DNA of 64,000 nucleotides from Leptolyngbyaceae cyanobacterium. Its GTDB lineage: Bacteria > Cyanobacteriota > Cyanobacteriia > Phormidesmidales > Phormidesmidaceae. Location of the stretch: NCBI GenBank assembly GCA_965263355.1, contig CBDHHL010000032.1:2048001-2112000 (forward strand), in the 5' to 3' direction. The notes under the pieces were generated by a model, which had not been told where the DNA came from, ran no database searches, and saw only the letters and a program-made list of their open reading frames with translations. How positions within the stretch are numbered: position 1 is the first letter of the stretch; the number at the start of each line of letters is the position of its first letter. The position numbers were made by a program, and so were the translations under genes. Positions 1 through 64,000 of the stretch are shown piece by piece.

Positions 1-2363
1 TTAGGGAAATCTAACGGCTGGCAGATACCGGTCGCCAGGTGATGGGCAATTGTCTCCTTATCAAGGGACAGAGGACGATTGTTCGCAGACGTATAAAATC
101 TAATATCGGACGGGTTTAGGGAAGGGACATGATTGAGGGCAAACAGATCAGGGTACGCTGACGCCATTGCTTCACAGTGAAGTACCAAGTTTGCTGGCGA
201 ACGGAATGATTCGCAGCCTAACGCAGCGATTACCCGCTGGCAGGCATCTGCCGTGCCGCCGATCACCACCTCTTGAGCCGTATTAATGTGGGTCAGATAA
301 ACATAGGGTTCCTGTTGTATACAGGTTTTTACTTCATCGGGAGACGCGAGTAACACATAGCTGCGCCAGCGCAAATCACTGGCATCAGGCCAATGGGATT
401 GAATGATATTTTGTGCCCCGGCCAATCGCGACTTAAATAACTGTGATTGATGGACAAACTCACTACCATAGTCTGCATTAGCCCACACATCTAGAGCATA
501 CATCATGGTACTCTCTCCCATGCTGTAACCAAATGCGGACTGGGGTTTGACCTTAAAGATCTTGTGAATAATTTCTGTGAATAATACCGAAAATCCAGTC
601 CCTGTTTCTAGCAGCACCAGTGGTAATTCATTCAGCTTTGCTTCTAGACCTTCCAGCTCACGCCGTGAGAGTCGTCGCTGACTTTTAGGATAAAGCTGTT
701 GTACTTGAAAAAAGGCTAACGGATTGGAGCTTAAGCGATCAGCCCGCTCAAATAGGGCAGGAAACCGATGAAACAACGTTTGTCCCATCCCCAGATAGGA
801 GTTAAAGGCACCAGGGTAAACAAATGCAACCCCTCCCCACTGTCCCTGGGGACGAGCGGTAAAGTAGCTACCCCCAGGACTTTTCCAGTCCTGACCCTGG
901 GCAAACGCCTGTTTGATCCCTAAACGAGCGCGGTGTATTTCTTTGTACAGTTTCTCTTTAGAACTACCTACTAGGACCACAGCGTAGGGCAATTGCGAAT
1001 TATCAGTTAGGCTTATTTGTTGTGCCAACGCCGCCAGGTTGTCGGTTGCCTCAAGCTGTTGTTCTAGCTGAGTTAATCGGACCATTAATGCTGATTGATC
1101 GGCAGCTGCGATCGCAAACAGTCCCAAAAAGGTAGTGGGTAAATTGGGTTTACACGGATGGTGGGCTTCACTTAGCAACAGATGACCGTAACAACTGTTG
1201 ACAGCGGCTCGTCGCGATAATTGTGGGCCAGCCACCAGCCAAGGGAGAGCCTTGGTGGCCACATAAAACGGACTGTTCTGCCAAAGGTCAGGCTGACGTG
1301 GGCTTTGCCACTGCGGTACTGGCGGTAAATATCGATGATACAGACACAACCCGGTATGAATTATCCCCAGTAAGTCGGCAACAGGTCCTGTATCTCCGAG
1401 ATTGGACTTAACACTACCCACAGCACAGGTCAACTCTGCTGGCTCTTGCCCATAGGCCTGGGCTAATCCGGTCAACTCAATATTGTCAAGGCTAGCATCA
1501 CCACTGGATACCAGCTCTATATAGTCAACAGCGGTTGACTCTACCCCAGTCTGTTGCATTACTTGCTGAACACGTCGGGCCACCATCTCAGCACTATTAA
1601 AAGAGGGGTGACAATGGGATGTTGCTTCAATTACCGCATAAATACGATCCCCCGATTGAATCGCCTTTTCATAGGATTTGAGCAGGATAGCGGCGGCACC
1701 TTCACCAGGGTAGTTTTCTTTGGCCGAGGCATCATAACTAAACGCAGCATCTCCCACTACGGCTGCACCACTGAGTAAATGGGAAGCACCAATGGCAACC
1801 GCCTCTACTTCACCAGCCGTCAACATTAATTGCGCTCGGTCAATGGCCTTAAAGGCAAAGTCATTCCCCGGCTCAAGGGTAAGGGCTGTGGAACGACACC
1901 CCCACAACTTGCCTAGTTTATAGGCCATAGGACTATGGGCCTGTTGGGGGGGGGTTATGGATTTCTGCTGACGTAATTCATCATGGTGAGACGCTTTTCC
2001 AGCTGCAACAGACACTACGGGTGCTAATGTTTCAACTGATTGCTGAATAGTCGAGTCTGGATAGATAACGGCTAATTTAGCCAGCCCATGGGAATTACTT
2101 TGACCCACAGCCCGATTAAGTACTGTCAGTAAAAGTAACTGTTGAGGATCAAGTTGTTCCAAATCCTTAGGGGGGATTTTTAGCTCAAATGCATCTATCT
2201 CAAAATCTTGCAAGTAAGCACCTGGAGGAATATCTGGCAATGTTTCTGGCCCAGGTGTCGAAAAATGTTGTTGACCTTCATAGCTACTTTGCAACAAGAT
2301 ATCAATACCTTGACAGGATCCAACAAAGGTTTCCATCCCTACAATTGCCAGTTTGATCGTCAT
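1..2363 (-). CDS. PfaB/HglC-like PKS component (degenerate KS + acyltransferase), 3' end runs off the window
   Basis: Absent from the ORF track because it has no stop in the window. Read by hand from ATG at 2363 with an AAGGAG RBS: MTIKLAIVGMETFVGSCQG...LDPQQLLLL (KS-like start). AT motifs AFVYPGAFNSYLGMG and FGYSMGE (~516-530). The KS catalytic Cys region reads EPGNDFAF instead of DxACxS. Confidence 0.85.
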   Translation of the reverse strand, partial: MTIKLAIVGMETFVGSCQGIDILLQSSYEGQQHFSTPGPETLPDIPPGAYLQDFEIDAFELKIPPKDLEQLDPQQLLLLTVLNRAVGQSNSHGLAKLAVIYPDSTIQQSVETLAPVVSVAAGKASHHDELRQQKSITPPQQAHSPMAYKLGKLWGCRSTALTLEPGNDFAFKAIDRAQLMLTAGEVEAVAIGASHLLSGAAVVGDAAFSYDASAKENYPGEGAAAILLKSYEKAIQSGDRIYAVIEATSHCHPSFNSAEMVARRVQQVMQQTGVESTAVDYIELVSSGDASLDNIELTGLAQAYGQEPAELTCAVGSVKSNLGDTGPVADLLGIIHTGLCLYHRYLPPVPQWQSPRQPDLWQNSPFYVATKALPWLVAGPQLSRRAAVNSCYGHLLLSEAHHPCKPNLPTTFLGLFAIAAADQSALMVRLTQLEQQLEATDNLAALAQQISLTDNSQLPYAVVLVGSSKEKLYKEIHRARLGIKQAFAQGQDWKSPGGSYFTARPQGQWGGVAFVYPGAFNSYLGMGQTLFHRFPALFERADRLSSNPLAFFQVQQLYPKSQRRLSRRELEGLEAKLNELPLVLLETGTGFSVLFTEIIHKIFKVKPQSAFGYSMGESTMMYALDVWANADYGSEFVHQSQLFKSRLAGAQNIIQSHWPDASDLRWRSYVLLASPDEVKTCIQQEPYVYLTHINTAQEVVIGGTADACQRVIAALGCESFRSPANLVLHCEAMASAYPDLFALNHVPSLNPSDIRFYTSANNRPLSLDKETIAHHLATGICQPLDFP

Positions 2364-2398
2364 TGACCCCAATCTCCTTTTATCTCTGATTTCTGGTC

Positions 2399-4168
2399 TT
2401 AACTGGCGAGTGCAACAGTCTTCGCGGAGTAGACATTTTCTAAGAATCGCTCCTTAAGACGGGGACTCTTCACAACCTGCATTTCTTCAACTTGTATACA
2501 CACCTCACCAGATGCATTACGAGCTGTGGCATTGGCCGTAACCGTACTATTATCTTCAGCCAAAATCTCAAGTGAAAGCTCAAATAGTTGATCGAACAGT
2601 AGAGGCTTAAACTGTTTTAAGCTTTTTAGCTGGGCGGGAAGGCTGGCCAAACCTCGCTGTTTTCTCACCCACACTAGCAAACCTTGGAAAAAGACATCAG
2701 CTGTGTAAGGATTAAAAGATTGCACCTGAAATTGCCCCTGTTGCCAGGGATCAAGGGTGGGTAAATAGCACTGACAGCGGAGCTGTTTTTCATCTAGCTC
2801 AAGTACGCTGCGGATACTTTGAAACGCTGGTTGATGAAAGAGAGTACCGTCTTGATAAAGAGAGGAGACGTCCATAGAGGGGTGCGATCGCACAGCGGCC
2901 ATCACAAATAGCGATTCTGAGGGTTGGGCCGCTGGATCTTTTAATAAACGCAAACGGGAGCGGTAGTGATACCGTGGCATTTTTCTGGCACTTTCACTCC
3001 AAACCACAGCTTCTAAGATAATAGTGTCTTTATCTGACTGTTTTTCAGTTAAGTCCAAGCGATAGAGCGGTGCCAGAGTCTCATCAAAGACAATTCCTTT
3101 AAGTACCTTAAAGTCCTGTACTTCAGCAAATCGATACCCTGGGTAACACTGCTCACCTAAATTAGCAATCCAGCCTAATCCACACATAGCCGGCAACACA
3201 GGTTGATGACCAATGACATGGTTCACAACAAATGGATTAGCCGCTAGAGTGATTTTGCGCTGTACTCGATGACTATAGTCATTTCCATAAGGACTCCCCG
3301 TCGGCAATGTAATCGGACGGCTCATAACGGTTAACTGTGGCTCCTTAGACTCTTCCCTGGCTAGTTCCGCAACCACCACCTTAGCTCCAAATTCAGGCGG
3401 GATAAGGGCCATATCGAGCTGTGCAAAATGTTGTTTTAGCTCAGCCGTAACCATGCCGCCATCCCAGGGACCCCAACCAATGGCCACCACTTTGCAATTG
3501 GGATAACGCTGCTGCAAGCGATGAGCCGATTTATTTAAGATCTCATTGGCCAAGGCATAATCTGCCTGACCAGCATTGCCATAAAGACCTACAAAGGATG
3601 AAAATAAGATCAAAAAATCTAGCTGCTCAGGCTCCACACTGCTCAGTAGATTATTTAACCCCGTCACCTTAGTATTATAGACTCGCTCAAAATCTTGCTC
3701 GGTTTTTTGTTCAATCCGTTTATCGGCTAAGGCCCCTGCTCCGTGAATAATGCCAGTGATCGGGCCTAGGGTTGCGATGGTCTTAGCAATAACCTGGCTA
3801 AGCGCCTCTCCATTGGTAACATCAACACTTATATATTCGGCTTTACCCCCTACTTTCTCAATCGCCTGGAGGGTGCCCATGATCTCTCGATAGGTTTTAA
3901 TAGCGCGATATTGTCGCTGCACAACTAGTGGTTTTGGCTTCTGGCCCTGGGCCAAAAGCACCTGCATAATTTGTCGTTTGAGTTCGGCTTCATCCTCCAA
4001 GCCTACTGCCCAGGCAGGTTCCCCTTGAGAAATTGACGAGCGCCCCAACAACACAAACTGACAGTGATATTGGCGAGCAAGTTCGATTACACATTGAGCA
4101 GTCACCCCCCGCGCACCACCGCTAACCATGATGACAGAGTTTGAGTGAATCTTTGTCGGCGTAGACAT
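2399..4168 (-). CDS. PKS ketoreductase (SDR) + dehydratase-like domain protein, HglG/PfaA C-terminal type
   Basis: SGGARGVTA NADPH motif, HGAGALAD, GQADYALANE catalytic Tyr, WGPWDGGM; DH motif HVIGHQPVLP. Confidence 0.9.
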   Translation of the reverse strand: MSTPTKIHSNSVIMVSGGARGVTAQCVIELARQYHCQFVLLGRSSISQGEPAWAVGLEDEAELKRQIMQVLLAQGQKPKPLVVQRQYRAIKTYREIMGTLQAIEKVGGKAEYISVDVTNGEALSQVIAKTIATLGPITGIIHGAGALADKRIEQKTEQDFERVYNTKVTGLNNLLSSVEPEQLDFLILFSSFVGLYGNAGQADYALANEILNKSAHRLQQRYPNCKVVAIGWGPWDGGMVTAELKQHFAQLDMALIPPEFGAKVVVAELAREESKEPQLTVMSRPITLPTGSPYGNDYSHRVQRKITLAANPFVVNHVIGHQPVLPAMCGLGWIANLGEQCYPGYRFAEVQDFKVLKGIVFDETLAPLYRLDLTEKQSDKDTIILEAVVWSESARKMPRYHYRSRLRLLKDPAAQPSESLFVMAAVRSHPSMDVSSLYQDGTLFHQPAFQSIRSVLELDEKQLRCQCYLPTLDPWQQGQFQVQSFNPYTADVFFQGLLVWVRKQRGLASLPAQLKSLKQFKPLLFDQLFELSLEILAEDNSTVTANATARNASGEVCIQVEEMQVVKSPRLKERFLENVYSAKTVALAS

Positions 4169-4301
4169 AATTTAGGTAACAGTAACAGCAGCTAAATAAA
4201 TTAGGAGCGAGGATTCAATAACTTCCAAGATTGTGGTAGCTCATGCATTGTCTTACTCACGTTTGAGTCAATGATTAAGCAATTTATTGGATCCTCGATA
4301 C

Positions 4302-4982
4302 TTAGGCAGTTGTGGCAAGACATGTCAGTGTTACACGCCCTAACTGTCCATAACCAACTTCACGGATAAACACATTAGGGTCATGTATTTCCGCAATCAG
4401 CGCGTTAGCAGCCTCAATGGACGAAAGCTCTGGGCTAACATCAATTGCTCGACAGAAAACCGTAGGCCATTCTAACCGCAGAGTTTTAGTGAGCCCAAAC
4501 AGGCCACCCCCCACTACTCGATAGGGTAATCTTCCTAAACCAAGTTCACCATCTAAGCGTGTCAAGGTAATAAAACTTCGTCGTTCTTGATGTTCAGACC
4601 GAGTCAAAAAGGGCTGCAGTTGTTTAGCCAAAAAGAATACGGCTTTAACCAAGCCCTTGTTTGAAACAGGTTCTTGAGGATGCAGATGAATAAAGGTATG
4701 GATAGTTCCATAGGCTTGCTCAATAGCCAACAGCTGTTGGCGTGTACGAGTCTCATCAGCGATATCTAAAGCCACCGATCTAACAGTCTTCGTATCAAGT
4801 GACGTGTTTCTCTTGACCAAATCCTCAGGAAGTGTTAGTACAACCACTGGCCACCCTTGATCACCCAGACGTTGAATAACTTGTGCTGTTAGCGGTGAAC
4901 CATCGTCAGTCACTAAACAGGCCCCTAAGTGAGGCAGTTGAAACTCCAGGTAATCAGGGGCAGGCAGTAGCATAGGTCTCAC
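4302..4982 (-). CDS. KR structural-subdomain segment; probably the frameshifted C-terminus of the 5009..8914 PKS
   Basis: TRLDGELG...GGLFGLTKTLRLEWP..CRAID motifs typical of HglE/PfaA C-termini; frame stays open upstream to the A10 run at 5036-5045; no clear RBS. Confidence 0.75.
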   Translation of the reverse strand: MRPMLLPAPDYLEFQLPHLGACLVTDDGSPLTAQVIQRLGDQGWPVVVLTLPEDLVKRNTSLDTKTVRSVALDIADETRTRQQLLAIEQAYGTIHTFIHLHPQEPVSNKGLVKAVFFLAKQLQPFLTRSEHQERRSFITLTRLDGELGLGRLPYRVVGGGLFGLTKTLRLEWPTVFCRAIDVSPELSSIEAANALIAEIHDPNVFIREVGYGQLGRVTLTCLATTA

Positions 4983-5008
4983 TGGATAACGTTTAAGCGA
5001 CGGATGGT

Positions 5009-8000
5009 CTAGAGAGAGAGCGCTGGCTCCACTGATTTTTTTTTTCCGAGCTGTTGTACTAAATAATCAACAATCTGTTGTAAAGTACGAAGTTCTCCCA
5101 GAGCCTCTGTGCTGAGTTTAGGTAGGTCAGTCAGAGTATCCTGCACTCGGCCCATAATCTCAACACGCTTAATCGAATCAATTCCTAAGTCAGCCTCCAA
5201 GTCCATATCCAGCTCTAGCATTTCTGCAGGGTAACCGGTTTTTTCACTGACGGATGCCAACAGAGTCTTGGCTACATCATCTTGCAGAGCCTTATTGTCA
5301 GGGGTATTACTCGGAGCGGTTGTTTCAACCGATGGCATTTCTGCTGCTGGAGCAACTGTCGGGCTAACAGCTACAGGAGGAGCAACTGGTGCGGGAGGAG
5401 CAGCTGGTGCGGGAGGGGTCACCGAGAACTCTGAAGGCGCAGTAAATTGGATAGAATCATTGCCTTCAGACACAGAGGGGTTTACTGCTAAAGGAAGCTC
5501 ATTATTCTGATTGACTGGATTTGGCTCCTTCGAAGCTGACTTAGCAGGAGCTAATGGGGCAGCAGCAGGAGGTACCGTTGGCAACTGTTGTAAAACATTT
5601 GTTGAACCAGGCAAACTACCCTGCTGTATCTGCTGGACTATCTGCAAAAAGGCTTGGGAACAGCCTGCCTGATCTTTGAGGTATTGTTCATGAACGCGAA
5701 GAATTTCAGACTGATGAGAACAAAATTGGGTTAATAGATTTTCGAATGTAGTACCTGATAAATCGCTGGTTTGGGAGTTAAAGTCTGTCATAGTTTCAGT
5801 GTTCAGAGAGTAACTATCAAAATCGTCATCAATCAATGGGTCTGCGACAGATATAGGAACTATTAGATCAGGCGCAGTTTGAGTCTCAGCTGGTGGCTTG
5901 GAAATCACCTCAGCTGCCTCTTCTACAACAGGTATATCTGCATTGTCTGCATTGGGTGCATTGTCTGCATTGGGTGAAACATTGGACAAATTAACTTGAT
6001 GATTATCCAATAAGGCCTCTGCAAATTTCTGCTTAGTCTTATCGCTAACATAGTTGTTGCCATTTAAGGGAATGGACAACCGTGCTTTTTTAGTCGTTTT
6101 AGGTAATGGTGGATCAAGCTGGTAAAAATCAATGTTTTTCAATGGCAATCCAGCTACCTGCAACTGTACCACCGCTTGTCTTAACTGCAAATCACTATCT
6201 TTCTGACGACTGGGATTTAAGGCAACCGCAAAATGAGGACGGTCACCTAAAATACTTTCCACCAACCCTGTCAGAATACGACGGGGGCCAATCTCAATAA
6301 AACAGTCTCCACCTTGGGCATAGATATTCTCAATTTCCTGCTCAAACCGAACGGGCTTTATCAAGTGTTCCTTCAAGATTGCCTTGATTGCCTCAGGCTC
6401 TGCTGGATAGGCTTCGCCAGTTGTATTTGAATAGACTGGGATTGTTGGTGACTTAAATGTAATTGAGTCAATTGCTTCAGCTAATGGCTGACTGGCATGA
6501 CGAATAAATGGGGAATGGAACGCTGCAGAAACTGGCAAGAGCTTAACGTCATAACCACGGTTATTGAAAATTTGTTGTACAGCTGCAATTTCTGGCTTAC
6601 TACCCGATAAAACCACCTGGTTAGGGGCATTGTAATTGGCAATGATTACATGGGAAAGATTTTGAATTACAGCTTCAATTTCACTGATCTCTCCCATCAC
6701 TGACAGCATTGCACTGGCTTCACAGTGATGAGCCTGCGGTGATGGCGTCGCCATTGCCTCTCCCCGAGCTTTGACTAGCTCAAAATAATCCTCATCGCTA
6801 AGGACCTGAGCTGCCCATAGTGCAGTAATTTCACCAAAGCTATGCCCCGCCACAAAATTGGGTTGCAAATTGGCCTGTTGCAAAATTCTATACAGTCCAA
6901 CACTTAAGGCTCCAATGGCTGGCTGGGCATTACGAGTGCACTGTAGCGCCTCTGTTTCCTCTATTTCTAATGCGCTCTCAAAGGCTGGTCGTGGAAACAC
7001 AACCTGTGAGAGAGGGGATTGACCATCACGGATGAATAAATCATCCATACGCTTGTAGGCTTGATGCACCGGTGGAAAATCAATCGCTAGCTTGCGCCCC
7101 ATATTGAGATATTGTGAGCCCTGACCAGGAAACAGAGCAACCACCCGACCGTTAAGCTGCATTCCCTGTTTGCGATAGTAAAGCCCTCTTGGGTGCTCCC
7201 ATTTCTCTGATTGTGCTTGCCTGTCTAAAAGTTGTACACCAATCTCCAAAAGCTCTTTAAGTTCATCGATGGAATTAATAACCATACCCATGCGGGCTGC
7301 TTCTGTTGGGACCGCAGTCGTCTTGTAGGCAATGACTAAATTCCGATAAACAGTGTCAGCATCCTGATTTTTAAGTTCATATAAGACAGCCTTGCATTTA
7401 TCTTTTAGCTGACTATGATCATCCCCCCATAGCAAAATTGCCTGTGGCACCGAATGTAATCGATAGGCACAGCTGTGAACATGGTCATATTCTTCTAAAA
7501 CAATATGATAGTTTGTTCCACCAAACCCGAACGAACTAACACCTGCTCGGCGTAATGAATCTCCTTCTTGAATCCAGGGTTTCACCTCAGTATTAATGTA
7601 AAAGGGTGAATCTTCGATTTCAAATTTAGGATTAGGCTTAAACACGTTAATGGTCGGAGGCAGAATCTTGTGATGTAGGGATAATACCGCCTTGATTAAA
7701 CTCGCTGAGCCCGCTGCTGCCTTAGTATGGCCAATTTGAGACTTTACACTGCCTAAAGCAATGTATTGCTTTTTAGGATTGTTTTCGCCAAATATTGTTT
7801 TGAGCGATGTAAATTCACAAAGATCGCCTCGCGGAGTTCCGGTGCCATGGGCTTCCATCAAACCAACAGTCGATGGAGAAAACCCTGCATCCTCATAGGC
7901 ACGTCGAAGGGCCAACATTTGCCCTTCAGGTCGAGGCGCATAGATGCTTTTGTAGCGACCATCACTAGATGTCCCAACACCTTTGACAACGGCATAGATA

Positions 8001-8914
8001 CGATCGCCATCCCGTTCGGCATCGTCTAAACGCTTAAGCACCATCATGCCAATGCCTTCACCCACCATCATGCCGTCGGAATCAGCATCAAATGGACTGA
8101 GATGGTCTCGTTTAGAAAAAGCGGGTGTTTTGCTAAAGCACATGTAGTTGAGGATAGAATTATCCGTATCTACTCCACCCGTAATCATTAAATCGCAGCG
8201 TCGCTCGATCAGCTCACCCACAGCCATTTTGAAGGCACTTAGTGAGCTGGCACAAGCAGCGTCGACCGTGCAATTAGTCCCGCCTAAGTCCAATCGATTT
8301 GTAATTCGTCCAGCAACCACATTGGTTAACATGCCAGGGAACGAATTTTCTTGCCAGGGAACGTAAGCAAGCTTGATTTTTTCGATGATCCTGTCACTGT
8401 CCTCGTCGGAAAGTCCACTACTTTTAAGGACCTTTTTCCAAATGGGATACTGGAGTCGGCTGGTTAGTGGTGTGATCATTTTCCAAAGACCACTGGCCCC
8501 TAAAACCACTCCAGTTGTTTCTCGATTAAACTCCCGCGATTCGCTATAGCCAGCATCGTCTAATGCAGCCTTAGCGACAATTAAAGACAGTAATTGAGCT
8601 GAATCGATAGCTTCTAGACTATCAGGGGGCAATCCAAACTCAAGCGGATCAAAATTAACAGTGGGAAGAAAACCACCTCGACGCGAATAGGTTTTATCGG
8701 CAGCTGCTGGATCTGAATCATAGTACTCTGCTGTGTCCCAGCAGGACTTTGGAACATCAGTAATACAGTCTTTCTTATTGATAATGTTGCACCAGTATTC
8801 CTGCAGATCACGCGCTCCAGGGAATAAAGAGGCCATACCAATAATGGCAATAGGAATACGCTGAAGCTGGCAGTGCCATTCAGTTCGCCCTTGATATGTC
8901 ACTTCGTGTTTCAT
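5009..8914 (-). CDS. Iterative type I PKS, PfaA/HglE-like (KS-AT-linker-ACP)
   Basis: KS triad DAACASS, EAHGTGT, GHTKAAAG; AT FPGQGSQ and GHSFG; one ACP with LGIDSIKRVE; Pro/Ala-rich linker. Confidence 0.93.
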   Translation of the reverse strand: MKHEVTYQGRTEWHCQLQRIPIAIIGMASLFPGARDLQEYWCNIINKKDCITDVPKSCWDTAEYYDSDPAAADKTYSRRGGFLPTVNFDPLEFGLPPDSLEAIDSAQLLSLIVAKAALDDAGYSESREFNRETTGVVLGASGLWKMITPLTSRLQYPIWKKVLKSSGLSDEDSDRIIEKIKLAYVPWQENSFPGMLTNVVAGRITNRLDLGGTNCTVDAACASSLSAFKMAVGELIERRCDLMITGGVDTDNSILNYMCFSKTPAFSKRDHLSPFDADSDGMMVGEGIGMMVLKRLDDAERDGDRIYAVVKGVGTSSDGRYKSIYAPRPEGQMLALRRAYEDAGFSPSTVGLMEAHGTGTPRGDLCEFTSLKTIFGENNPKKQYIALGSVKSQIGHTKAAAGSASLIKAVLSLHHKILPPTINVFKPNPKFEIEDSPFYINTEVKPWIQEGDSLRRAGVSSFGFGGTNYHIVLEEYDHVHSCAYRLHSVPQAILLWGDDHSQLKDKCKAVLYELKNQDADTVYRNLVIAYKTTAVPTEAARMGMVINSIDELKELLEIGVQLLDRQAQSEKWEHPRGLYYRKQGMQLNGRVVALFPGQGSQYLNMGRKLAIDFPPVHQAYKRMDDLFIRDGQSPLSQVVFPRPAFESALEIEETEALQCTRNAQPAIGALSVGLYRILQQANLQPNFVAGHSFGEITALWAAQVLSDEDYFELVKARGEAMATPSPQAHHCEASAMLSVMGEISEIEAVIQNLSHVIIANYNAPNQVVLSGSKPEIAAVQQIFNNRGYDVKLLPVSAAFHSPFIRHASQPLAEAIDSITFKSPTIPVYSNTTGEAYPAEPEAIKAILKEHLIKPVRFEQEIENIYAQGGDCFIEIGPRRILTGLVESILGDRPHFAVALNPSRQKDSDLQLRQAVVQLQVAGLPLKNIDFYQLDPPLPKTTKKARLSIPLNGNNYVSDKTKQKFAEALLDNHQVNLSNVSPNADNAPNADNADIPVVEEAAEVISKPPAETQTAPDLIVPISVADPLIDDDFDSYSLNTETMTDFNSQTSDLSGTTFENLLTQFCSHQSEILRVHEQYLKDQAGCSQAFLQIVQQIQQGSLPGSTNVLQQLPTVPPAAAPLAPAKSASKEPNPVNQNNELPLAVNPSVSEGNDSIQFTAPSEFSVTPPAPAAPPAPVAPPVAVSPTVAPAAEMPSVETTAPSNTPDNKALQDDVAKTLLASVSEKTGYPAEMLELDMDLEADLGIDSIKRVEIMGRVQDTLTDLPKLSTEALGELRTLQQIVDYLVQQLGKKKSVEPALSL

Positions 8915-9251
8915 CGGCTCTATTCAACTCGCTACGAAAAGATTTTCTAAACTCAGCAGCTAGATATATCTATTGCCCTTGAATACAATCACTTAGCCAA
9001 AAACAAGAGAATACCTGTGGACGTACGTGTGCCCCATCTAAAATGCTCACAGGATATAAGCCTTTAGATTCAGAGAGATTGAGATATTTGCCCCTATCTC
9101 CATTGCCGCTTTGGAAGGCTCTCATATGAAAGCCTCCTACACTGCTGGCTCTGCTGGAAGATACCTTTACTCCAAGAGATTGCCTTAAAAGGCTTAGATT
9201 GCCTTAAAAGACTTAAATTCCAGTAGCTAATGGCATCAGAGTACGGATTTT

Positions 9252-9274
9252 AAAGTCCAAAAAAGCTGGACTTT
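9252..9274. promoter_or_regulatory. Palindromic candidate operator AAAGTCCA-N7-TGGACTTT upstream of the PKS operon
   Basis: Perfect 8-bp inverted repeat; a matching TTTTTTGGACTTTG half-site lies at ~13988-14001. Confidence 0.35.
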
Positions 9275-9654
9275 GACAAGTTGCTATAGGGCATCTGAGC
9301 TAATCAATAACGGCAAAAACAATGGCTAAAAACTTACCTCTGCCTCTTCAGACTCAACAACTTATCAAGTAAGTAACGATTCCAGAGACATTTAGAGTAC
9401 ATCGGATTTAGACCACGCTCTGGACGTGTTAGCTAAACCGAGAGTTACCCAGAAAATCGTTTTTCGATTAAAACAATATTAAATAAAGAGTGTTGCGTAC
9501 ATGTTTGTAAGTAACATGATTACTTTATAAGGATTTCTTTAAAGCAACAATGACCTATCTTTAGGTAAACATGGATTTTTCTTAGGGCACCCCTATGTAT
9601 TCGGGAACCATTGGAAAACTAGCGATTCTCCCATAGTTTCCGAAGTATTTGGGG

Positions 9655-12600
9655 TTAAACAACCTCAGTAGGCACCTGTGTAGCGCCTAAATCCATTAGG
9701 GCAGACATCATTACATCGGTTAACCCGATCACTCCGTTAATATTCATTCCCTCGTAGGGGCGGGCAGTTTTCATCGTCCTAATGCACTCACTAGATTGGA
9801 TATCCCATAGCCTGATTGTTTCGTCGTCACTGCTGCTAGCGAGTAGCTGACCATTAGCAGAGGGCTTGATCGACCAGATAGACCCCATATGTCCCTGCAA
9901 CTTTCTGATACAGCAACCACTTTCGATATCCCAACATCTGATCGTATTGTCATCACTGCTAGTCGCAATCAGGTTGTCTTCTGCAATAAAGCAGATAGTC
10001 TGCAACCAAGTTATGCCTGTTTGCAAGACTGTCAAGCATTCCCCTGTTAAAACAGAATAGATATGAATGGTTTGGTCAGGGCCAGCAGTCGCCAGTCGTT
10101 TGCCGTTAGCACTGATTGCGATCGCCCAAATCAAGCTAGTATGTCCTGACAAAATCTTCAGGCACTTGCCTGTTTGAACATCCCATAATCGAGTGGTTTT
10201 GTCCCATGAACCACTGGCAAGAATGCCAGCTTGAGCGCTAAATGCTACCGACCACACAGCCCCCTCATGACCTGTGAGGGTTTTTACTAATCGTCCTGAG
10301 GCCGTATCCCACAGATTAATGGTGCAATCTTCAGAACCGCTGGCCAGCATTTGCCGTTTGCCATCTTTGAGAAACGTGACCGATAGTACGGCTGCCTGAT
10401 GCCCTCGCAGTGTTCGAATAGCACAGCCTGATTTTACGTTCCACAGCTTTAAGGTGGTATCGCCGCTAGCGCTGACCAGCATCTCATCATCGTCAGGGTT
10501 AAATACTACATCGTGAATACAGTTAGAATGCCCCGCACAGATTCGTATACACTTTCCTGTCTCGATATGCCATAGCTTCAGGGTTCTGTCACGGCCACCA
10601 CTAACTAAAACGTTGCTGTTGGGGCTAAACGCCACGGAAAGAACTTGATTGGTATGACCTTGCAATGTCTTTAAACATTGGCCTGTCTCTGGATTCCAGA
10701 GCTTTACAAGTTGACAGTGACCACCACTGGCCAATAGATTTTCACGGGGACTAAACGCTACTGAAAAAACCCAGCTATCATGGCCCTGCAGAGTATTGAC
10801 ACAGTCCCCCTGTTTCAGATCCCAGATCTTAACGGTTTGGTCATGGGCACCACTGGCAACAAACTTACTTCGAAAGTCAAAGGCTACAGAAAAAACTCGG
10901 TTTGTATGTCCCTCAAATGTTTTAATGCATTGCCCCGTATTGGTATCCCACAGGTGAACTCGGTAATCTTCATCACCACCAGCAATAAATTGGCCACAGG
11001 TCGAAACTGCAATTGAGCGGATACTACTACCGATACTCTCAAAGGTGCGATCGCACTCACCAGCCTCAATATCCCAAGTTTTGACTGTAGAATCATCGCT
11101 ACAACTAACTAACAAATCTTTCCTCGCTTTATGCCCTTGGCAAGAAACTGAACTGTCTTCGCCATTGACTTGCATAAATTTGACAGAAAGCACCCAGCTC
11201 TGATGGCCTGTCAAGGCTTGAAAGAGCTCACCTGAATTAACATGCCAAAGTCGAATTTTTCGATCATCACAACCACTGGCCAATAACTCACCATCAGGAC
11301 TGAACTCAACCGCCCAAACTTCATCGTCATGCTGACCCAGGATGTTTAAGCAATGCCCCCTTTTGATGTCCCATATTCTAGCAGTACGATCAGTACTTCC
11401 ACTTGCCAGTAAACAACCGTCTGGGCTAAAGGAAATTGAGGTAACCCAACCGGCATGGCTGCCTAGACTATGTAGCAATTGACCAGTGTCAACTTGGTAT
11501 AAGTATATTTCTCCATGGTTATCGCCTACGGCTAAAAGCTTGCCATCAAGAGAAAACGCCACCGAGAAAATGGCTCCAAAGGTATTGGTAAATAAGCAGC
11601 GATCAAAACTAACCCTGGCAAAATTAGTCTTGTTCAGATGTACATTCGTAAAATCTGCTTGCCGAATCGCAATACTTGAAAAGTCACGATTATTTAGATT
11701 TGTTCCCAATTGAATCAGAAGATTGATGATGTTGCCGCCAAGATAGCCAGCATCTAAGTTTACGTTTGTTTGCTGTTGGCTTAAAACTTCGTACAGATGC
11801 AGCTCCAGGTTAGAGCTGCCTCGAAAATTTTGTTTTAGCCGCTCCAGAACAGGCAAAATAAACAAACGGATTTGAACTTGCTTCACATAGTCATCTGCAG
11901 TTGCTTTCATCAAAGCATGTGTAATCAGTAAAGAGAAGTCCTGCTCAACAATTTCTCGACAAGCTTCTTCGACTATCATCATGTTAATGTGGCTGATGAC
12001 AACAGATTGCATAGAAAAACATGAGTCAACCTGTTCAATCAAACAGCGCCGATTTAACGACTCAATAGCTTCAAAAAGATCAGATTTTGACGTTACGGTA
12101 ACTATGTCCTGGCATAGGTCACTTAGGGTAATAGGCTCATGATTAATGGCAAGCCAAATCAATATCTCTCTCTCAAGTTTAGTAAGCCGCCGACAGTGCT
12201 GCTCAATTAAATCTCGAATCCCACCAAATACAACTATTTCTTGAGCTAAAAATTCTGAAATATTGCCATCAAAAACCTCCCTGATCAACGTCGAAGTCAT
12301 TTCCAACGCAAGCGGGTTTCCCTTATAGCGTTCAACGACTTGGTTGAGATGCTCAACTTGACCATTGACCCTCTTTTTCTCAAGAATTTTCCTGCCAAAT
12401 TCAGTCTCTAGCCCTTCTAGTCTCAGGGCTTTGACAGGTATTCCTTCCCCCTCCATAAACGATGTTTCTTTGGGCTTCTCACGAGTTATAATTAACAAAC
12501 AGCTTTGATGAGCAGTTTCGATAACTTTTCTGAAGAGATCGCCATAGGCTTCATAGCCGTTGAGAAATCGCCCAGCATAGTGATTATCACAGAATAAAGC

Positions 12601-13233
12601 ATCAACATTATCTAATACAATCAAGCAGCGAGATGTGCGCAGGCAATCAATCAGTTTTAGTATTTTCTGAAGGTTATTGGCGGATTTGCTAGCGCTTTTA
12701 GATTCACCTGATATTGACTGAACTAAATCGTTTACCAAAATATCAAAGGCGGTCATATTGCGAAGTGATTTCCAAATCACGCAATCAAACTTTTCTATTG
12801 AAGATTCCAGTAGCCGCACAGATAAACTCGTTTTGCCCAGACCACCTATGCCGAACACAGTTACCAAACGGCATTTGTCCACGATGATCCATTGCTGTAG
12901 AAGCTTAAGTTCCTGATCTCTGCCAGCAAAAAACAGGGGAGATGGCATACTCCTTAAGTCTTTGCAAGTTTTCCTAGTTTCACTAGAGTAAAAATCTTCA
13001 GATAACTCAATCTCAAACGCTTGAAAGAGGAGTTCAAGTGTTCGCTTATCAACCTTTTCGCGACTGTTTAACGCTTTTCTAGCGGTGGCAGGATCTAAGC
13101 CTGCTATTTGACCTATTTTCTCAAGTGATAACCGTCCAACTTCATAATGTATGCTTTCATATTCTTTGAGGACCGCTTGAAACTTTTCTAACCCTTCAGT
13201 GGTTAATCTAACCCCTCGATTTCGCCTTTTCAT
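9655..13233 (-). CDS. STAND NTPase: N-terminal HTH + NB-ARC + pentapeptide + WD40 repeats
   Basis: N-terminal [22 protein letters not shown]-like segment; Walker [21 protein letters not shown]; more than 12 GH...WD repeats; C-terminal RPYEGMNI motif. Confidence 0.9.
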
Positions 13234-14161
13234 AATTTATGAGTTCTACCAAAAGGCACCTTTGGGAAAAAGGACTTATTTTTCTACACAAGGATAATAT
13301 CGCATTACTTAAATTTTCGATAGACTTCCTGCATAATATTTCTATGGTATACTAGAGAGTTTTTGCTACTTTTTATCGTCCTATTGACAGGGGCGAAAAT
13401 TTTAGGATGTTCAAACCCTCTAACGTTTACTTTCATATCGAGCTGAGCCCCTGAATCCGGAAGATAAGCAGTACCAGAGGGGAATAGCTGGCTATCATGC
13501 CAATGCTCTATCCTCAAAAAAGCCCAAGTAATGTACTCATGTAGCTTGATCCCCGATTTGGGTTGTTCACCGTCCATGCCTGCAAACAACTTGAGTGATG
13601 GTGTTCTATTTATATGCAAATGTCTTAAAGTATAAAGATATTTAGGTGCGAATATCTCAAGATTGTTTTTATATTTTTAACGTCTGGTTAAAGACTCCAA
13701 GAAACATAAGGAAGTTAAGCAGGAAGTTAAGCGCGCTCAACTGTTAAAAGACGATTTTCTGTACACGATTACCGTTGCACAACACCGATCTGACTATAAG
13801 GCTAAGTATTTTTGCTTATCAAACTTAAGCTCGGCCTGTTCTTTTGTTTTTTTATATTATTGGTGAAAGTGATTGATTTTTAGATAGTTACAAGCCTCTA
13901 TCGATGCCGATAGACATAACTTTCTCCGTAAAATCCTTATCATTTCTGGTCAAGCTCTAGGTGATAACCGATAGTAGGCCCAGTGGTTTTTTTGGACTTT
14001 GGTCAATTGTTCTCTCAATGGCTACAGGGGTTAACTAACATTCTGCCCACTGACAGGATTGTTATTGATTTGCATCTTTTGGGCCTCTATGTGTGAGGTG
14101 CTTATTTTTTGGCTATACAACTAATAAATAACAAAGTGACCTACGAAAAATCGTTTTTAAG

Positions 14162-14503
14162 GTGAGATCGTTTTTTGAGGTGAGTAATTTGCAAGAATCT
14201 GTTGTCAAAATTCGTTTGTCCAAACCACTTAAATATCATTTCAAGTCACTTTGTGCCAAAAAGGGATTAAAAATGAAGCTTGTACTTGAATCATTGATCC
14301 GTGAATGGGTTGAGTCGAACGGTTCAGTCTCAGGTTTTATAAAACCCTTAGTAGCCAAATCAGATATTACTGAAGAGGACGTTAAAGCCTATATTCATAG
14401 CGAGTTAAAGACTCAGTTTAAGATTCTCTGTGTTCAGCACAATGTGCCCCAACGCTTTGTTCTCTATAACTTAATCCGCCAGTGGATTAGTGATGCATCA
14501 TGA
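14162..14503 (+). CDS. Tandem ribbon-helix-helix (ParG-like) DNA-binding protein
   Basis: Two copies of the motif LKxxFKxLC....xxLIRxW; its stop overlaps the next start (ATGA). Confidence 0.7.
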   Translation: MRSFFEVSNLQESVVKIRLSKPLKYHFKSLCAKKGLKMKLVLESLIREWVESNGSVSGFIKPLVAKSDITEEDVKAYIHSELKTQFKILCVQHNVPQRFVLYNLIRQWISDAS

Positions 14504-15246
14504 CATTCTCGATTCCTGCTCCCAAGTCCTATTTAGGATGTCTGCTGCAATCTTTCAAAACCAGAAAAGATCTGAGGCAGTATCATTTAGATCAAACTCG
14601 TCAGCTTTTGGATAAATCTGTCCTCAGAGCTGCTGAAACAGTACTGAAAGATTATCAACCATTGCCGTTTACGACGTCTCAATGGGTTTGGAAGCTTGCT
14701 AACTTTTACTATTTGACCCATTTTACCTCGCAGTTTATGGCGATGGCTGCTCAGAAATTTGCCGCTCAAGGGCGATCACACTTAGCCAATTGGGCATGGC
14801 AAAAAGCTAAAGAGGAAGATCATCATGATCAACTAGCGTTGCTCGATATTGAATCGTTGGGATATGACCCAATTGCTGTAGTTGAAGCCTTTTCCAGTCA
14901 GTCTGCGCAGCTTATTGACTACTTTCGCCAAACTGTGCAAACCGATGATCCAATTGACTGTGTCGGTTACTGCTATGCGATGGAACGGATTGCAATGAGT
15001 GTACGAGCAGAGCACATTCAAGCGATCGCCGATTCCCTGCCTGTGGGTGTGAGTGCAACACGTTGTTTACACACCCATAGCGCGATCGGTAGCGATGCAT
15101 CCCACGTCAACGAAACTGTTGAAGTTGTTGCAGGACTTAGCCAGCAAACACGCTACAGAATTGCCCAGGCCTGTGAAACAACTACTTTTCTCCATTTTAA
15201 TATGATTAAGGAGTATAGCCTATCGGAACAAGAACTACAGATCTAA
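14500..15246 (+). CDS. Heme-oxygenase-like / TenA-fold putative diiron enzyme
   Basis: EEDHHD, YAMER and HTHSAIGSDASH give the E..H/E/H..D..H ligand pattern of HO-like diiron oxidases. Confidence 0.65.
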   Translation: MTFSIPAPKSYLGCLLQSFKTRKDLRQYHLDQTRQLLDKSVLRAAETVLKDYQPLPFTTSQWVWKLANFYYLTHFTSQFMAMAAQKFAAQGRSHLANWAWQKAKEEDHHDQLALLDIESLGYDPIAVVEAFSSQSAQLIDYFRQTVQTDDPIDCVGYCYAMERIAMSVRAEHIQAIADSLPVGVSATRCLHTHSAIGSDASHVNETVEVVAGLSQQTRYRIAQACETTTFLHFNMIKEYSLSEQELQI

Positions 15247-15371
15247 CTGAAGACATTGAGTCTGAAGACATTGAGTCTTTGACTTAACTGAACAGATGAA
15301 TCAGTTAACCTTAACGGTGAGCTTTAATTTTTCCAACAAATCGATACCCAAAATCAAACAAGGAGCTATCC

Positions 15372-15533
15372 ATGACTATAGCAATGATGTCTGTCAAAGC
15401 GCAAAACTGGTCTCTCTTAAACACACTTTTTTCAAGAGATAAACCCACAACTAACGCTACACATGACCTGGAAAAATTTCTGGATAGCCAACTGAACAAG
15501 GAACTGCTGCCCCTTATTTCAGCAGCTTTCTAA
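15372..15533 (+). CDS. 53-aa small protein (below the ORF-track cutoff)
   Basis: AAGGAG RBS 6 nt before ATG; MTIAMMSVKAQNWSLLNTLFSRDKPTTNATHDLEKFLDSQLNKELLPLISAAF*. Confidence 0.6.
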   Translation: MTIAMMSVKAQNWSLLNTLFSRDKPTTNATHDLEKFLDSQLNKELLPLISAAF

Positions 15534-15639
15534 CAGCAGGTCTGATGAGTGAATGAGTAGTCTGTCAAGTTTAAAGTTTTGGGCAAGACGATGGGGGGTG
15601 CATAGTGTTTCACCGATAACAACTATATTACCTTTTCCA

Positions 15640-15770
15640 GGCTTTGGTGCATAATTCAGCCCTTGATTTACAAGGGTTTCAGGCATTGAACAGGCTATAA
15701 ATAGGGCATTTTACCGGATCTTGATCGCTGAAACCCTTGATATGACTGGATTTATTTATGCACCAAAGCC
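15640..15770. mobile_element. 131-bp MITE with IS903-like terminal inverted repeats
   Basis: Perfect 15-bp TIR GGCTTTGGTGCATAA/TTATGCACCAAAGCC; 9-bp target duplication CCTTTTCCA at 15631-15639 and 15771-15779. Confidence 0.88.
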
Positions 15771-15854
15771 CCTTTTCCACCCAAAATTAAATTCTGACAG
15801 ACTACTCGTATTCTAAATAAGTAGATTGATAGTTGTTAACTTTCGGTTCCGGCT

Positions 15855-17417
15855 ATGCCTCCAGATTACCAAAGTCATTCACTTAACAATCTGACGATGT
15901 TAAAGCATTCGGCTCCATCGCCATACGCACTGAAGTTACTTCTTGATAATTTACAAGACCCCATTATCTGGGTTTCTCACGAGGCTCAGGTTCTCCATGC
16001 TAATTCTGCGACCCTTGAACTATCCACTGAATATCCACAACTGTTGGCTGATACCCTGCTCTATAAACAGGGTTGGAACCTATCCACAAGTGTTTGGCAG
16101 TCCCATTGGCAAAATGCCTTGGAAAGGCATTCCAGTAGTTGGCCAATTAAACTGCAATCACACCATGGCTCGTCACTAAATTTACGAGTACAACTAACTG
16201 CAGTTAGTTTGGAATATGGTTTTTTACAGTTGCAAATACAGTCTCCTTTGTGTGCTACGGATCCTGAAGGTAGCCCTTCGATGGATGCTTCAGTTAATAG
16301 TCCTGCTAGCGATAATAATAAACAATTAATAGAGAGGGCACGGCTTAAATCTATAATTGATGCAACTGGGTTAGGCATCGTTATTTTCAATCTCTCAGGT
16401 GAGATTATTGAAATCAGCTCAGTATTTATGGAAATGTGGTGTCAAAATCACCGCCAAAGCGATTTAAAGACACAAGAGCAGATAAAAGCACTTATTAATA
16501 AATATCTTCAATCACCCAGTAAATTTTCATTCAAAGAAAATTTTGCAGATATTGATCCACAATTAGATTGTCCGCGTTTAAAGCTAGTAGATGGTCGTAC
16601 TATTGAGTATTGGGTATGTTCTGAAAAATCAAATAGTCATGTTATAGGATACGTTTGGAGCTTTCGCGATATTACTCAACGCACAAAAGTAGAGAACGAA
16701 CTGACGCAATCACTCAAACAAGAGCGTGATTTAAGTGATTTAAGAGCCCAATTTTTGCGTGTGATTTCCCATGAGTTCCGTTCTCCACTAAATGACATCG
16801 CCATCTCAGCCAATGCTCTAATACGCTATCAACAACGATGGACAGAAACCGATAAAATTGACTGTATTGAAAGTGTACAATTTGATGTGCAGAAACTTAC
16901 CAAGTTATTAGATGATGTACTTTCAATTAGTCAGACAGATTTATCCCATATTCATTCTCAAAACCAGTCCTTAAACCTCATCCAATTCTGCACTAATCTT
17001 TTAGATGAGTTAAAAAGGCGTGATAATCATCAGCATCCAATAGTGGTTAATCACTATGGTGATTACAATACTATTTTGATCAATGATCAGCTACTTAGGT
17101 TGATTTTAATTAATTTACTATGCAATGCTATCAAATACTCTCCCAACGGTGAGCCTATTCAGCTTGACATTCATTGTGAACAAACCCTCTTAACCATTGA
17201 AGTTCAAGACCGTGGTATTGGGATTTCTAGCGCTGACCAAGTCAATATTTTTAATCCTTTTTGTCGTGGTAGCAACGTTAAATATATTTCTGGATTAGGG
17301 TTGGGCTTGACAATTGTAAAAATGGTTGTTGATTTCTACGGGGGATCCCTTGAAGTCATTAGCGCTATTAACAGAGGAAGTCTATTCCGCATAATACTGC
17401 CTCTCTGTCCTACTTAA
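15855..17417 (+). CDS. PAS-domain sensor histidine kinase
   Basis: ISHEFRSPL H-box; NLLCNAIKYS N-box; DRGIG and GLGLGL G-boxes; WSFRDIT PAS end. Start could be the later ATG at 15897. Confidence 0.92.
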   Translation: MPPDYQSHSLNNLTMLKHSAPSPYALKLLLDNLQDPIIWVSHEAQVLHANSATLELSTEYPQLLADTLLYKQGWNLSTSVWQSHWQNALERHSSSWPIKLQSHHGSSLNLRVQLTAVSLEYGFLQLQIQSPLCATDPEGSPSMDASVNSPASDNNKQLIERARLKSIIDATGLGIVIFNLSGEIIEISSVFMEMWCQNHRQSDLKTQEQIKALINKYLQSPSKFSFKENFADIDPQLDCPRLKLVDGRTIEYWVCSEKSNSHVIGYVWSFRDITQRTKVENELTQSLKQERDLSDLRAQFLRVISHEFRSPLNDIAISANALIRYQQRWTETDKIDCIESVQFDVQKLTKLLDDVLSISQTDLSHIHSQNQSLNLIQFCTNLLDELKRRDNHQHPIVVNHYGDYNTILINDQLLRLILINLLCNAIKYSPNGEPIQLDIHCEQTLLTIEVQDRGIGISSADQVNIFNPFCRGSNVKYISGLGLGLTIVKMVVDFYGGSLEVISAINRGSLFRIILPLCPT

Positions 17418-17491
17418 TTTTAAGAAGTTAACGTCAGTCTCTTAAACCATGAGCAAGTTGATGCATCTACACCCAGGGAGTCCTAAAACCA

Positions 17492-18289
17492 ATGTCAAAG
17501 ATTTTGCTGATTGAAGATTCGTCGCGTACAATTGCTCTTTTTGAAAAGTGTTTGAGTAGCGAAGGGTACGATATTCTAACCGCGCAGAATGGGCAAGACG
17601 GAATTCAGTCTGTTCACAGACATCAGCCTGATCTGATTATTTGCGATATAGCAATGCCGCAATGCAATGGGTTTGAGGTTTTGTCTAGTTTACGTCAAGA
17701 CCCTATGACAGCTATGATACCATTTATTTTTTTGAGCGCGCGCTCTGCCAGGGCAGATGTTCGATATGGCATGGATCTGGGGGCTGACGACTATCTGACA
17801 AAACCCTGCTCAATAGATGAACTTCTCCGTGCTGTGTCAAGTCGTCTAAATCGGCAAAAAACATTTCAGCAATGGTGTATCACTGTGTGTCAGAATGACC
17901 CTTCTGGGGGGCTAAACACCTTTGAAGATCAAGACTCAATTACTCCAGATTCGATTTTTCCTAGTATTCCAAAACTTAGAAAAATTTTTGACTTCATCGA
18001 GGAAAAATTTCGGCAACCAATTACTTTAGCAGATATTGCTAGAGCCACGAATTATTCACCCGCTTATATGACCCACTTGGTTAAACTTCAAACCAAGCGG
18101 AGTGTCCACTGTTGGATTATTGAACGCCGTATGTTAGAGGCGAGGAAACTTCTCTTAGAGGATCATCTTACCGTTAAAGAGATTGCGCTTCAAATTGGTT
18201 ACAGTGATCCTAGCTATTTCATGCGACAGTTTAAGCAGCATCACAAAATATCTGCTAAAGCATGGCAAAAGAAACATTTGCAGGATTGA
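17492..18289 (+). CDS. Response regulator, REC + AraC-type HTH
   Basis: ILLIED, PDLIICD, GADDYLTKP; AraC signature IALQIGYSDPSYFMRQFK. Confidence 0.92.
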   Translation: MSKILLIEDSSRTIALFEKCLSSEGYDILTAQNGQDGIQSVHRHQPDLIICDIAMPQCNGFEVLSSLRQDPMTAMIPFIFLSARSARADVRYGMDLGADDYLTKPCSIDELLRAVSSRLNRQKTFQQWCITVCQNDPSGGLNTFEDQDSITPDSIFPSIPKLRKIFDFIEEKFRQPITLADIARATNYSPAYMTHLVKLQTKRSVHCWIIERRMLEARKLLLEDHLTVKEIALQIGYSDPSYFMRQFKQHHKISAKAWQKKHLQD

Positions 18290-18461
18290 TCTATTAAGAT
18301 AGATACTATTTTTTTGTCCTCAAGATGTACATTTTTGAGGGAAGAGTTCAAAATTTTTTCTATTGTTTACATTCAGACAAGTATCTATGCTTAAGTCAAA
18401 TATTTGTTGGCTTGCAAAGAAATTAAAGCATGACTTGTCATTAGATTATTATGGAGAGACT

Positions 18462-19745
18462 ATGGAAAAACTAGCAATCATTGGGGCTGGCATTTCAGGT
18501 ACCCCTGCTGCATTTTACTTACAAGATCACTATGAAATCGATATTTTTGAAAAAAGCGATCGCGTAGGTGGTCATGCTAATACGCTAGATGTAGCAGAGG
18601 GGGATAAAATTCTCTCTTTCGATACAGCTTTTGTTGTTTGCAATAAGCCTAACTATCCTAATTTATTCAAGTTTTTTGAAGATATTGGCGTCTCAACACA
18701 GAAGCATCTTGGCGGATTTAATTTTTATAATCTGAGCACAGGTCTTCAGTTTAACTCAGATGACTTTAGTCTCACTCCAGCTGAGGTTGAAGCTAAGTAT
18801 GATGCAAACTTTGTTGAAATTTACCGTGAAGCTAATCGATTCTTTGCGGAGTCTAGAAAAGATTTTTGGGCTGGAAAAACTCGACTTCCACTACGGGACT
18901 ATTTGGATCAAAATCAATATAGCCAAGCATTTCGCGATGATTTTGTGATCTTGATGGGCTCAGCTGTTTGGTCAATTCCTGCTGAGTCCTTAATGGACTT
19001 TCCTGCATCTACCTTTATTAGCTTTTTTATGACCCACGATAAAGGTGGATTAGGGGGGCGTGCTGTTGAATGGGAAACCGTAGCCGGAGGTAGCACGCGC
19101 TATGTAGAGAAAGTCAAATCATTGCTCAAACGTCCCATTCGGATCCAAGAAGAGGTATTGTCCGTTAGTCGTGATAATGGTGGTGTAATCGTTAAAACAG
19201 CCAATGGCGAAGAACGCTATGACAAAGCCATTATCGCCACCCATGCGGATCAAGCCTTAAAGCTTCTAACTGCACCAACAGACTTAGAAACATCTATCTT
19301 GGGTTGCTTTAAGTACCACACGACAGACGTGACGGTTCACACCGATCCTGTCATTTTAAATGAAGACAAAACCAAGTGGCAATCCTGGAACTATGGTCAA
19401 ATAGAGAAAGAAGATACGCTATACACATTTGTCACGTACTATGCGAACAAAGTGCATGACTTTGAAGCAGAGAACGACTATTTCGTTTCATTGGATACGC
19501 CGCCCTTAGCACTTGATCCAGAGAAAGTGATTAGAGTTATCCGCTATCGACATCCAGAATATGACATGAATACACTGGAGGCTCAAAAGCAAATTCATGA
19601 TCTAAACGAGAACGGTCCTATTTACTTTTCTGGAACTTACTTTCATGTTAAAAATCGTGGGATTGACTCCTATGGATTCCATGAAAGTGGCATTTCAGCA
19701 GCTTTAGCAGTTGCCAATAAGTTGTTGCCTGAGTCTGTCAATTAA
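18462..19745 (+). CDS. FAD-dependent oxidoreductase (COG2907-like, amine-oxidase fold)
   Basis: IIGAGISG, RVGGHANT, IIATHADQAL, YGFHESG; start placed at ATG 18462 after GGAGAG. Confidence 0.85.
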   Translation: MEKLAIIGAGISGTPAAFYLQDHYEIDIFEKSDRVGGHANTLDVAEGDKILSFDTAFVVCNKPNYPNLFKFFEDIGVSTQKHLGGFNFYNLSTGLQFNSDDFSLTPAEVEAKYDANFVEIYREANRFFAESRKDFWAGKTRLPLRDYLDQNQYSQAFRDDFVILMGSAVWSIPAESLMDFPASTFISFFMTHDKGGLGGRAVEWETVAGGSTRYVEKVKSLLKRPIRIQEEVLSVSRDNGGVIVKTANGEERYDKAIIATHADQALKLLTAPTDLETSILGCFKYHTTDVTVHTDPVILNEDKTKWQSWNYGQIEKEDTLYTFVTYYANKVHDFEAENDYFVSLDTPPLALDPEKVIRVIRYRHPEYDMNTLEAQKQIHDLNENGPIYFSGTYFHVKNRGIDSYGFHESGISAALAVANKLLPESVN

Positions 19746-19778
19746 TTTCACTCATGTCCAATTTTAATTTTTGAAAAA

Positions 19779-19811
19779 TTACTCTCTTAAAATGTAATTT
19801 TAAGAGAGTAA
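19779..19811. terminator. 15-bp perfect hairpin between the oxidoreductase and thioesterase genes
   Basis: TTACTCTCTTAAAAT-GTA-ATTTTAAGAGAGTAA. Confidence 0.45.
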
Positions 19812-19856
19812 TACTGGTACACAGTTTCAAAATCTGTAGTAACAATAGCTGGATAT

Positions 19857-20651
19857 ATGAGTTTTCCCCACATATCAACTAGTTGGCTTGTCTGTCCTAA
19901 TCAGAATTCTGCAGCCAGATTACGATTATTTTGTTTCCCCTGTGCGGGAGGAATGATATCTGCCTATACTCGTTGGGCTAAATTGTTACCTTCAGACATT
20001 GAAGTTCATGTCGTGCATTTGCCGGGTCGAGGGAAGCGTTTTGAGGAACCACTTTTTCTGCGTTTAACTGATCTGCTACCTGTTCTTGCTGAGGCGATGA
20101 TGCCCTATTTGGATATTCCTTTTGCTTTTCTGGGGCATAGCATGGGAGCTGTTCTATGTTTTGAGTTAGCACGCTACCTGCGCAAAGAAAAAGCCAACTT
20201 TCCTTTGCACTTAATCTGTTGTAGCTGTCCAGCACCACAAACGCCCATAGCTACACCGCACATTCATACCCTGGACCAGAAAGAATTTTTGGCTGAATTG
20301 AATCTTCGCTACAATGCTATACCTTCCCATATTCAGAATGATCCAGATATTCTCGGTCTCTTTTTGCCAAGTTTACGTGGAGATTTTACAATACTTGAGA
20401 ATTATGAGTATACGCCTGATTTACCATTAAATTGTCCAATTAGTGTTTATTCTGGACTACAAGATAAAGCTATTAGTGATTCTGACCTTGCTGGATGGTG
20501 TGATCAAACCAGTAAGGACTTTGAATTGATTATGTTTAAAGGAGATCACTTTTTTCTGCACAATCCTTCTCAAGCGTTAGTAGATAGATTAACTCATACA
20601 TTAAAAAATCTTAGTAGCGCTAAGGAGTCAATGTTGGGCACATTTGTTTGA
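19857..20651 (+). CDS. Type II thioesterase (GrsT/RifR family)
   Basis: RLFCFPCAGG, LPGRG, GHSMG nucleophile motif, GDHFF. Confidence 0.93.
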   Translation: MSFPHISTSWLVCPNQNSAARLRLFCFPCAGGMISAYTRWAKLLPSDIEVHVVHLPGRGKRFEEPLFLRLTDLLPVLAEAMMPYLDIPFAFLGHSMGAVLCFELARYLRKEKANFPLHLICCSCPAPQTPIATPHIHTLDQKEFLAELNLRYNAIPSHIQNDPDILGLFLPSLRGDFTILENYEYTPDLPLNCPISVYSGLQDKAISDSDLAGWCDQTSKDFELIMFKGDHFFLHNPSQALVDRLTHTLKNLSSAKESMLGTFV

Positions 20652-20661
20652 AGGAGACTAA

Positions 20662-21072
20662 ATGAATATGTTGGATAAAAATTCTCAAATCATTGATAGT
20701 AGGCTCTGCTGCCAAAGCTGTGGGAGAGAAGATAGGGTTAACCTACTTAACTGCTTTACCAACTGGCCTTATTGTTGCCAACGACCGATGGCAGTCACAT
20801 GGATAAAGTCTAAATCCAGGCTGGATCTAGCTATTAACTCGGCCATCGCTAATGGTCGCTTTTGTCTGGAGTTGTTTATAGCTATTCCACAGTTTTCTAG
20901 TTGGCAATTTTTTTGGAGAAATGAAGAGAGTGATTGCCCTTTAGGTTTAAATTGTTCCAGCAAAATATCTGTAGATAAAGGCAATAATACAAGTTGTACG
21001 AATTTTGGACAATGTCTTGAACAACATATTGAATCCGAGGGTCAACCTTACGAAATTCTTCTTGTAGAGTAG
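20662..21072 (+). CDS. Cys-rich hypothetical protein
   Basis: AAGGAG RBS, 10 nt after the TE stop; 11 Cys in 136 aa. Confidence 0.6.
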   Translation: MNMLDKNSQIIDSRLCCQSCGREDRVNLLNCFTNWPYCCQRPMAVTWIKSKSRLDLAINSAIANGRFCLELFIAIPQFSSWQFFWRNEESDCPLGLNCSSKISVDKGNNTSCTNFGQCLEQHIESEGQPYEILLVE

Positions 21073-21088
21073 TTGCCTAAACGCACCA

Positions 21089-22423
21089 CTAGGCTGGCCA
21101 ACGTAGCAGAACCACTTCTTCTTTAAGGTCCACTTCGGTTTTTGAGGCACGTCTGGTGCGGAAGAGGTCGATACCGATTAGTTCATAGCCGAGGTCTTGA
21201 GCAATTTGGGCTAATAGAGAACCGGTGGGAATATGCACCTGCAGGTAAGATGCTTGTTCACCGACGACATAGGCTAACTGAGCATTGGGGCGAAGGAGCG
21301 ATCGCAAATTAGCCAGGTGGCAGGCCATACCCCCAAAGTACAGCTTAGTGGCCCGAGCATACAGTCGAGAGAAGCCACTGGTTTTGCCTAACTCATCCCG
21401 GCGTTGATTGATGGTGTCGGCAATCTCTAAAATTTGCGGATAATTTTGAATCCATTGATCATCATCGTCATCTCGATAAACACTGCGGCTATTGGAACGC
21501 AATAGGTCATGCTTAATTGCTTGCAACCCTGCCTTATTTTCGACAAACCCCAATAAAACTGATTCTAGGCGGGTGGTACGGGTGTAATCTTTTTCATTGG
21601 GATAGGGGGGAGACGTAATTACCATATCAATGGAGCCTGGAGCAATATGCCGATGGGGTTGGCGAGCATCGCCCAGATATACGACTGCGGGTTGGCTGAT
21701 CAATGACTGGGTATTGAGACGATTCAAATCGTCAGCCATCACAGTGACTTGCCCTAGCCAATGATCAACCACCTGGGCATCTAGCTTGTGTTTACGGGCA
21801 ACGCTGACCTCCGGCGCAAACCGTAGATTACTAGCAACCACGGCTGAATTTGCCAGGGCCAGACGATAGTGTCCTAAAAAGGTGCGATCGCAAATACGAT
21901 CAATGTGTCCTAATAACGTCAGTACTTTTTGTAGCGGTCGTGGGCTAATAGCATCCTTAAACAGAAGTGCCGCCGCATCTGGAGATAATGTAGGGGCCAG
22001 ATGCGGCAGTAAGGCAATTTCCTCGTGAGCAGCTGTGGCAATGGTTTGAGCCGTTTGGGATAGAGCTTCAGGCCGAGATGACCAATCTAATTTTACACAG
22101 CAGGCAAAATGGGCCATCGGGTTAGCTTCAATCCCAACAGCAGACAGGCCCAGTTTTTTCACCTCGACCAGAGTTGTACCCGTTCCAGCAAACGGATCTA
22201 AAACAACAGTTGTGTCAGTTGCTTGAAATCGCTCAAGATAGTGTCTGACAAGATGGGGCGGAAAAGACAGAACAAAACGATACCAGCCATGAATAGCCCG
22301 ATCCTTAGAACTAAGCTGATTACGGGCTTTACGACCAAGCTCAAGGCCAAGCAGATCGGAATCAGATAACTTAAAAGATGCCATTGGCAACTGTAGTACA
22401 ACACTTGGCTTGACCCCATACAA
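21089..22423 (-). CDS. Orphan DNA amino-methyltransferase (SPPY, probably N4-cytosine)
   Basis: Motif I VLDPFAGTGTT precedes motif IV ITSPPY; no adjacent endonuclease; start may be the ATG of MASFKL. Confidence 0.88.
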   Translation of the reverse strand: MYGVKPSVVLQLPMASFKLSDSDLLGLELGRKARNQLSSKDRAIHGWYRFVLSFPPHLVRHYLERFQATDTTVVLDPFAGTGTTLVEVKKLGLSAVGIEANPMAHFACCVKLDWSSRPEALSQTAQTIATAAHEEIALLPHLAPTLSPDAAALLFKDAISPRPLQKVLTLLGHIDRICDRTFLGHYRLALANSAVVASNLRFAPEVSVARKHKLDAQVVDHWLGQVTVMADDLNRLNTQSLISQPAVVYLGDARQPHRHIAPGSIDMVITSPPYPNEKDYTRTTRLESVLLGFVENKAGLQAIKHDLLRSNSRSVYRDDDDDQWIQNYPQILEIADTINQRRDELGKTSGFSRLYARATKLYFGGMACHLANLRSLLRPNAQLAYVVGEQASYLQVHIPTGSLLAQIAQDLGYELIGIDLFRTRRASKTEVDLKEEVVLLRWPA

Positions 22424-22645
22424 ACTATAAAGACACCAAATTCAGTATGGATTAACGCAAAGGTTAGGCTAAGAGTTTGATACCTTAGACAAAGGATGGG
22501 CCAGGGGCAGTATAGCGGATGTCGCCTTTCAGTACAAATGAATTATACAAACGGCGGCAACCGGGTTTCTAATTAGCCTGGGCCGACTATTTTTTATGGT
22601 ATTGATGGGGACCTGGTTCTATTCGACTGTTTCAAAGCAAATCAG

Positions 22646-23329
22646 GTGAGACAGCTTCGACACAATAAGCGTGAACTCGTTATACGCTTCTCAAATTTAG
22701 GTCGCCATCACATTGCCGGAAGCATTACAAGCCTAGCGCGACTAGGCGCACTGAGTTTAGTGATTGTGGTGTGGTTAGGCTATCAACAAGCACCACTGCT
22801 ATGGATGGTTTTGATGGCTTTGGGCATTTTAATGATTATGGCAGAGCCATTTTTCCCAGCCCTTTACCCTGAAATTGCCACCTGCGTTTTTAACAAGGCC
22901 TTTGATCGACTAACCGTTATCCATGAAATTCCCCGTGGTCGCAAACGTCAGCGGCAAGTCAATCATTATCGCCTCAGTCATATCCAACAGGTACAGGTCT
23001 ATCGTCAGCGGATAGGGTTATGGCGATGGAACTATAGGATGCTTATCCGAGTATCGTCTCCAGCCAATACCGTTATTCATGTCAATGGTTTATCAGACCA
23101 GGTACTGATTCAAACTGGCATTCGTCCAATTCAGTTATTATCTAAAACCGTTCGCTATCATCTGGGCCGACGTACGGCTGTGGACTGGTCATTTATCAAG
23201 GTGCCCCAAGGGTTATCGCCCCCTGAGGTTGGTCGACGCATCGTTGCTCGTAACTCGATGGAAAAATTAGATAAATTTGATCTGCGGTGTTTAGCCCAAA
23301 CAATTGAGCAATTTATTTGGTCACCGTGA
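22646..23329 (+). CDS. Hypothetical membrane protein (two TM segments)
   Basis: Two hydrophobic stretches followed by a CxFxK..L.V motif. Confidence 0.65.
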   Translation: MRQLRHNKRELVIRFSNLGRHHIAGSITSLARLGALSLVIVVWLGYQQAPLLWMVLMALGILMIMAEPFFPALYPEIATCVFNKAFDRLTVIHEIPRGRKRQRQVNHYRLSHIQQVQVYRQRIGLWRWNYRMLIRVSSPANTVIHVNGLSDQVLIQTGIRPIQLLSKTVRYHLGRRTAVDWSFIKVPQGLSPPEVGRRIVARNSMEKLDKFDLRCLAQTIEQFIWSP

Positions 23330-23386
23330 TCCATCCTGCCCAACGTTCAATCGTGGGTTCAATCAGTGGCTTGCCCTACGATAAAA

Positions 23387-24262
23387 CTACAGTTCTGAAT
23401 TTAGGCAGGGGTTAGCCCTTACCATACCAAGACCTAAAAACGTTTTTTGGCCAATGCCACAGTAGCGGCTAAAGTTAGTCAACGCGTTAATGCGCTTAAT
23501 AATTAACGGATCAGTTGCAGCGGATATTTGAAACGTTACATTGCCCAGACAGCCGGTAATCGTTTCATTTTTGCCTAGGGGTACGGATATGGTGCGTAGA
23601 TTAAACGTTTTTGTCGTAATCGAGTTAACCGTATCAGGAGCAAAGACCAGACCACTATAACGGTTCCAACATTTGCGTAAACTGTGAAACACCGCTTCCC
23701 GTGTCGGTAGTGGCGACTCTTGTTCGCCCTGATGAAAAACAGCCGGGGTAACAAACTGAAAGATCAGATCACGGTTAGTGTCAGAGGCTCGTTCATAAAG
23801 TTTTTGATAGCTACTATGGCTAGACCATTCAGGGATATTAGCCGGTAGAAAATTGGTGACATGCAATCGCGCTGGTCCTAGATACCAGGGTTTACGGGCA
23901 ACTGCTCGCTCCAGACGTGGACTGATGTGATCAAACAGAGTGTCATCTAATAATGAAATCCGCCACCAGCAGTGGGACCCAGCTGGTACAGAACTATTAA
24001 CATATTGAAATTGGGTAGTTTCAAGCTGCTGACGTGGTAGCAAAAACTTTAAATTACGCGCTGATGTAGGTTGGGGTTGGGATGCTATTTGCAGAGGGCT
24101 GAGGGTAAAGGCTGGGTATTTGTAGTTTTGAAGTGATTGACCCAGCTCGCCATCAACAGCACTGACAAGAGCTAAAAATAGCCGATATAGGTGATGCCCT
24201 CTAAGGTATTGAAATGGGATGGTTGATTCGGAAACTAGATTAATAACTAAACTTTCAGGCAT
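23387..24262 (-). CDS. cas6: CRISPR-associated Cas6-family RAMP (I-D-like), orphan
   Basis: MPESLVINL start, FTLSPL, CWWRISLLD, FVTPAVF, C-terminal Gly loop YCGIGQKTFLGLG; no array or other cas gene in the window. Confidence 0.88.
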   Translation of the reverse strand: MPESLVINLVSESTIPFQYLRGHHLYRLFLALVSAVDGELGQSLQNYKYPAFTLSPLQIASQPQPTSARNLKFLLPRQQLETTQFQYVNSSVPAGSHCWWRISLLDDTLFDHISPRLERAVARKPWYLGPARLHVTNFLPANIPEWSSHSSYQKLYERASDTNRDLIFQFVTPAVFHQGEQESPLPTREAVFHSLRKCWNRYSGLVFAPDTVNSITTKTFNLRTISVPLGKNETITGCLGNVTFQISAATDPLIIKRINALTNFSRYCGIGQKTFLGLGMVRANPCLNSEL

Positions 24263-24550
24263 ACCGTTGGGTTTATAAACCGTGGTAGATATCCCTTTTT
24301 TCTTAGCCTAGTAGTTATGTCCGGGGAAGTAGTACTGTTCTCAGGTGTGGATCATATTTGACATAAATAACCCCAGCCTCACCCTATGGTCAGACTGGGA
24401 TACAGCAGACTATGTATAGCGAAAACGTTTAGACAAAAATGTTTCCAAGCGCAAATGTTTTGAGTTTTCCCTGACAACCACACAGCTGATGACGAAGCCG
24501 TATGCGCTTAAGACCTGAGGGAATGAATCAATCTAGGGTCAATATAAACC

Positions 24551-24748
24551 TTATTTAAGAAGACGAGTGAGTCGGACGTCATATTCGGTTGCTTTAGGAT
24601 AGTCTTTACCTGCCCTGAATAGCGCTGTATCGTGGGCATCGGTTCGACCGCTAGCGTTGATTTCATAACGAGTGGCCATAATCCGATCGACCGTAGGATT
24701 TTTGTCAGTGCATTCCTTTATATCAACAAACACTTCAAATGTGTGCAT
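24551..24748 (-). CDS. 65-aa hypothetical protein
   Basis: AAGGAGAG RBS before ATG; plausible composition. Confidence 0.6.
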   Translation of the reverse strand: MHTFEVFVDIKECTDKNPTVDRIMATRYEINASGRTDAHDTALFRAGKDYPKATEYDVRLTRLLK

Positions 24749-25049
24749 AATGGGCTCTCCTTATCCACCGGGTAGCAGTATCGGCGAATACTCAAGTATG
24801 TTGCGTAAATCCCAGATTGCTGATGATCTAGGGAACGATAATTGACGAATCTTGGCAGTTCGATACAACTTTTTTAGAAACATAAAGCGATATGCTATCT
24901 AAGGGTATCCACGGTCGACTCTTAGTGATCTAGAGATGAATTAGATTGCTTTAAGCACACTAGTTCAAAAGCTGTGCGGTATGATATCTCCCGAGTAGGC
25001 TGCCTACCTCCAGCCCGGTAGCTGCGCACACAATCATCGGAGAGTAATC

Positions 25050-25352
25050 GTGACTATCTACATTGGAAATCTGTCATTTCAAGCTACAGAAGATGACATT
25101 AGGGATGTGTTTATCGAGTACGGTGAAGTTGCTCGCATTACCCTACCAATTGATCGTGAAACTGGAAAACGTCGTGGTTTTGCCTTTATCAATATGGTTA
25201 ATGATGAAGAGGAAGACTTAGCTATTGCCGAATTGGATGGGGCTGAGTGGCTTGGGCGTGAGCTACGGGTTAATAAAGCTAAACCCAAAGGTGGTGATGA
25301 TAATAATCGCCGACCCAGCCGAAATAGCAACTTTTCACGTAATCCCCTGTAA
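25050..25352 (+). CDS. rbp: RRM RNA-binding protein (cyanobacterial Rbp)
   Basis: RNP2 IYIGNL, RNP1 RGFAFI, LDGAEWLGRELRVNKAKP. Confidence 0.95.
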   Translation: MTIYIGNLSFQATEDDIRDVFIEYGEVARITLPIDRETGKRRGFAFINMVNDEEEDLAIAELDGAEWLGRELRVNKAKPKGGDDNNRRPSRNSNFSRNPL

Positions 25353-25366
25353 ATCTTGGTCAAGAT

Positions 25367-26266
25367 TTAGCTCTGCAGCAGATTAATGACCATGCCTTCA
25401 TGGGCCAATAATAACTGAGGTTCAATTTCCTTGAGTTGATGTGCCAGTGCATTTAGCGTGGCATCGGTTTGACGGGGACCGTAATGAACCATCGCTAGCC
25501 GTTTTACCTGGGCTGCTTGGGCTAGTTCAATTGCAGCTTGCCACGGTTTAGTTGAGGAGGACGGTTTGATTTGATCGCACATGTCTACATACATGCCATC
25601 GTAAATCAGTAAGTCGGCTTGATGGGCAAGAAATAGAAGGTTTTCGTCAATGTGTTCATAGTCAGTATCGGTGGCATACACCACTGATCGGTTCTGATAG
25701 CTAAGCCGATATCCCAGGGCATTATTTTGGCCATTCAAACCAATGGGTTCGATGTGGGTGTCACCGATTTGAATAGTGTCGCCTGGGGTAATATCGTGAA
25801 ATGTCAAATTCGCCTGCATTGCCTGAAGTGGTAGGGCAAAGCCTGGCTTGAGCATCTGTGTAGTCAGACATTGCTTAATAGACGCCCCATTAGCAGCGGT
25901 GCCACCGTAAATATGAAAGTGATTGCCTGGTTCAAACGCTGGCAAAAAAAACGGAAAGCCCTGGATTCGATCCCATTGGGTATGGGTAAAGAATATATGC
26001 CCTTTTACGGGATTGGAAGCTTGGTATAACGTTTCACCCAGGACCCTGATACCGGTTCCACCGTCAAAAATAAAACGCTGCTGGTCAGTCAAAATTTCAA
26101 TACAGGACGTATTCCCCCCGTAGAACGCTGTGGCAGCACCTGGTGTTGGGACACTGCCGCGCACCCCCCAGAACTTAATTGAGAGGTAGGGTTGATGCTG
26201 TAATGTGCTTGCTTGACCTGACATATAGGCAGATACACTCACAGTGTATATCCCCAAATTGTGCAC
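25367..26266 (-). CDS. MBL-fold metallo-hydrolase-like protein
   Basis: FWGVRGSVPTP, YGGNTSC, YATDT; the metal motif reads THTQWDRIQG instead of HxHxDH; start uncertain (possibly MSGQ). Confidence 0.85.
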   Translation of the reverse strand: MHNLGIYTVSVSAYMSGQASTLQHQPYLSIKFWGVRGSVPTPGAATAFYGGNTSCIEILTDQQRFIFDGGTGIRVLGETLYQASNPVKGHIFFTHTQWDRIQGFPFFLPAFEPGNHFHIYGGTAANGASIKQCLTTQMLKPGFALPLQAMQANLTFHDITPGDTIQIGDTHIEPIGLNGQNNALGYRLSYQNRSVVYATDTDYEHIDENLLFLAHQADLLIYDGMYVDMCDQIKPSSSTKPWQAAIELAQAAQVKRLAMVHYGPRQTDATLNALAHQLKEIEPQLLLAHEGMVINLLQS

Positions 26267-26398
26267 ATGCTCATGGAAGTTTGGTCATCCTCCATAATGC
26301 CAAAATAAACAGTGGACACTATAGGGACACATTTTATACGTTGATGTGCCCCTATAATGCTTAATCCACTATTCCGAGAGTATTACCTCAAGACCGGA

Positions 26399-26908
26399 CT
26401 ACTTAGCAGCAGCAATACACTTTTCTACCAAAGGCTGGACGTCGTCCAGCCCTTTCCAACCTAAGATTTCAGTTACTTTCTTCTCTAGATTTTTATAGGT
26501 CTTAAAGAATTCTGCAATTTCATCTAGGCGATGGGAGGCAATATCGTCCAGACTTTTAACACCCGTATAACGAGGGTCTTTGTCAGGAACACATAAAATT
26601 TTCTCGTCACGATCGCCACCGTCAATCATTTCGAGCATACCGATAGGTCTAGCTGCAATAACGCACCCAGGAAATGTGGGTTCGTCCATGATGACCATGC
26701 CATCTAGGGGATCGCCATCGTCAGCCAGGGTATTGGGCACAAAGCCATAATCATAGGGGTACTGCACCGATGCATAGAGAACTCGATCCAGGGCAAATGC
26801 ATTGATATCCTTATCAAATTCATATTTATTCTTGCTGCCGCCTGTGATCTCGATCAATACGTTGATCAACCCAGGCTTAGGTTGAGCAGGAATACGAGAT
26901 AAGTCCAC
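26399..26908 (-). CDS. ppa: Inorganic pyrophosphatase
   Basis: NKYE, LDRVL, YPYDYG, DGDPLD, DEKIL. Confidence 0.97.
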
Positions 26909-27015
26909 GATACTTCTCCAAATACTTACGATTCAGCCAGGATAAACAATTAAATCGCCTATCCCGATAGCATTTTAGGAGAAAAGGGAGCTGGCACCCA
27001 TGGTGTAGCTAGATC

Positions 27016-27201
27016 TTATTCGTTTGTTTGTATTGCGGAATAGGGCAAGCCGTTGAATGTGTCTATCGGTGTTGAGGAAAAATAGGCAACTGTGAACAGC
27101 GGCAGGGTCAACGTAGCAAAGGCAATAAACGTACCCAGGGCTTCTACAAACGGACTGTGGGGGGGTTCAGAATTAGACTCTAACTGACTGGCAGATTCCA
27201 T
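27016..27201 (-). CDS. Small single-TM hypothetical protein
   Basis: LGTFIAFATLTLPLFTVAYFS hydrophobic helix. Confidence 0.55.
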   Translation of the reverse strand: MESASQLESNSEPPHSPFVEALGTFIAFATLTLPLFTVAYFSSTPIDTFNGLPYSAIQTNE

Positions 27202-27504
27202 GCTGGGGGATGTGAAAAACCGATAAAAACAACTGGTGTATGCGCCTTAGGGCTTGGCTTATACGCCTGGAAAAGATAGATTCTAAAGAAATAACCCTAT
27301 GGTGGTCTATTCATCGAAAACTGGTTTCATGTCAGTTAATGTCACAACCTTGCATTTATCTTGCAATGCTCACTTGCTCCAAGGGTAACATTGCTTTGTG
27401 GATCTCGGCTCAGGGGAAAACACAAAACATATAGCTTGCTGGGCTACAGGGTCTTATGCATACAACTAGATAAATTAGATTTAGATTTCCGTGAGGTTTT
27501 CCGG

Positions 27505-27933
27505 CTAATGGGTTTGCTCAATTAGCTCTCGGATCACTTTAAGTTCATCCAGTACCTGACGCAGTAGTTGATGAGTCAAAGTTTCTGTGGGTTGACTAAT
27601 TTCGATAGTAACTTGCTTAATTCCTAAGACATCCTGGGCAAAGCGGGCTACTTCGTTGGGATGAAACATCAATGGATCTTCCTTATGTTGTCTTGACTCA
27701 GGATTAAGACGCTTGTGGTCAAAGGTGGGATTCAGAATTAATGTGTCGGTATTGGCATAGCGATACACTGAGGCGCGGGAACGATTAAGGACTTTTTGCA
27801 CCGCTTCAACACTCATCAAGTTCTGCGAGCCGGTTTCGGCAGGTTCGAGGGTATCAATGGCTGTGGTGATACCGTCTAATGCATTGACTAAATCGGACAT
27901 AGATATCCCAATCTGTGTTTTATGGTTAGACAC
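27505..27933 (-). CDS. Cyanobacterial HTH + coiled-coil protein (MerR/excisionase-like HTH; family often labelled resolvase)
   Basis: LMSVEAVQKVLNRSRASVYRYAN HTH; C-terminal LLRQVLDELKVIRELIE helix; start GTG 27933 or ATG 27900. Confidence 0.8.
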   Translation of the reverse strand: MSNHKTQIGISMSDLVNALDGITTAIDTLEPAETGSQNLMSVEAVQKVLNRSRASVYRYANTDTLILNPTFDHKRLNPESRQHKEDPLMFHPNEVARFAQDVLGIKQVTIEISQPTETLTHQLLRQVLDELKVIRELIEQTH

Positions 27934-28563
27934 ACCGTACTCATATTGAGCCTTATGTCAATACTTTGATGTCTATTGTTAAGACAGTAACGAGTTCTGA
28001 CTGTGGGTCAGGACGGCTAATTACAGTATTGACTGTCTTGAATTAAGACCAATAAAAATCAAAGTGAGTCTAGACTTAATCAATTGTATCTTAAATCAAG
28101 ACAAACAATTGCGATCGCATTTTCTGCGAGTTGTCAGCTCGCACTGATGTCACCTTCGATCTAAAAAAACATTGTCTAAATTTGGGTACCAACTTAAAAC
28201 GGGAAGTTTTCCTAAGGATAGACGTCAGAAGTCAGTAGCCAGAAGCCATATCCCTTCTAAATGCTGCATTGAGTCATCGTCAAATTGATCGGACAACTAA
28301 ATTCAATATTGATTCATCTTAGCTTAAGACTACTTTGCCTTGAAATGAGTCCCAACAAGAAAGTCATAGTCTTATTTTAAGATTTTTAAGTTTAATTGCG
28401 TCCAGTCTAATTGGGCTATCGGATAGTTTATTGGCTGTATTGATCGGAACGACGCTTCAAGTAACTGCGCCATCTCCGTCGACAGTAACGTGTTGAATCA
28501 AAATAAGACAAAGCTATATTGCACTAAGACTTAAAGTAAGACTTAGCTATCTTATTTTAAGTC
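27917..28563. repeat. Array 1 of 15-bp RTCTY-N5-RAGAY palindromes in four-site modules
   Basis: Best sites: 27971 GTCTAttgttAAGAC, 28035 GTCTTgaattAAGAC, 28088 ATCTTaaatcAAGAC, 28316 ATCTTagcttAAGAC, 28369 GTCTTattttAAGAT, 28528 GACTTaaagtAAGAC, 28549 ATCTTattttAAGTC. Confidence 0.8.
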
Positions 28564-28836
28564 AACTAAGATGCGTGCAATTGTCAGCCTATCTGTTGGG
28601 GGTAGGGCTTAACGGATGGCACCTTTTCAAGGAGTGTCACTATGTACTACAAATTATTTGTGCCGGGTGCGATCGCAATTAGGTTGCCGTGTGTTGGTGG
28701 CATGGGTGTATTGTGGGGATGCGATCGCGCTTTGGAAGGATGTTTTTGGCTTAAAAGTAGCTTGAAAATTTAGTCCATTTTTAGTCCAGTCTGATTTCTT
28801 GATCCTCAAAAATCAATAAAATAAAGGCTTTTAGAC

Positions 28837-28871
28837 CTTTGACTAGTTGCGTATACCGCAACTAGTCAAAG
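28837..28871. other. 15-bp perfect inverted repeat at the left edge of the accessory island
   Basis: CTTTGACTAGTTGCG-TATAC-CGCAACTAGTCAAAG, overlapping the stop of the TPR fragment. Confidence 0.6.
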
Positions 28872-30876
28872 ATGTTTTCTGAGGATTTCCAGGTTGCCCT
28901 GCACGACCTTGGTTGATGGATGATCTGCCCCCAAAATCCGCTCGAAAATCTTCAGCGCTTCAAGATAGAGCGGTTCGGCTGCCTCATAACGGCCTTGATT
29001 GTCGTAGAGTAACGCCAAGTTATTGAGGCTTAATGCGACATCGGGATGCTTGTCGCCCAACAGCTCTTTGCTCATCTCAAGCGCTTCAAGATAGAGCGGT
29101 TCGGCTGCCTCATAACGGCCTTGATTGTCGTAACGCCAAGTTATTGAGGCTTGACATCGGGATGCTTGTCGCCCAACAGCTCTTTGCGCATCTCAAGCGG
29201 TTGCCGCCAAGTTATTGAGGCTTAATGCGCTTCAAGATAGAGCGGTTCGGCTGCCTCATAACGGCCTTGATTGGCGTAAGTGCCGCCAAGTTATTGAGGC
29301 TTAATGCGACATCGGGATGCTTGTCGCCCAACAGCTCTTTGCGCATCTCAAGCGCTTCAAGATAGAGCGGTTCGGCTGCCTCGTAGCGCCCTTGAGCATT
29401 TAAATAAAAACCGGCTTGATTACAAATTAATCCCAGCGCTTCAGTTCGCACATTCTCTTGCTCAGCATAGTTCCGCACTTGTAACCAATGAGGCAATAGC
29501 CCAGCACAGTAAACCCAATACTTAAATTCACTTCCAGGATACGCCGCATTTAGCCCCTCAACTCCAAAGGTCACCCAACCAGTCCGCACCGCCTCATCCA
29601 TCTCATCCCGCACCACCGACTGCACCAACCGATGCACCCCATAGCGCTGGTTCTCCCCATCCCACCGCACCAGCGAGTACTGGCTCAATGGTTCCAATAA
29701 TTCCGCCATCGTCACCACCGCCAGGTCATACTCCTCCTGCCCCAGCAGTTCTGCTAGAGTCTTCCCCAAGTGCTTGGCCCCAGCAATCACCATCCAATAG
29801 GGAATATCATCCGGCGCAAAAAAAGCACTTAGTTGCAATAGCTCCGACGAAGCCGGACTTTTTTCTGCCACCGCCTCAACGTTCAGCTTCCAGGTCTTCA
29901 GCACCGACGATGGATACTTGCCCGTCTTGGCCTTAGCCTTTTCTAACTGCGTCAGCCCCAACCGATCATAGAGCTTCAAATAACTCTCAAACCCAATATG
30001 CTGCTGCTTGATATACGCCCCAGCCTGCTCCAACGCCAAAGGTAATCCATCCAATTTTTCATTCAACGCCGCTGCACTGGCTTCCTCTTTCCGCCCCGTC
30101 CGCTGCAATAGTAGTGCTACCGCCTCATCTTCGTGCAACACATCCAACGCAATCGGCTGCTTAATCCCCACCGAGTCAAACACCGCTGCCCGCGATGTCA
30201 GCAATACCGTTCCTTTAGGATTATTCGGCAACCAATCCACTAGCAGTTCTGGCTCATCCGCATTGTCAAACACCAGCAGCCAGCCATCTTGGTTCGTCAA
30301 CCACGCCCGCACCGCCGGAATTTTCTCCTCTTCAGTCCCCTTTGCTTCCGGTAACACCAACTGAGCCGCCAGGTTAGCAAAATCCGTCGCCAGGTTAGTC
30401 CCCGTATCCGCCTTTACCCAAAACACATAGCTATAAAACGTTTCGTCATAGAAATACCGATAGGCATACTCCACTGCCGTCTGGGTTTTACCAATGCCCC
30501 CCAATCCGCTGATCGCCTGCACCTGACTAATCGCCACCGCCTTCATTTGCGTTAGCTGCCGGTGCAATTTTTTCAGGATCTCAGTTCGTCCCGTAAAGTA
30601 AATATTCCGCTGGTAAGGCACCCCAAAACATACCGGTTCCCCTGGCTTTGCTGCCGTCATCCCTTGGTAAATCTCAACCTTGGCATTTTCTCCAATTGAG
30701 CCAATACCAATATTTTTATCTCCTGTAAATTGTTGCTTTACCTGAGTTGTTTCTGGTGTGGCAACATTATTTTTTTGCACAACAGCATCCCGTTTCCCTC
30801 GACCCCACAACCGAGAAACCCACGCCGCAATGCGCTGTATCAACCGCCTGAACCAGCTCCGCCGTCGCCTCACCAC
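28866..30876 (-). pseudogene. NB-ARC + TPR (NLR-like) gene with a disrupted TPR array (ORFs 29212..30876 and 28866..29075)
   Basis: FTGR, GLGGIGKT, WLLVFDNA, GLPLALEQA; 42-aa TPRs GRYEAAEPLYLEALEMRKELLGDKHPDVALSLNNLA. The near-identical 126-nt units at ~28950-29400 carry several small deletions that shift frame. Confidence 0.8.
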
Positions 30877-31302
30877 CTAACCCTGGGTAATGTTGACCGA
30901 CCCACTGGAGCTACCAATCACAATATTCCTATCCCCAACCACCGACTGCGCCACACTTACCGCCTGACCAACAGTCTCAGCATCCTTATCCAACAGCCCC
31001 TGCAATTCCTGTGCCAACTCCGGATTTGCCACCAGCACCTTCTTCAACTGAGACAACCAAATCTCCTGCGCCTCATCATCCTCACCATTTTCCGCCAACG
31101 CTTCCGCCGCCCCCTTCGCCAACGGCTTTTCCGTCACCTTCGGAGCCAGCTTACCCCACGCCTGCTTCGCCGTTTCCCAAGTCCCTTCCCCCAGCTTTTT
31201 ACCCAGCGCTTTACCAGTTTCCTCTGCAACAGGTTTACCCAACTTCAACAAATGAGGCAAAAACGGAGACAAAAACGAAGCCAAAAGAGCCGCCAGTTCC
31301 AT
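30877..31302 (-). CDS. Bell-like helical effector with a C-terminal putative amyloid motif
   Basis: MELAALLASFLSPFLPHLLKLG amphipathic start, helical body, C-terminal QSVVGDRNIVIGSSSGSVNITQG; its stop abuts the NLR start. Confidence 0.72.
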   Translation of the reverse strand: MELAALLASFLSPFLPHLLKLGKPVAEETGKALGKKLGEGTWETAKQAWGKLAPKVTEKPLAKGAAEALAENGEDDEAQEIWLSQLKKVLVANPELAQELQGLLDKDAETVGQAVSVAQSVVGDRNIVIGSSSGSVNITQG

Positions 31303-31389
31303 GGTCACTATTTTCCAAACTACTGCCCACAGTTTAGCCACAAATTCCCAAAATCAGGCCCCATCAATATAAAAATCACCCCAACGGGT

Positions 31390-31720
31390 ACCACAAACCC
31401 CCCTCGTAGGGTGGGTAAACACCCCACCACCCCCCTAATCATCTCGCCGAAGAATTATAACCTTACCCACCGTTCACCCAAATTCGAATATGACCAAATC
31501 CCTATGAGCCAAATCCCCCCTCGTAGGGTGGGTAAACACCCCACCAACCCCTTTACCATCTCGCCAGACTATAACCTTACCCACCGTTCACCCAAATTCG
31601 AATATGACCAAATCCCTATGAGCCCCCCCCCTCGTAGGGTGGGTAAACACCCCACCACCCCCCTGATCATTTCGCCGAAGAACTATAACCTTACCCACCG
31701 TTCACCCAAATTCGAATATG
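31390..31720. repeat. Three tandem ~111-117-bp REP-like units (type A)
   Basis: GTAGGGTGGGTAA...TTACCCACC units with GTAG at 31406, 31523 and 31634. Confidence 0.9.
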
Positions 31721-31763
31721 CTCCAAAATGTTACAAGCCGAGTCTATAACCAGCTTAAAAGCA

Positions 31764-32159
31764 TCAACCAACCAGCCAATCCTCCATATGCAGATGAAGA
31801 ATATTCTCAAAATGACGAATATTATTAGTCACAACAATATCCCCACGAGAACGAGCCACAGCAGCAATCAGCGCATCCACTTCACCAGTCGGTTTACCTA
31901 TACGTCTCAATTCTCCTTGGAGCTTACCAAATTCTTCAGCTGCCAGCTGATCAAACGGAACAACCAACAAAAGGCTTAGTAATTGCTTCAGCACAGCCAG
32001 ATTTTTAGACACTTTCTGAGAGCAATACACCCCTTTGTACAGTTCTGCTAAAACCATGGTGGGAATGTAGCATTCGACTCCCTTTTCCTCAAACTGAGCA
32101 ACAGCATTAGGATGCTCCTGAAGTAACGCAATACAAATATTAGTGTCCAGCAGATACAT
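31764..32159 (-). CDS. vapC: PIN-domain toxin
   Basis: YLLDTNICI, LAELYKG, DALIAAVA, VTNNIRHF. Confidence 0.92.
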   Translation of the reverse strand: MYLLDTNICIALLQEHPNAVAQFEEKGVECYIPTMVLAELYKGVYCSQKVSKNLAVLKQLLSLLLVVPFDQLAAEEFGKLQGELRRIGKPTGEVDALIAAVARSRGDIVVTNNIRHFENILHLHMEDWLVG

Positions 32160-32179
32160 ACAAATAGTAAGACCCCAGC

Positions 32180-32479
32180 CTATTCATCAAAAGCAGCCAA
32201 AGACCTACCTTGATAAGCATGGCGTTCTTTTGCTATCTCACTAAAAATATCCGTAATTTCTGAATCATCTTTCCACCCACCAAGAGCTGCCCGAATCTTA
32301 GAAACTCGCTGATCTTGGCTCAAACCGCTCAACGGATGAGGAGCAATCGTGACATTAGCCCTCACCGCATCAACCAGAACGATAACCTCAACGGTACTAC
32401 CCACAGGCAACTCAGTTGACCGTAACTCAACAATGCCCCCCGGCTGAACAATAGCCGTTTGGCGAATGCCATTGATCAT
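32180..32479 (-). CDS. Putative antitoxin of the VapC
   Basis: Directly upstream of vapC, GAGGAA RBS, beta-rich start VQPGGIVEL...GSTVEVIVLV. Confidence 0.72.
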   Translation of the reverse strand: MINGIRQTAIVQPGGIVELRSTELPVGSTVEVIVLVDAVRANVTIAPHPLSGLSQDQRVSKIRAALGGWKDDSEITDIFSEIAKERHAYQGRSLAAFDE

Positions 32480-32538
32480 AGTGATTCCTCCTGACTAAAG
32501 ATATCAACCGAATCAAACTCTAACTACAATAATTTTAA

Positions 32539-32888
32539 GTACCACAAATCCCCCCTCGTAGGGTGGGTAAACACCCCACCAACCCCTTTACCATCTCGCC
32601 AGACTATAACCTTACCCACCGTTCACCCAAATTCGAATATGACCAAATCCCTATGAGCCAAATCCCCCCTCGTAGGGTGGGTAAACACCCCACCAACCCC
32701 TTTACCATCTCGCCAGACTATAACCTTACCCACCGTTCACCCAAATTCGAATATGACCAAATCCCTATGAGCCAAATCCCCCCTCGTAGGGTGGGTAACT
32801 CCCCCCAAACCATTGTTGGTATTGACCAAAACCCTCATTTACCCACCGTTTCCATAACGGTAAACCAGTTAAACCCTGCGATCGCACC
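32539..32888. repeat. Three tandem REP-like units (A, A, B), 114-bp period
   Basis: GTAG at 32558, 32672 and 32786; the third unit has a different loop and ends in a HIP1 site. Confidence 0.9.
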
Positions 32889-32906
32889 ATTCCCATAAAG
32901 TCCAGT

Positions 32907-33335
32907 TCAGAACCCTGGCGGATGCTCATCCGAGTCATACAGAATCCTACGAAGATTAACCAATCCAACCCGATTCAGCCGAAGCTTTTCAACCGTAGCC
33001 CGCCCAACAGAGGTTAAACCCAATACTGCACTACAATCCTCGTTCCAAGCAAAATGCTTAATCCAGGTCTGCTGACGCGGATGATAAAGCGTCACCATCT
33101 TTTGCGTAACAGGATCTCTTACCTCGACGTAGTTGTACTTGCGGTTATTGCAACCCTGACAAGCAAACGCCAAATTAGATAACTCACTGGAGCCCCCTTT
33201 AGAAATTGGGATGATATGTTCCACAGAAAAAGAATCTGGAGAATAACGCTCCTGAGCGCGACAATACTCACAACATCGCCGGGCTCGCTCAGCAACAGTT
33301 ATACGAGTAGTAGAAGAAATCTTTGGTCTAGCCAT
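32907..33335 (-). CDS. HNH endonuclease
   Basis: CEYC, VEHIIPISKGG, NLAFACQGCN, YHPR...W..HF. Confidence 0.9.
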   Translation of the reverse strand: MARPKISSTTRITVAERARRCCEYCRAQERYSPDSFSVEHIIPISKGGSSELSNLAFACQGCNNRKYNYVEVRDPVTQKMVTLYHPRQQTWIKHFAWNEDCSAVLGLTSVGRATVEKLRLNRVGLVNLRRILYDSDEHPPGF

Positions 33336-33756
33336 AAACCAAAGGCTTTAGATCTAGCTCAACCATCAAACTATCAAGCGTGATTTGCCGTAGGTTTGCC
33401 AAGTCTGCAACTGCTTGCATACGAGCAACATTTGCTATTTCTAGCCGATCAGAAAAGGTAGTCAGCTCTTCTTGCTCATCCAAGGTCAACGTTTCAGCCT
33501 GACGCTTTACTATAAGTGCGTGATACTGCTCATAATCAATATCTGGCAAGCTCTGATTAATAACCTGCAACAGGTCAGCTTCCTCTTTAGAAAGTCGTGT
33601 ACCCGTAGACATTTGGGAAGTTTCAGGTCGCAGAGTCTGATGCAGTAACTGCAAAACATAGGTATCTGGAGCTAACCCTGCTTTTTTTGCTGCTTGCCTG
33701 AGCTGCTGCTCAAGTTCTGGCGTCATCTCAATAGTGAGCGTCATCAAGGACTCCAT
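33328..33756 (-). CDS. Partner of the HNH nuclease, putative antitoxin/regulator
   Basis: Overlaps the HNH start by 8 nt; RHH-like N-terminus LTIEMTPELEQQLRQAAKKAG. Confidence 0.7.
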   Translation of the reverse strand: MESLMTLTIEMTPELEQQLRQAAKKAGLAPDTYVLQLLHQTLRPETSQMSTGTRLSKEEADLLQVINQSLPDIDYEQYHALIVKRQAETLTLDEQEELTTFSDRLEIANVARMQAVADLANLRQITLDSLMVELDLKPLVYG

Positions 33757-33807
33757 GAATAAATTGAAACATCGGTATTATTGTAGATATCCCACATTAC
33801 CAGAGCA

Positions 33808-33910
33808 CGTAGGGTGGGTAACTCCCCCCAAACCATTGTTGGTATTGACCAAAACCCTCATTTATCCACCGTTTCCATAACGGTAAACCAGTTAAACCCT
33901 GCGATCGCAC
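33808..33910. repeat. Single REP-like unit (type B)
   Basis: Near-identical to 32785-32888. Confidence 0.88.
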
Positions 33911-34789
33911 CCCATCCCAAACCAACCAACCAAAAATCCCCAAATAAAAAATTTAATCGCCATCTACGTAAAAAAACGTACCCTCTCACAAACCATTAAA
34001 ACCCCTTCAAATCCTTCATAAACCAATTACAAAACTGTCCAAATATAAGGATAAAGCTTACAAAAATTTGTCTAAAATAAAACCAACGGCACACCGAGCA
34101 ACTTGGCTAAGACAAATTGCTTGAGGGAGTCGCTGCTCCCTGAGATGAACCGAATTTAAAGAAACCGATACGCACAGAAGCACCCAGACTACCTCAGTGT
34201 AATCACCTGTGTTTTTATCAATGCGTAGGTCTCTAATCAGCCTATTGCTAATCAGCAGGATGGATCAATCTAAATCTCGCGGCAGTTGCCAAGACATTTA
34301 GACTAAGCACTCCAGAGATTAGCAAAACGGCACAACAACAATCCGAATCATCTCTCGAACCAGCAGGTCCGGCAGGTCTTATCGCCCTGACATAACCTCC
34401 CTCAGACAATTTAGGCATTTTCTCGACAAGGCTATATCGGTTGAAAGCCCTCCCTTTTTGTGGAACTATCCACACTATCCCCAATCGGCATACTGGGGTT
34501 TCCCAATGCTGGAGGAAAAGGAGTAAACTCCCATGCTTGGAGGTTTGGGCTTCAACAGACGTGGTGCTGCCTGCCTACCATTCACCCACACAAGTCCATG
34601 TCCCCTACCCTACTTTTTGCACTCCCCGTTCTATTCCGCTGTTCCGCCTTCTACTACTGCTTACTCAAAGGCATGGCTCCCACCCTGCCCACCCTATGGC
34701 CTCTTAGGGTGAAGCCACATAGTGTGGTTGTTGGATAGCAAACATATATATGAATACCCTGTTCTACACCAGCCACTATAAAAACAATT

Positions 34790-34824
34790 GCCCTCCTCGC
34801 CCAAAAGCCAGGAGGGCTAACTTT
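34790..34824 (+). terminator. Probable intrinsic terminator
   Basis: GCCCTCCT...AGGAGGGC stem followed by TAACTTTT. Confidence 0.45.
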
Positions 34825-34973
34825 TAGCCCTTAGGCAGAGACATCAATTGAACCATCCTGTAGGGGCACTCCCTTATGGATGCCCTGCGATACCGAGCTA
34901 TATCAGTCAAGATTTTGTAGTCGTTTGCGAGCAGTTGTTCATCCGTAGGATGTTTCGGAACCCATAGAGCTGG

Positions 34974-35778
34974 GTGTCTTCTATCATGCCTCTACTACAA
35001 AACTACAAACGTAAGCAAGTCCAACGGGTTGATCTACCTAAACTGGTTGATCTCCTGGCCGCCTGTGAGGCTGTTGATCATCTAGAAACCAATCGTTCCC
35101 TGGCAGAACTGCAGCGCGGGTTTGACAATCGCCCCCCCAATACCATCAGACATTATTACCTTTGGGAAACCCCCGATGGTCAGACCATTGCCTATGCCAT
35201 CTATGGTATTCGCGAGGTACCCACAGACCCAGATGCCTACCCTAGCGTTAAGGTTCATCCCGACTATCGCGAAGGTAACCTCGAAGCCGAAATTCTCAGC
35301 TGGTGTGAGCAAGAGATTCATAAACTGCGCCCCGATGCTACCCTGTGGGTCAGTGCCCGTCTGGAATTTTCACCCCACCACCCTCGAAAATCGTCGTCAC
35401 CAGGTCCTACGTCCTACGTACCAGGCAGACCTAGACTGGATTGCCATTGCCCCTGACGGCACCTTTGCCGCCTTTTGTGATGCCCACATTTTCCACGAAC
35501 GCAATACCCGCACCGGTCGCAAAGAAGGTTGGATCACCGGCTTAGGCACCCGTCGTGGGTTTCGTCGCCAGGGCCTAGGGCGGGCCATGTTGTTGTTAGG
35601 CCTGCAACAACTCCAACAAGCAGGCATGGAAACCGCCCTACTCGGCGTTGATGCCGAAAATTCTAATCAAGCCCAAACTCTCTATAAATCCGTAGGTTTT
35701 GCCCAAACTCTCTATAAATCCGTAGGTTTTGAAACAGTAGAAACCTCAGTTTCTTATACCAAAAGGGTGTCAACGTAA
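34974..35778 (+). pseudogene. Double-GNAT acetyltransferase pseudogene
   Basis: N-terminal GNAT half (VHPDYREGNLEAEILSW) and C-terminal half (LGTRRGFRRQGLGRAML...LYKSVGF) lie in different frames, joined near 35360; exact 30-bp tandem duplication at 35671-35730. Confidence 0.78.
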
Positions 35779-35906
35779 GCCAGAAAATCTTGGCTAGTTC
35801 GATTTATAAAGATTTTAACCCATTCCTCCATCGATTCTTAATAATTAACGTTCGCTGGCCAGGAACTCCTCTGGTTAGATAGAGGAGTCCTTTCCGTTGG
35901 CCCACC

Positions 35907-36206
35907 ATGACTCCCAACCAAGCAGCCGTTACTCATGCCATCGCCGTTCTCCTATCCACCACCCCAGAAACTCGCCTGGGCCAGTTGCTCAAAGTATGTC
36001 TGGCCGCCAAAGTAGATGGCGACGTCGATGCCAAAGCCCAGGAGCTTTTCCAAGATACTGACAACCTGGCCCACTGGGTCCAAGCAGTCATCGGTGATGA
36101 TGGCCAATACACCCCTGACGAATGGCAAGCCCTGGGGGAAATGGATCTCCTAGAGAATGTTGAAAAATTTGTTGAGGGACTACTGGCCGAAGTCGAAGCA
36201 CTGTAG
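35907..36206 (+). CDS. Hypothetical acidic protein
   Basis: 99-aa ORF with plausible helical composition. Confidence 0.65.
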   Translation: MTPNQAAVTHAIAVLLSTTPETRLGQLLKVCLAAKVDGDVDAKAQELFQDTDNLAHWVQAVIGDDGQYTPDEWQALGEMDLLENVEKFVEGLLAEVEAL

Positions 36207-36275
36207 CCTTAAAGGCATTGGCTTAAGTTGTCATAGTCATAAGGCTAAGCCAACGTTGTGATCCAGGGTGTGTTT

Positions 36276-36686
36276 ATGTCTCTTTTTTCATTTTCGGGTA
36301 AGCGTCCTGACAATCTAGGCGTTAACCAAGGCAAGCTGTTGGCCTGTCCGGGTACGCCCAACTGTGTCAGCAGTCAGGCCGATGCCAGTGACAAGCAGCA
36401 TTTTATTGAGGCGATTACTACGGATAAAGCCCCTAAGGATGCGATCGCATCCCTTAAAGCCATCATTGAAGCCATGGAACGCTCCACCATCAATGAAGTG
36501 ACCGACAACTACCTCTATGCCGAATTTGCCAGTAAGCTGATGGGATTTGTCGATGACATCGAATTCTATGCTGAGCCATCTGGCGTTATCCATGTCCGTT
36601 CAGCTGCTCGTTTGGGTAAATCAGACCTGGGCGTCAATCGTAAACGAGTCGATGCCATTCGAGAAAAATTTCAAGCAAACGGTTAA
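36276..36686 (+). CDS. DUF1499 family protein
   Basis: CPGTPNCVSSQ, GFVDDIEF, IHVRSAARLGKSDLGVNRKR. Confidence 0.9.
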   Translation: MSLFSFSGKRPDNLGVNQGKLLACPGTPNCVSSQADASDKQHFIEAITTDKAPKDAIASLKAIIEAMERSTINEVTDNYLYAEFASKLMGFVDDIEFYAEPSGVIHVRSAARLGKSDLGVNRKRVDAIREKFQANG

Positions 36687-36748
36687 ACCACCATAAAGGA
36701 CAGTCACCTATATGCAAATGTCTGTATCTGTCTGAATACAGATATTTT

Positions 36749-36944
36749 GTCTTAAAACAAGATTATATTTTCTCAAAAATAGACTCACTGTAACCTTTAT
36801 AGTCTCAACTTGAGATTAAGATTGTCTGCTTCTATGCACGCAGATTGCAATCGGCTAGAAAGCGCCCTAAGGAGTGTCTCAACAAAAGATAAAATAGCTT
36901 CACTTTGAGACTCAATAAAAGACAAAATTGTCTTGCCTTAAGAC
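36749..36944. repeat. Array 2 of 15-bp RTCTY-N5-RAGAY palindromes (two modules)
   Basis: 36749 GTCTTaaaacAAGAT, 36770, 36802 GTCTCaacttGAGAT; 36876 GTCTCaacaaAAGAT, 36897, 36909 GACTCaataaAAGAC, 36930 GTCTTgccttAAGAC. Confidence 0.8.
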
Positions 36945-36963
36945 TTTACTTTTACTACGAACT

Positions 36964-37776
36964 ATGCCAAATCAGTGGGATAACCTTTTCAAAAATGAAG
37001 GCATCTGGAAAGGGCACTTTACCAGGCTAACGCCTGACGGGACTGAGGTTAGCGATGTGCCTTCTCGCTTAACCCTGGAGCGCACCAGTGCTGCAAGTGC
37101 CCGATTTCAAGTGACCCGCTATCCCACAGGGCAACCGCCACAAGAAACTAAAACAGAATTTGCCAGCATCAATCGCAGCAGTCTGTTTTGTGAGGATGGT
37201 TCGTTTACCAAAGGGTCCATGCAGTGGAGCCCCATTTCTAAGTTTGGGACAGAATTTGGTTTGACGTTGCCAAATGTCCGGCTCAGGCTAGTTCAGCTGT
37301 TTGAACCGGGCGGGCAGCTTGCCGAACTGGTTTTGATTCGAGAAACCCGTGAAGGTCACACAGGTGCTGTTCGTCCTCAACTTTCTGTAGACCAAATTTT
37401 GGGCACATGGCGGGGGCAAGCGATTACCTACCGTCCAGATTGGTCAGTGTCAAAACCTATTGCCACTGAGTTAACGGTCTCCCAGTCATCCGTTAATACA
37501 ATTCTGCAAACATGGCGTGCAGATGGGGTTAGCGGTCAGTCTCAAGCCAGACTAGAAGGCAACCGTTTGCTGTTTGAGCAAACAGGGTATCAGCTGTTGT
37601 GTTTACCCAATGGTGGTTCATCACTTTGCCCACAAACGATTCAACGCCAAACAGCATTTCGATGTGAAATTGGTTGGTTAATTGAGCCAACCATACGACT
37701 AAGACTGACCCGTGAGTATCAGGCCGATGGTAGCTGGGTGCAGCAAACCTGGATTAAGGAAGAGAAGATGGCCTAG
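36964..37776 (+). CDS. DUF3598 family protein
   Basis: QWDNLFKNEGIWKGHFT, GSFTKGS, LPNGGSSLCP, FRCEIGWL. Confidence 0.85.
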   Translation: MPNQWDNLFKNEGIWKGHFTRLTPDGTEVSDVPSRLTLERTSAASARFQVTRYPTGQPPQETKTEFASINRSSLFCEDGSFTKGSMQWSPISKFGTEFGLTLPNVRLRLVQLFEPGGQLAELVLIRETREGHTGAVRPQLSVDQILGTWRGQAITYRPDWSVSKPIATELTVSQSSVNTILQTWRADGVSGQSQARLEGNRLLFEQTGYQLLCLPNGGSSLCPQTIQRQTAFRCEIGWLIEPTIRLRLTREYQADGSWVQQTWIKEEKMA

Positions 37777-37780
37777 ACGA

Positions 37781-38080
37781 TTAATAATATCGCTGTTCAA
37801 GCCATGTTCGTGCCTCAGTTTCAGATAGCCCGTCCACCTGTTGTTGTGTGACCGGATCATAGATACTATAGAACGTTTGACCTTTACTGTTGCATCGTTT
37901 CTCAACAACAGGTTCAGAAGACCCCGTCGCCAACGTCAAAACAGAATCCCAGAAAGACTTTGACGACAGGCCCTTAGTAACACGCTGCCAACAGTTTTCA
38001 ACCCAAGACGTTTTATCTTCAGGGCAACAACCATCCAGAATAATGACCTGGGGTTCAGATACCCGACGCCGAAATTTCAT
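37781..38080 (-). CDS. Hypothetical cyanobacterial protein
   Basis: C-terminal YDPVTQ...SETEARTWLEQRYY; ATG 38080 preceded by GAGG. Confidence 0.72.
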   Translation of the reverse strand: MKFRRRVSEPQVIILDGCCPEDKTSWVENCWQRVTKGLSSKSFWDSVLTLATGSSEPVVEKRCNSKGQTFYSIYDPVTQQQVDGLSETEARTWLEQRYY

Positions 38081-38098
38081 TGGCCCTACCTCTATATA

Positions 38099-38163
38099 AA
38101 CCTGGTCCACGTCCAGAACCGTAGTTATGCCGTATGGGAAACTCCAAGTTTGGACGTGGTTTA
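38099..38163 (-). repeat. Small dispersed hairpin repeat, copy 1
   Basis: Reverse complement matches 49762-49834 (TAAACCACGTCCAA...GTTTCCCnTACGGCA..ACTAC...TCTGGACGTGGAC.AGGTTTA). Confidence 0.7.
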
Positions 38164-38310
38164 CATGGCTCTATCTTTGCTAAAAAAATATGACCAGAAC
38201 AGAGGCAATTCAGGTAAATTGATATGGGTACAGTTAAGCAGTCTAAAACTGTACTGGTTTGTTTTTGCTCAATTGTACAGGTACCCTTTCTGGATGAGGC
38301 TGGATCAACC

Positions 38311-39804
38311 ATGGCTAACCCAATAGCTGCTCAGCTTTCCCCGCTGGCAATCACCACAGACCAAAATCTATATGAGCAGGTGGCAGATCGCATCCAGGCA
38401 TTGATCCGAGAGGGCACCCTGGCACCAGGGGATCGCCTCCCGTCTGTGCGCAAACTGAAGCAACAGCTATCGGTCAGCATGTCCACCGTGCTAGAAGCCT
38501 ATCGCTTGTTAGAAGATCGAGGGTTTATTGTGGCCCGTCCCCAGTCAGGGTATTACGTTAAAACGACGGCCTTAACGGCCCTACCAGATGAGCCCTCCCA
38601 GTCCAAACCTCCATCCCAGGTGCGCCCCGTTGATATTTCCCTCATGCTGCGGCTATTGCGGATGGATCTTTCCCCTGAGACGATTCACCTAGGGGCGGCA
38701 GTACCGGGGGTAGAACATTTTCCACTCAACACCCTAAATCGATTGATGGGGCAAGTTATGCGGGCTGATCCGATGGCCGTTCATTCCTACAGTACGGTAC
38801 CCGGCTGTGAACCCTTGAGGCGAGAAGTGGCTAAACGCATGCTCAATGCAGGCTGTTCCATTGCGCCAGACCAGATTGTTGCCACGGCTGGCACTACCGA
38901 GGCCTATTATCTGGCCCTACGCACCGTGACTCAGCCAGGGGCTACCGTTGTGATTGAGTCACCGGCCTACTATGCCGTCCTAGAAGCGATGAATTCTCTG
39001 GGGTTAAATGCCCTGGAGCTGCCCACGCACCCCCAGGATGGTATCTCGTTGAGTGCCTTGGAAGGGGCGTTAGACAATCAATCTGTAGCGGCGTGCATTT
39101 TGGTGTCAAATTTTAGTAATCCCCTTGGTAGTTGCATGGGCGATCGCAAAAAAAAGGCCCTCGTTGAACTGCTCAATCAGCACGACGTTCCCCTAATTGA
39201 AGACGATATCTACGGCGAGCTAAACTTTGACGGCAATCGCCCCAAGGCGATCAAAGCGTTTGATACCGAAGGACGAGTGATTTACTGTTCATCGGTGAGT
39301 AAAACCCTTTCGCCTGGGTTACGGGTGGGTTGGTGTATTCCGGGACGATATCAACAACAGGTGGAACATATGAAAGTTGTTGTCAGCCATATGACGGCCA
39401 CAGCGCCCCAACTGGCGGTGGCAGCATTCTTTGCCAATGGTGGTTACGACCGTCATCTGCGCACATTACGTCGGGCCTATCAACAACAGATGAGCCGGAT
39501 GCACCAGGCAATTTTGGATTATTTCCCGGCTGAGACACGGGTCACTCGTCCGAAGGGAGGCCATGTGCTTTGGGTGGAAATTACAGGTGGATTTGATGCC
39601 CTAGAACTGTTTGAAGAGGCTGTGCATCACCACATTAGTATTGCCCCTGGCCCCATGTTTTCAGCCTCCAATGGATACCAGAATTGTTTTCGTTTAAATA
39701 CGGGATTACCCTGGTCAGAAGAGATCGAACAAGCTATGAAAACGTTAGGGTATTTAGCAAAAAAGCAATTGGCCCATAAGATATTGGCAAATGTGCATGA
39801 TTAA
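38311..39804 (+). CDS. MocR-family regulator (GntR HTH + PLP aminotransferase domain)
   Basis: LYEQVA..GDRLPSVR..SMSTVLEAY..ARPQSGYYV; IEDDIY; SVSKTLSPGLRVGW. Confidence 0.93.
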   Translation: MANPIAAQLSPLAITTDQNLYEQVADRIQALIREGTLAPGDRLPSVRKLKQQLSVSMSTVLEAYRLLEDRGFIVARPQSGYYVKTTALTALPDEPSQSKPPSQVRPVDISLMLRLLRMDLSPETIHLGAAVPGVEHFPLNTLNRLMGQVMRADPMAVHSYSTVPGCEPLRREVAKRMLNAGCSIAPDQIVATAGTTEAYYLALRTVTQPGATVVIESPAYYAVLEAMNSLGLNALELPTHPQDGISLSALEGALDNQSVAACILVSNFSNPLGSCMGDRKKKALVELLNQHDVPLIEDDIYGELNFDGNRPKAIKAFDTEGRVIYCSSVSKTLSPGLRVGWCIPGRYQQQVEHMKVVVSHMTATAPQLAVAAFFANGGYDRHLRTLRRAYQQQMSRMHQAILDYFPAETRVTRPKGGHVLWVEITGGFDALELFEEAVHHHISIAPGPMFSASNGYQNCFRLNTGLPWSEEIEQAMKTLGYLAKKQLAHKILANVHD

Positions 39805-40191
39805 CGCACCGATGACACGCTTAAAAATGCCCCCAAACCCCAAATGCTGCGGGCTTCAGAGATAGAACTTAGCGGGAAATACTCAGAGGGGGTCTCGGTT
39901 CTGATAGCCACTTAAGTACCTGTACAGTTAGCTTATGGAGCAGAAACAAAATTTAAGCGTAATCACGTAAGCAAGTTGTCATAGATCTAGTTATTTTTTC
40001 TGAACCAAACGTCCGGACAAACAGATTATCTTATCTAAAGAACCAATAAATAACGTCAGGTTAATGCATCTACTTTTTCTTCTAACTGTAGCTATAGTTA
40101 ATGAAATTGACCTATGTGAACAATAGGGAACATAAGTTTTTGCCATTCCCCACAGTTTGTTCTAATTTCTTAGTTCAAAAATAAAAACTCT

Positions 40192-43100
40192 CTACCAGGG
40201 GCTACCCACCAACGTATAAGTAGCCCAGTAAAAAGGATGTTCAAAATTCCACCACCCGTGGTATTCCAGCTCTGGGAAGTGGGCTAATGACCTCTCATCA
40301 TAGCCATATAGGATGCCATTAGCAAAGGTCAGTTCGCCCCGCAGCATAGCTAATTGAGCCTGCTGTAACGCATTAGCTCGAACAGGCTGTCGCTGCAAGT
40401 TCTCGTAAAAGTAGGTCATCAACCCCAGGGTTCCTTCGTCACTAATGGGCCAAAGGCTGGCAATAGACGTTTGTACCCCAGCATTGACCGCCAGTCCAGC
40501 AAAGCCATATTCCGCTTCGCGATCGCCTAGGGCCGTATTACAGGCACTTAATACCATTAGGGCAATATTGGCATCTTGTAGCCCCAGACTGTGCACCTGA
40601 TCGAGCTGGAGGGGCTGATCCCACAGTTGAATATACGAATTCCGGGGTGCCCCCGGCTCAAATACCCCATGGCTGGCTAAGTGTACAACCCCGAATTTAT
40701 TGCGGGCAATTTGGTTCTGTAAATTGGTTAAAGTAAAATTTTCATTCAAAAACACTTCACTTTCATTAAACACTTTGGTGACGATTTCCAGTTCTTCTGG
40801 GACAGCTGGCAAGAGACTTTGGGAAGGGAATTGAGACGCTCCCATGGCCAGCATTTGCGTGTTTTCTAGTTCAGAGTACAGAAAATTTTCAGCATTAAAG
40901 TCAGTCAAACTAAAGCTGGGAATCACCCCCAGACTGTAGCGCTCCACTAAATACTCGTCACCATTGTGGAGCGCCGCCATTGGTAATGTACGCAACCCCG
41001 TATCCATGGCCAGGGCTAAACTTTGAATTCCTTGCTGTTGTAACTCATTTTCAATCGGGGTAATAAACCAATCATAGAGCTGCTGGGCAGGGGGTAAATA
41101 TTGCGATGACGACGATATGGAGTTGGTCACCTGGGCGTAAAATGTTTCAGTCACAGCCATCACCTGGCTACGGGTAACGCCATTCACTTTTTTGCGAATA
41201 GCTTGACCTGAATGGGTTAACAGCAACAGACCCAGTTCATCATTGGCCTGTAGGTCATTGCCATGAAACTCAGTAGAGTCTTTTGGGTCAGATGGCAAAA
41301 AATAGACATATAAAACACCCGGCTTTATCCCCGTCAAGACTTCAACATCCCCCAGGGTCTCTTGGGCTGCGGTTAAACTTGGCGACGCTACACTCACCCG
41401 ATCATATAAATTTAGGTGAGACTTAAACTGATCTGAAAATGAGTTTTCAAGATGCTCAAATAATGCACTGTTAGACCGCCTAACATCCGTAGCACTGACC
41501 GAGTCATCTAACGGATTCGTGCGATTTCTCAATAGAGGAGAGTTTGGGATAAAAGGATCAGTTGCTGTGGGTGTAATAATTGTGGGACGGGATGGGATAG
41601 TCACTGGGGGCTCTACCACAGACTGAGGAAGCGCTTGGGTCAAAATAGCTATATTACCTAAGGTGTAGCTATTTAGGAAAGAGTTGCCAGGGTCAATTTT
41701 AAAGTCTCCGCTTGTAAGCGCAGCATGGTTACCTAAAAGACTCCCATCACCGACATTAAAGGCAGTAGCCCCATTGCCTGCGTGGCGAATAGTGATCGCC
41801 CCCGTGCCGTTGACTGCAGCGGTCGAGATACTGGCAGTGGTACCATCAAGGGCAGTAAAGCTGTCTGTTGCCCGGAAAAATTCATGGGTGGTAATATCTA
41901 CGTTCCCTCCCGCCATGTTACCTTCTGCTCGAATTGAGGCAACTTCAATAGCTTCAACCGAGCTGAGGGTAACATTCCCGCCAATGCCATTTAACCCCGT
42001 GGTATCAATCTGTTGAATAGTAATCGTATTATCCGCGTTGACGAGAACATCTCCCCCATCGAGGTTATTAGACGTAACAATGGTTTGAGTATTCACAACG
42101 TCTCCACCGATAAGGGTGACACCATTGACTGCTGTGAGATTAGCCGCAGTGATATCCTGGGCAGCGATTACTGTTAACTCAGGCGCAGATAGATCAAATC
42201 CCTGGGTATCTATGGAGCCATTGTCATGGGGGGATTGGATAGTTGCGGAGGCTGGTAATGTTACATCTGCCCCGAGGGTAATCGTGCCGGTGCCTTCTGG
42301 ATGACCGATGGTGATAGCGGTAAAACCGTTTTTTATAGCTGAGAGTTCTACGGTTGATATTGCTAGGTCAGGGGTTAAACCTGTCCCCCCCAGGTGAATA
42401 TCTCTGGCAGGTGAGGCGGGTTGAAGACTAAGTTCATCAGCTCCTTTGATTGCTGTGCCAACATTAATGGTATCTCCGCTGAGGGTTAGTGCCCCATCAC
42501 CACCATCCAGTACACCGGTAAATTGAGCCCCCTCAGCGAGAAAATTTATTTGGTCTGCTTGATTACCTGCTGTCAGATTTTGGATATTGGCAAAGCTTGC
42601 TACGCCAGGGCCATTGCCGGTGTTGACAGCCGTTAGGTTCCAAACGCTAGCTGTATTGTTGCCGACCAGGGTGTTGTCACCAGCGCCGCCGTCTAAGCTA
42701 CCCGTGAGGATGCCGGTGATGGCAATCTGATCATCGCCATCACCGGCATCGATATTTTCAATATTTGAGAAGGTGACAGTGCCCAGGGTACCGGTATTAT
42801 CAGCGGTGATTGCGATCGCATCGTCATCGTTGGTTCCTCGCAGTGTATCCTCACCACTGCTGCCTTGAAAGTTTTCTATATTGGTAAAGGCAGTTACATT
42901 ATCAACAGTTTGGGTGGCAAGATCAATGGTGACCCCGTTGGTAGTGGCACTATAGTCCAGGGTATTGTTACCGTCCCCCCCATCAATAGAACCAGATAGG
43001 GCAGCCACTCCATTGGCAAAGATAACAGTGTCGTCACCGCCAGCACCGCGAATATTGTGAATACCGTCAAAGTCAATACCCTTAAAGGTTCCACTATTTT

Positions 43101-45321
43101 CACCTAATAAGGTAATCGTGTCGTTCCCCTCGGTCCCCTGGAGTATGTCACTGGTGTTGTTGCTAGCAACAATTGAGCTAACGTCCTCAAAGCTTAAACC
43201 GTTACTGAAAATGGTGTCCAGATTGCCCTGGTTGTTGCCAGTTATGGTCCAAGTGGTTACCTGTTCGGGACCCTGTAGAGTCTCTGCTCCGAGAATAGTG
43301 ACTGGGTCTTTAAATGCAGCGGAGCCCCCATCTGCTACGGAATCATGTAGTGTAATCGTCCCCGTATGGTCAGTGCGACCGATGGAAATATTGGTAAATC
43401 CATCTTGGATGGCTAAAAGATCTGTTTCTAAAAGGTCTAATGCTGGGCTACCTACGGATGAGCCAATTTCAATAGCTTGATTTTGGCTCCAAGGCTGTAA
43501 AGATAATGTGTTGCCCTTAACAGAATCATTCCCCCCCTGCAACGAAATGGCATCTCCTTGGAGGATGATATTATCAGCAGTTAAGGTGCCTCGAACTAGT
43601 GTCCAATATTGGGCGCTCAGATTAACATCTCCAGCTTCCATAGCTGCGCGTGTATCAAGCAGCTGAATATCAATAATATTGCCAGAAATAGTGATATCTC
43701 GCCCTGAGGTATCGATTAAATCACCGGCTTTTTCTACTAAGAATTGTCCTGCACCATTATTGTCGGCATCAGCGATAAAGCTGATAGAGCCAGAGCCTGG
43801 CTGAAATGTAAGGGCATCGTCTCCGCCTAAATTTCGAATGATAATATTGTTATTGGCCTGTAGAACAATATTGGAGTCGCCATCCCAGGTTTCTAAGGTA
43901 TTTTCAGTGATAGTAAACCAGCCACTGTCTCCATCCTCTGCAATGACTGTGCCAGAATTGAGCAATAATTCTGCATCGCCGTTCGCAGTACCCGCACCAT
44001 CAACGACTTGAATATTGTCTGGATCAAAAAGAATACTGCCAAACTCTCCTTGGGGAGCACTAACAGAAAACTGTCCGGTGAACCCTAGGTTTGATTTACC
44101 AGAGATTTCAATAAAGCCACCATTGCCGGCTAATTCACCCCCCTGGGCTTGGACATTTCCTGCAAAAGAAGTCGCCTGATCAGCCCAAACAATAATCTCA
44201 CCCCCATTTCCATGTGCTAGGGCATTGGCACTGAGTTGAGTATTTTGATCAACTCGGGTATGGGTGGCATTGGGCAAAGGGCCTGCTCCTTGATAACTAC
44301 CACCAATGGAAATCTCTCCCCCCTGGTGAATCCCATCCGCATTGATGTCGGCATCTATTAAAGAGACTTGGTTACCTAAAATGGCAATTTGTCCACCATA
44401 GTCTCCGGTCGTCTGAACGGTACCAGATATGCTGGCTGTTCCGGGCTCGAGCGCAGGGATATGTTGGGTCAGTAGCGGGGTGCCATCGGCTGCGATCGCA
44501 AGGGTGTCGGCATGGTCAGCCCCCTGACCGGTCAGAAGAGCGGGTAGCTGGGTCGGCGTGATGTCGAGGGATGCCTCCGCGTCAGACCAGGGTTCAATTT
44601 CTAACGCAAGGAGTTGTCCCGTTTGACTAAGATTGACACGATTGGTATTGCTGACAGCAGTTATAGTAATGTTGCCACCTGGAGCACTCAAGGTACCGGT
44701 GTTAACAACGCCGCCCCCCAGTAACCGTAGATTGCGTCCAGGGGCTACTTCTAGAGTCCCCAGATTAATAATATAGTTAGGGTTAGATACAAAGGCAAAG
44801 CTTTGGGGAGGACCTGCTAAAGCCTGGTAGTCGGTTCCGTCAGCGAACCAGCCTTGTTCAAAGCCAATGGCATCGGCTGTCGCTGCAGTAAAATCTCCCT
44901 GTAAATTGAGATGGGCATTGGGTCCAAAAAAGAGACCGGCGGGATTCAGCAACCATAGATTAGCGCTATTAGATACGGCTAAGCCTCCATGGATGATGGA
45001 GGCTTGTCCCCCTGTAATTCGGCCTAGGACATTTTCAACCGACTCTGGGGCGATAAAGGTAACGGTTTGGTCCGGCAATATATGAAAAGTTTCAAACTGG
45101 TGGAAGAGATTAGCCCCATCTGTTGACTGAACACCCCCAATCACCTGAATTTGATAACCATCGGTGGTGGTGAATGTCGCTCCTGTGGATAGGATTTGTC
45201 CCCAAACAGGAGAATCACCTAGCGTAAAAATACTCAACCAGCCCACTATTTGTAAGGCACACCGATTGAACTGATGCCATTTTGAATGGCTCATAATCTT
45301 GATAATGCTGATATCTAACAA
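40192..45321 (-). CDS. Filamentous-haemagglutinin N-terminal domain + CHAT (caspase-like) protein
   Basis: NLFHQF and LLNPAG TPS motifs, Gly/Asp-rich repeats; CHAT motifs VHLASHG, LSACNTA, ASLWPISD, HPFYWA; start uncertain. Confidence 0.9.
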   Translation of the reverse strand: MLDISIIKIMSHSKWHQFNRCALQIVGWLSIFTLGDSPVWGQILSTGATFTTTDGYQIQVIGGVQSTDGANLFHQFETFHILPDQTVTFIAPESVENVLGRITGGQASIIHGGLAVSNSANLWLLNPAGLFFGPNAHLNLQGDFTAATADAIGFEQGWFADGTDYQALAGPPQSFAFVSNPNYIINLGTLEVAPGRNLRLLGGGVVNTGTLSAPGGNITITAVSNTNRVNLSQTGQLLALEIEPWSDAEASLDITPTQLPALLTGQGADHADTLAIAADGTPLLTQHIPALEPGTASISGTVQTTGDYGGQIAILGNQVSLIDADINADGIHQGGEISIGGSYQGAGPLPNATHTRVDQNTQLSANALAHGNGGEIIVWADQATSFAGNVQAQGGELAGNGGFIEISGKSNLGFTGQFSVSAPQGEFGSILFDPDNIQVVDGAGTANGDAELLLNSGTVIAEDGDSGWFTITENTLETWDGDSNIVLQANNNIIIRNLGGDDALTFQPGSGSISFIADADNNGAGQFLVEKAGDLIDTSGRDITISGNIIDIQLLDTRAAMEAGDVNLSAQYWTLVRGTLTADNIILQGDAISLQGGNDSVKGNTLSLQPWSQNQAIEIGSSVGSPALDLLETDLLAIQDGFTNISIGRTDHTGTITLHDSVADGGSAAFKDPVTILGAETLQGPEQVTTWTITGNNQGNLDTIFSNGLSFEDVSSIVASNNTSDILQGTEGNDTITLLGENSGTFKGIDFDGIHNIRGAGGDDTVIFANGVAALSGSIDGGDGNNTLDYSATTNGVTIDLATQTVDNVTAFTNIENFQGSSGEDTLRGTNDDDAIAITADNTGTLGTVTFSNIENIDAGDGDDQIAITGILTGSLDGGAGDNTLVGNNTASVWNLTAVNTGNGPGVASFANIQNLTAGNQADQINFLAEGAQFTGVLDGGDGALTLSGDTINVGTAIKGADELSLQPASPARDIHLGGTGLTPDLAISTVELSAIKNGFTAITIGHPEGTGTITLGADVTLPASATIQSPHDNGSIDTQGFDLSAPELTVIAAQDITAANLTAVNGVTLIGGDVVNTQTIVTSNNLDGGDVLVNADNTITIQQIDTTGLNGIGGNVTLSSVEAIEVASIRAEGNMAGGNVDITTHEFFRATDSFTALDGTTASISTAAVNGTGAITIRHAGNGATAFNVGDGSLLGNHAALTSGDFKIDPGNSFLNSYTLGNIAILTQALPQSVVEPPVTIPSRPTIITPTATDPFIPNSPLLRNRTNPLDDSVSATDVRRSNSALFEHLENSFSDQFKSHLNLYDRVSVASPSLTAAQETLGDVEVLTGIKPGVLYVYFLPSDPKDSTEFHGNDLQANDELGLLLLTHSGQAIRKKVNGVTRSQVMAVTETFYAQVTNSISSSSQYLPPAQQLYDWFITPIENELQQQGIQSLALAMDTGLRTLPMAALHNGDEYLVERYSLGVIPSFSLTDFNAENFLYSELENTQMLAMGASQFPSQSLLPAVPEELEIVTKVFNESEVFLNENFTLTNLQNQIARNKFGVVHLASHGVFEPGAPRNSYIQLWDQPLQLDQVHSLGLQDANIALMVLSACNTALGDREAEYGFAGLAVNAGVQTSIASLWPISDEGTLGLMTYFYENLQRQPVRANALQQAQLAMLRGELTFANGILYGYDERSLAHFPELEYHGWWNFEHPFYWATYTLVGSPW

Positions 45322-45786
45322 AGGAAAACGGCAATAACCAAAAGTTTCCTTTTTTAATCACAGCTAACTGGTAAATGAAATGTAACCAGAATGACACGGG
45401 TTTTTGGCAAATATCATCCCCATGACTGTGCTCGTGTAAATACTCAAAGCAGCAACAATATTTATAGGTTAGTAGATCAGTGAGCGTAACAGATTATCTG
45501 TATAGGCCATATCTTAAACAGATAAACCGAGGCTCAGGTTACGCTTATCTGTTCCTAATCTATTGAAAACTTTTTGATTGCCTTAGCTTACGGACTTAGG
45601 GATGTTTCTGTAACTGATCTAAAAGTTTTTTTCATTTCTTAGATCAGGTTCCTAACATGGCAGTAGGAGTGTCTAATGGCATCAGCTAAGCGGCCTAATA
45701 ATTATTTAATTATTGGAGATTTTGCGGCTGTTATTGGACCTTTGACTCGCACACCTACCTCATTAAACAGAGGGAATGGAGGTTCT

Positions 45787-46848
45787 ATGGTTGAAACTTA
45801 TCAACCATCCCACGAAGCCACGTTAGATCGTGACTCAATGACGCTGTCGCGCCATGTATTACAGCAACTTCAGAGCTTTGGTCCCGATGCTCAGGATCTC
45901 AGTGCTTTGATGAATCGTATTGCATTGGCAGGCAAGCTAATTGCTCGGCATCTATCACGGGCTGGTTTAGTCGAAGATGCTCTCGGCTTTACCGGTCGTG
46001 AAAATGTGCAGGGGGAATCAGTCAAGAAAATGGACGTCTATGCTAATGACGTCTTTATTTCTGTCTTTAAGCAAAGCGGTTTGGTCTGTCGCTTGGCCTC
46101 TGAAGAGATGGAAGCCCCATTTTATATTCCAGAAAACTGTCCCGTTGGACGATATACACTGCTATACGATCCCATTGACGGATCATCTAATGTAGATATC
46201 AATCTCAATGTTGGTTCGATTTTTGCCATTCGCCAACAGCGGGGAAATGATGAAGGACAAACGGGGACAGATTTGCTCCAGTCAGGTCGAGAGCAATTAG
46301 CGGCAGGTTATATTCTGTACGGTCCCAGTACGGTGCTGGTCTATACCATCGGTACGGGCGTTCATGCCTTTACCCTTGATCCCAGCCTGGGGGAATTCAT
46401 TCTTTCTGAAGAGAATATTATGATTCCTGCCCATGGTCCTGTTTATAGTGTAAATGAAGGTAACTTCTGGCAGTGGGATGACTCTATCCGAGACTACATT
46501 CGGTATGTGCATCGCCATGAGGGATACTCGGCTCGTTACAGTGGTGCTTTAGTGGGAGATTTTCATCGCATTTTGACCCAGGGTGGTGTGTTCTTGTACC
46601 CAGGAACCATTAAAAAACCGGAGGGTAAATTGCGTTTGTTATATGAATCAGCCCCATTAGCTTTTTTGGCAGAACAGGCTGGGGGACGTGCCTCCACAGG
46701 CAACCAGGAAATTTTAGAGGTATCTCCTGATCGGTTACACATGCGTACACCTTTAATACTGGGCAGTACGGAGGATGTGGCCTTAGTGGAATCGTTTATT
46801 CAGGATCGGCTTCGCGAGCGTGAAGCCGCTGTGTCTGTCGCTGGTTAA
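45787..46848 (+). CDS. fbp: Fructose-1,6-bisphosphatase class 1
   Basis: [21 protein letters not shown]. Confidence 0.96.
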
Positions 46849-46944
46849 GCTTAATTGTTAAAACCTTTCTAGCGAAAGACGAAAGTTTTCTGGACAGATA
46901 GTATTTTCGAACAACCAAGATAACCTAAATAGGATACTCACCCC

Positions 46945-48084
46945 ATGACTACAGTCAATGACAGCCCAATTCTGCATTTGCAGGATCACGGGCAAAGTGT
47001 ATGGATGGATAATCTTAGTCGAGATCTGCTGGTTTCAGGTGAGCTGAGCCAGCTGATCGATAGCCGAGCTGTCCATGGGATCACCTCTAATCCAGCGATC
47101 TTTGAGAAAGCGATCGCAGGTAATGAGATTTACGATAGTGAAATTGAGGCGGGTGTTCGCGCAGGTAAGTCCGTCGAGCAAATCTATGAGACTTTAGTAT
47201 TTGATGACATTCGTCGGGCCTGTGATGTGCTTAAGCCGATCTATGAATCCACCCAGGGTCTGGATGGCTATGTCAGCTTAGAGGTGCCCCCCAACCTGGC
47301 CCATGATGCAGCGGGCACCCTGGCTGAGGCTCGGCGATATGCAGTGGCGATTGAGCGTCCTAATCTAATGATTAAGATTCCAGGTACACCTGAGGGTCTC
47401 AAGGCTGTTGAGCAGACCATCCGTGATGGGATCAACGTTAACGTTACTCTATTGTTCTCGGTACAGAGCTATATCGATACGGCTTGGGCCTATATTCGGG
47501 GCTTAGAAGGCCGCTTGGCTGATGGCCATGACATTAGTTCAATGGCATCGGTGGCTAGTTTCTTTTTGAGCCGCATCGATACTAAGGTGGACGATACCCT
47601 TGATCAGCTGGCTGAAGCCGATGAGAGCAAGCGTGAGCAGATTGCTGGGCTGAAGGGTAAGGTTGCGATCGCCAACGCAAAGCTGGCGTATCAAGAGTAC
47701 AAAAAGATTATCCAAAGCGACCGCTGGCAGGCATTGGTGGCTAAGGGTGCCAAGGTACAGCGTTTACTATGGGCCAGTACCAGCACCAAGAACCCTGACT
47801 ACAGTGATGTTATGTACGTCGATGAGCTGATCGGTCCTGACACTGTTAACACGCTACCCCCCAAGACTATCGAAGCTTGCGCTGACCACTGCGACGTGAG
47901 CAGCCGCATCGAAAGTGATGTAGAGCAAGCCTATACCGTAATCGAAACGCTGCCTGAAGTTGGCATTGACCTCGATCAGGTAATGGACGAGCTACTAGCT
48001 GAAGGGATCGACAAATTTGTTAAGCCCTTTGATAAGCTAATGGCTTCGTTGGTGATGAAGGTTAAGCAGTTGTCACCTGCTTAA
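46945..48084 (+). CDS. tal: Transaldolase
   Basis: GITSNPAIF, MIKIPGT, NVTLLFS, RLLWASTSTKNP. Confidence 0.96.
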   Translation: MTTVNDSPILHLQDHGQSVWMDNLSRDLLVSGELSQLIDSRAVHGITSNPAIFEKAIAGNEIYDSEIEAGVRAGKSVEQIYETLVFDDIRRACDVLKPIYESTQGLDGYVSLEVPPNLAHDAAGTLAEARRYAVAIERPNLMIKIPGTPEGLKAVEQTIRDGINVNVTLLFSVQSYIDTAWAYIRGLEGRLADGHDISSMASVASFFLSRIDTKVDDTLDQLAEADESKREQIAGLKGKVAIANAKLAYQEYKKIIQSDRWQALVAKGAKVQRLLWASTSTKNPDYSDVMYVDELIGPDTVNTLPPKTIEACADHCDVSSRIESDVEQAYTVIETLPEVGIDLDQVMDELLAEGIDKFVKPFDKLMASLVMKVKQLSPA

Positions 48085-48090
48085 GTAGGC

Positions 48091-48230
48091 AAAGGGTAAA
48101 GGGTAAAAGGGTCAAGGACAAAGGATTTCAAATACAGACCCTTTACTCTTGACCCTGCCCCCACTGTCCCCTGCCCCCACTGTCCCCTGCTTCACTATTT
48201 CACTGCTTCCCCTGCTCCTTTTCCCCATTC
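48091..48230. repeat. Heptamer short tandem repeats (STRR-like) between tal and zwf
   Basis: AAAGGGT/AAAGGAC run, its inverted CCCTTTA/CTCTTGA copy, then CCCCTGC/CCCACTG repeats. Confidence 0.65.
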
Positions 48231-48234
48231 CCCT

Positions 48235-49764
48235 ATGGTTTCTCTCCTTGAAAATCCCCTCCGCGTTGGCCTACAACAAGATCGTATTCCAGAGCCTCAG
48301 ATTTTAGTTATTTTTGGTGCATCAGGAGATTTGACCCAGCGTAAACTGGTGCCATCTCTGTATACAATGCGTCAAGAGCGTCGACTGCCGCCAGAGCTAA
48401 CAATTGTGGGGGTATCTCGGCGGGAGTGGAGCCACGAGTTCTTCCGCGAGCACTTAAAGAAAGGTATTGAAGATTACGGCGGTGGTATCCATAACCAGAT
48501 GCTGTGGGAGAACTTTGCCCAAGGGTTGTTCTATTGCCCTGGCAATATTGATAAGCCTGAAAGCTACCAAAAGCTCAAAGCCTTTTTAGCTGAGCTGGAT
48601 GAGACACGATATACCCGAGGCAATCGACTGTTTTATCTGTCGGTAGCTCCCCGCTTTTTTGCTGAAGCCACCCAGCAGTTAGGAACAGCGGGGATGCTGG
48701 CAGACCCTGCTAAGCAGCGTTTAATTATTGAGAAACCCTTTGGTCGTGACCTGGCCTCGGCCCAAGCCTTAAACCAAAAGGTGAGGGCAGCGGTACCTGA
48801 AGAACAGGTTTATCGCATTGACCACTACCTGGGTAAAGAAACGGTTCAGAACCTATTGGTGTTCCGGTTTGCCAATGCCATCTTTGAGCCCCTGTGGAAT
48901 CGACAGTTTGTTGACCACGTGCAGATTACGGTGGCTGAGACGGTGGGTCTAGAAGGTCGTGCTGGATACTATGAGACCGCCGGTGCGCTGCGGGACATGG
49001 TACAAAACCACCTGATGCAGCTATTTTGTCTGACGGCGATGGAGCCGCCCAACTCTCTGGCTGCTTCCAGCATACGAGACGAAAAAGTTAAGGTACTGCA
49101 AGCAACCCGATTAGCCGATCCCCTCAACTTGGATCGCTGTGCGATTCGGGGTCAGTACACCAATGGCTGGATGAAAGGCAAGCAAGTACCCGGATATCGA
49201 GAAGAAGAAGGCGCACCGGTTGATTCCACCACACATACGTTTGCTGCCATTGAGATGCGAGTAGACAATTGGCGCTGGCAAGGGGTGCCCTTCTATCTGC
49301 GTACGGGTAAGCGGATGCCGAAAAAAGTGTCTGAAATCTCAATTCACTTTAAGCAGGTACCTCACCTGATGTTCCAGTCGGCGGCCCAACAGATGAATGA
49401 CAATATTCTGGCCCTGCGAATTCAGCCAGATGAAGGGATTTCGATGCGATTTGAGGTGAAGACACCGGGAAGCTCCCTACGCACCCGTCCGGTGGATATG
49501 GACTTCCGTTATGATGCGGCCTTTGGTAAGCCCAGTACCGATGCCTATGCTCGATTGTTAGTGGATGCCATGCTTGGGGATCAAACATTGTTTACCCGAG
49601 GGGATGAGGTGGAAGAATCCTGGCGGGTGGTAACACCGATTCTAGAGGCCTGGGATGGTCCCGTGGATCCTGCCCAGATTCCTCTCTATGAGGCAGGTAC
49701 TTGGGAACCGGTGGAAGCTGAATTCTTGCTGAATAAGGTCGGTCGTCGTTGGCGACGGCTCTAA
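48235..49764 (+). CDS. zwf: Glucose-6-phosphate 1-dehydrogenase
   Basis: [29 protein letters not shown]. Confidence 0.98.
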
Positions 49765-49834
49765 ACCACGTCCAAGTTGAAACCTGTAGTTTCCCCTACG
49801 GCAACACTACAGGTCTGGACGTGGACGAGGTTTA
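49762..49834 (+). repeat. Small dispersed hairpin repeat, copy 2
   Basis: CCACGTCCA...TGGACGTGG outer stem; CCTGTAGT...ACTACAGG inner stem. Confidence 0.7.
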
Positions 49835-49880
49835 ATTCAAAACGTTTTCTAACTCTTATCCAATTGCGCTCTTTAAAACC

Positions 49881-51221
49881 ATGGTGACCTCTCTAGTTAC
49901 GTTACAAAAACCTAAGGACATTTCCGTTGACGATATCGAAGCTGAACTGCGGGAGATATGGCATAACTATGCCGTGGATAGTTCCGATGGTGTAGCAACC
50001 CGAGCGACTACGTTTAATGTAATTATCTATGAGCCAGAGGAGATTCAACAGCTGCTTGCGGCCCTTGGGTTTTACACTAATCCCATTGATGGTGAACATG
50101 GGCCAGCGACTAGGAGCGCGATCGCAGCTGCGCAGCAAACCTATGGCTTACCCATTACTAACCGGGTTGATCAAGCTACCCTAAAGCGTCTGCGCACCGA
50201 GTTTCGGGCGCTGTCTCCGGAACAGCGCCGTTATAACAACGCTGACCTACGTGGCTTTAATCTCAACGAAGCATTGGCAGCTCAAAATCCTTGTCGGGTG
50301 ATTACCCTTTGTCCCACCTTTGATGATGAGGATACGGGGGTAACTGCCCAGGTATCGGCCTACTGCCCAGTGCAAAAAAGCAGTGGTAGTCGGTTGGTAT
50401 GCTGTGAGTACATCACGCTACGGGGTACCAAGCAAGCTCTGGACCGAGTGGATAACCTAGTCAAATCTTTAGTCATCGACGATCTACCCAAATTTGTCTG
50501 GTGGAAAGCCACCCCAAATCCTGAGCAGCTTCTCTTTCAGTCCATGGCTGATGTAAGTAACTGTATTATTCTCGACTCCAGTTACTATGGCGATCCCGAA
50601 TCAGAGCTATTAAAAATTCATCAATTGGTGGCCAACGGTACCAAAGTTGCCGACCTTAATTGGTATCGTTTGGCCCCCTGGCAAGAACTGTCGGCAGCAT
50701 CGTTTGATCCGCCTGAACGACGGATGGCACTGCTAGAGATGGATCAGCTTGGGATTGACTATGAGAAGGGTAATGCAGCTCAGGCATTGCTCTATCTGGG
50801 TTGGCTAGCCAGTCGCCTGGATTGGCAGCCGGATGAATACAAGCTGGAAGGTGGCGATTACGACCTGCGGCGTATTACCCTCAAAGGCAATCATGGACGG
50901 GCCATTGATGTGGAGCTAGCGGCTATTCCTGTGGCTGATGTGGGCGAAGTACTCGGTGACTTGACCGGATTACGGATGTCATCGACCAACTTGGAGGCCA
51001 ACTGCTGTACTATTCTTTGCTCTGAAACAGCGGGCTGTATGCGCATGGAATCTGGCGGTGGTGCCCAGTCTTGCTACATCCAGGAAGTTACGGCAATTTC
51101 TGACCAGCGGTCTGATTTGTTACTAGAACAGCAGCTTCAGCGTTGGGGCGAAGATATACTGTTTGAGGAAAGTTTAGGGGTTACGGCCCACATTTTGAAA
51201 TTGCTAGAACAGCGCGAATAA
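49881..51221 (+). CDS. opcA: G6PDH assembly protein OpcA
   Basis: Follows zwf; RATTFN, NPCRVITLCP, SAYCP, CCEYITL, DLNWYRL. Confidence 0.95.
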   Translation: MVTSLVTLQKPKDISVDDIEAELREIWHNYAVDSSDGVATRATTFNVIIYEPEEIQQLLAALGFYTNPIDGEHGPATRSAIAAAQQTYGLPITNRVDQATLKRLRTEFRALSPEQRRYNNADLRGFNLNEALAAQNPCRVITLCPTFDDEDTGVTAQVSAYCPVQKSSGSRLVCCEYITLRGTKQALDRVDNLVKSLVIDDLPKFVWWKATPNPEQLLFQSMADVSNCIILDSSYYGDPESELLKIHQLVANGTKVADLNWYRLAPWQELSAASFDPPERRMALLEMDQLGIDYEKGNAAQALLYLGWLASRLDWQPDEYKLEGGDYDLRRITLKGNHGRAIDVELAAIPVADVGEVLGDLTGLRMSSTNLEANCCTILCSETAGCMRMESGGGAQSCYIQEVTAISDQRSDLLLEQQLQRWGEDILFEESLGVTAHILKLLEQRE

Positions 51222-51272
51222 AACTCAAAAACGTTAACGCCAGTTGACAGCCCCTGTTCCTTGGTCAATCGT

Positions 51273-51316
51273 TAGATTAGCCCCCCTAATCACCTAAGGT
51301 TAGTGGGGCTAATCTA
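51273..51316 (+). terminator. Hairpin after opcA
   Basis: TAGATTAGCCCC...GGGGCTAATCTA. Confidence 0.55.
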
Positions 51317-51579
51317 CAGTTCTGATAAAAGATTGAATTAGCCTATCTAGCTATCCTTATCCTGTTTACCTGTAGATAACGGTCGAGTATACTCATAGGG
51401 TCTTTAAGCAAATTGCCTTAAAGGCTTCATAGAATGGTTATCCCTGTACCCGGTTTCAACGCCTTATCGTATAGACTTTTTGTACAAATTTTTGGAGTAT
51501 TTTGGCAGCATACCTCAATATGTAGGTGGCTGAGTACAGTGTCGGCTTTACTGCTAAGACCTTCTCCCAACGCAGATTT

Positions 51580-52442
51580 ATGAAGAGTTTTCTAGAAACC
51601 TATGCTATAGATAACAAGATCGATACTCGCCTTAAGCTGAGTCTAAAAAGAGAATTTTTAGCCGCTAAGTTTAACCGATTTTTGCCAGCCAGCAGAAAGC
51701 GTTGTTTCCATGCTTATTGTGTTGGCACCCCTAGAAGTGGTACCCATTCCATTGTCAACATGCTGCAGCAGAACTATGCTGCCGCCCATGAACCCCGAAG
51801 CTATTACGCTATCTATCACTTACTCAAGTGGAGCACACAAGAGTATACCCGTAACGATATTCAGAATATTCTCCAGTGGCGCGACAAAAAGCTGGCGTTA
51901 GATCTGGAGGCAGCTCACTATTTACACCATGTCGTTGACATACTAGCGAACAGCTTTCCAAAAGCGAAGTTTATTTTAACTGTAAGAGATCCCCTGAGCT
52001 GGTTAGAGTCTGAGATAGACCGTAACTATGGTACTCGCAATAAATTGTTTTGGAGAGCCTTAGAAGACTATCGCTATGGTCGTTATGGCCATCGGTTCAC
52101 CCAACAGGACGTCGCCCTGGAACAAATGGGACTTTATCCGATAGCCAGCTATCTTTCTTACTGGAACGACCACAATCAGTTTGTCCTAAATTCGGTAGCT
52201 CAAGAGCAGCTACTAGTGCTGGATACCGAGAAATTCAGTCAAATATGCAACAAGTTGCTGATTTCCTGAATATAAATATCGACACTATCAACCGCCAAAA
52301 AAGCCACGCCAATAAAAGAAATAAACGCTTTAAGCTCACTGAACTCGTTGATCAGAGTTATCTACGTCAGCAACTAGAAGCGATTTGTGTAGATTTTATT
52401 GATCGACAGCTACCTCTACTAAAATCCAGCTGCTTCAGTTAA
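51580..52442 (+). pseudogene. Sulfotransferase-family gene with a frameshift near 52228
   Basis: PAPS motif GTPRSGTHS, HEP, AKFILTVRDPLSWLES; the C-terminus EIQSNMQQVADFL continues in another frame to 52442. Confidence 0.72.
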
Positions 52443-52488
52443 TTCCTGCAATATGTGGTGATTTTTTATCCCATTACCCCAAAACCCT

Positions 52489-53376
52489 ATGAGTTCTTCA
52501 ATATCCCCACTTTCAAGTCAAGCGCTAACCTCTGTTTCCAATGCAGACGAACAGAGCACGTTTTTTAGGGAGAATGGCTATACTCCCCCCTTCTCTCTTG
52601 CTAATCCTAGAAATATAGAAATGCTGTCCAAGGCGATTAGACGATTTGGGCAACGTAAAAAACCAATCAAGTTTTCCATCCTATCTCCGCCCTATGGCGA
52701 TAGAAAGGCCCATGTCTTTTCAAAGTTAGTATTTGAATTAGCCACGGATACAGCGATTTTGGACGCCTTATTCAACTGTCTGGGTGAGGATATTTTAATT
52801 TGGCTGGGTCAAGTGATTACCCGAAAACCCAAAAGTAAAGGACAGGCCTGGCATATTGATCAAATCAACTGGGAGGTAGACGGTGTTCATGCGTCTATTG
52901 CTATCACCGATATGACGTTAGAGAATGGATGTCTTCAGGTCATTCCTAAAACCCATCTCTATAATCTCAGCCAAGCAGATCTCGAAACAAACGCCAAACT
53001 AGCCAATGCTAACCTGTGGGATGGTGAAGCTATGGTGGCCCTGGCCGATCAGCTACACCCTGAAAATGCTCCCCATCAATTAGTGTCCCTGGAGGTAAAC
53101 GCTGGACAATCTTTTTTGACTAAAGGAGGGCTCTGGCATGGAGTGCCGCGAAGTACATCAGACCAGCCCCGTGGAGCTTTGGTTGCACGCTATATGCGAC
53201 CTGATATTGCGGGTAAAGAGGCTGGACGCCCGCTACCCTGCGTTTTAATTGCGGGGACAGATACTGAACAAAAAAATACTCTCTATCATCCGCCGCAATC
53301 ATGGTTTAAGCAAGATGTTCTCTTGAATTATCGGTTTAACAAGCTCTTAGGTAAACTGGCAAAGCTTATTGATTAA
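52489..53376 (+). CDS. Phytanoyl-CoA dioxygenase (PhyH)-family Fe(II)/2OG oxygenase
   Basis: FRENGY, WHID, ENGCLQVIPKTH, LWHG, R.ALVARY. Confidence 0.88.
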   Translation: MSSSISPLSSQALTSVSNADEQSTFFRENGYTPPFSLANPRNIEMLSKAIRRFGQRKKPIKFSILSPPYGDRKAHVFSKLVFELATDTAILDALFNCLGEDILIWLGQVITRKPKSKGQAWHIDQINWEVDGVHASIAITDMTLENGCLQVIPKTHLYNLSQADLETNAKLANANLWDGEAMVALADQLHPENAPHQLVSLEVNAGQSFLTKGGLWHGVPRSTSDQPRGALVARYMRPDIAGKEAGRPLPCVLIAGTDTEQKNTLYHPPQSWFKQDVLLNYRFNKLLGKLAKLID

Positions 53377-53490
53377 GCCCCCTTATGGGTTTGCCTCTAA
53401 ATAAAACACTCCCCCTGCCACCTGTAACCTGGGACTTTATTTTTGTGCAGCCCCCCTTATGCCCAGAGATAAATGGACAACAGAATAATG

Positions 53491-53533
53491 GATTGACAAA
53501 ATAGTAGATTGACAAAATAGTAGATTGACAAAA
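53491..53533 (+). repeat. 16-bp tandem repeat, ~2.7 copies, directly before the start codon
   Basis: GATTGACAAAATAGTA x2 plus a partial copy. Confidence 0.8.
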
Positions 53534-53540
53534 AATAATC

Positions 53541-54581
53541 ATGCAAGATTTTGGAATTTATACCCTGGCCAATGATGTCGTCTATGATCAGCTCGTTGCC
53601 TTGTTGAATAGCATTGAGGTCAACGTTGGTGCCAGCATTCCTGTATGCATTATTCCCTTTGATCATTGTCTACAGCGAGTCAAAGAAGAAGTTAGGGTAC
53701 GCCCTAACGTAACTCTATTTCAGGATCAGGGGTCCATCCAACGTTGGGAAGCATTTGCTCGTAAGTTTGCCAGTGCCCATCCCCAGGCTAAAAAAACTAA
53801 ATACACCCATCCTCGATGGTATGCAGGGAAATTACACCGTAAGTTTGCCGCCTTTGATGGTCCGTTTGAGCGGTTTGTTTTTTTTGATGGTGACAGTCTG
53901 GCAATGAAGCCAGTTGAGGATGTCATCACTCGCCTAGAAACCTATGATTTTGTTTTTGATGATTGGGAACATGCCAAAGCTAACGATGAAGCAGCCCTAG
54001 ATATTCCACTAATTGAGTCGACCGGCACATTTGTGGAAGCAGATATTCGTCCTAAGTTACACTGCTCAAGCTTTTTTGGATCAAAGCGAGGTCTTTTTGG
54101 CACAGCCGAGCTAGCTGAACTCCAGGAACGGCTTACAGAGCAAGGAGAAGCTGCTTGGATTAATGGTCAGGGGTGGTGGGACGATGCGTTTCTATTTAAC
54201 TACATGACCCTGCGATCTGAGCGGCCATTGTTTAACATGACCCTCAGTGCTGACGGGCAGGACCGAACCGGGAACTGTGCTAACGCCGATCCATTTGTCG
54301 AAATCGATCAGGTTCTGTATAACCAGGAAGGGTTGAAGCCTATACACCGTATACATTACATGGGCTATTCATCCACTGATTTCGGACGCTTATGCCAGGG
54401 AGAAGACGTTGATATTCGGTATCGGCAAATCTTTTTGCATTATCGTTTTCTCAAACAACCAGACCAAAAGCCGATGGTCTTAAAAGTACCCAGTGTATTG
54501 ACTAGAACCCAGCGATTATGGCAGAGGGCCACTCAGAAACATGGACTCAGCAACTTGCGTAACTTAGGAGCTGTGCGGTAA
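53541..54581 (+). CDS. Npun_R2821/R2822-family (glycosyltransferase-like) protein
   Basis: GIYTLANDVVYDQLVALLNSIE, FDGPFERFVFFDGD. Confidence 0.85.
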   Translation: MQDFGIYTLANDVVYDQLVALLNSIEVNVGASIPVCIIPFDHCLQRVKEEVRVRPNVTLFQDQGSIQRWEAFARKFASAHPQAKKTKYTHPRWYAGKLHRKFAAFDGPFERFVFFDGDSLAMKPVEDVITRLETYDFVFDDWEHAKANDEAALDIPLIESTGTFVEADIRPKLHCSSFFGSKRGLFGTAELAELQERLTEQGEAAWINGQGWWDDAFLFNYMTLRSERPLFNMTLSADGQDRTGNCANADPFVEIDQVLYNQEGLKPIHRIHYMGYSSTDFGRLCQGEDVDIRYRQIFLHYRFLKQPDQKPMVLKVPSVLTRTQRLWQRATQKHGLSNLRNLGAVR

Positions 54582-54713
54582 ACGCGTAACTTTAATCGGT
54601 AGAGTCATCGGGAAAACAGTTTCAGCCACTTATTTCGGTATATAACAATTAAGCGTCTCAACTGTTACATTTGAGCGCGTCTGTGTGTTGCAACCTTCTA
54701 GAGCCTGCTGCCG

Positions 54714-57700
54714 ATGTCCCATGATTTAATGCCTATTGGACAGCAACCGCCGCCGCGTCGACCCTATTTGGCGTTATTGCTTAAGGTTGGGGTTGGCTTA
54801 GGGGCTGTTGTAGTGTTGGGGGGGATAGCGACAGCGATTTGGGGCAAGCGTATTATCAATGGCAAGGTCTTGCCGTTGGTTGAGGCTCAGGTTGAGGATA
54901 TTATTGACCGTCCCATTGATTTGGGTGAGTTAGAACACCTGTCTCTGTCCAGTATCCAGCTGGGTAAAACCACTATTCCATCGACAGAGACAGATCGCTC
55001 ATCGGTGACGGTGGATCGGATTGCGGTTGATTTTGATGTGCGATCGCTCCTATTCCAGAAAACCCTAAAACCTAATATTGTCCTGGTTCGACCCAATCTT
55101 TCCTTGGTGCAAGATAAAGATGGTCAATGGGTTGAGCTATCCCTACCAGAAGCCTCGGATGAAGAGCCACCAATTACAACAGAAATCCAAACAATTAAGC
55201 TGCAAGATGCCCAACTGAGCGTATCAACGGTAGATCAAGATCCTCAGGCGTTGGTACCGCAGGCTCCTGTGGAGGTTACTGACGCAGATATTACCGCTAA
55301 GTTTTCTGGGGAAGCGTCTAAACAGGTCTACTTTGACCTAACTGGCAATGTGGAGGCTGGCCAATTTGACATTAAAGGTGAGGGAGATTTAGCCAATCAG
55401 GCGGTAAAGGCCAATGTACGGGTAAGTGACCTGCCGACTACGGGGGTAAATTTACTATTGCCATCCCTGGTGGGACTAAAGTCAGGCACTCTAAACACCA
55501 ATTTAACCCTGGCCGCAGCCCTAACGGATGAGGGGAATCTCGACCCGGCGTCTGTGGATGTCCAGGGAACGGCCCAATTTCGCGCGGGTCAAGTACTGGT
55601 CAAGGATTTGCCTGAACCCGTTGATGTTCGTAGTCAGCTCAGGTTTAGGGGGCAACAAGTCACCCTGGAAAATACGGTACTACAGGTAGCTGACATCGAG
55701 CTACTGGCCACAGGCTCCGTGGATTGGGAGACTGGCTATAACCTCAGCGCTCAGATTCCGGCAGTTAGTCTGGCCAATGTGAGACAGCTGACTGAGTTGC
55801 CTGAAGATTTGCCCATTGATGAGACCGTGGCCTTTGGGTTAACCACTCAGGTTACAGGTGATCTTACCGATCCTCAGATCCAGGGACAGTTTGCCAATTT
55901 AGAACCGTTTCAGGTAGATCAGCTAACCCTGGCAACGGTGGCGGCGGATTTTGACCTGGCCCTATCGGACTTTGAACCCACCGCGTTGGACCTGACAGAA
56001 CTGCGGATTTTACCGGCATCAGGGGGGGAAATTGTAGCCGAAGGACAGGCTGATCTAAAAGATTTAGACAATCCCGAGTTTGAACTCACCGCCCAGGCCG
56101 ATGTCCCCGTGGATGAGGTGGTTCAGCTCTATGGAGTGAGCTTGCCTACCGATACGGTTATCGGTTCGCTAAACGCTAATCTCGAATTAACTGGAAACCT
56201 GGAGGCTCAAACGGCCATTGCCCAGTGGCAGCTATCGGAGTCTAGCTTTCCGGGGCAGGGGGAGATTACCTTTGCAGATAATCAGTTAGCGATTCGCAAT
56301 ACCCGGATCCAGCCGGAAGCAGGTGGGGTAATCGTGGCGGCGGGGGGGATTAATTTAGCCGATTTAGACAATCCTCAGTTTGAGCTAACGGCCCAGGCAG
56401 ACTTACCGGTGGATGCCCTGGCCCAATCCTATGGGGTGGTATTGCCCAGTACGTTACCACCGGATACGGTACTGGGTCTACTGACGGCTAATGTGGCAGC
56501 AAGCGGTACTCTAAAATCTCCGAGCGCTAATGCCCGATGGCAACTATCAGAGTCTAGCTTTCCAGGGCAGGGAGAACTTACCTTTGCGAATAATCAGCTA
56601 GTGGTGGACAATACCCAACTGCAGGTGGCCGGGGGGTGGGTCACTGCTGCTGCGACAGCTCAGTTAGATAGCGGTAATTGGCAGGCGGCCTTAACCACTG
56701 ACCAGGTAGCGATTGAGCAATTTACCCCCCAGGCCCAGGGATTATTAACGTCTAACCTGCAAGCTACGGGGAATTTGTATGATTTAGACCTGGCTAAGAT
56801 TCAGGCGGAGGGGGGGGCTGCGATCGCAAACGCCCAGATCAATTTACCAGCTAACCAAGCAGATACCCTAGCCGGTACCCAGACGCCCTTACTAACTCCA
56901 GGAAATTGGGCCACCCAGTTTGTCTGGCAAAGCGATCGCATCGCAATCGATTACTTCACGGCCCCTGGTATCAAAGCGGACGGGACTATCGGTGTTGACC
57001 TGAGTCAGCCCATACCCATCAGTGACCTGGCCCTCAACGTTGCCCTTGAGCAAATCGACCTGGCCCCTTTTAATCGTCTGGCCCCAGCCAATGTTCAAAC
57101 CTATGGCCAGTTAGCAGGTTTTACCAGCTTCGAAGGACAGCTAACTGGCACCTTAGTCAACCCCCAGCTAACCGGCAACGCCAAACTCGATGGCCTGGTT
57201 CTCAACGAAATTACCTTTGAACCATTAGCAGGTCCCATTGTCTTTTCCCTACAGGATGGCGGTACCGTAGATCTTAGAGGGCAGCAGCAGGATCGGCTGC
57301 AATTATCCCTCAACAATCAGCTCTGGCCCGTGGCCTTTGAAGTTCGCAACCGATATGTGGTCACGAATCAAGAGACTGACCAGGCAAACGGTCCAGACAC
57401 CATTACTTACCAGGAATTTAGTCTCATCGGTCGTGGCGATAACAACAACCAGTTGAATGTAGAAATCACCCAGTTTCCCCTAGATAAATTAGACATTCAA
57501 CCCGCCACACCCTATGGCTTTGGCACCGTAGTCGGTCTCGTCAATGGGAATGCCACCATCAACCTGACAGATTTAGCTAACCCCAGTGCCATGGGCAGTC
57601 TCACCATTGATCAACCTTCCCTAAGCCCGATTGATGCCCAGAAGATTGTTGCCAACTTTAGTTACGCAGATGGTGTCGCTAACCTCAGCCGGGGAGAACT

Positions 57701-60242
57701 GGCCATCAAAGATAGCCGCTATGCCCTGTCTGGCAGTGTCATCCTCACCCCCGAAATAGCCTATGACGGCACCCTAACGGTGGAACAAGGCCGGATTGAA
57801 GATATCATCGCCCTGCTAGACGACATAGATCTCAGTAGATTTGGTTTTCAACCATTGCCGACACCAGGCGCTACTGCCACTGACCTGGCGGTAGCGCCAG
57901 CGGCGCTTCCCCCTGACGACTCATCTGAAAACTCTTTCCTCAAGCAGCTACAGGCTTTTAACGCATTTCTGCAAGACCGTCCCCAACCGGAAACTACTAC
58001 CGGTTCCAATCTCCCATCCCTATCTGATTTGGCCGGTGAATTTACCGGCACCATTGCCGTAGCCGGTCGTTCCCTATCCTTCAATGAGGTGACTGTCGAT
58101 GTAGATATAGCGGGAGATAGCTGGCAGTGGGGAGAGGAAACGCCCGCTAATAATTTTGTCATCAACGGCAGTTTTATTAGTGGCGTCAGCAACAACAAAC
58201 AACAGCTAGCTGTTGATGTAGAACAGATTGAAGTCAATGCAGGCGAGACCCAGCTAGCTCTTTCAGGCAATGGCACATCCCAAAAATTAAAAGGACAGCT
58301 AACCGTCAACAACCTGCCTTTAGAACTTGCAACCTGGCTTTATCCAGCCTTACCCGTGGCTCCAGCAGGAGATTTAGAAATATCCACACAGTTTAACGGC
58401 AGCCTAGACAATCCAAAAATTAAAGGCACGGCCAGAGTAGACAACCCACAGATTAACGACCACACCCTGGAACAGGTAGCCACGACCTTTGAGTACCGCA
58501 ATGCTAGCCTGACAGTCAATAGTGCCGTAGCCCTGGATGCTACCGATACACCGACTACATTGGATGGCACTATTCCCTATGCCCTGCCTTTTATGGCCGT
58601 AACCCCTCGCACCAATCAACTAGCACTAAAGGCCATCGTCCCCAGTGACAACTTTGATATCGTCAATACCTTAACCCAGGACCAAGTACGGTGGGAAGAC
58701 GGCAGCGGCGAAATTGTTGTTCAAATAGGTGGAACTCTTGCACAACCTTCTGTTGACGGTAATGTACGGTTGCGACAAGGGGTAATCGGCAGCGAATTCT
58801 TAGAGGATCCGATTACTGATCTGACCGGAGACATTCAGTTTGACCTGGAGCTCTTAGAAAGACAATTTTCCCTTGGAGATTCCAACATTCCCCTAGTAAC
58901 GGGTGGATTCACTATTCCACAACTTCAAGCCCAACTGCAGGACGGACAGCTACGGGTAGATGGAGAATTGCCACTTTCGCCATTCGATCAGCCCGCGGAT
59001 GGGATCACGATTACCTTAGACGAATTACCCATTCAGTCCACGGGGGGAGTTAAATCCGTATTCGACGGAAGAATAATCATTGATGGCTCAGCCGTAACGC
59101 CCTATATAGGGGGCAACCTGGCAATTGGAGCTGGGAAAATTAGTACATTTAAGCTAGTCAACCAGTTTCGGGGAGCTGCTAACGCTGCTGCGGAGACCGC
59201 TCCAGGCACCGATACAGAACCCTCAGAAAATGATGCGAAGAACGAACCTAACAATCCCATTCGCAACCAAATAGTCAATGCTGTCGCCCTATATCGAGAG
59301 AAAGCATTTGGTGAAGAATTCTCAGCAACTGAGTCTGAGGATTTGCCACTAGGCCTTGTTGGTCAACTAGTTACGTTTAATAACTTCGAGATTCAGCTGA
59401 GTGACCGTTTACTGATTGAAGGACAACCCTTTTTTAATCTGAGGGCAGCGGGGGATATTGTTGTTAACGGTTCCCTTGGTAAACCACTACCTCAAGGGGA
59501 GATTGAACTTGAATCTGGTTGGATTAATCTCTTTTCAACCCAGTTTCGGTTAGATACAAGTGAAAAAAATAAAGCTACCTTTATCCCTAACAATGGCATT
59601 TATCCCATTCTCAATGTCGTTATGAGAACCAGGGTACAGGAAACCAATACCCCCCGAGTTCCTGCCATATCTGAATCAGGCATTGTCTCATCTGAGGTAA
59701 ATGACGATCAAACGATCGATTCATTGGGGGGGGTGCAATACATCAACATCAAGGCCAGGGTCAATAATCTGAATGTAAGAGAGATTGCCCAAGGGTCCAC
59801 TGAAGATACTCAGGAAAAGATAAATCAAGTTGTCATCCTGGAAAGTGATCCATCCCGTAACCAGCGCACACTCATCGCTCTCCTGGGTAATAATGTGATT
59901 AGTGGTATAACCAGTGCTGGATTAACTCAGCTGGCTGGTTTTGTCGGGGCGGGTAACGTTGTTAGCTTTCTCAATAACCTGGCAGATACCCTTGGCTTTC
60001 AATCTTTTAGTGTATTTCCTACCACCGACACTGCGACCGATAGCACCGCCGGTATTGGCATTGGTGTAGAGGCCATCTTTAAGGTTACCGACGATATTAA
60101 CGTCAGTGTTCTGGAAATTCTCAATAACGGCAATGCCCCTCAGTTTGGCCTACAGTACGAGTTGACCGAGGAATTAAGACTGCGGGGCTCTTCTAATCTG
60201 GACGATACAGAAGTCAGGCTAGAATATCGACTTGAATTTTAG
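54714..60242 (+). CDS. tamB: TamB / DUF490 translocation-assembly protein
   Basis: N-terminal TM anchor, beta-rich body, GWINLFSTQFRL, LESDPSR..LIALLG, ends YRLEF. Confidence 0.88.
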   Translation: MSHDLMPIGQQPPPRRPYLALLLKVGVGLGAVVVLGGIATAIWGKRIINGKVLPLVEAQVEDIIDRPIDLGELEHLSLSSIQLGKTTIPSTETDRSSVTVDRIAVDFDVRSLLFQKTLKPNIVLVRPNLSLVQDKDGQWVELSLPEASDEEPPITTEIQTIKLQDAQLSVSTVDQDPQALVPQAPVEVTDADITAKFSGEASKQVYFDLTGNVEAGQFDIKGEGDLANQAVKANVRVSDLPTTGVNLLLPSLVGLKSGTLNTNLTLAAALTDEGNLDPASVDVQGTAQFRAGQVLVKDLPEPVDVRSQLRFRGQQVTLENTVLQVADIELLATGSVDWETGYNLSAQIPAVSLANVRQLTELPEDLPIDETVAFGLTTQVTGDLTDPQIQGQFANLEPFQVDQLTLATVAADFDLALSDFEPTALDLTELRILPASGGEIVAEGQADLKDLDNPEFELTAQADVPVDEVVQLYGVSLPTDTVIGSLNANLELTGNLEAQTAIAQWQLSESSFPGQGEITFADNQLAIRNTRIQPEAGGVIVAAGGINLADLDNPQFELTAQADLPVDALAQSYGVVLPSTLPPDTVLGLLTANVAASGTLKSPSANARWQLSESSFPGQGELTFANNQLVVDNTQLQVAGGWVTAAATAQLDSGNWQAALTTDQVAIEQFTPQAQGLLTSNLQATGNLYDLDLAKIQAEGGAAIANAQINLPANQADTLAGTQTPLLTPGNWATQFVWQSDRIAIDYFTAPGIKADGTIGVDLSQPIPISDLALNVALEQIDLAPFNRLAPANVQTYGQLAGFTSFEGQLTGTLVNPQLTGNAKLDGLVLNEITFEPLAGPIVFSLQDGGTVDLRGQQQDRLQLSLNNQLWPVAFEVRNRYVVTNQETDQANGPDTITYQEFSLIGRGDNNNQLNVEITQFPLDKLDIQPATPYGFGTVVGLVNGNATINLTDLANPSAMGSLTIDQPSLSPIDAQKIVANFSYADGVANLSRGELAIKDSRYALSGSVILTPEIAYDGTLTVEQGRIEDIIALLDDIDLSRFGFQPLPTPGATATDLAVAPAALPPDDSSENSFLKQLQAFNAFLQDRPQPETTTGSNLPSLSDLAGEFTGTIAVAGRSLSFNEVTVDVDIAGDSWQWGEETPANNFVINGSFISGVSNNKQQLAVDVEQIEVNAGETQLALSGNGTSQKLKGQLTVNNLPLELATWLYPALPVAPAGDLEISTQFNGSLDNPKIKGTARVDNPQINDHTLEQVATTFEYRNASLTVNSAVALDATDTPTTLDGTIPYALPFMAVTPRTNQLALKAIVPSDNFDIVNTLTQDQVRWEDGSGEIVVQIGGTLAQPSVDGNVRLRQGVIGSEFLEDPITDLTGDIQFDLELLERQFSLGDSNIPLVTGGFTIPQLQAQLQDGQLRVDGELPLSPFDQPADGITITLDELPIQSTGGVKSVFDGRIIIDGSAVTPYIGGNLAIGAGKISTFKLVNQFRGAANAAAETAPGTDTEPSENDAKNEPNNPIRNQIVNAVALYREKAFGEEFSATESEDLPLGLVGQLVTFNNFEIQLSDRLLIEGQPFFNLRAAGDIVVNGSLGKPLPQGEIELESGWINLFSTQFRLDTSEKNKATFIPNNGIYPILNVVMRTRVQETNTPRVPAISESGIVSSEVNDDQTIDSLGGVQYINIKARVNNLNVREIAQGSTEDTQEKINQVVILESDPSRNQRTLIALLGNNVISGITSAGLTQLAGFVGAGNVVSFLNNLADTLGFQSFSVFPTTDTATDSTAGIGIGVEAIFKVTDDINVSVLEILNNGNAPQFGLQYELTEELRLRGSSNLDDTEVRLEYRLEF

Positions 60243-60407
60243 GAGTTGTCAATTAGTCTTGAGTCATACCCCTAACTTGTAGGGTTATCTGTAGGGTTAT
60301 CCTGACTTTTCAATTCTTGAAGACATCGCAAACTATGGAAAAGGGGATAGACCAAGTTTGTCTATGGCCTTTTCCCCTTTTTGTCTGTTGAGTTGAGAAC
60401 ACATTCT

Positions 60408-61595
60408 ATGGGTCAGATCAGGAACTACGCATTAGTTATTTCCTTAAGCGTAGCATTAACATTGTCTTCACTGAGACTCTTTCCTCAGTGGATAATTCCC
60501 CCCAGCGTGGCTGAGGTCAGTCCGCCACCAGCAGCACAGCTAGTACAAGCTGCAAGAGTTCCAGACAGTCCCCACAACTTTGTTGCAACGGCAGTTGATC
60601 GGGTGGGTCCAGCGGTTGTCCGAGTAGATACGGAACGTACGGTTGCTTCCAGTACGTCTGAGCCGTTTTTTGATGATCCGTTTTTCCGTCGTTTTTTTGG
60701 TGATGATGCTTTTCCCCAAGTGCCCCAAGAGTTTCGTCAACAGGGTCAGGGGTCGGGATTTATTGTTGACCGCAGTGGTTTGGTCCTGACCAATGCCCAT
60801 GTGGTCAGCGGTGCAGATAAAGTGACCATTACATTACGAGACGGTCGCACGTTTGACGGAGAAGTCAAGGGTACGGATGAGCCGTCTGATTTAGCGGTGG
60901 TTAAGATTAAGGGTGATAATTTACCGGTGGCGGCTGAAGGAGATTCGAGCCAGCTAGAGGTGGGGGACTGGGCAATTGCCGTGGGTAACCCTCTGGGTTT
61001 AGATAATACAGTCACCCTAGGGATTATTAGTACCCTGAATCGTTCTAGCTCCCAGGTGGGTATCCCAGACAAGCGTCTGGACTTTGTACAGACCGATGCA
61101 GCCATTAATCCAGGTAACTCCGGTGGTCCTTTGGTCAATGAGGAAGGCGAGGTGATTGGTATTAATACGGCGATTCGGGCCGATGCAGAAGGGATTGGTT
61201 TCGCGATTCCCATCAATAAGGCCAAGGAAATTCAGTCCTTTCTGGCTCAGGGTAAGCGGGTCCCCCATCCGTTTATTGGCATTCAGATGACCAATCTGAC
61301 GGTGGAACAGGCAAAGCAATTCAATGAAGATCCGAATTCGGTGCTAACGGTACCTGAGACGGAAGGTGTCTTGATTGTACAGGTGGTGCCGGATAGTCCT
61401 GCGGCCAAAGGCGGTTTGCGACGCGGTGATGTAATTGTCAAGATCGATGGTGAAGCCGTTCCGAATGCGGAACAGCTGCAGGATATTGTGGAAGGCAGCA
61501 AGATTGGTCAGGGTCTTCGCTTTGAAGTGATTCGGGGTGATCAGACTGAGAGTCTAACAGTGCGGCCTGGTGAGTTGCAAGATGCTGGTCAGTAA
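60408..61595 (+). CDS. HhoA/HtrA-family serine protease with PDZ domain
   Basis: GSGF, TNAHVV, DLAVVK, QTDAAINPGNSGGPL, PDZ. Confidence 0.95.
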   Translation: MGQIRNYALVISLSVALTLSSLRLFPQWIIPPSVAEVSPPPAAQLVQAARVPDSPHNFVATAVDRVGPAVVRVDTERTVASSTSEPFFDDPFFRRFFGDDAFPQVPQEFRQQGQGSGFIVDRSGLVLTNAHVVSGADKVTITLRDGRTFDGEVKGTDEPSDLAVVKIKGDNLPVAAEGDSSQLEVGDWAIAVGNPLGLDNTVTLGIISTLNRSSSQVGIPDKRLDFVQTDAAINPGNSGGPLVNEEGEVIGINTAIRADAEGIGFAIPINKAKEIQSFLAQGKRVPHPFIGIQMTNLTVEQAKQFNEDPNSVLTVPETEGVLIVQVVPDSPAAKGGLRRGDVIVKIDGEAVPNAEQLQDIVEGSKIGQGLRFEVIRGDQTESLTVRPGELQDAGQ

Positions 61596-61621
61596 ATGGA
61601 ATTTAATCGGGGTTAATGGAC

Positions 61622-61690
61622 TCGGATTTGTATGATTCAGGCCCTCAAACCCCCCAATTTTGGGGGCTTATGAAGTTATATCAAGTCCGA
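61622..61690. repeat. Palindromic intergenic element
   Basis: TCGGATTTG...CCCCCAATTTTGGGGG...CAAGTCCGA. Confidence 0.45.
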
Positions 61691-61815
61691 TTTTAGTAAC
61701 CCCAATTAAAATAGAGTAATCTCGTAAGGGCTGTGTCTTGTACCAGCCTAGCGATGCTAATGCCCTAATCAGGATTTTGTATAGCCGTTTTGCAAGGAGT
61801 AATTACTTAATCACT

Positions 61816-62229
61816 ATGCTGTTATGCCAACTTGAAATGCAAGCGTTGGATCCAGTTGCGCAAGAGCCGACTTATTATATTGTTGGTCGTTATGGGTTTG
61901 ATCCAGGTTTACAGGAACAGGAGGAGATCTGGATTAACTGGCAGATATGGGATAAGAAATTTGAGATTCAGTCCAGGGTGGTTGGACAGCGTAAAGAGGT
62001 CTATGTGGATGGTAAAAGTATTGCCCTGGGGATGAGTGAGGGTGAAAAAGAGAAGTTTTTAGCGATTTATCCGGATGGGATTGAGACGTTATCGAATGGG
62101 GCAAGTTTGTTTTTGTTGAGGATTTTTGTTGAGGCTGTGGATAAGGAACAGCTATTTGAGGTGCAAAAAGCCCTAGCTCAGGGTGAGCGCAGGCTTAGAC
62201 CCCAGGGACAGTTACCGAAAACAGAATAG
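61816..62229 (+). CDS. Hypothetical protein
   Basis: Open frame; start chosen at the in-frame ATG. Confidence 0.5.
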   Translation: MLLCQLEMQALDPVAQEPTYYIVGRYGFDPGLQEQEEIWINWQIWDKKFEIQSRVVGQRKEVYVDGKSIALGMSEGEKEKFLAIYPDGIETLSNGASLFLLRIFVEAVDKEQLFEVQKALAQGERRLRPQGQLPKTE

Positions 62230-62245
62230 TCGCGTCATTGAAATG

Positions 62246-63682
62246 TTAACGGGTAAAAATCAAGATGATGATTGATAGCAGCAAGATACTACATAGTAAA
62301 AGACTAAGGGTGAGCTGTTGCTTGAGTTGAGCGATGCGGTGGGTTGCGATCGCATCCACCTCGTCCATTATTTGTTCCTTCTCTCGTTTTCGAATTATCT
62401 CCTGTCTAGCGATTTCTCGTTCATAAATATAGGACTGGCTACTCATCAAAAACTGGTGATGTTCTTCACTTAAACTTTGACTACCTGCCCAAGTTCTAGC
62501 TTCTTGCAACGATTGTTTAGTGAGCAACCAGCGGTCATCGCACTTTGAGGATAGCCAATTATCCAACATCTTTTGGTAGGGACACAGGCAGGTTAATTGA
62601 CGTTCCACCCACCAGGGTCTAAAGATTTCGGCGTAGATTTGATTGGCAACTTTGAGATAGGCTCCTTCTTTGACAGCTAGCCCCGTCAGCTGTAGTTCGT
62701 TTTGTTCTGAGCTGCCGTCTAACAAGATAATGCGCGATTGTAATATGTCTCGATACACTTCTAACAGTCGCTGGGCACGGGAGCTATGGAGTAATCGGTC
62801 TTGAATAGTTTTGAGGTGTTCAGGGGTGTCTTGCTGTAGCCAGTCTTGGATGATTTTGCGTTCGACGAGTTTGTCGATATAGGGGGCTGGATAAGCCCGA
62901 GGTTCGATATCGGCCTCGCTGACAATGAGCTGGCATAGTTTTTGGGTTAAAAATGGCTGCCCACCGGTCCAGCGTAAAATGCTTTGAATCAGGCCTTCTG
63001 AATACTCTGATAAATGGGCAAGTCCGGCACTAAGGAGTTTGGCTTCATCTAGGGTGAAGCCTCTGAGTTGGATGGTGGTGCCGATGTTGAAAGGGGTGCG
63101 ATCTCGAGCTGAAATTAGCTCAGATGGGGTAGCTACACCAATCAGTGTGAAGGTCAGGCGACGATAGTCAGGCTGTTCGGCCCGTTCTTGGTAAAAGTAA
63201 CGGATGAGGGAAAAGAAGTCGTCGCTAAAGTCGAATTGAAACAGGCTATCGATTTCGTCAATAAAGATAACAATAGGCTGCTGGATTTCCTTGAGGAGAA
63301 CGTCCTCAATAAATTCGCTAAAGCGTTGAATAGGGGAGAGTCCGTCTCGTTCTTGCCACCAGGGAATAACTTTTAGTTTGATGCCCAGGCTACGGCTAAG
63401 CCGACGGATAACACCCAGGTACCAGGCGTCGGAAGTCATGCCGTGTTCGACGATGGCGGTGACTTCGATAACGCCGCAGGCGATGCCTTTTGCTTTGAGG
63501 CGTTGGGTGGTTTGTACCCGCAGGCTGGATTTGCCCATCTGACGGGCATTGAAAATATGGCAGTATTCGCTGGCCATCAGGGCCAGGAAAAGGTCTTCGT
63601 CGGCCTGGCGGGAGATGTAGGTGGGGGCATTCTGGCGTAGGGCTCCGCCGACAGTGTATTGATAGGCGGATGTTTCACTCAT
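62246..63682 (-). CDS. AAA-like (AAA_35) STAND ATPase with C-terminal TM
   Basis: YTVGGAL, ARQMGKSSL, IFIDEID, RTPFNIG, WTGGQPFLTQKLC. Confidence 0.9.
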   Translation of the reverse strand: MSETSAYQYTVGGALRQNAPTYISRQADEDLFLALMASEYCHIFNARQMGKSSLRVQTTQRLKAKGIACGVIEVTAIVEHGMTSDAWYLGVIRRLSRSLGIKLKVIPWWQERDGLSPIQRFSEFIEDVLLKEIQQPIVIFIDEIDSLFQFDFSDDFFSLIRYFYQERAEQPDYRRLTFTLIGVATPSELISARDRTPFNIGTTIQLRGFTLDEAKLLSAGLAHLSEYSEGLIQSILRWTGGQPFLTQKLCQLIVSEADIEPRAYPAPYIDKLVERKIIQDWLQQDTPEHLKTIQDRLLHSSRAQRLLEVYRDILQSRIILLDGSSEQNELQLTGLAVKEGAYLKVANQIYAEIFRPWWVERQLTCLCPYQKMLDNWLSSKCDDRWLLTKQSLQEARTWAGSQSLSEEHHQFLMSSQSYIYEREIARQEIIRKREKEQIMDEVDAIATHRIAQLKQQLTLSLLLCSILLLSIIILIFTR

Positions 63683-63760
63683 GGAATGTTTATATTAACG
63701 ATTACACTCAATTGCATTCGGCTCTTTTCTCTTGAATAGCTAGTAAAGTCTTCTGTCTAC

Positions 63761-64000
63761 CTAGGATTGAGTTTCAGGACGGCAAAAAGAAAGTGCTTCT
63801 ATTGGATTGGTTTCCAAGTATTTAGTTAAATGCTTGCAGCCAAGAGCTAGCAGACTGTCTAAATCATACATTGGCCACACACGAATAGTCTGATCACGAC
63901 TGACCGTAAATATTTTTTGTCCATCAGAGCTAAAGTTAGCATTCCATACATCATCGGTATGCCCCCTTAGCTCAGCAATTTGGCTACCAGAAGTAGTATC
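63761..64000 (-). CDS. C-terminus of a WD40-repeat protein (5' part outside the window)
   Basis: Hand translation: ...IAELRGHTDDVWNANFSSDGQKIFTVSRDQTIRVW..LDSLLALGC..L..YL...QS*. Confidence 0.85.
   Translation of the reverse strand, partial: DTTSGSQIAELRGHTDDVWNANFSSDGQKIFTVSRDQTIRVWPMYDLDSLLALGCKHLTKYLETNPIEALSFCRPETQS

Follow-up and report, generated by a model that had tools for sequence, protein, structure and literature searches.

Lambda-type attachment (att) sites are worked by an arm-binding integrase together with an excisionase, and they carry a 7-bp overlap between inverted core sites. Xer systems, which include the single-recombinase variants XerS and XerH, rely on a conserved single-copy tyrosine recombinase and on one short intergenic inverted-repeat core (dif) per chromosome, located at the terminus skew switch. 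At the plasmid sites cer and psi, accessory sequences of about 200 bp lie in fixed phase next to the recombination core, and the proteins involved, PepA and ArgR or ArcA, are host proteins with other jobs. Bacillus RacA, a MerR-like winged-helix protein with a C-terminal helix, uses clustered palindromes (ram sites) that are origin-proximal and GC-rich and act in sporulation. E. coli MatP and Caulobacter ZapT show terminus-restricted DNA binding. According to the accessible text of PMC7188993, MatP sites (matS) extend over 800 kb, and ZapT, a MerR-type protein with a winged helix and a C-terminal helix, lacks a consensus motif and binds mostly within ORFs.

For cyanobacteria, a dif site was predicted in none of the five genomes treated in PMC3025954 and none was predicted in a 2019 genome paper (PMC6416890), as far as the accessible parts of these sources extend. 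In the portions available, 10.1101/542381 and PMC8138268 put forward a 'Cyan' group of recombinases, separate and without an arm, for Oscillatoriophycideae, and regard enzymes with an arm domain as mostly phage or ICE integrases. The locus described here bears on how cyanobacterial chromosomes, often present in many copies, are completed and separated; it supplies a defined site of 29 bp along with candidates for the enzyme and for the accessory protein. A literature search, mostly of freely available papers, found no account of the protein, its motif, or the site.

The locus lies in a 64,000-nt stretch of DNA from a Leptolyngbyaceae cyanobacterium, hereafter the window. Its features are as follows (strand is given where one applies).

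27505..27900, minus strand: single-copy gene for a 131-aa winged-helix (HTH) protein, predicted MerR/excisionase fold plus C-terminal helix
27917..27985: module 1, four 15-bp palindromes spaced 21-12-21
27934..27961, minus strand: promoter-like element predicted from sequence (TTGACA, 16 nt, TAnnnT) inside module 1, kept in 13 of 14 close orthologues
28035..28102: module 2, spaced 21-12-20
28316..28383: module 3, spaced 21-12-20
28495..28563: module 4, spaced 21-12-21
28771..28788, minus strand: direct repeat of TGGACTA (two copies, period 11 bp) at a distance of 51 bp from the core; predicted to be an arm-type site for the recombinase
28840..28868: 29-bp core with two inverted arms of 11 bp that enclose an asymmetric 7-bp spacer; predicted site of crossover
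28866..36206: stretch of variable genes that separates the core from the far modules and differs among relatives
36749..36816: module 5, in the gap between DUF1499 and DUF3598 genes
36876..36944: module 6, the second far module

In overall plan the locus resembles Xer/dif, with a single intergenic core near the terminus skew switch (exceptions are G022, G196, and G248) and a conserved single-copy tyrosine recombinase. In contrast to dif, which is 28 bp long in the accessible text of PMC3025954 and in Xer systems is arranged 11-6-11 for a XerC/XerD pair, the core is 29 bp long, arranged 11-7-11, and has unrelated arms; the locus also adds an arm-type repeat and accessory arrays. Lambda-type att sites share with it the 7-bp overlap between inverted core sites, a direct-repeat arm site, predicted for this locus, about five helical turns away, and a candidate partner with the excisionase fold. 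Unlike att, the locus is chromosomal and single copy, with a one-sided arm, a variable spacer, genes that are not adjacent, and long arrays at variable distance. As at cer and psi, an accessory nucleoprotein next to the core could bias recombination toward resolution without FtsK, although here the protein is a dedicated one and modules lie up to 15 kb away. We judge it probable that the arrays, direct repeat, and core together form a dif-equivalent for chromosome-dimer resolution that uses a single arm-domain tyrosine recombinase and, as predicted accessory factor, the winged-helix protein. The locus is likely to be the missing cyanobacterial site for cutting fused chromosome copies apart. 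The motif, its spacing, the single cluster per genome, the geometry of core and arm, the terminus position, the gene co-occurrence, and the fold class were all computed directly.

An initial annotation of this DNA had listed about 16 palindromes of the form RTCTY-N5-RAGAY, and all 16 were recovered where it had placed them. Four are perfect (starting at 28035, 28088, 28316, and 28369), and four each have one, two, or three mismatches; the near-perfect class, which it had given as seven sites, holds eight with at most one mismatch. Between 27901 and 28600, these 4 perfect sites and 8 sites with at most one mismatch compare with means of 0.027 and 0.42 in 2000 dinucleotide shuffles, in which the maxima were 1 and 3. 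The motif thus stands far above background frequency, the level that the annotation itself had named as grounds for giving up its reading. A matrix derived from orthologue upstream regions, with the window excluded, recovers the four modules at the spacings listed above and yields zero modules in 20 block shuffles of the window, which confirms the fixed-spacing, four-site organization. The overlap of the middle pair of sites also stands, although a single 9-bp palindrome centred on the module dyad is an equally good reading. The two modules at 36749 and 36876 had been overlooked, as had the core and direct repeat at 28771–28868, which lie 280 bp farther along. The palindrome arrays are thus part of a larger locus with a direct repeat and an inverted-repeat core.

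The stretch at 28866..36206 contains an interrupted NB-ARC/TPR gene, tandem repeats, and small genes of PIN type and HNH type; these last two labels, unlike NB-ARC/TPR, are our own reading of the sequences. Between 28866 and 30876 the NB-ARC/TPR gene is broken inside its TPR repeats, with its end at the core. C-rich tandem repeats at about 30.7–34 kb of the window distort the local skew.

The likely start codon of the HTH gene is ATG 27900 rather than GTG 27933, since homologues begin at 27900. Module 1 had been thought to cover the start of the gene; with the likely start at 27900 it covers the promoter instead. Its overlap with the conserved promoter-like element makes the autoregulation proposed earlier likely, and we predict from sequence that the gene is controlled through this module. 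The gene family has 1093 homologues, which are cyanobacterial and are labelled 'resolvase' by their sources. We rejected a serine resolvase identity because the catalytic resolvase domain is absent from Pfam and NCBIfam searches of the window protein (Pfam gave weak HTH matches alone, NCBIfam none).

A structure model of the HTH protein reaches pLDDT >90 over residues 31–90, and its top fold matches are nearly all of MerR/Xis/BldC type (Z 5.0–5.7, rmsd 2.1–3.3, 51–62 residues). Excisionases, BldC, MerR regulators, and RacA match about equally, all with Z<6, so that only the fold class is fixed: on this model, the protein has a winged-helix fold of the MerR/excisionase class. The initial description as a MerR-like HTH plus coiled coil accords with the modelled winged helix and C-terminal helix. 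An earlier, poor model (pLDDT 59.5) gave zero matches in its fold search, Foldseek with the better model returned nothing at E≤0.001, and a sequence search of solved structures found no match.

The HTH family is fused in nature to a domain resembling the N-terminus of the recombinase described below (35% identity over 86 aa, pairwise E 1e-10), in two distant proteins. In six distant relatives (P0175, P0176, P0178, P0183, P0186, and P0187), the winged helix is joined to a GntR domain; two of these six also carry the recombinase-type N-terminal domain. These fusions likely lie on mobile DNA. Two genomes, G050 and G054 (L070 and L074), each have at the HTH gene start one palindrome with a 4-bp rather than a 5-bp centre, a possible minimal operator.

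Genome-wide tests were run on genomes of relatives of the window's organism. The expectation that the same motif and spacing would recur upstream of orthologues held, with a site of at most one mismatch within 800 bp upstream at 33 of the 34 loci compared (L034 was left out as incomplete). Upstream of orthologues there are 34 perfect sites in 29 kb, against 11 in 223 kb elsewhere, and the dominant spacings are 12, 20–21, 32–33, and 53–54. Full modules are present at 18 of the 34 loci, with 49 modules upstream and none downstream. A strict half-module pattern is at background outside the closest clade.

The suggested positional clustering in genomes was also found: there is one cluster per genome, independent of neighbouring genes. 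For example, 11 of the 20 perfect sites of G003 lie within 14 kb. A module model built on 63 modules was run on 32 genomes, with 150 candidates scored per genome; 8 of the 32 had supplied training modules. Strong matches of each genome fall in one region, and 9 of the 32 genomes have no match. The three clusters of G002 are explained by scaffold gaps, which split one gene between two of them. Matches in four genomes without the HTH gene proved to be one coding stretch of smc and were dismissed as chance. Where the array is absent at the HTH gene, the cluster stands elsewhere in the genome. In G054, which is outside the training set, all four model matches fall at 477–483 kb, 1 Mb from the HTH gene, and amid them at 479,373 is a degenerate core.

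Were the protein a conventional transcription factor, regulating itself and a small, clustered regulon, module 1 over its conserved promoter-like element would be expected, as would the preference of modules for tandem or divergent gaps (43 of the 46 classified modules). We consider this very improbable, since the modules are intergenic but their flanking genes change from genome to genome. Three of the 46 modules lie in convergent gaps, as do the arrays of G114 and G196, and clusters remain with the core even where the gene is 1 Mb away.

The 29-bp core has a perfect 15-bp stem in the window and was listed there as terminator-like, so that it might have no relation to the arrays and act as an RNA hairpin or intrinsic terminator. 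The arm sequence itself is conserved, and the arm pairs are mismatched in 49 of 319 cases, 20 of which are not wobble pairs on either strand. A run of five T within 14 nt is absent in all 19 cases inspected. The 7-bp spacer differs in 25 of 29 cores. Varying spacers and non-wobble arm mismatches are expected of a double-stranded protein site rather than of an RNA hairpin. The compared cores also hold a direct repeat with an 11-bp period at a fixed 50–53 bp on one side; in most cores of filamentous genomes, its offsets are 52 and 63 or within 1–2 bp of these. The hairpin explanation is accordingly close to negligible.

Core counterparts were found in or near module clusters in eleven genomes (G001, G002, G003, G004, G022, G072, G130, G236, G256, G262, and G263), and degenerate cores lie beside arrays in G054, G102, G220, G259, and G248. 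The distance from core to nearest module ranges from about 0.2 to 6.6 kb, in contrast to cer/psi and lambda att, where the accessory sequences are fixed; this speaks against the dif-equivalent reading. Large genomes contain weaker secondary copies of the core. The core was not located in G258, G260, G261, or G264, and neither array nor core was found in G043, which has both the HTH gene and the recombinase. Among 14 genomes lacking the HTH gene, the core-plus-arm pattern is absent from 12, and two-mismatch matches in the other two were read as chance. A looser form of the pattern in 251 genomes gave 8 true sites amid chance-level matches. In a metagenome scan that selected loci on the arm repeat and part of the core alone (40 loci with duplicates, many <4 kb), modules occur at 22 of 35 distinct loci and at 0 of 35 after shuffling; the HTH gene is present on 7 of the 35, always on the arm side.

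The core is also found in small genomes whose picocyanobacterial type is inferred from their size and gene content, where looser arrays flank it downstream of a gene with RHH and DnaJ domains. This 340-aa gene adjoins the terminus locus at L149:18898-19908 (G226) and in L166-L178; all 13 of the small genomes examined for it have it there, and it was not detected in six others. A 9-bp motif near three arrays was dropped, since in G114 it falls inside the end of a coding region. At L189, L190, and L193, a short repeat lies ∼50 bp from the core on the non-arm side; it is common to G003, G001, and G002 and absent in the window.

The position of the core on closed chromosomes was expressed as distance from dnaN in fractions of the circle. 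Values are 0.484 (G022), 0.492 (G054), 0.476 (G226), 0.465 (G196), 0.494 (G114), and 0.25 (G248), so that the core is about opposite dnaN in five of six chromosomes with exact lengths (0.465–0.494). Seven more small genomes, using rounded sizes, give about 0.47–0.50. On the left of the core, strand-balanced fourfold GC skew exceeds that on the right in 11 of 11 regions (z>4 in 6, <1 in 4), and the same test at control genes gave |z|<2 in six of six. Of 12 regions of ≥44 kb, 10 have their detrended cumulative-skew peak ≤5 kb from the core, compared with none of six controls. Seven peaks are within 1 kb of the core (118, 285, 420, 471, 607, 785, and 893 bp), and the detrended peak of the window lies at 29325. 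Six metagenome loci have flanks of >4 kb on both sides, and five of them show the same skew fall. In G022 and G196 there is no skew peak at the core; in G022, dnaA and dnaN are far apart. The G248 site shows a local skew switch only, and 20 samples of its genome-wide skew gave no clear V. At this site (L246, G248 C1 about 1,322,900), a tRNA-like gene, a typical integration target, is ∼70 bp away.

These data show that the array cluster and core mark the replication terminus in most genomes tested. In the accessible text of PMC7198777, oriC of Synechococcus elongatus is near dnaN and V-shaped skew occurs mainly in clades C–G, a range that the identified holders of the HTH gene (Leptolyngbyaceae, Nodosilinea, and Prochlorothrix) appear to fit; the available part of PMC3480399 describes the S. 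elongatus terminus as not clearly defined. A cluster opposite dnaN, at a plus-to-minus skew switch, is the signature of a terminus and not of an origin. The centromere-like role and RacA analogy advanced at first were therefore abandoned, as the cluster is at the terminus and is tied to a core, an arm repeat, and a tyrosine recombinase. Palindromes gathered in one region and a fold match to the RacA DNA-binding domain (Z 4.4) would suit a centromere near the origin, such as RacA/ram or ParB/parS; no sequence relation to RacA was found and the sites are not origin-proximal, and we regard such a centromere as extremely unlikely.

Alternatively, the HTH protein and arrays might mainly organize the terminus, as a MatP- or ZapT-like division-ring tether or a non-polar fork barrier, with the core a neighbour that recombines independently. 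The variable distances of the modules from the core, up to 15 kb in each direction, the sharp skew switch, and the ZapT-like combination of winged helix and C-terminal helix are consistent with this possibility, as is G050, which keeps the HTH gene without a recombinase orthologue. Predicted terminus-restricted binding is likewise shared with MatP and ZapT. In contrast to the 800-kb spread of MatP sites and the motif-less binding of ZapT, the modules here are intergenic four-site units within 0.3–35 kb, tied to a recombination core. The skew peak also tracks the core and not the modules: in G262 the peak is 420 bp from the core, whereas the modules are 6.6–12.9 kb off. Together with the pairing of the HTH gene and recombinase in the same genomes, and the fusion of both families, these facts make a mainly organizing role unlikely.

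That pairing was measured in a sample of 251 genomes, of which about half are roughly 2-Mb genomes that may belong to non-photosynthetic classes; the counts include kin and are not phylogenetically independent. A full-length HTH gene is present in 24 genomes and a recombinase orthologue (E<1e-150; next best 3e-99) in 23, all of them among the 24. The remaining genome is G050, in which no array was found. The recombinase gene adjoins hemH, far from the core. In the three small genomes G226, G158, and G114, it is the sole PF00589 match and is 12–16 kb from the HTH gene. All five recombinases examined match PF00589 (best E 1.7e-8) and have invariant catalytic R, K, R, H, and Y residues, in the order R-K-(H/Y)xxR-H-Y. 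Unlike Xer enzymes, they carry an extra N-terminal domain and score below the XerC, XerD, and XerS cut-offs; a match of this domain to Arm-DNA-bind_2 (PF12167) is weak and limited to one of five members (E 0.008). The nearest solved relative is the archaeal XerC-like protein 4a8e (E 1e-5). A further apparent difference from Xer/dif concerns FtsK: no FtsK domain (PF01580) exceeded the cut-off in four of five genomes tested, and none is listed for the S. elongatus control. The fifth, G001, has two strong matches, and an FtsK is named in Halomicronema in the accessible text of PMC6416890.

Core-plus-arm sites that lack modules were found next to an integrase gene of G001 (L198) and at 10 distinct viral loci, of which 8 have an identical spacer and none has modules. 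These look-alikes indicate that the anatomy is att-like and keep alive the idea that integrative elements with integrases of an arm-domain family use the locus as an attachment site or junction, with the arrays as excisionase sites and the terminus position a result of an insertion hot spot. Variable gene content on the non-arm side of the core and several excisionases among the closest folds agree with it. We nevertheless rate this idea as quite improbable. The site is not flanked by mobile-element genes for an integrase and an excisionase; it is single copy and retained in 1.6-Mb genomes with one tyrosine recombinase, and the HTH gene was found in none of 72,556 plasmid or 50,697 phage records. 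An att target has to match the element that integrates into it, whereas the spacer here varies freely. The chromosomal site differs from the mobile look-alikes in being single copy, in its free spacer, in its modules, and in its position at the terminus.

For the dif-equivalent that we favor, we infer every binding and catalytic step. The HTH protein would bind the 15-bp palindromes as dimers and fill a module cooperatively, over seven half-site centres with a mean pitch of 11 bp; on module 1 it would also repress its own promoter. The recombinase would place its catalytic part on the core arms and its N-terminal domain on the direct repeat, as lambda-type integrases do. Once replication has ended, bridges between protein-bound arrays on sister copies would bring the two cores of a dimer together and allow exchange over the 7-bp spacer with no need for FtsK. 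The bridging step is the least certain, and the arrays may be more of a terminus tether than a direct recombination cofactor. We propose that the spacer can vary freely between genomes because a match to its own sister copy suffices.

A broader scenario is plausible but tentative, and we would not yet rely on it. In a cyanobacterial branch that runs from the smallest marine genomes to filamentous Leptolyngbyaceae, XerCD/dif/FtsK may have been replaced by a domesticated phage integration-excision module. It would comprise an integrase that binds arm sites, a terminus core resembling att, and a protein with the excisionase fold, whose phased arrays pair sister termini, impose resolution-only recombination, and possibly fix the point where forks meet; some integrase-less cyanophages would carry mimics of the site. 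On the dif-equivalent reading itself, the locus would mark the terminus in genomes whose skew is weak and would be a case of a phage-style recombination module turned to housekeeping. The site and the candidate enzyme and accessory protein can be tested in model strains, and they are present in the most abundant type of marine phototroph.

Several other sequences share parts of this locus. A dispersed repeat of G001 (e.g., C5:364724-364785; at least 16 copies) has one perfect 15-bp palindrome of this motif, with a weak module-model score, and is probably the end of an insertion sequence, which could attract the HTH protein. In the 43-kb viral contig G265, a core with arm-like repeats on both sides (L204:1501-1529) lies among phage structural genes; no integrase was found on this contig, and the phage possibly uses the host recombinase. 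Cyanophage-like contigs L308-L318 carry the arm repeat, one good core arm, and a common spacer, and in L308 a short integrase-like ORF follows the core-plus-arm site.
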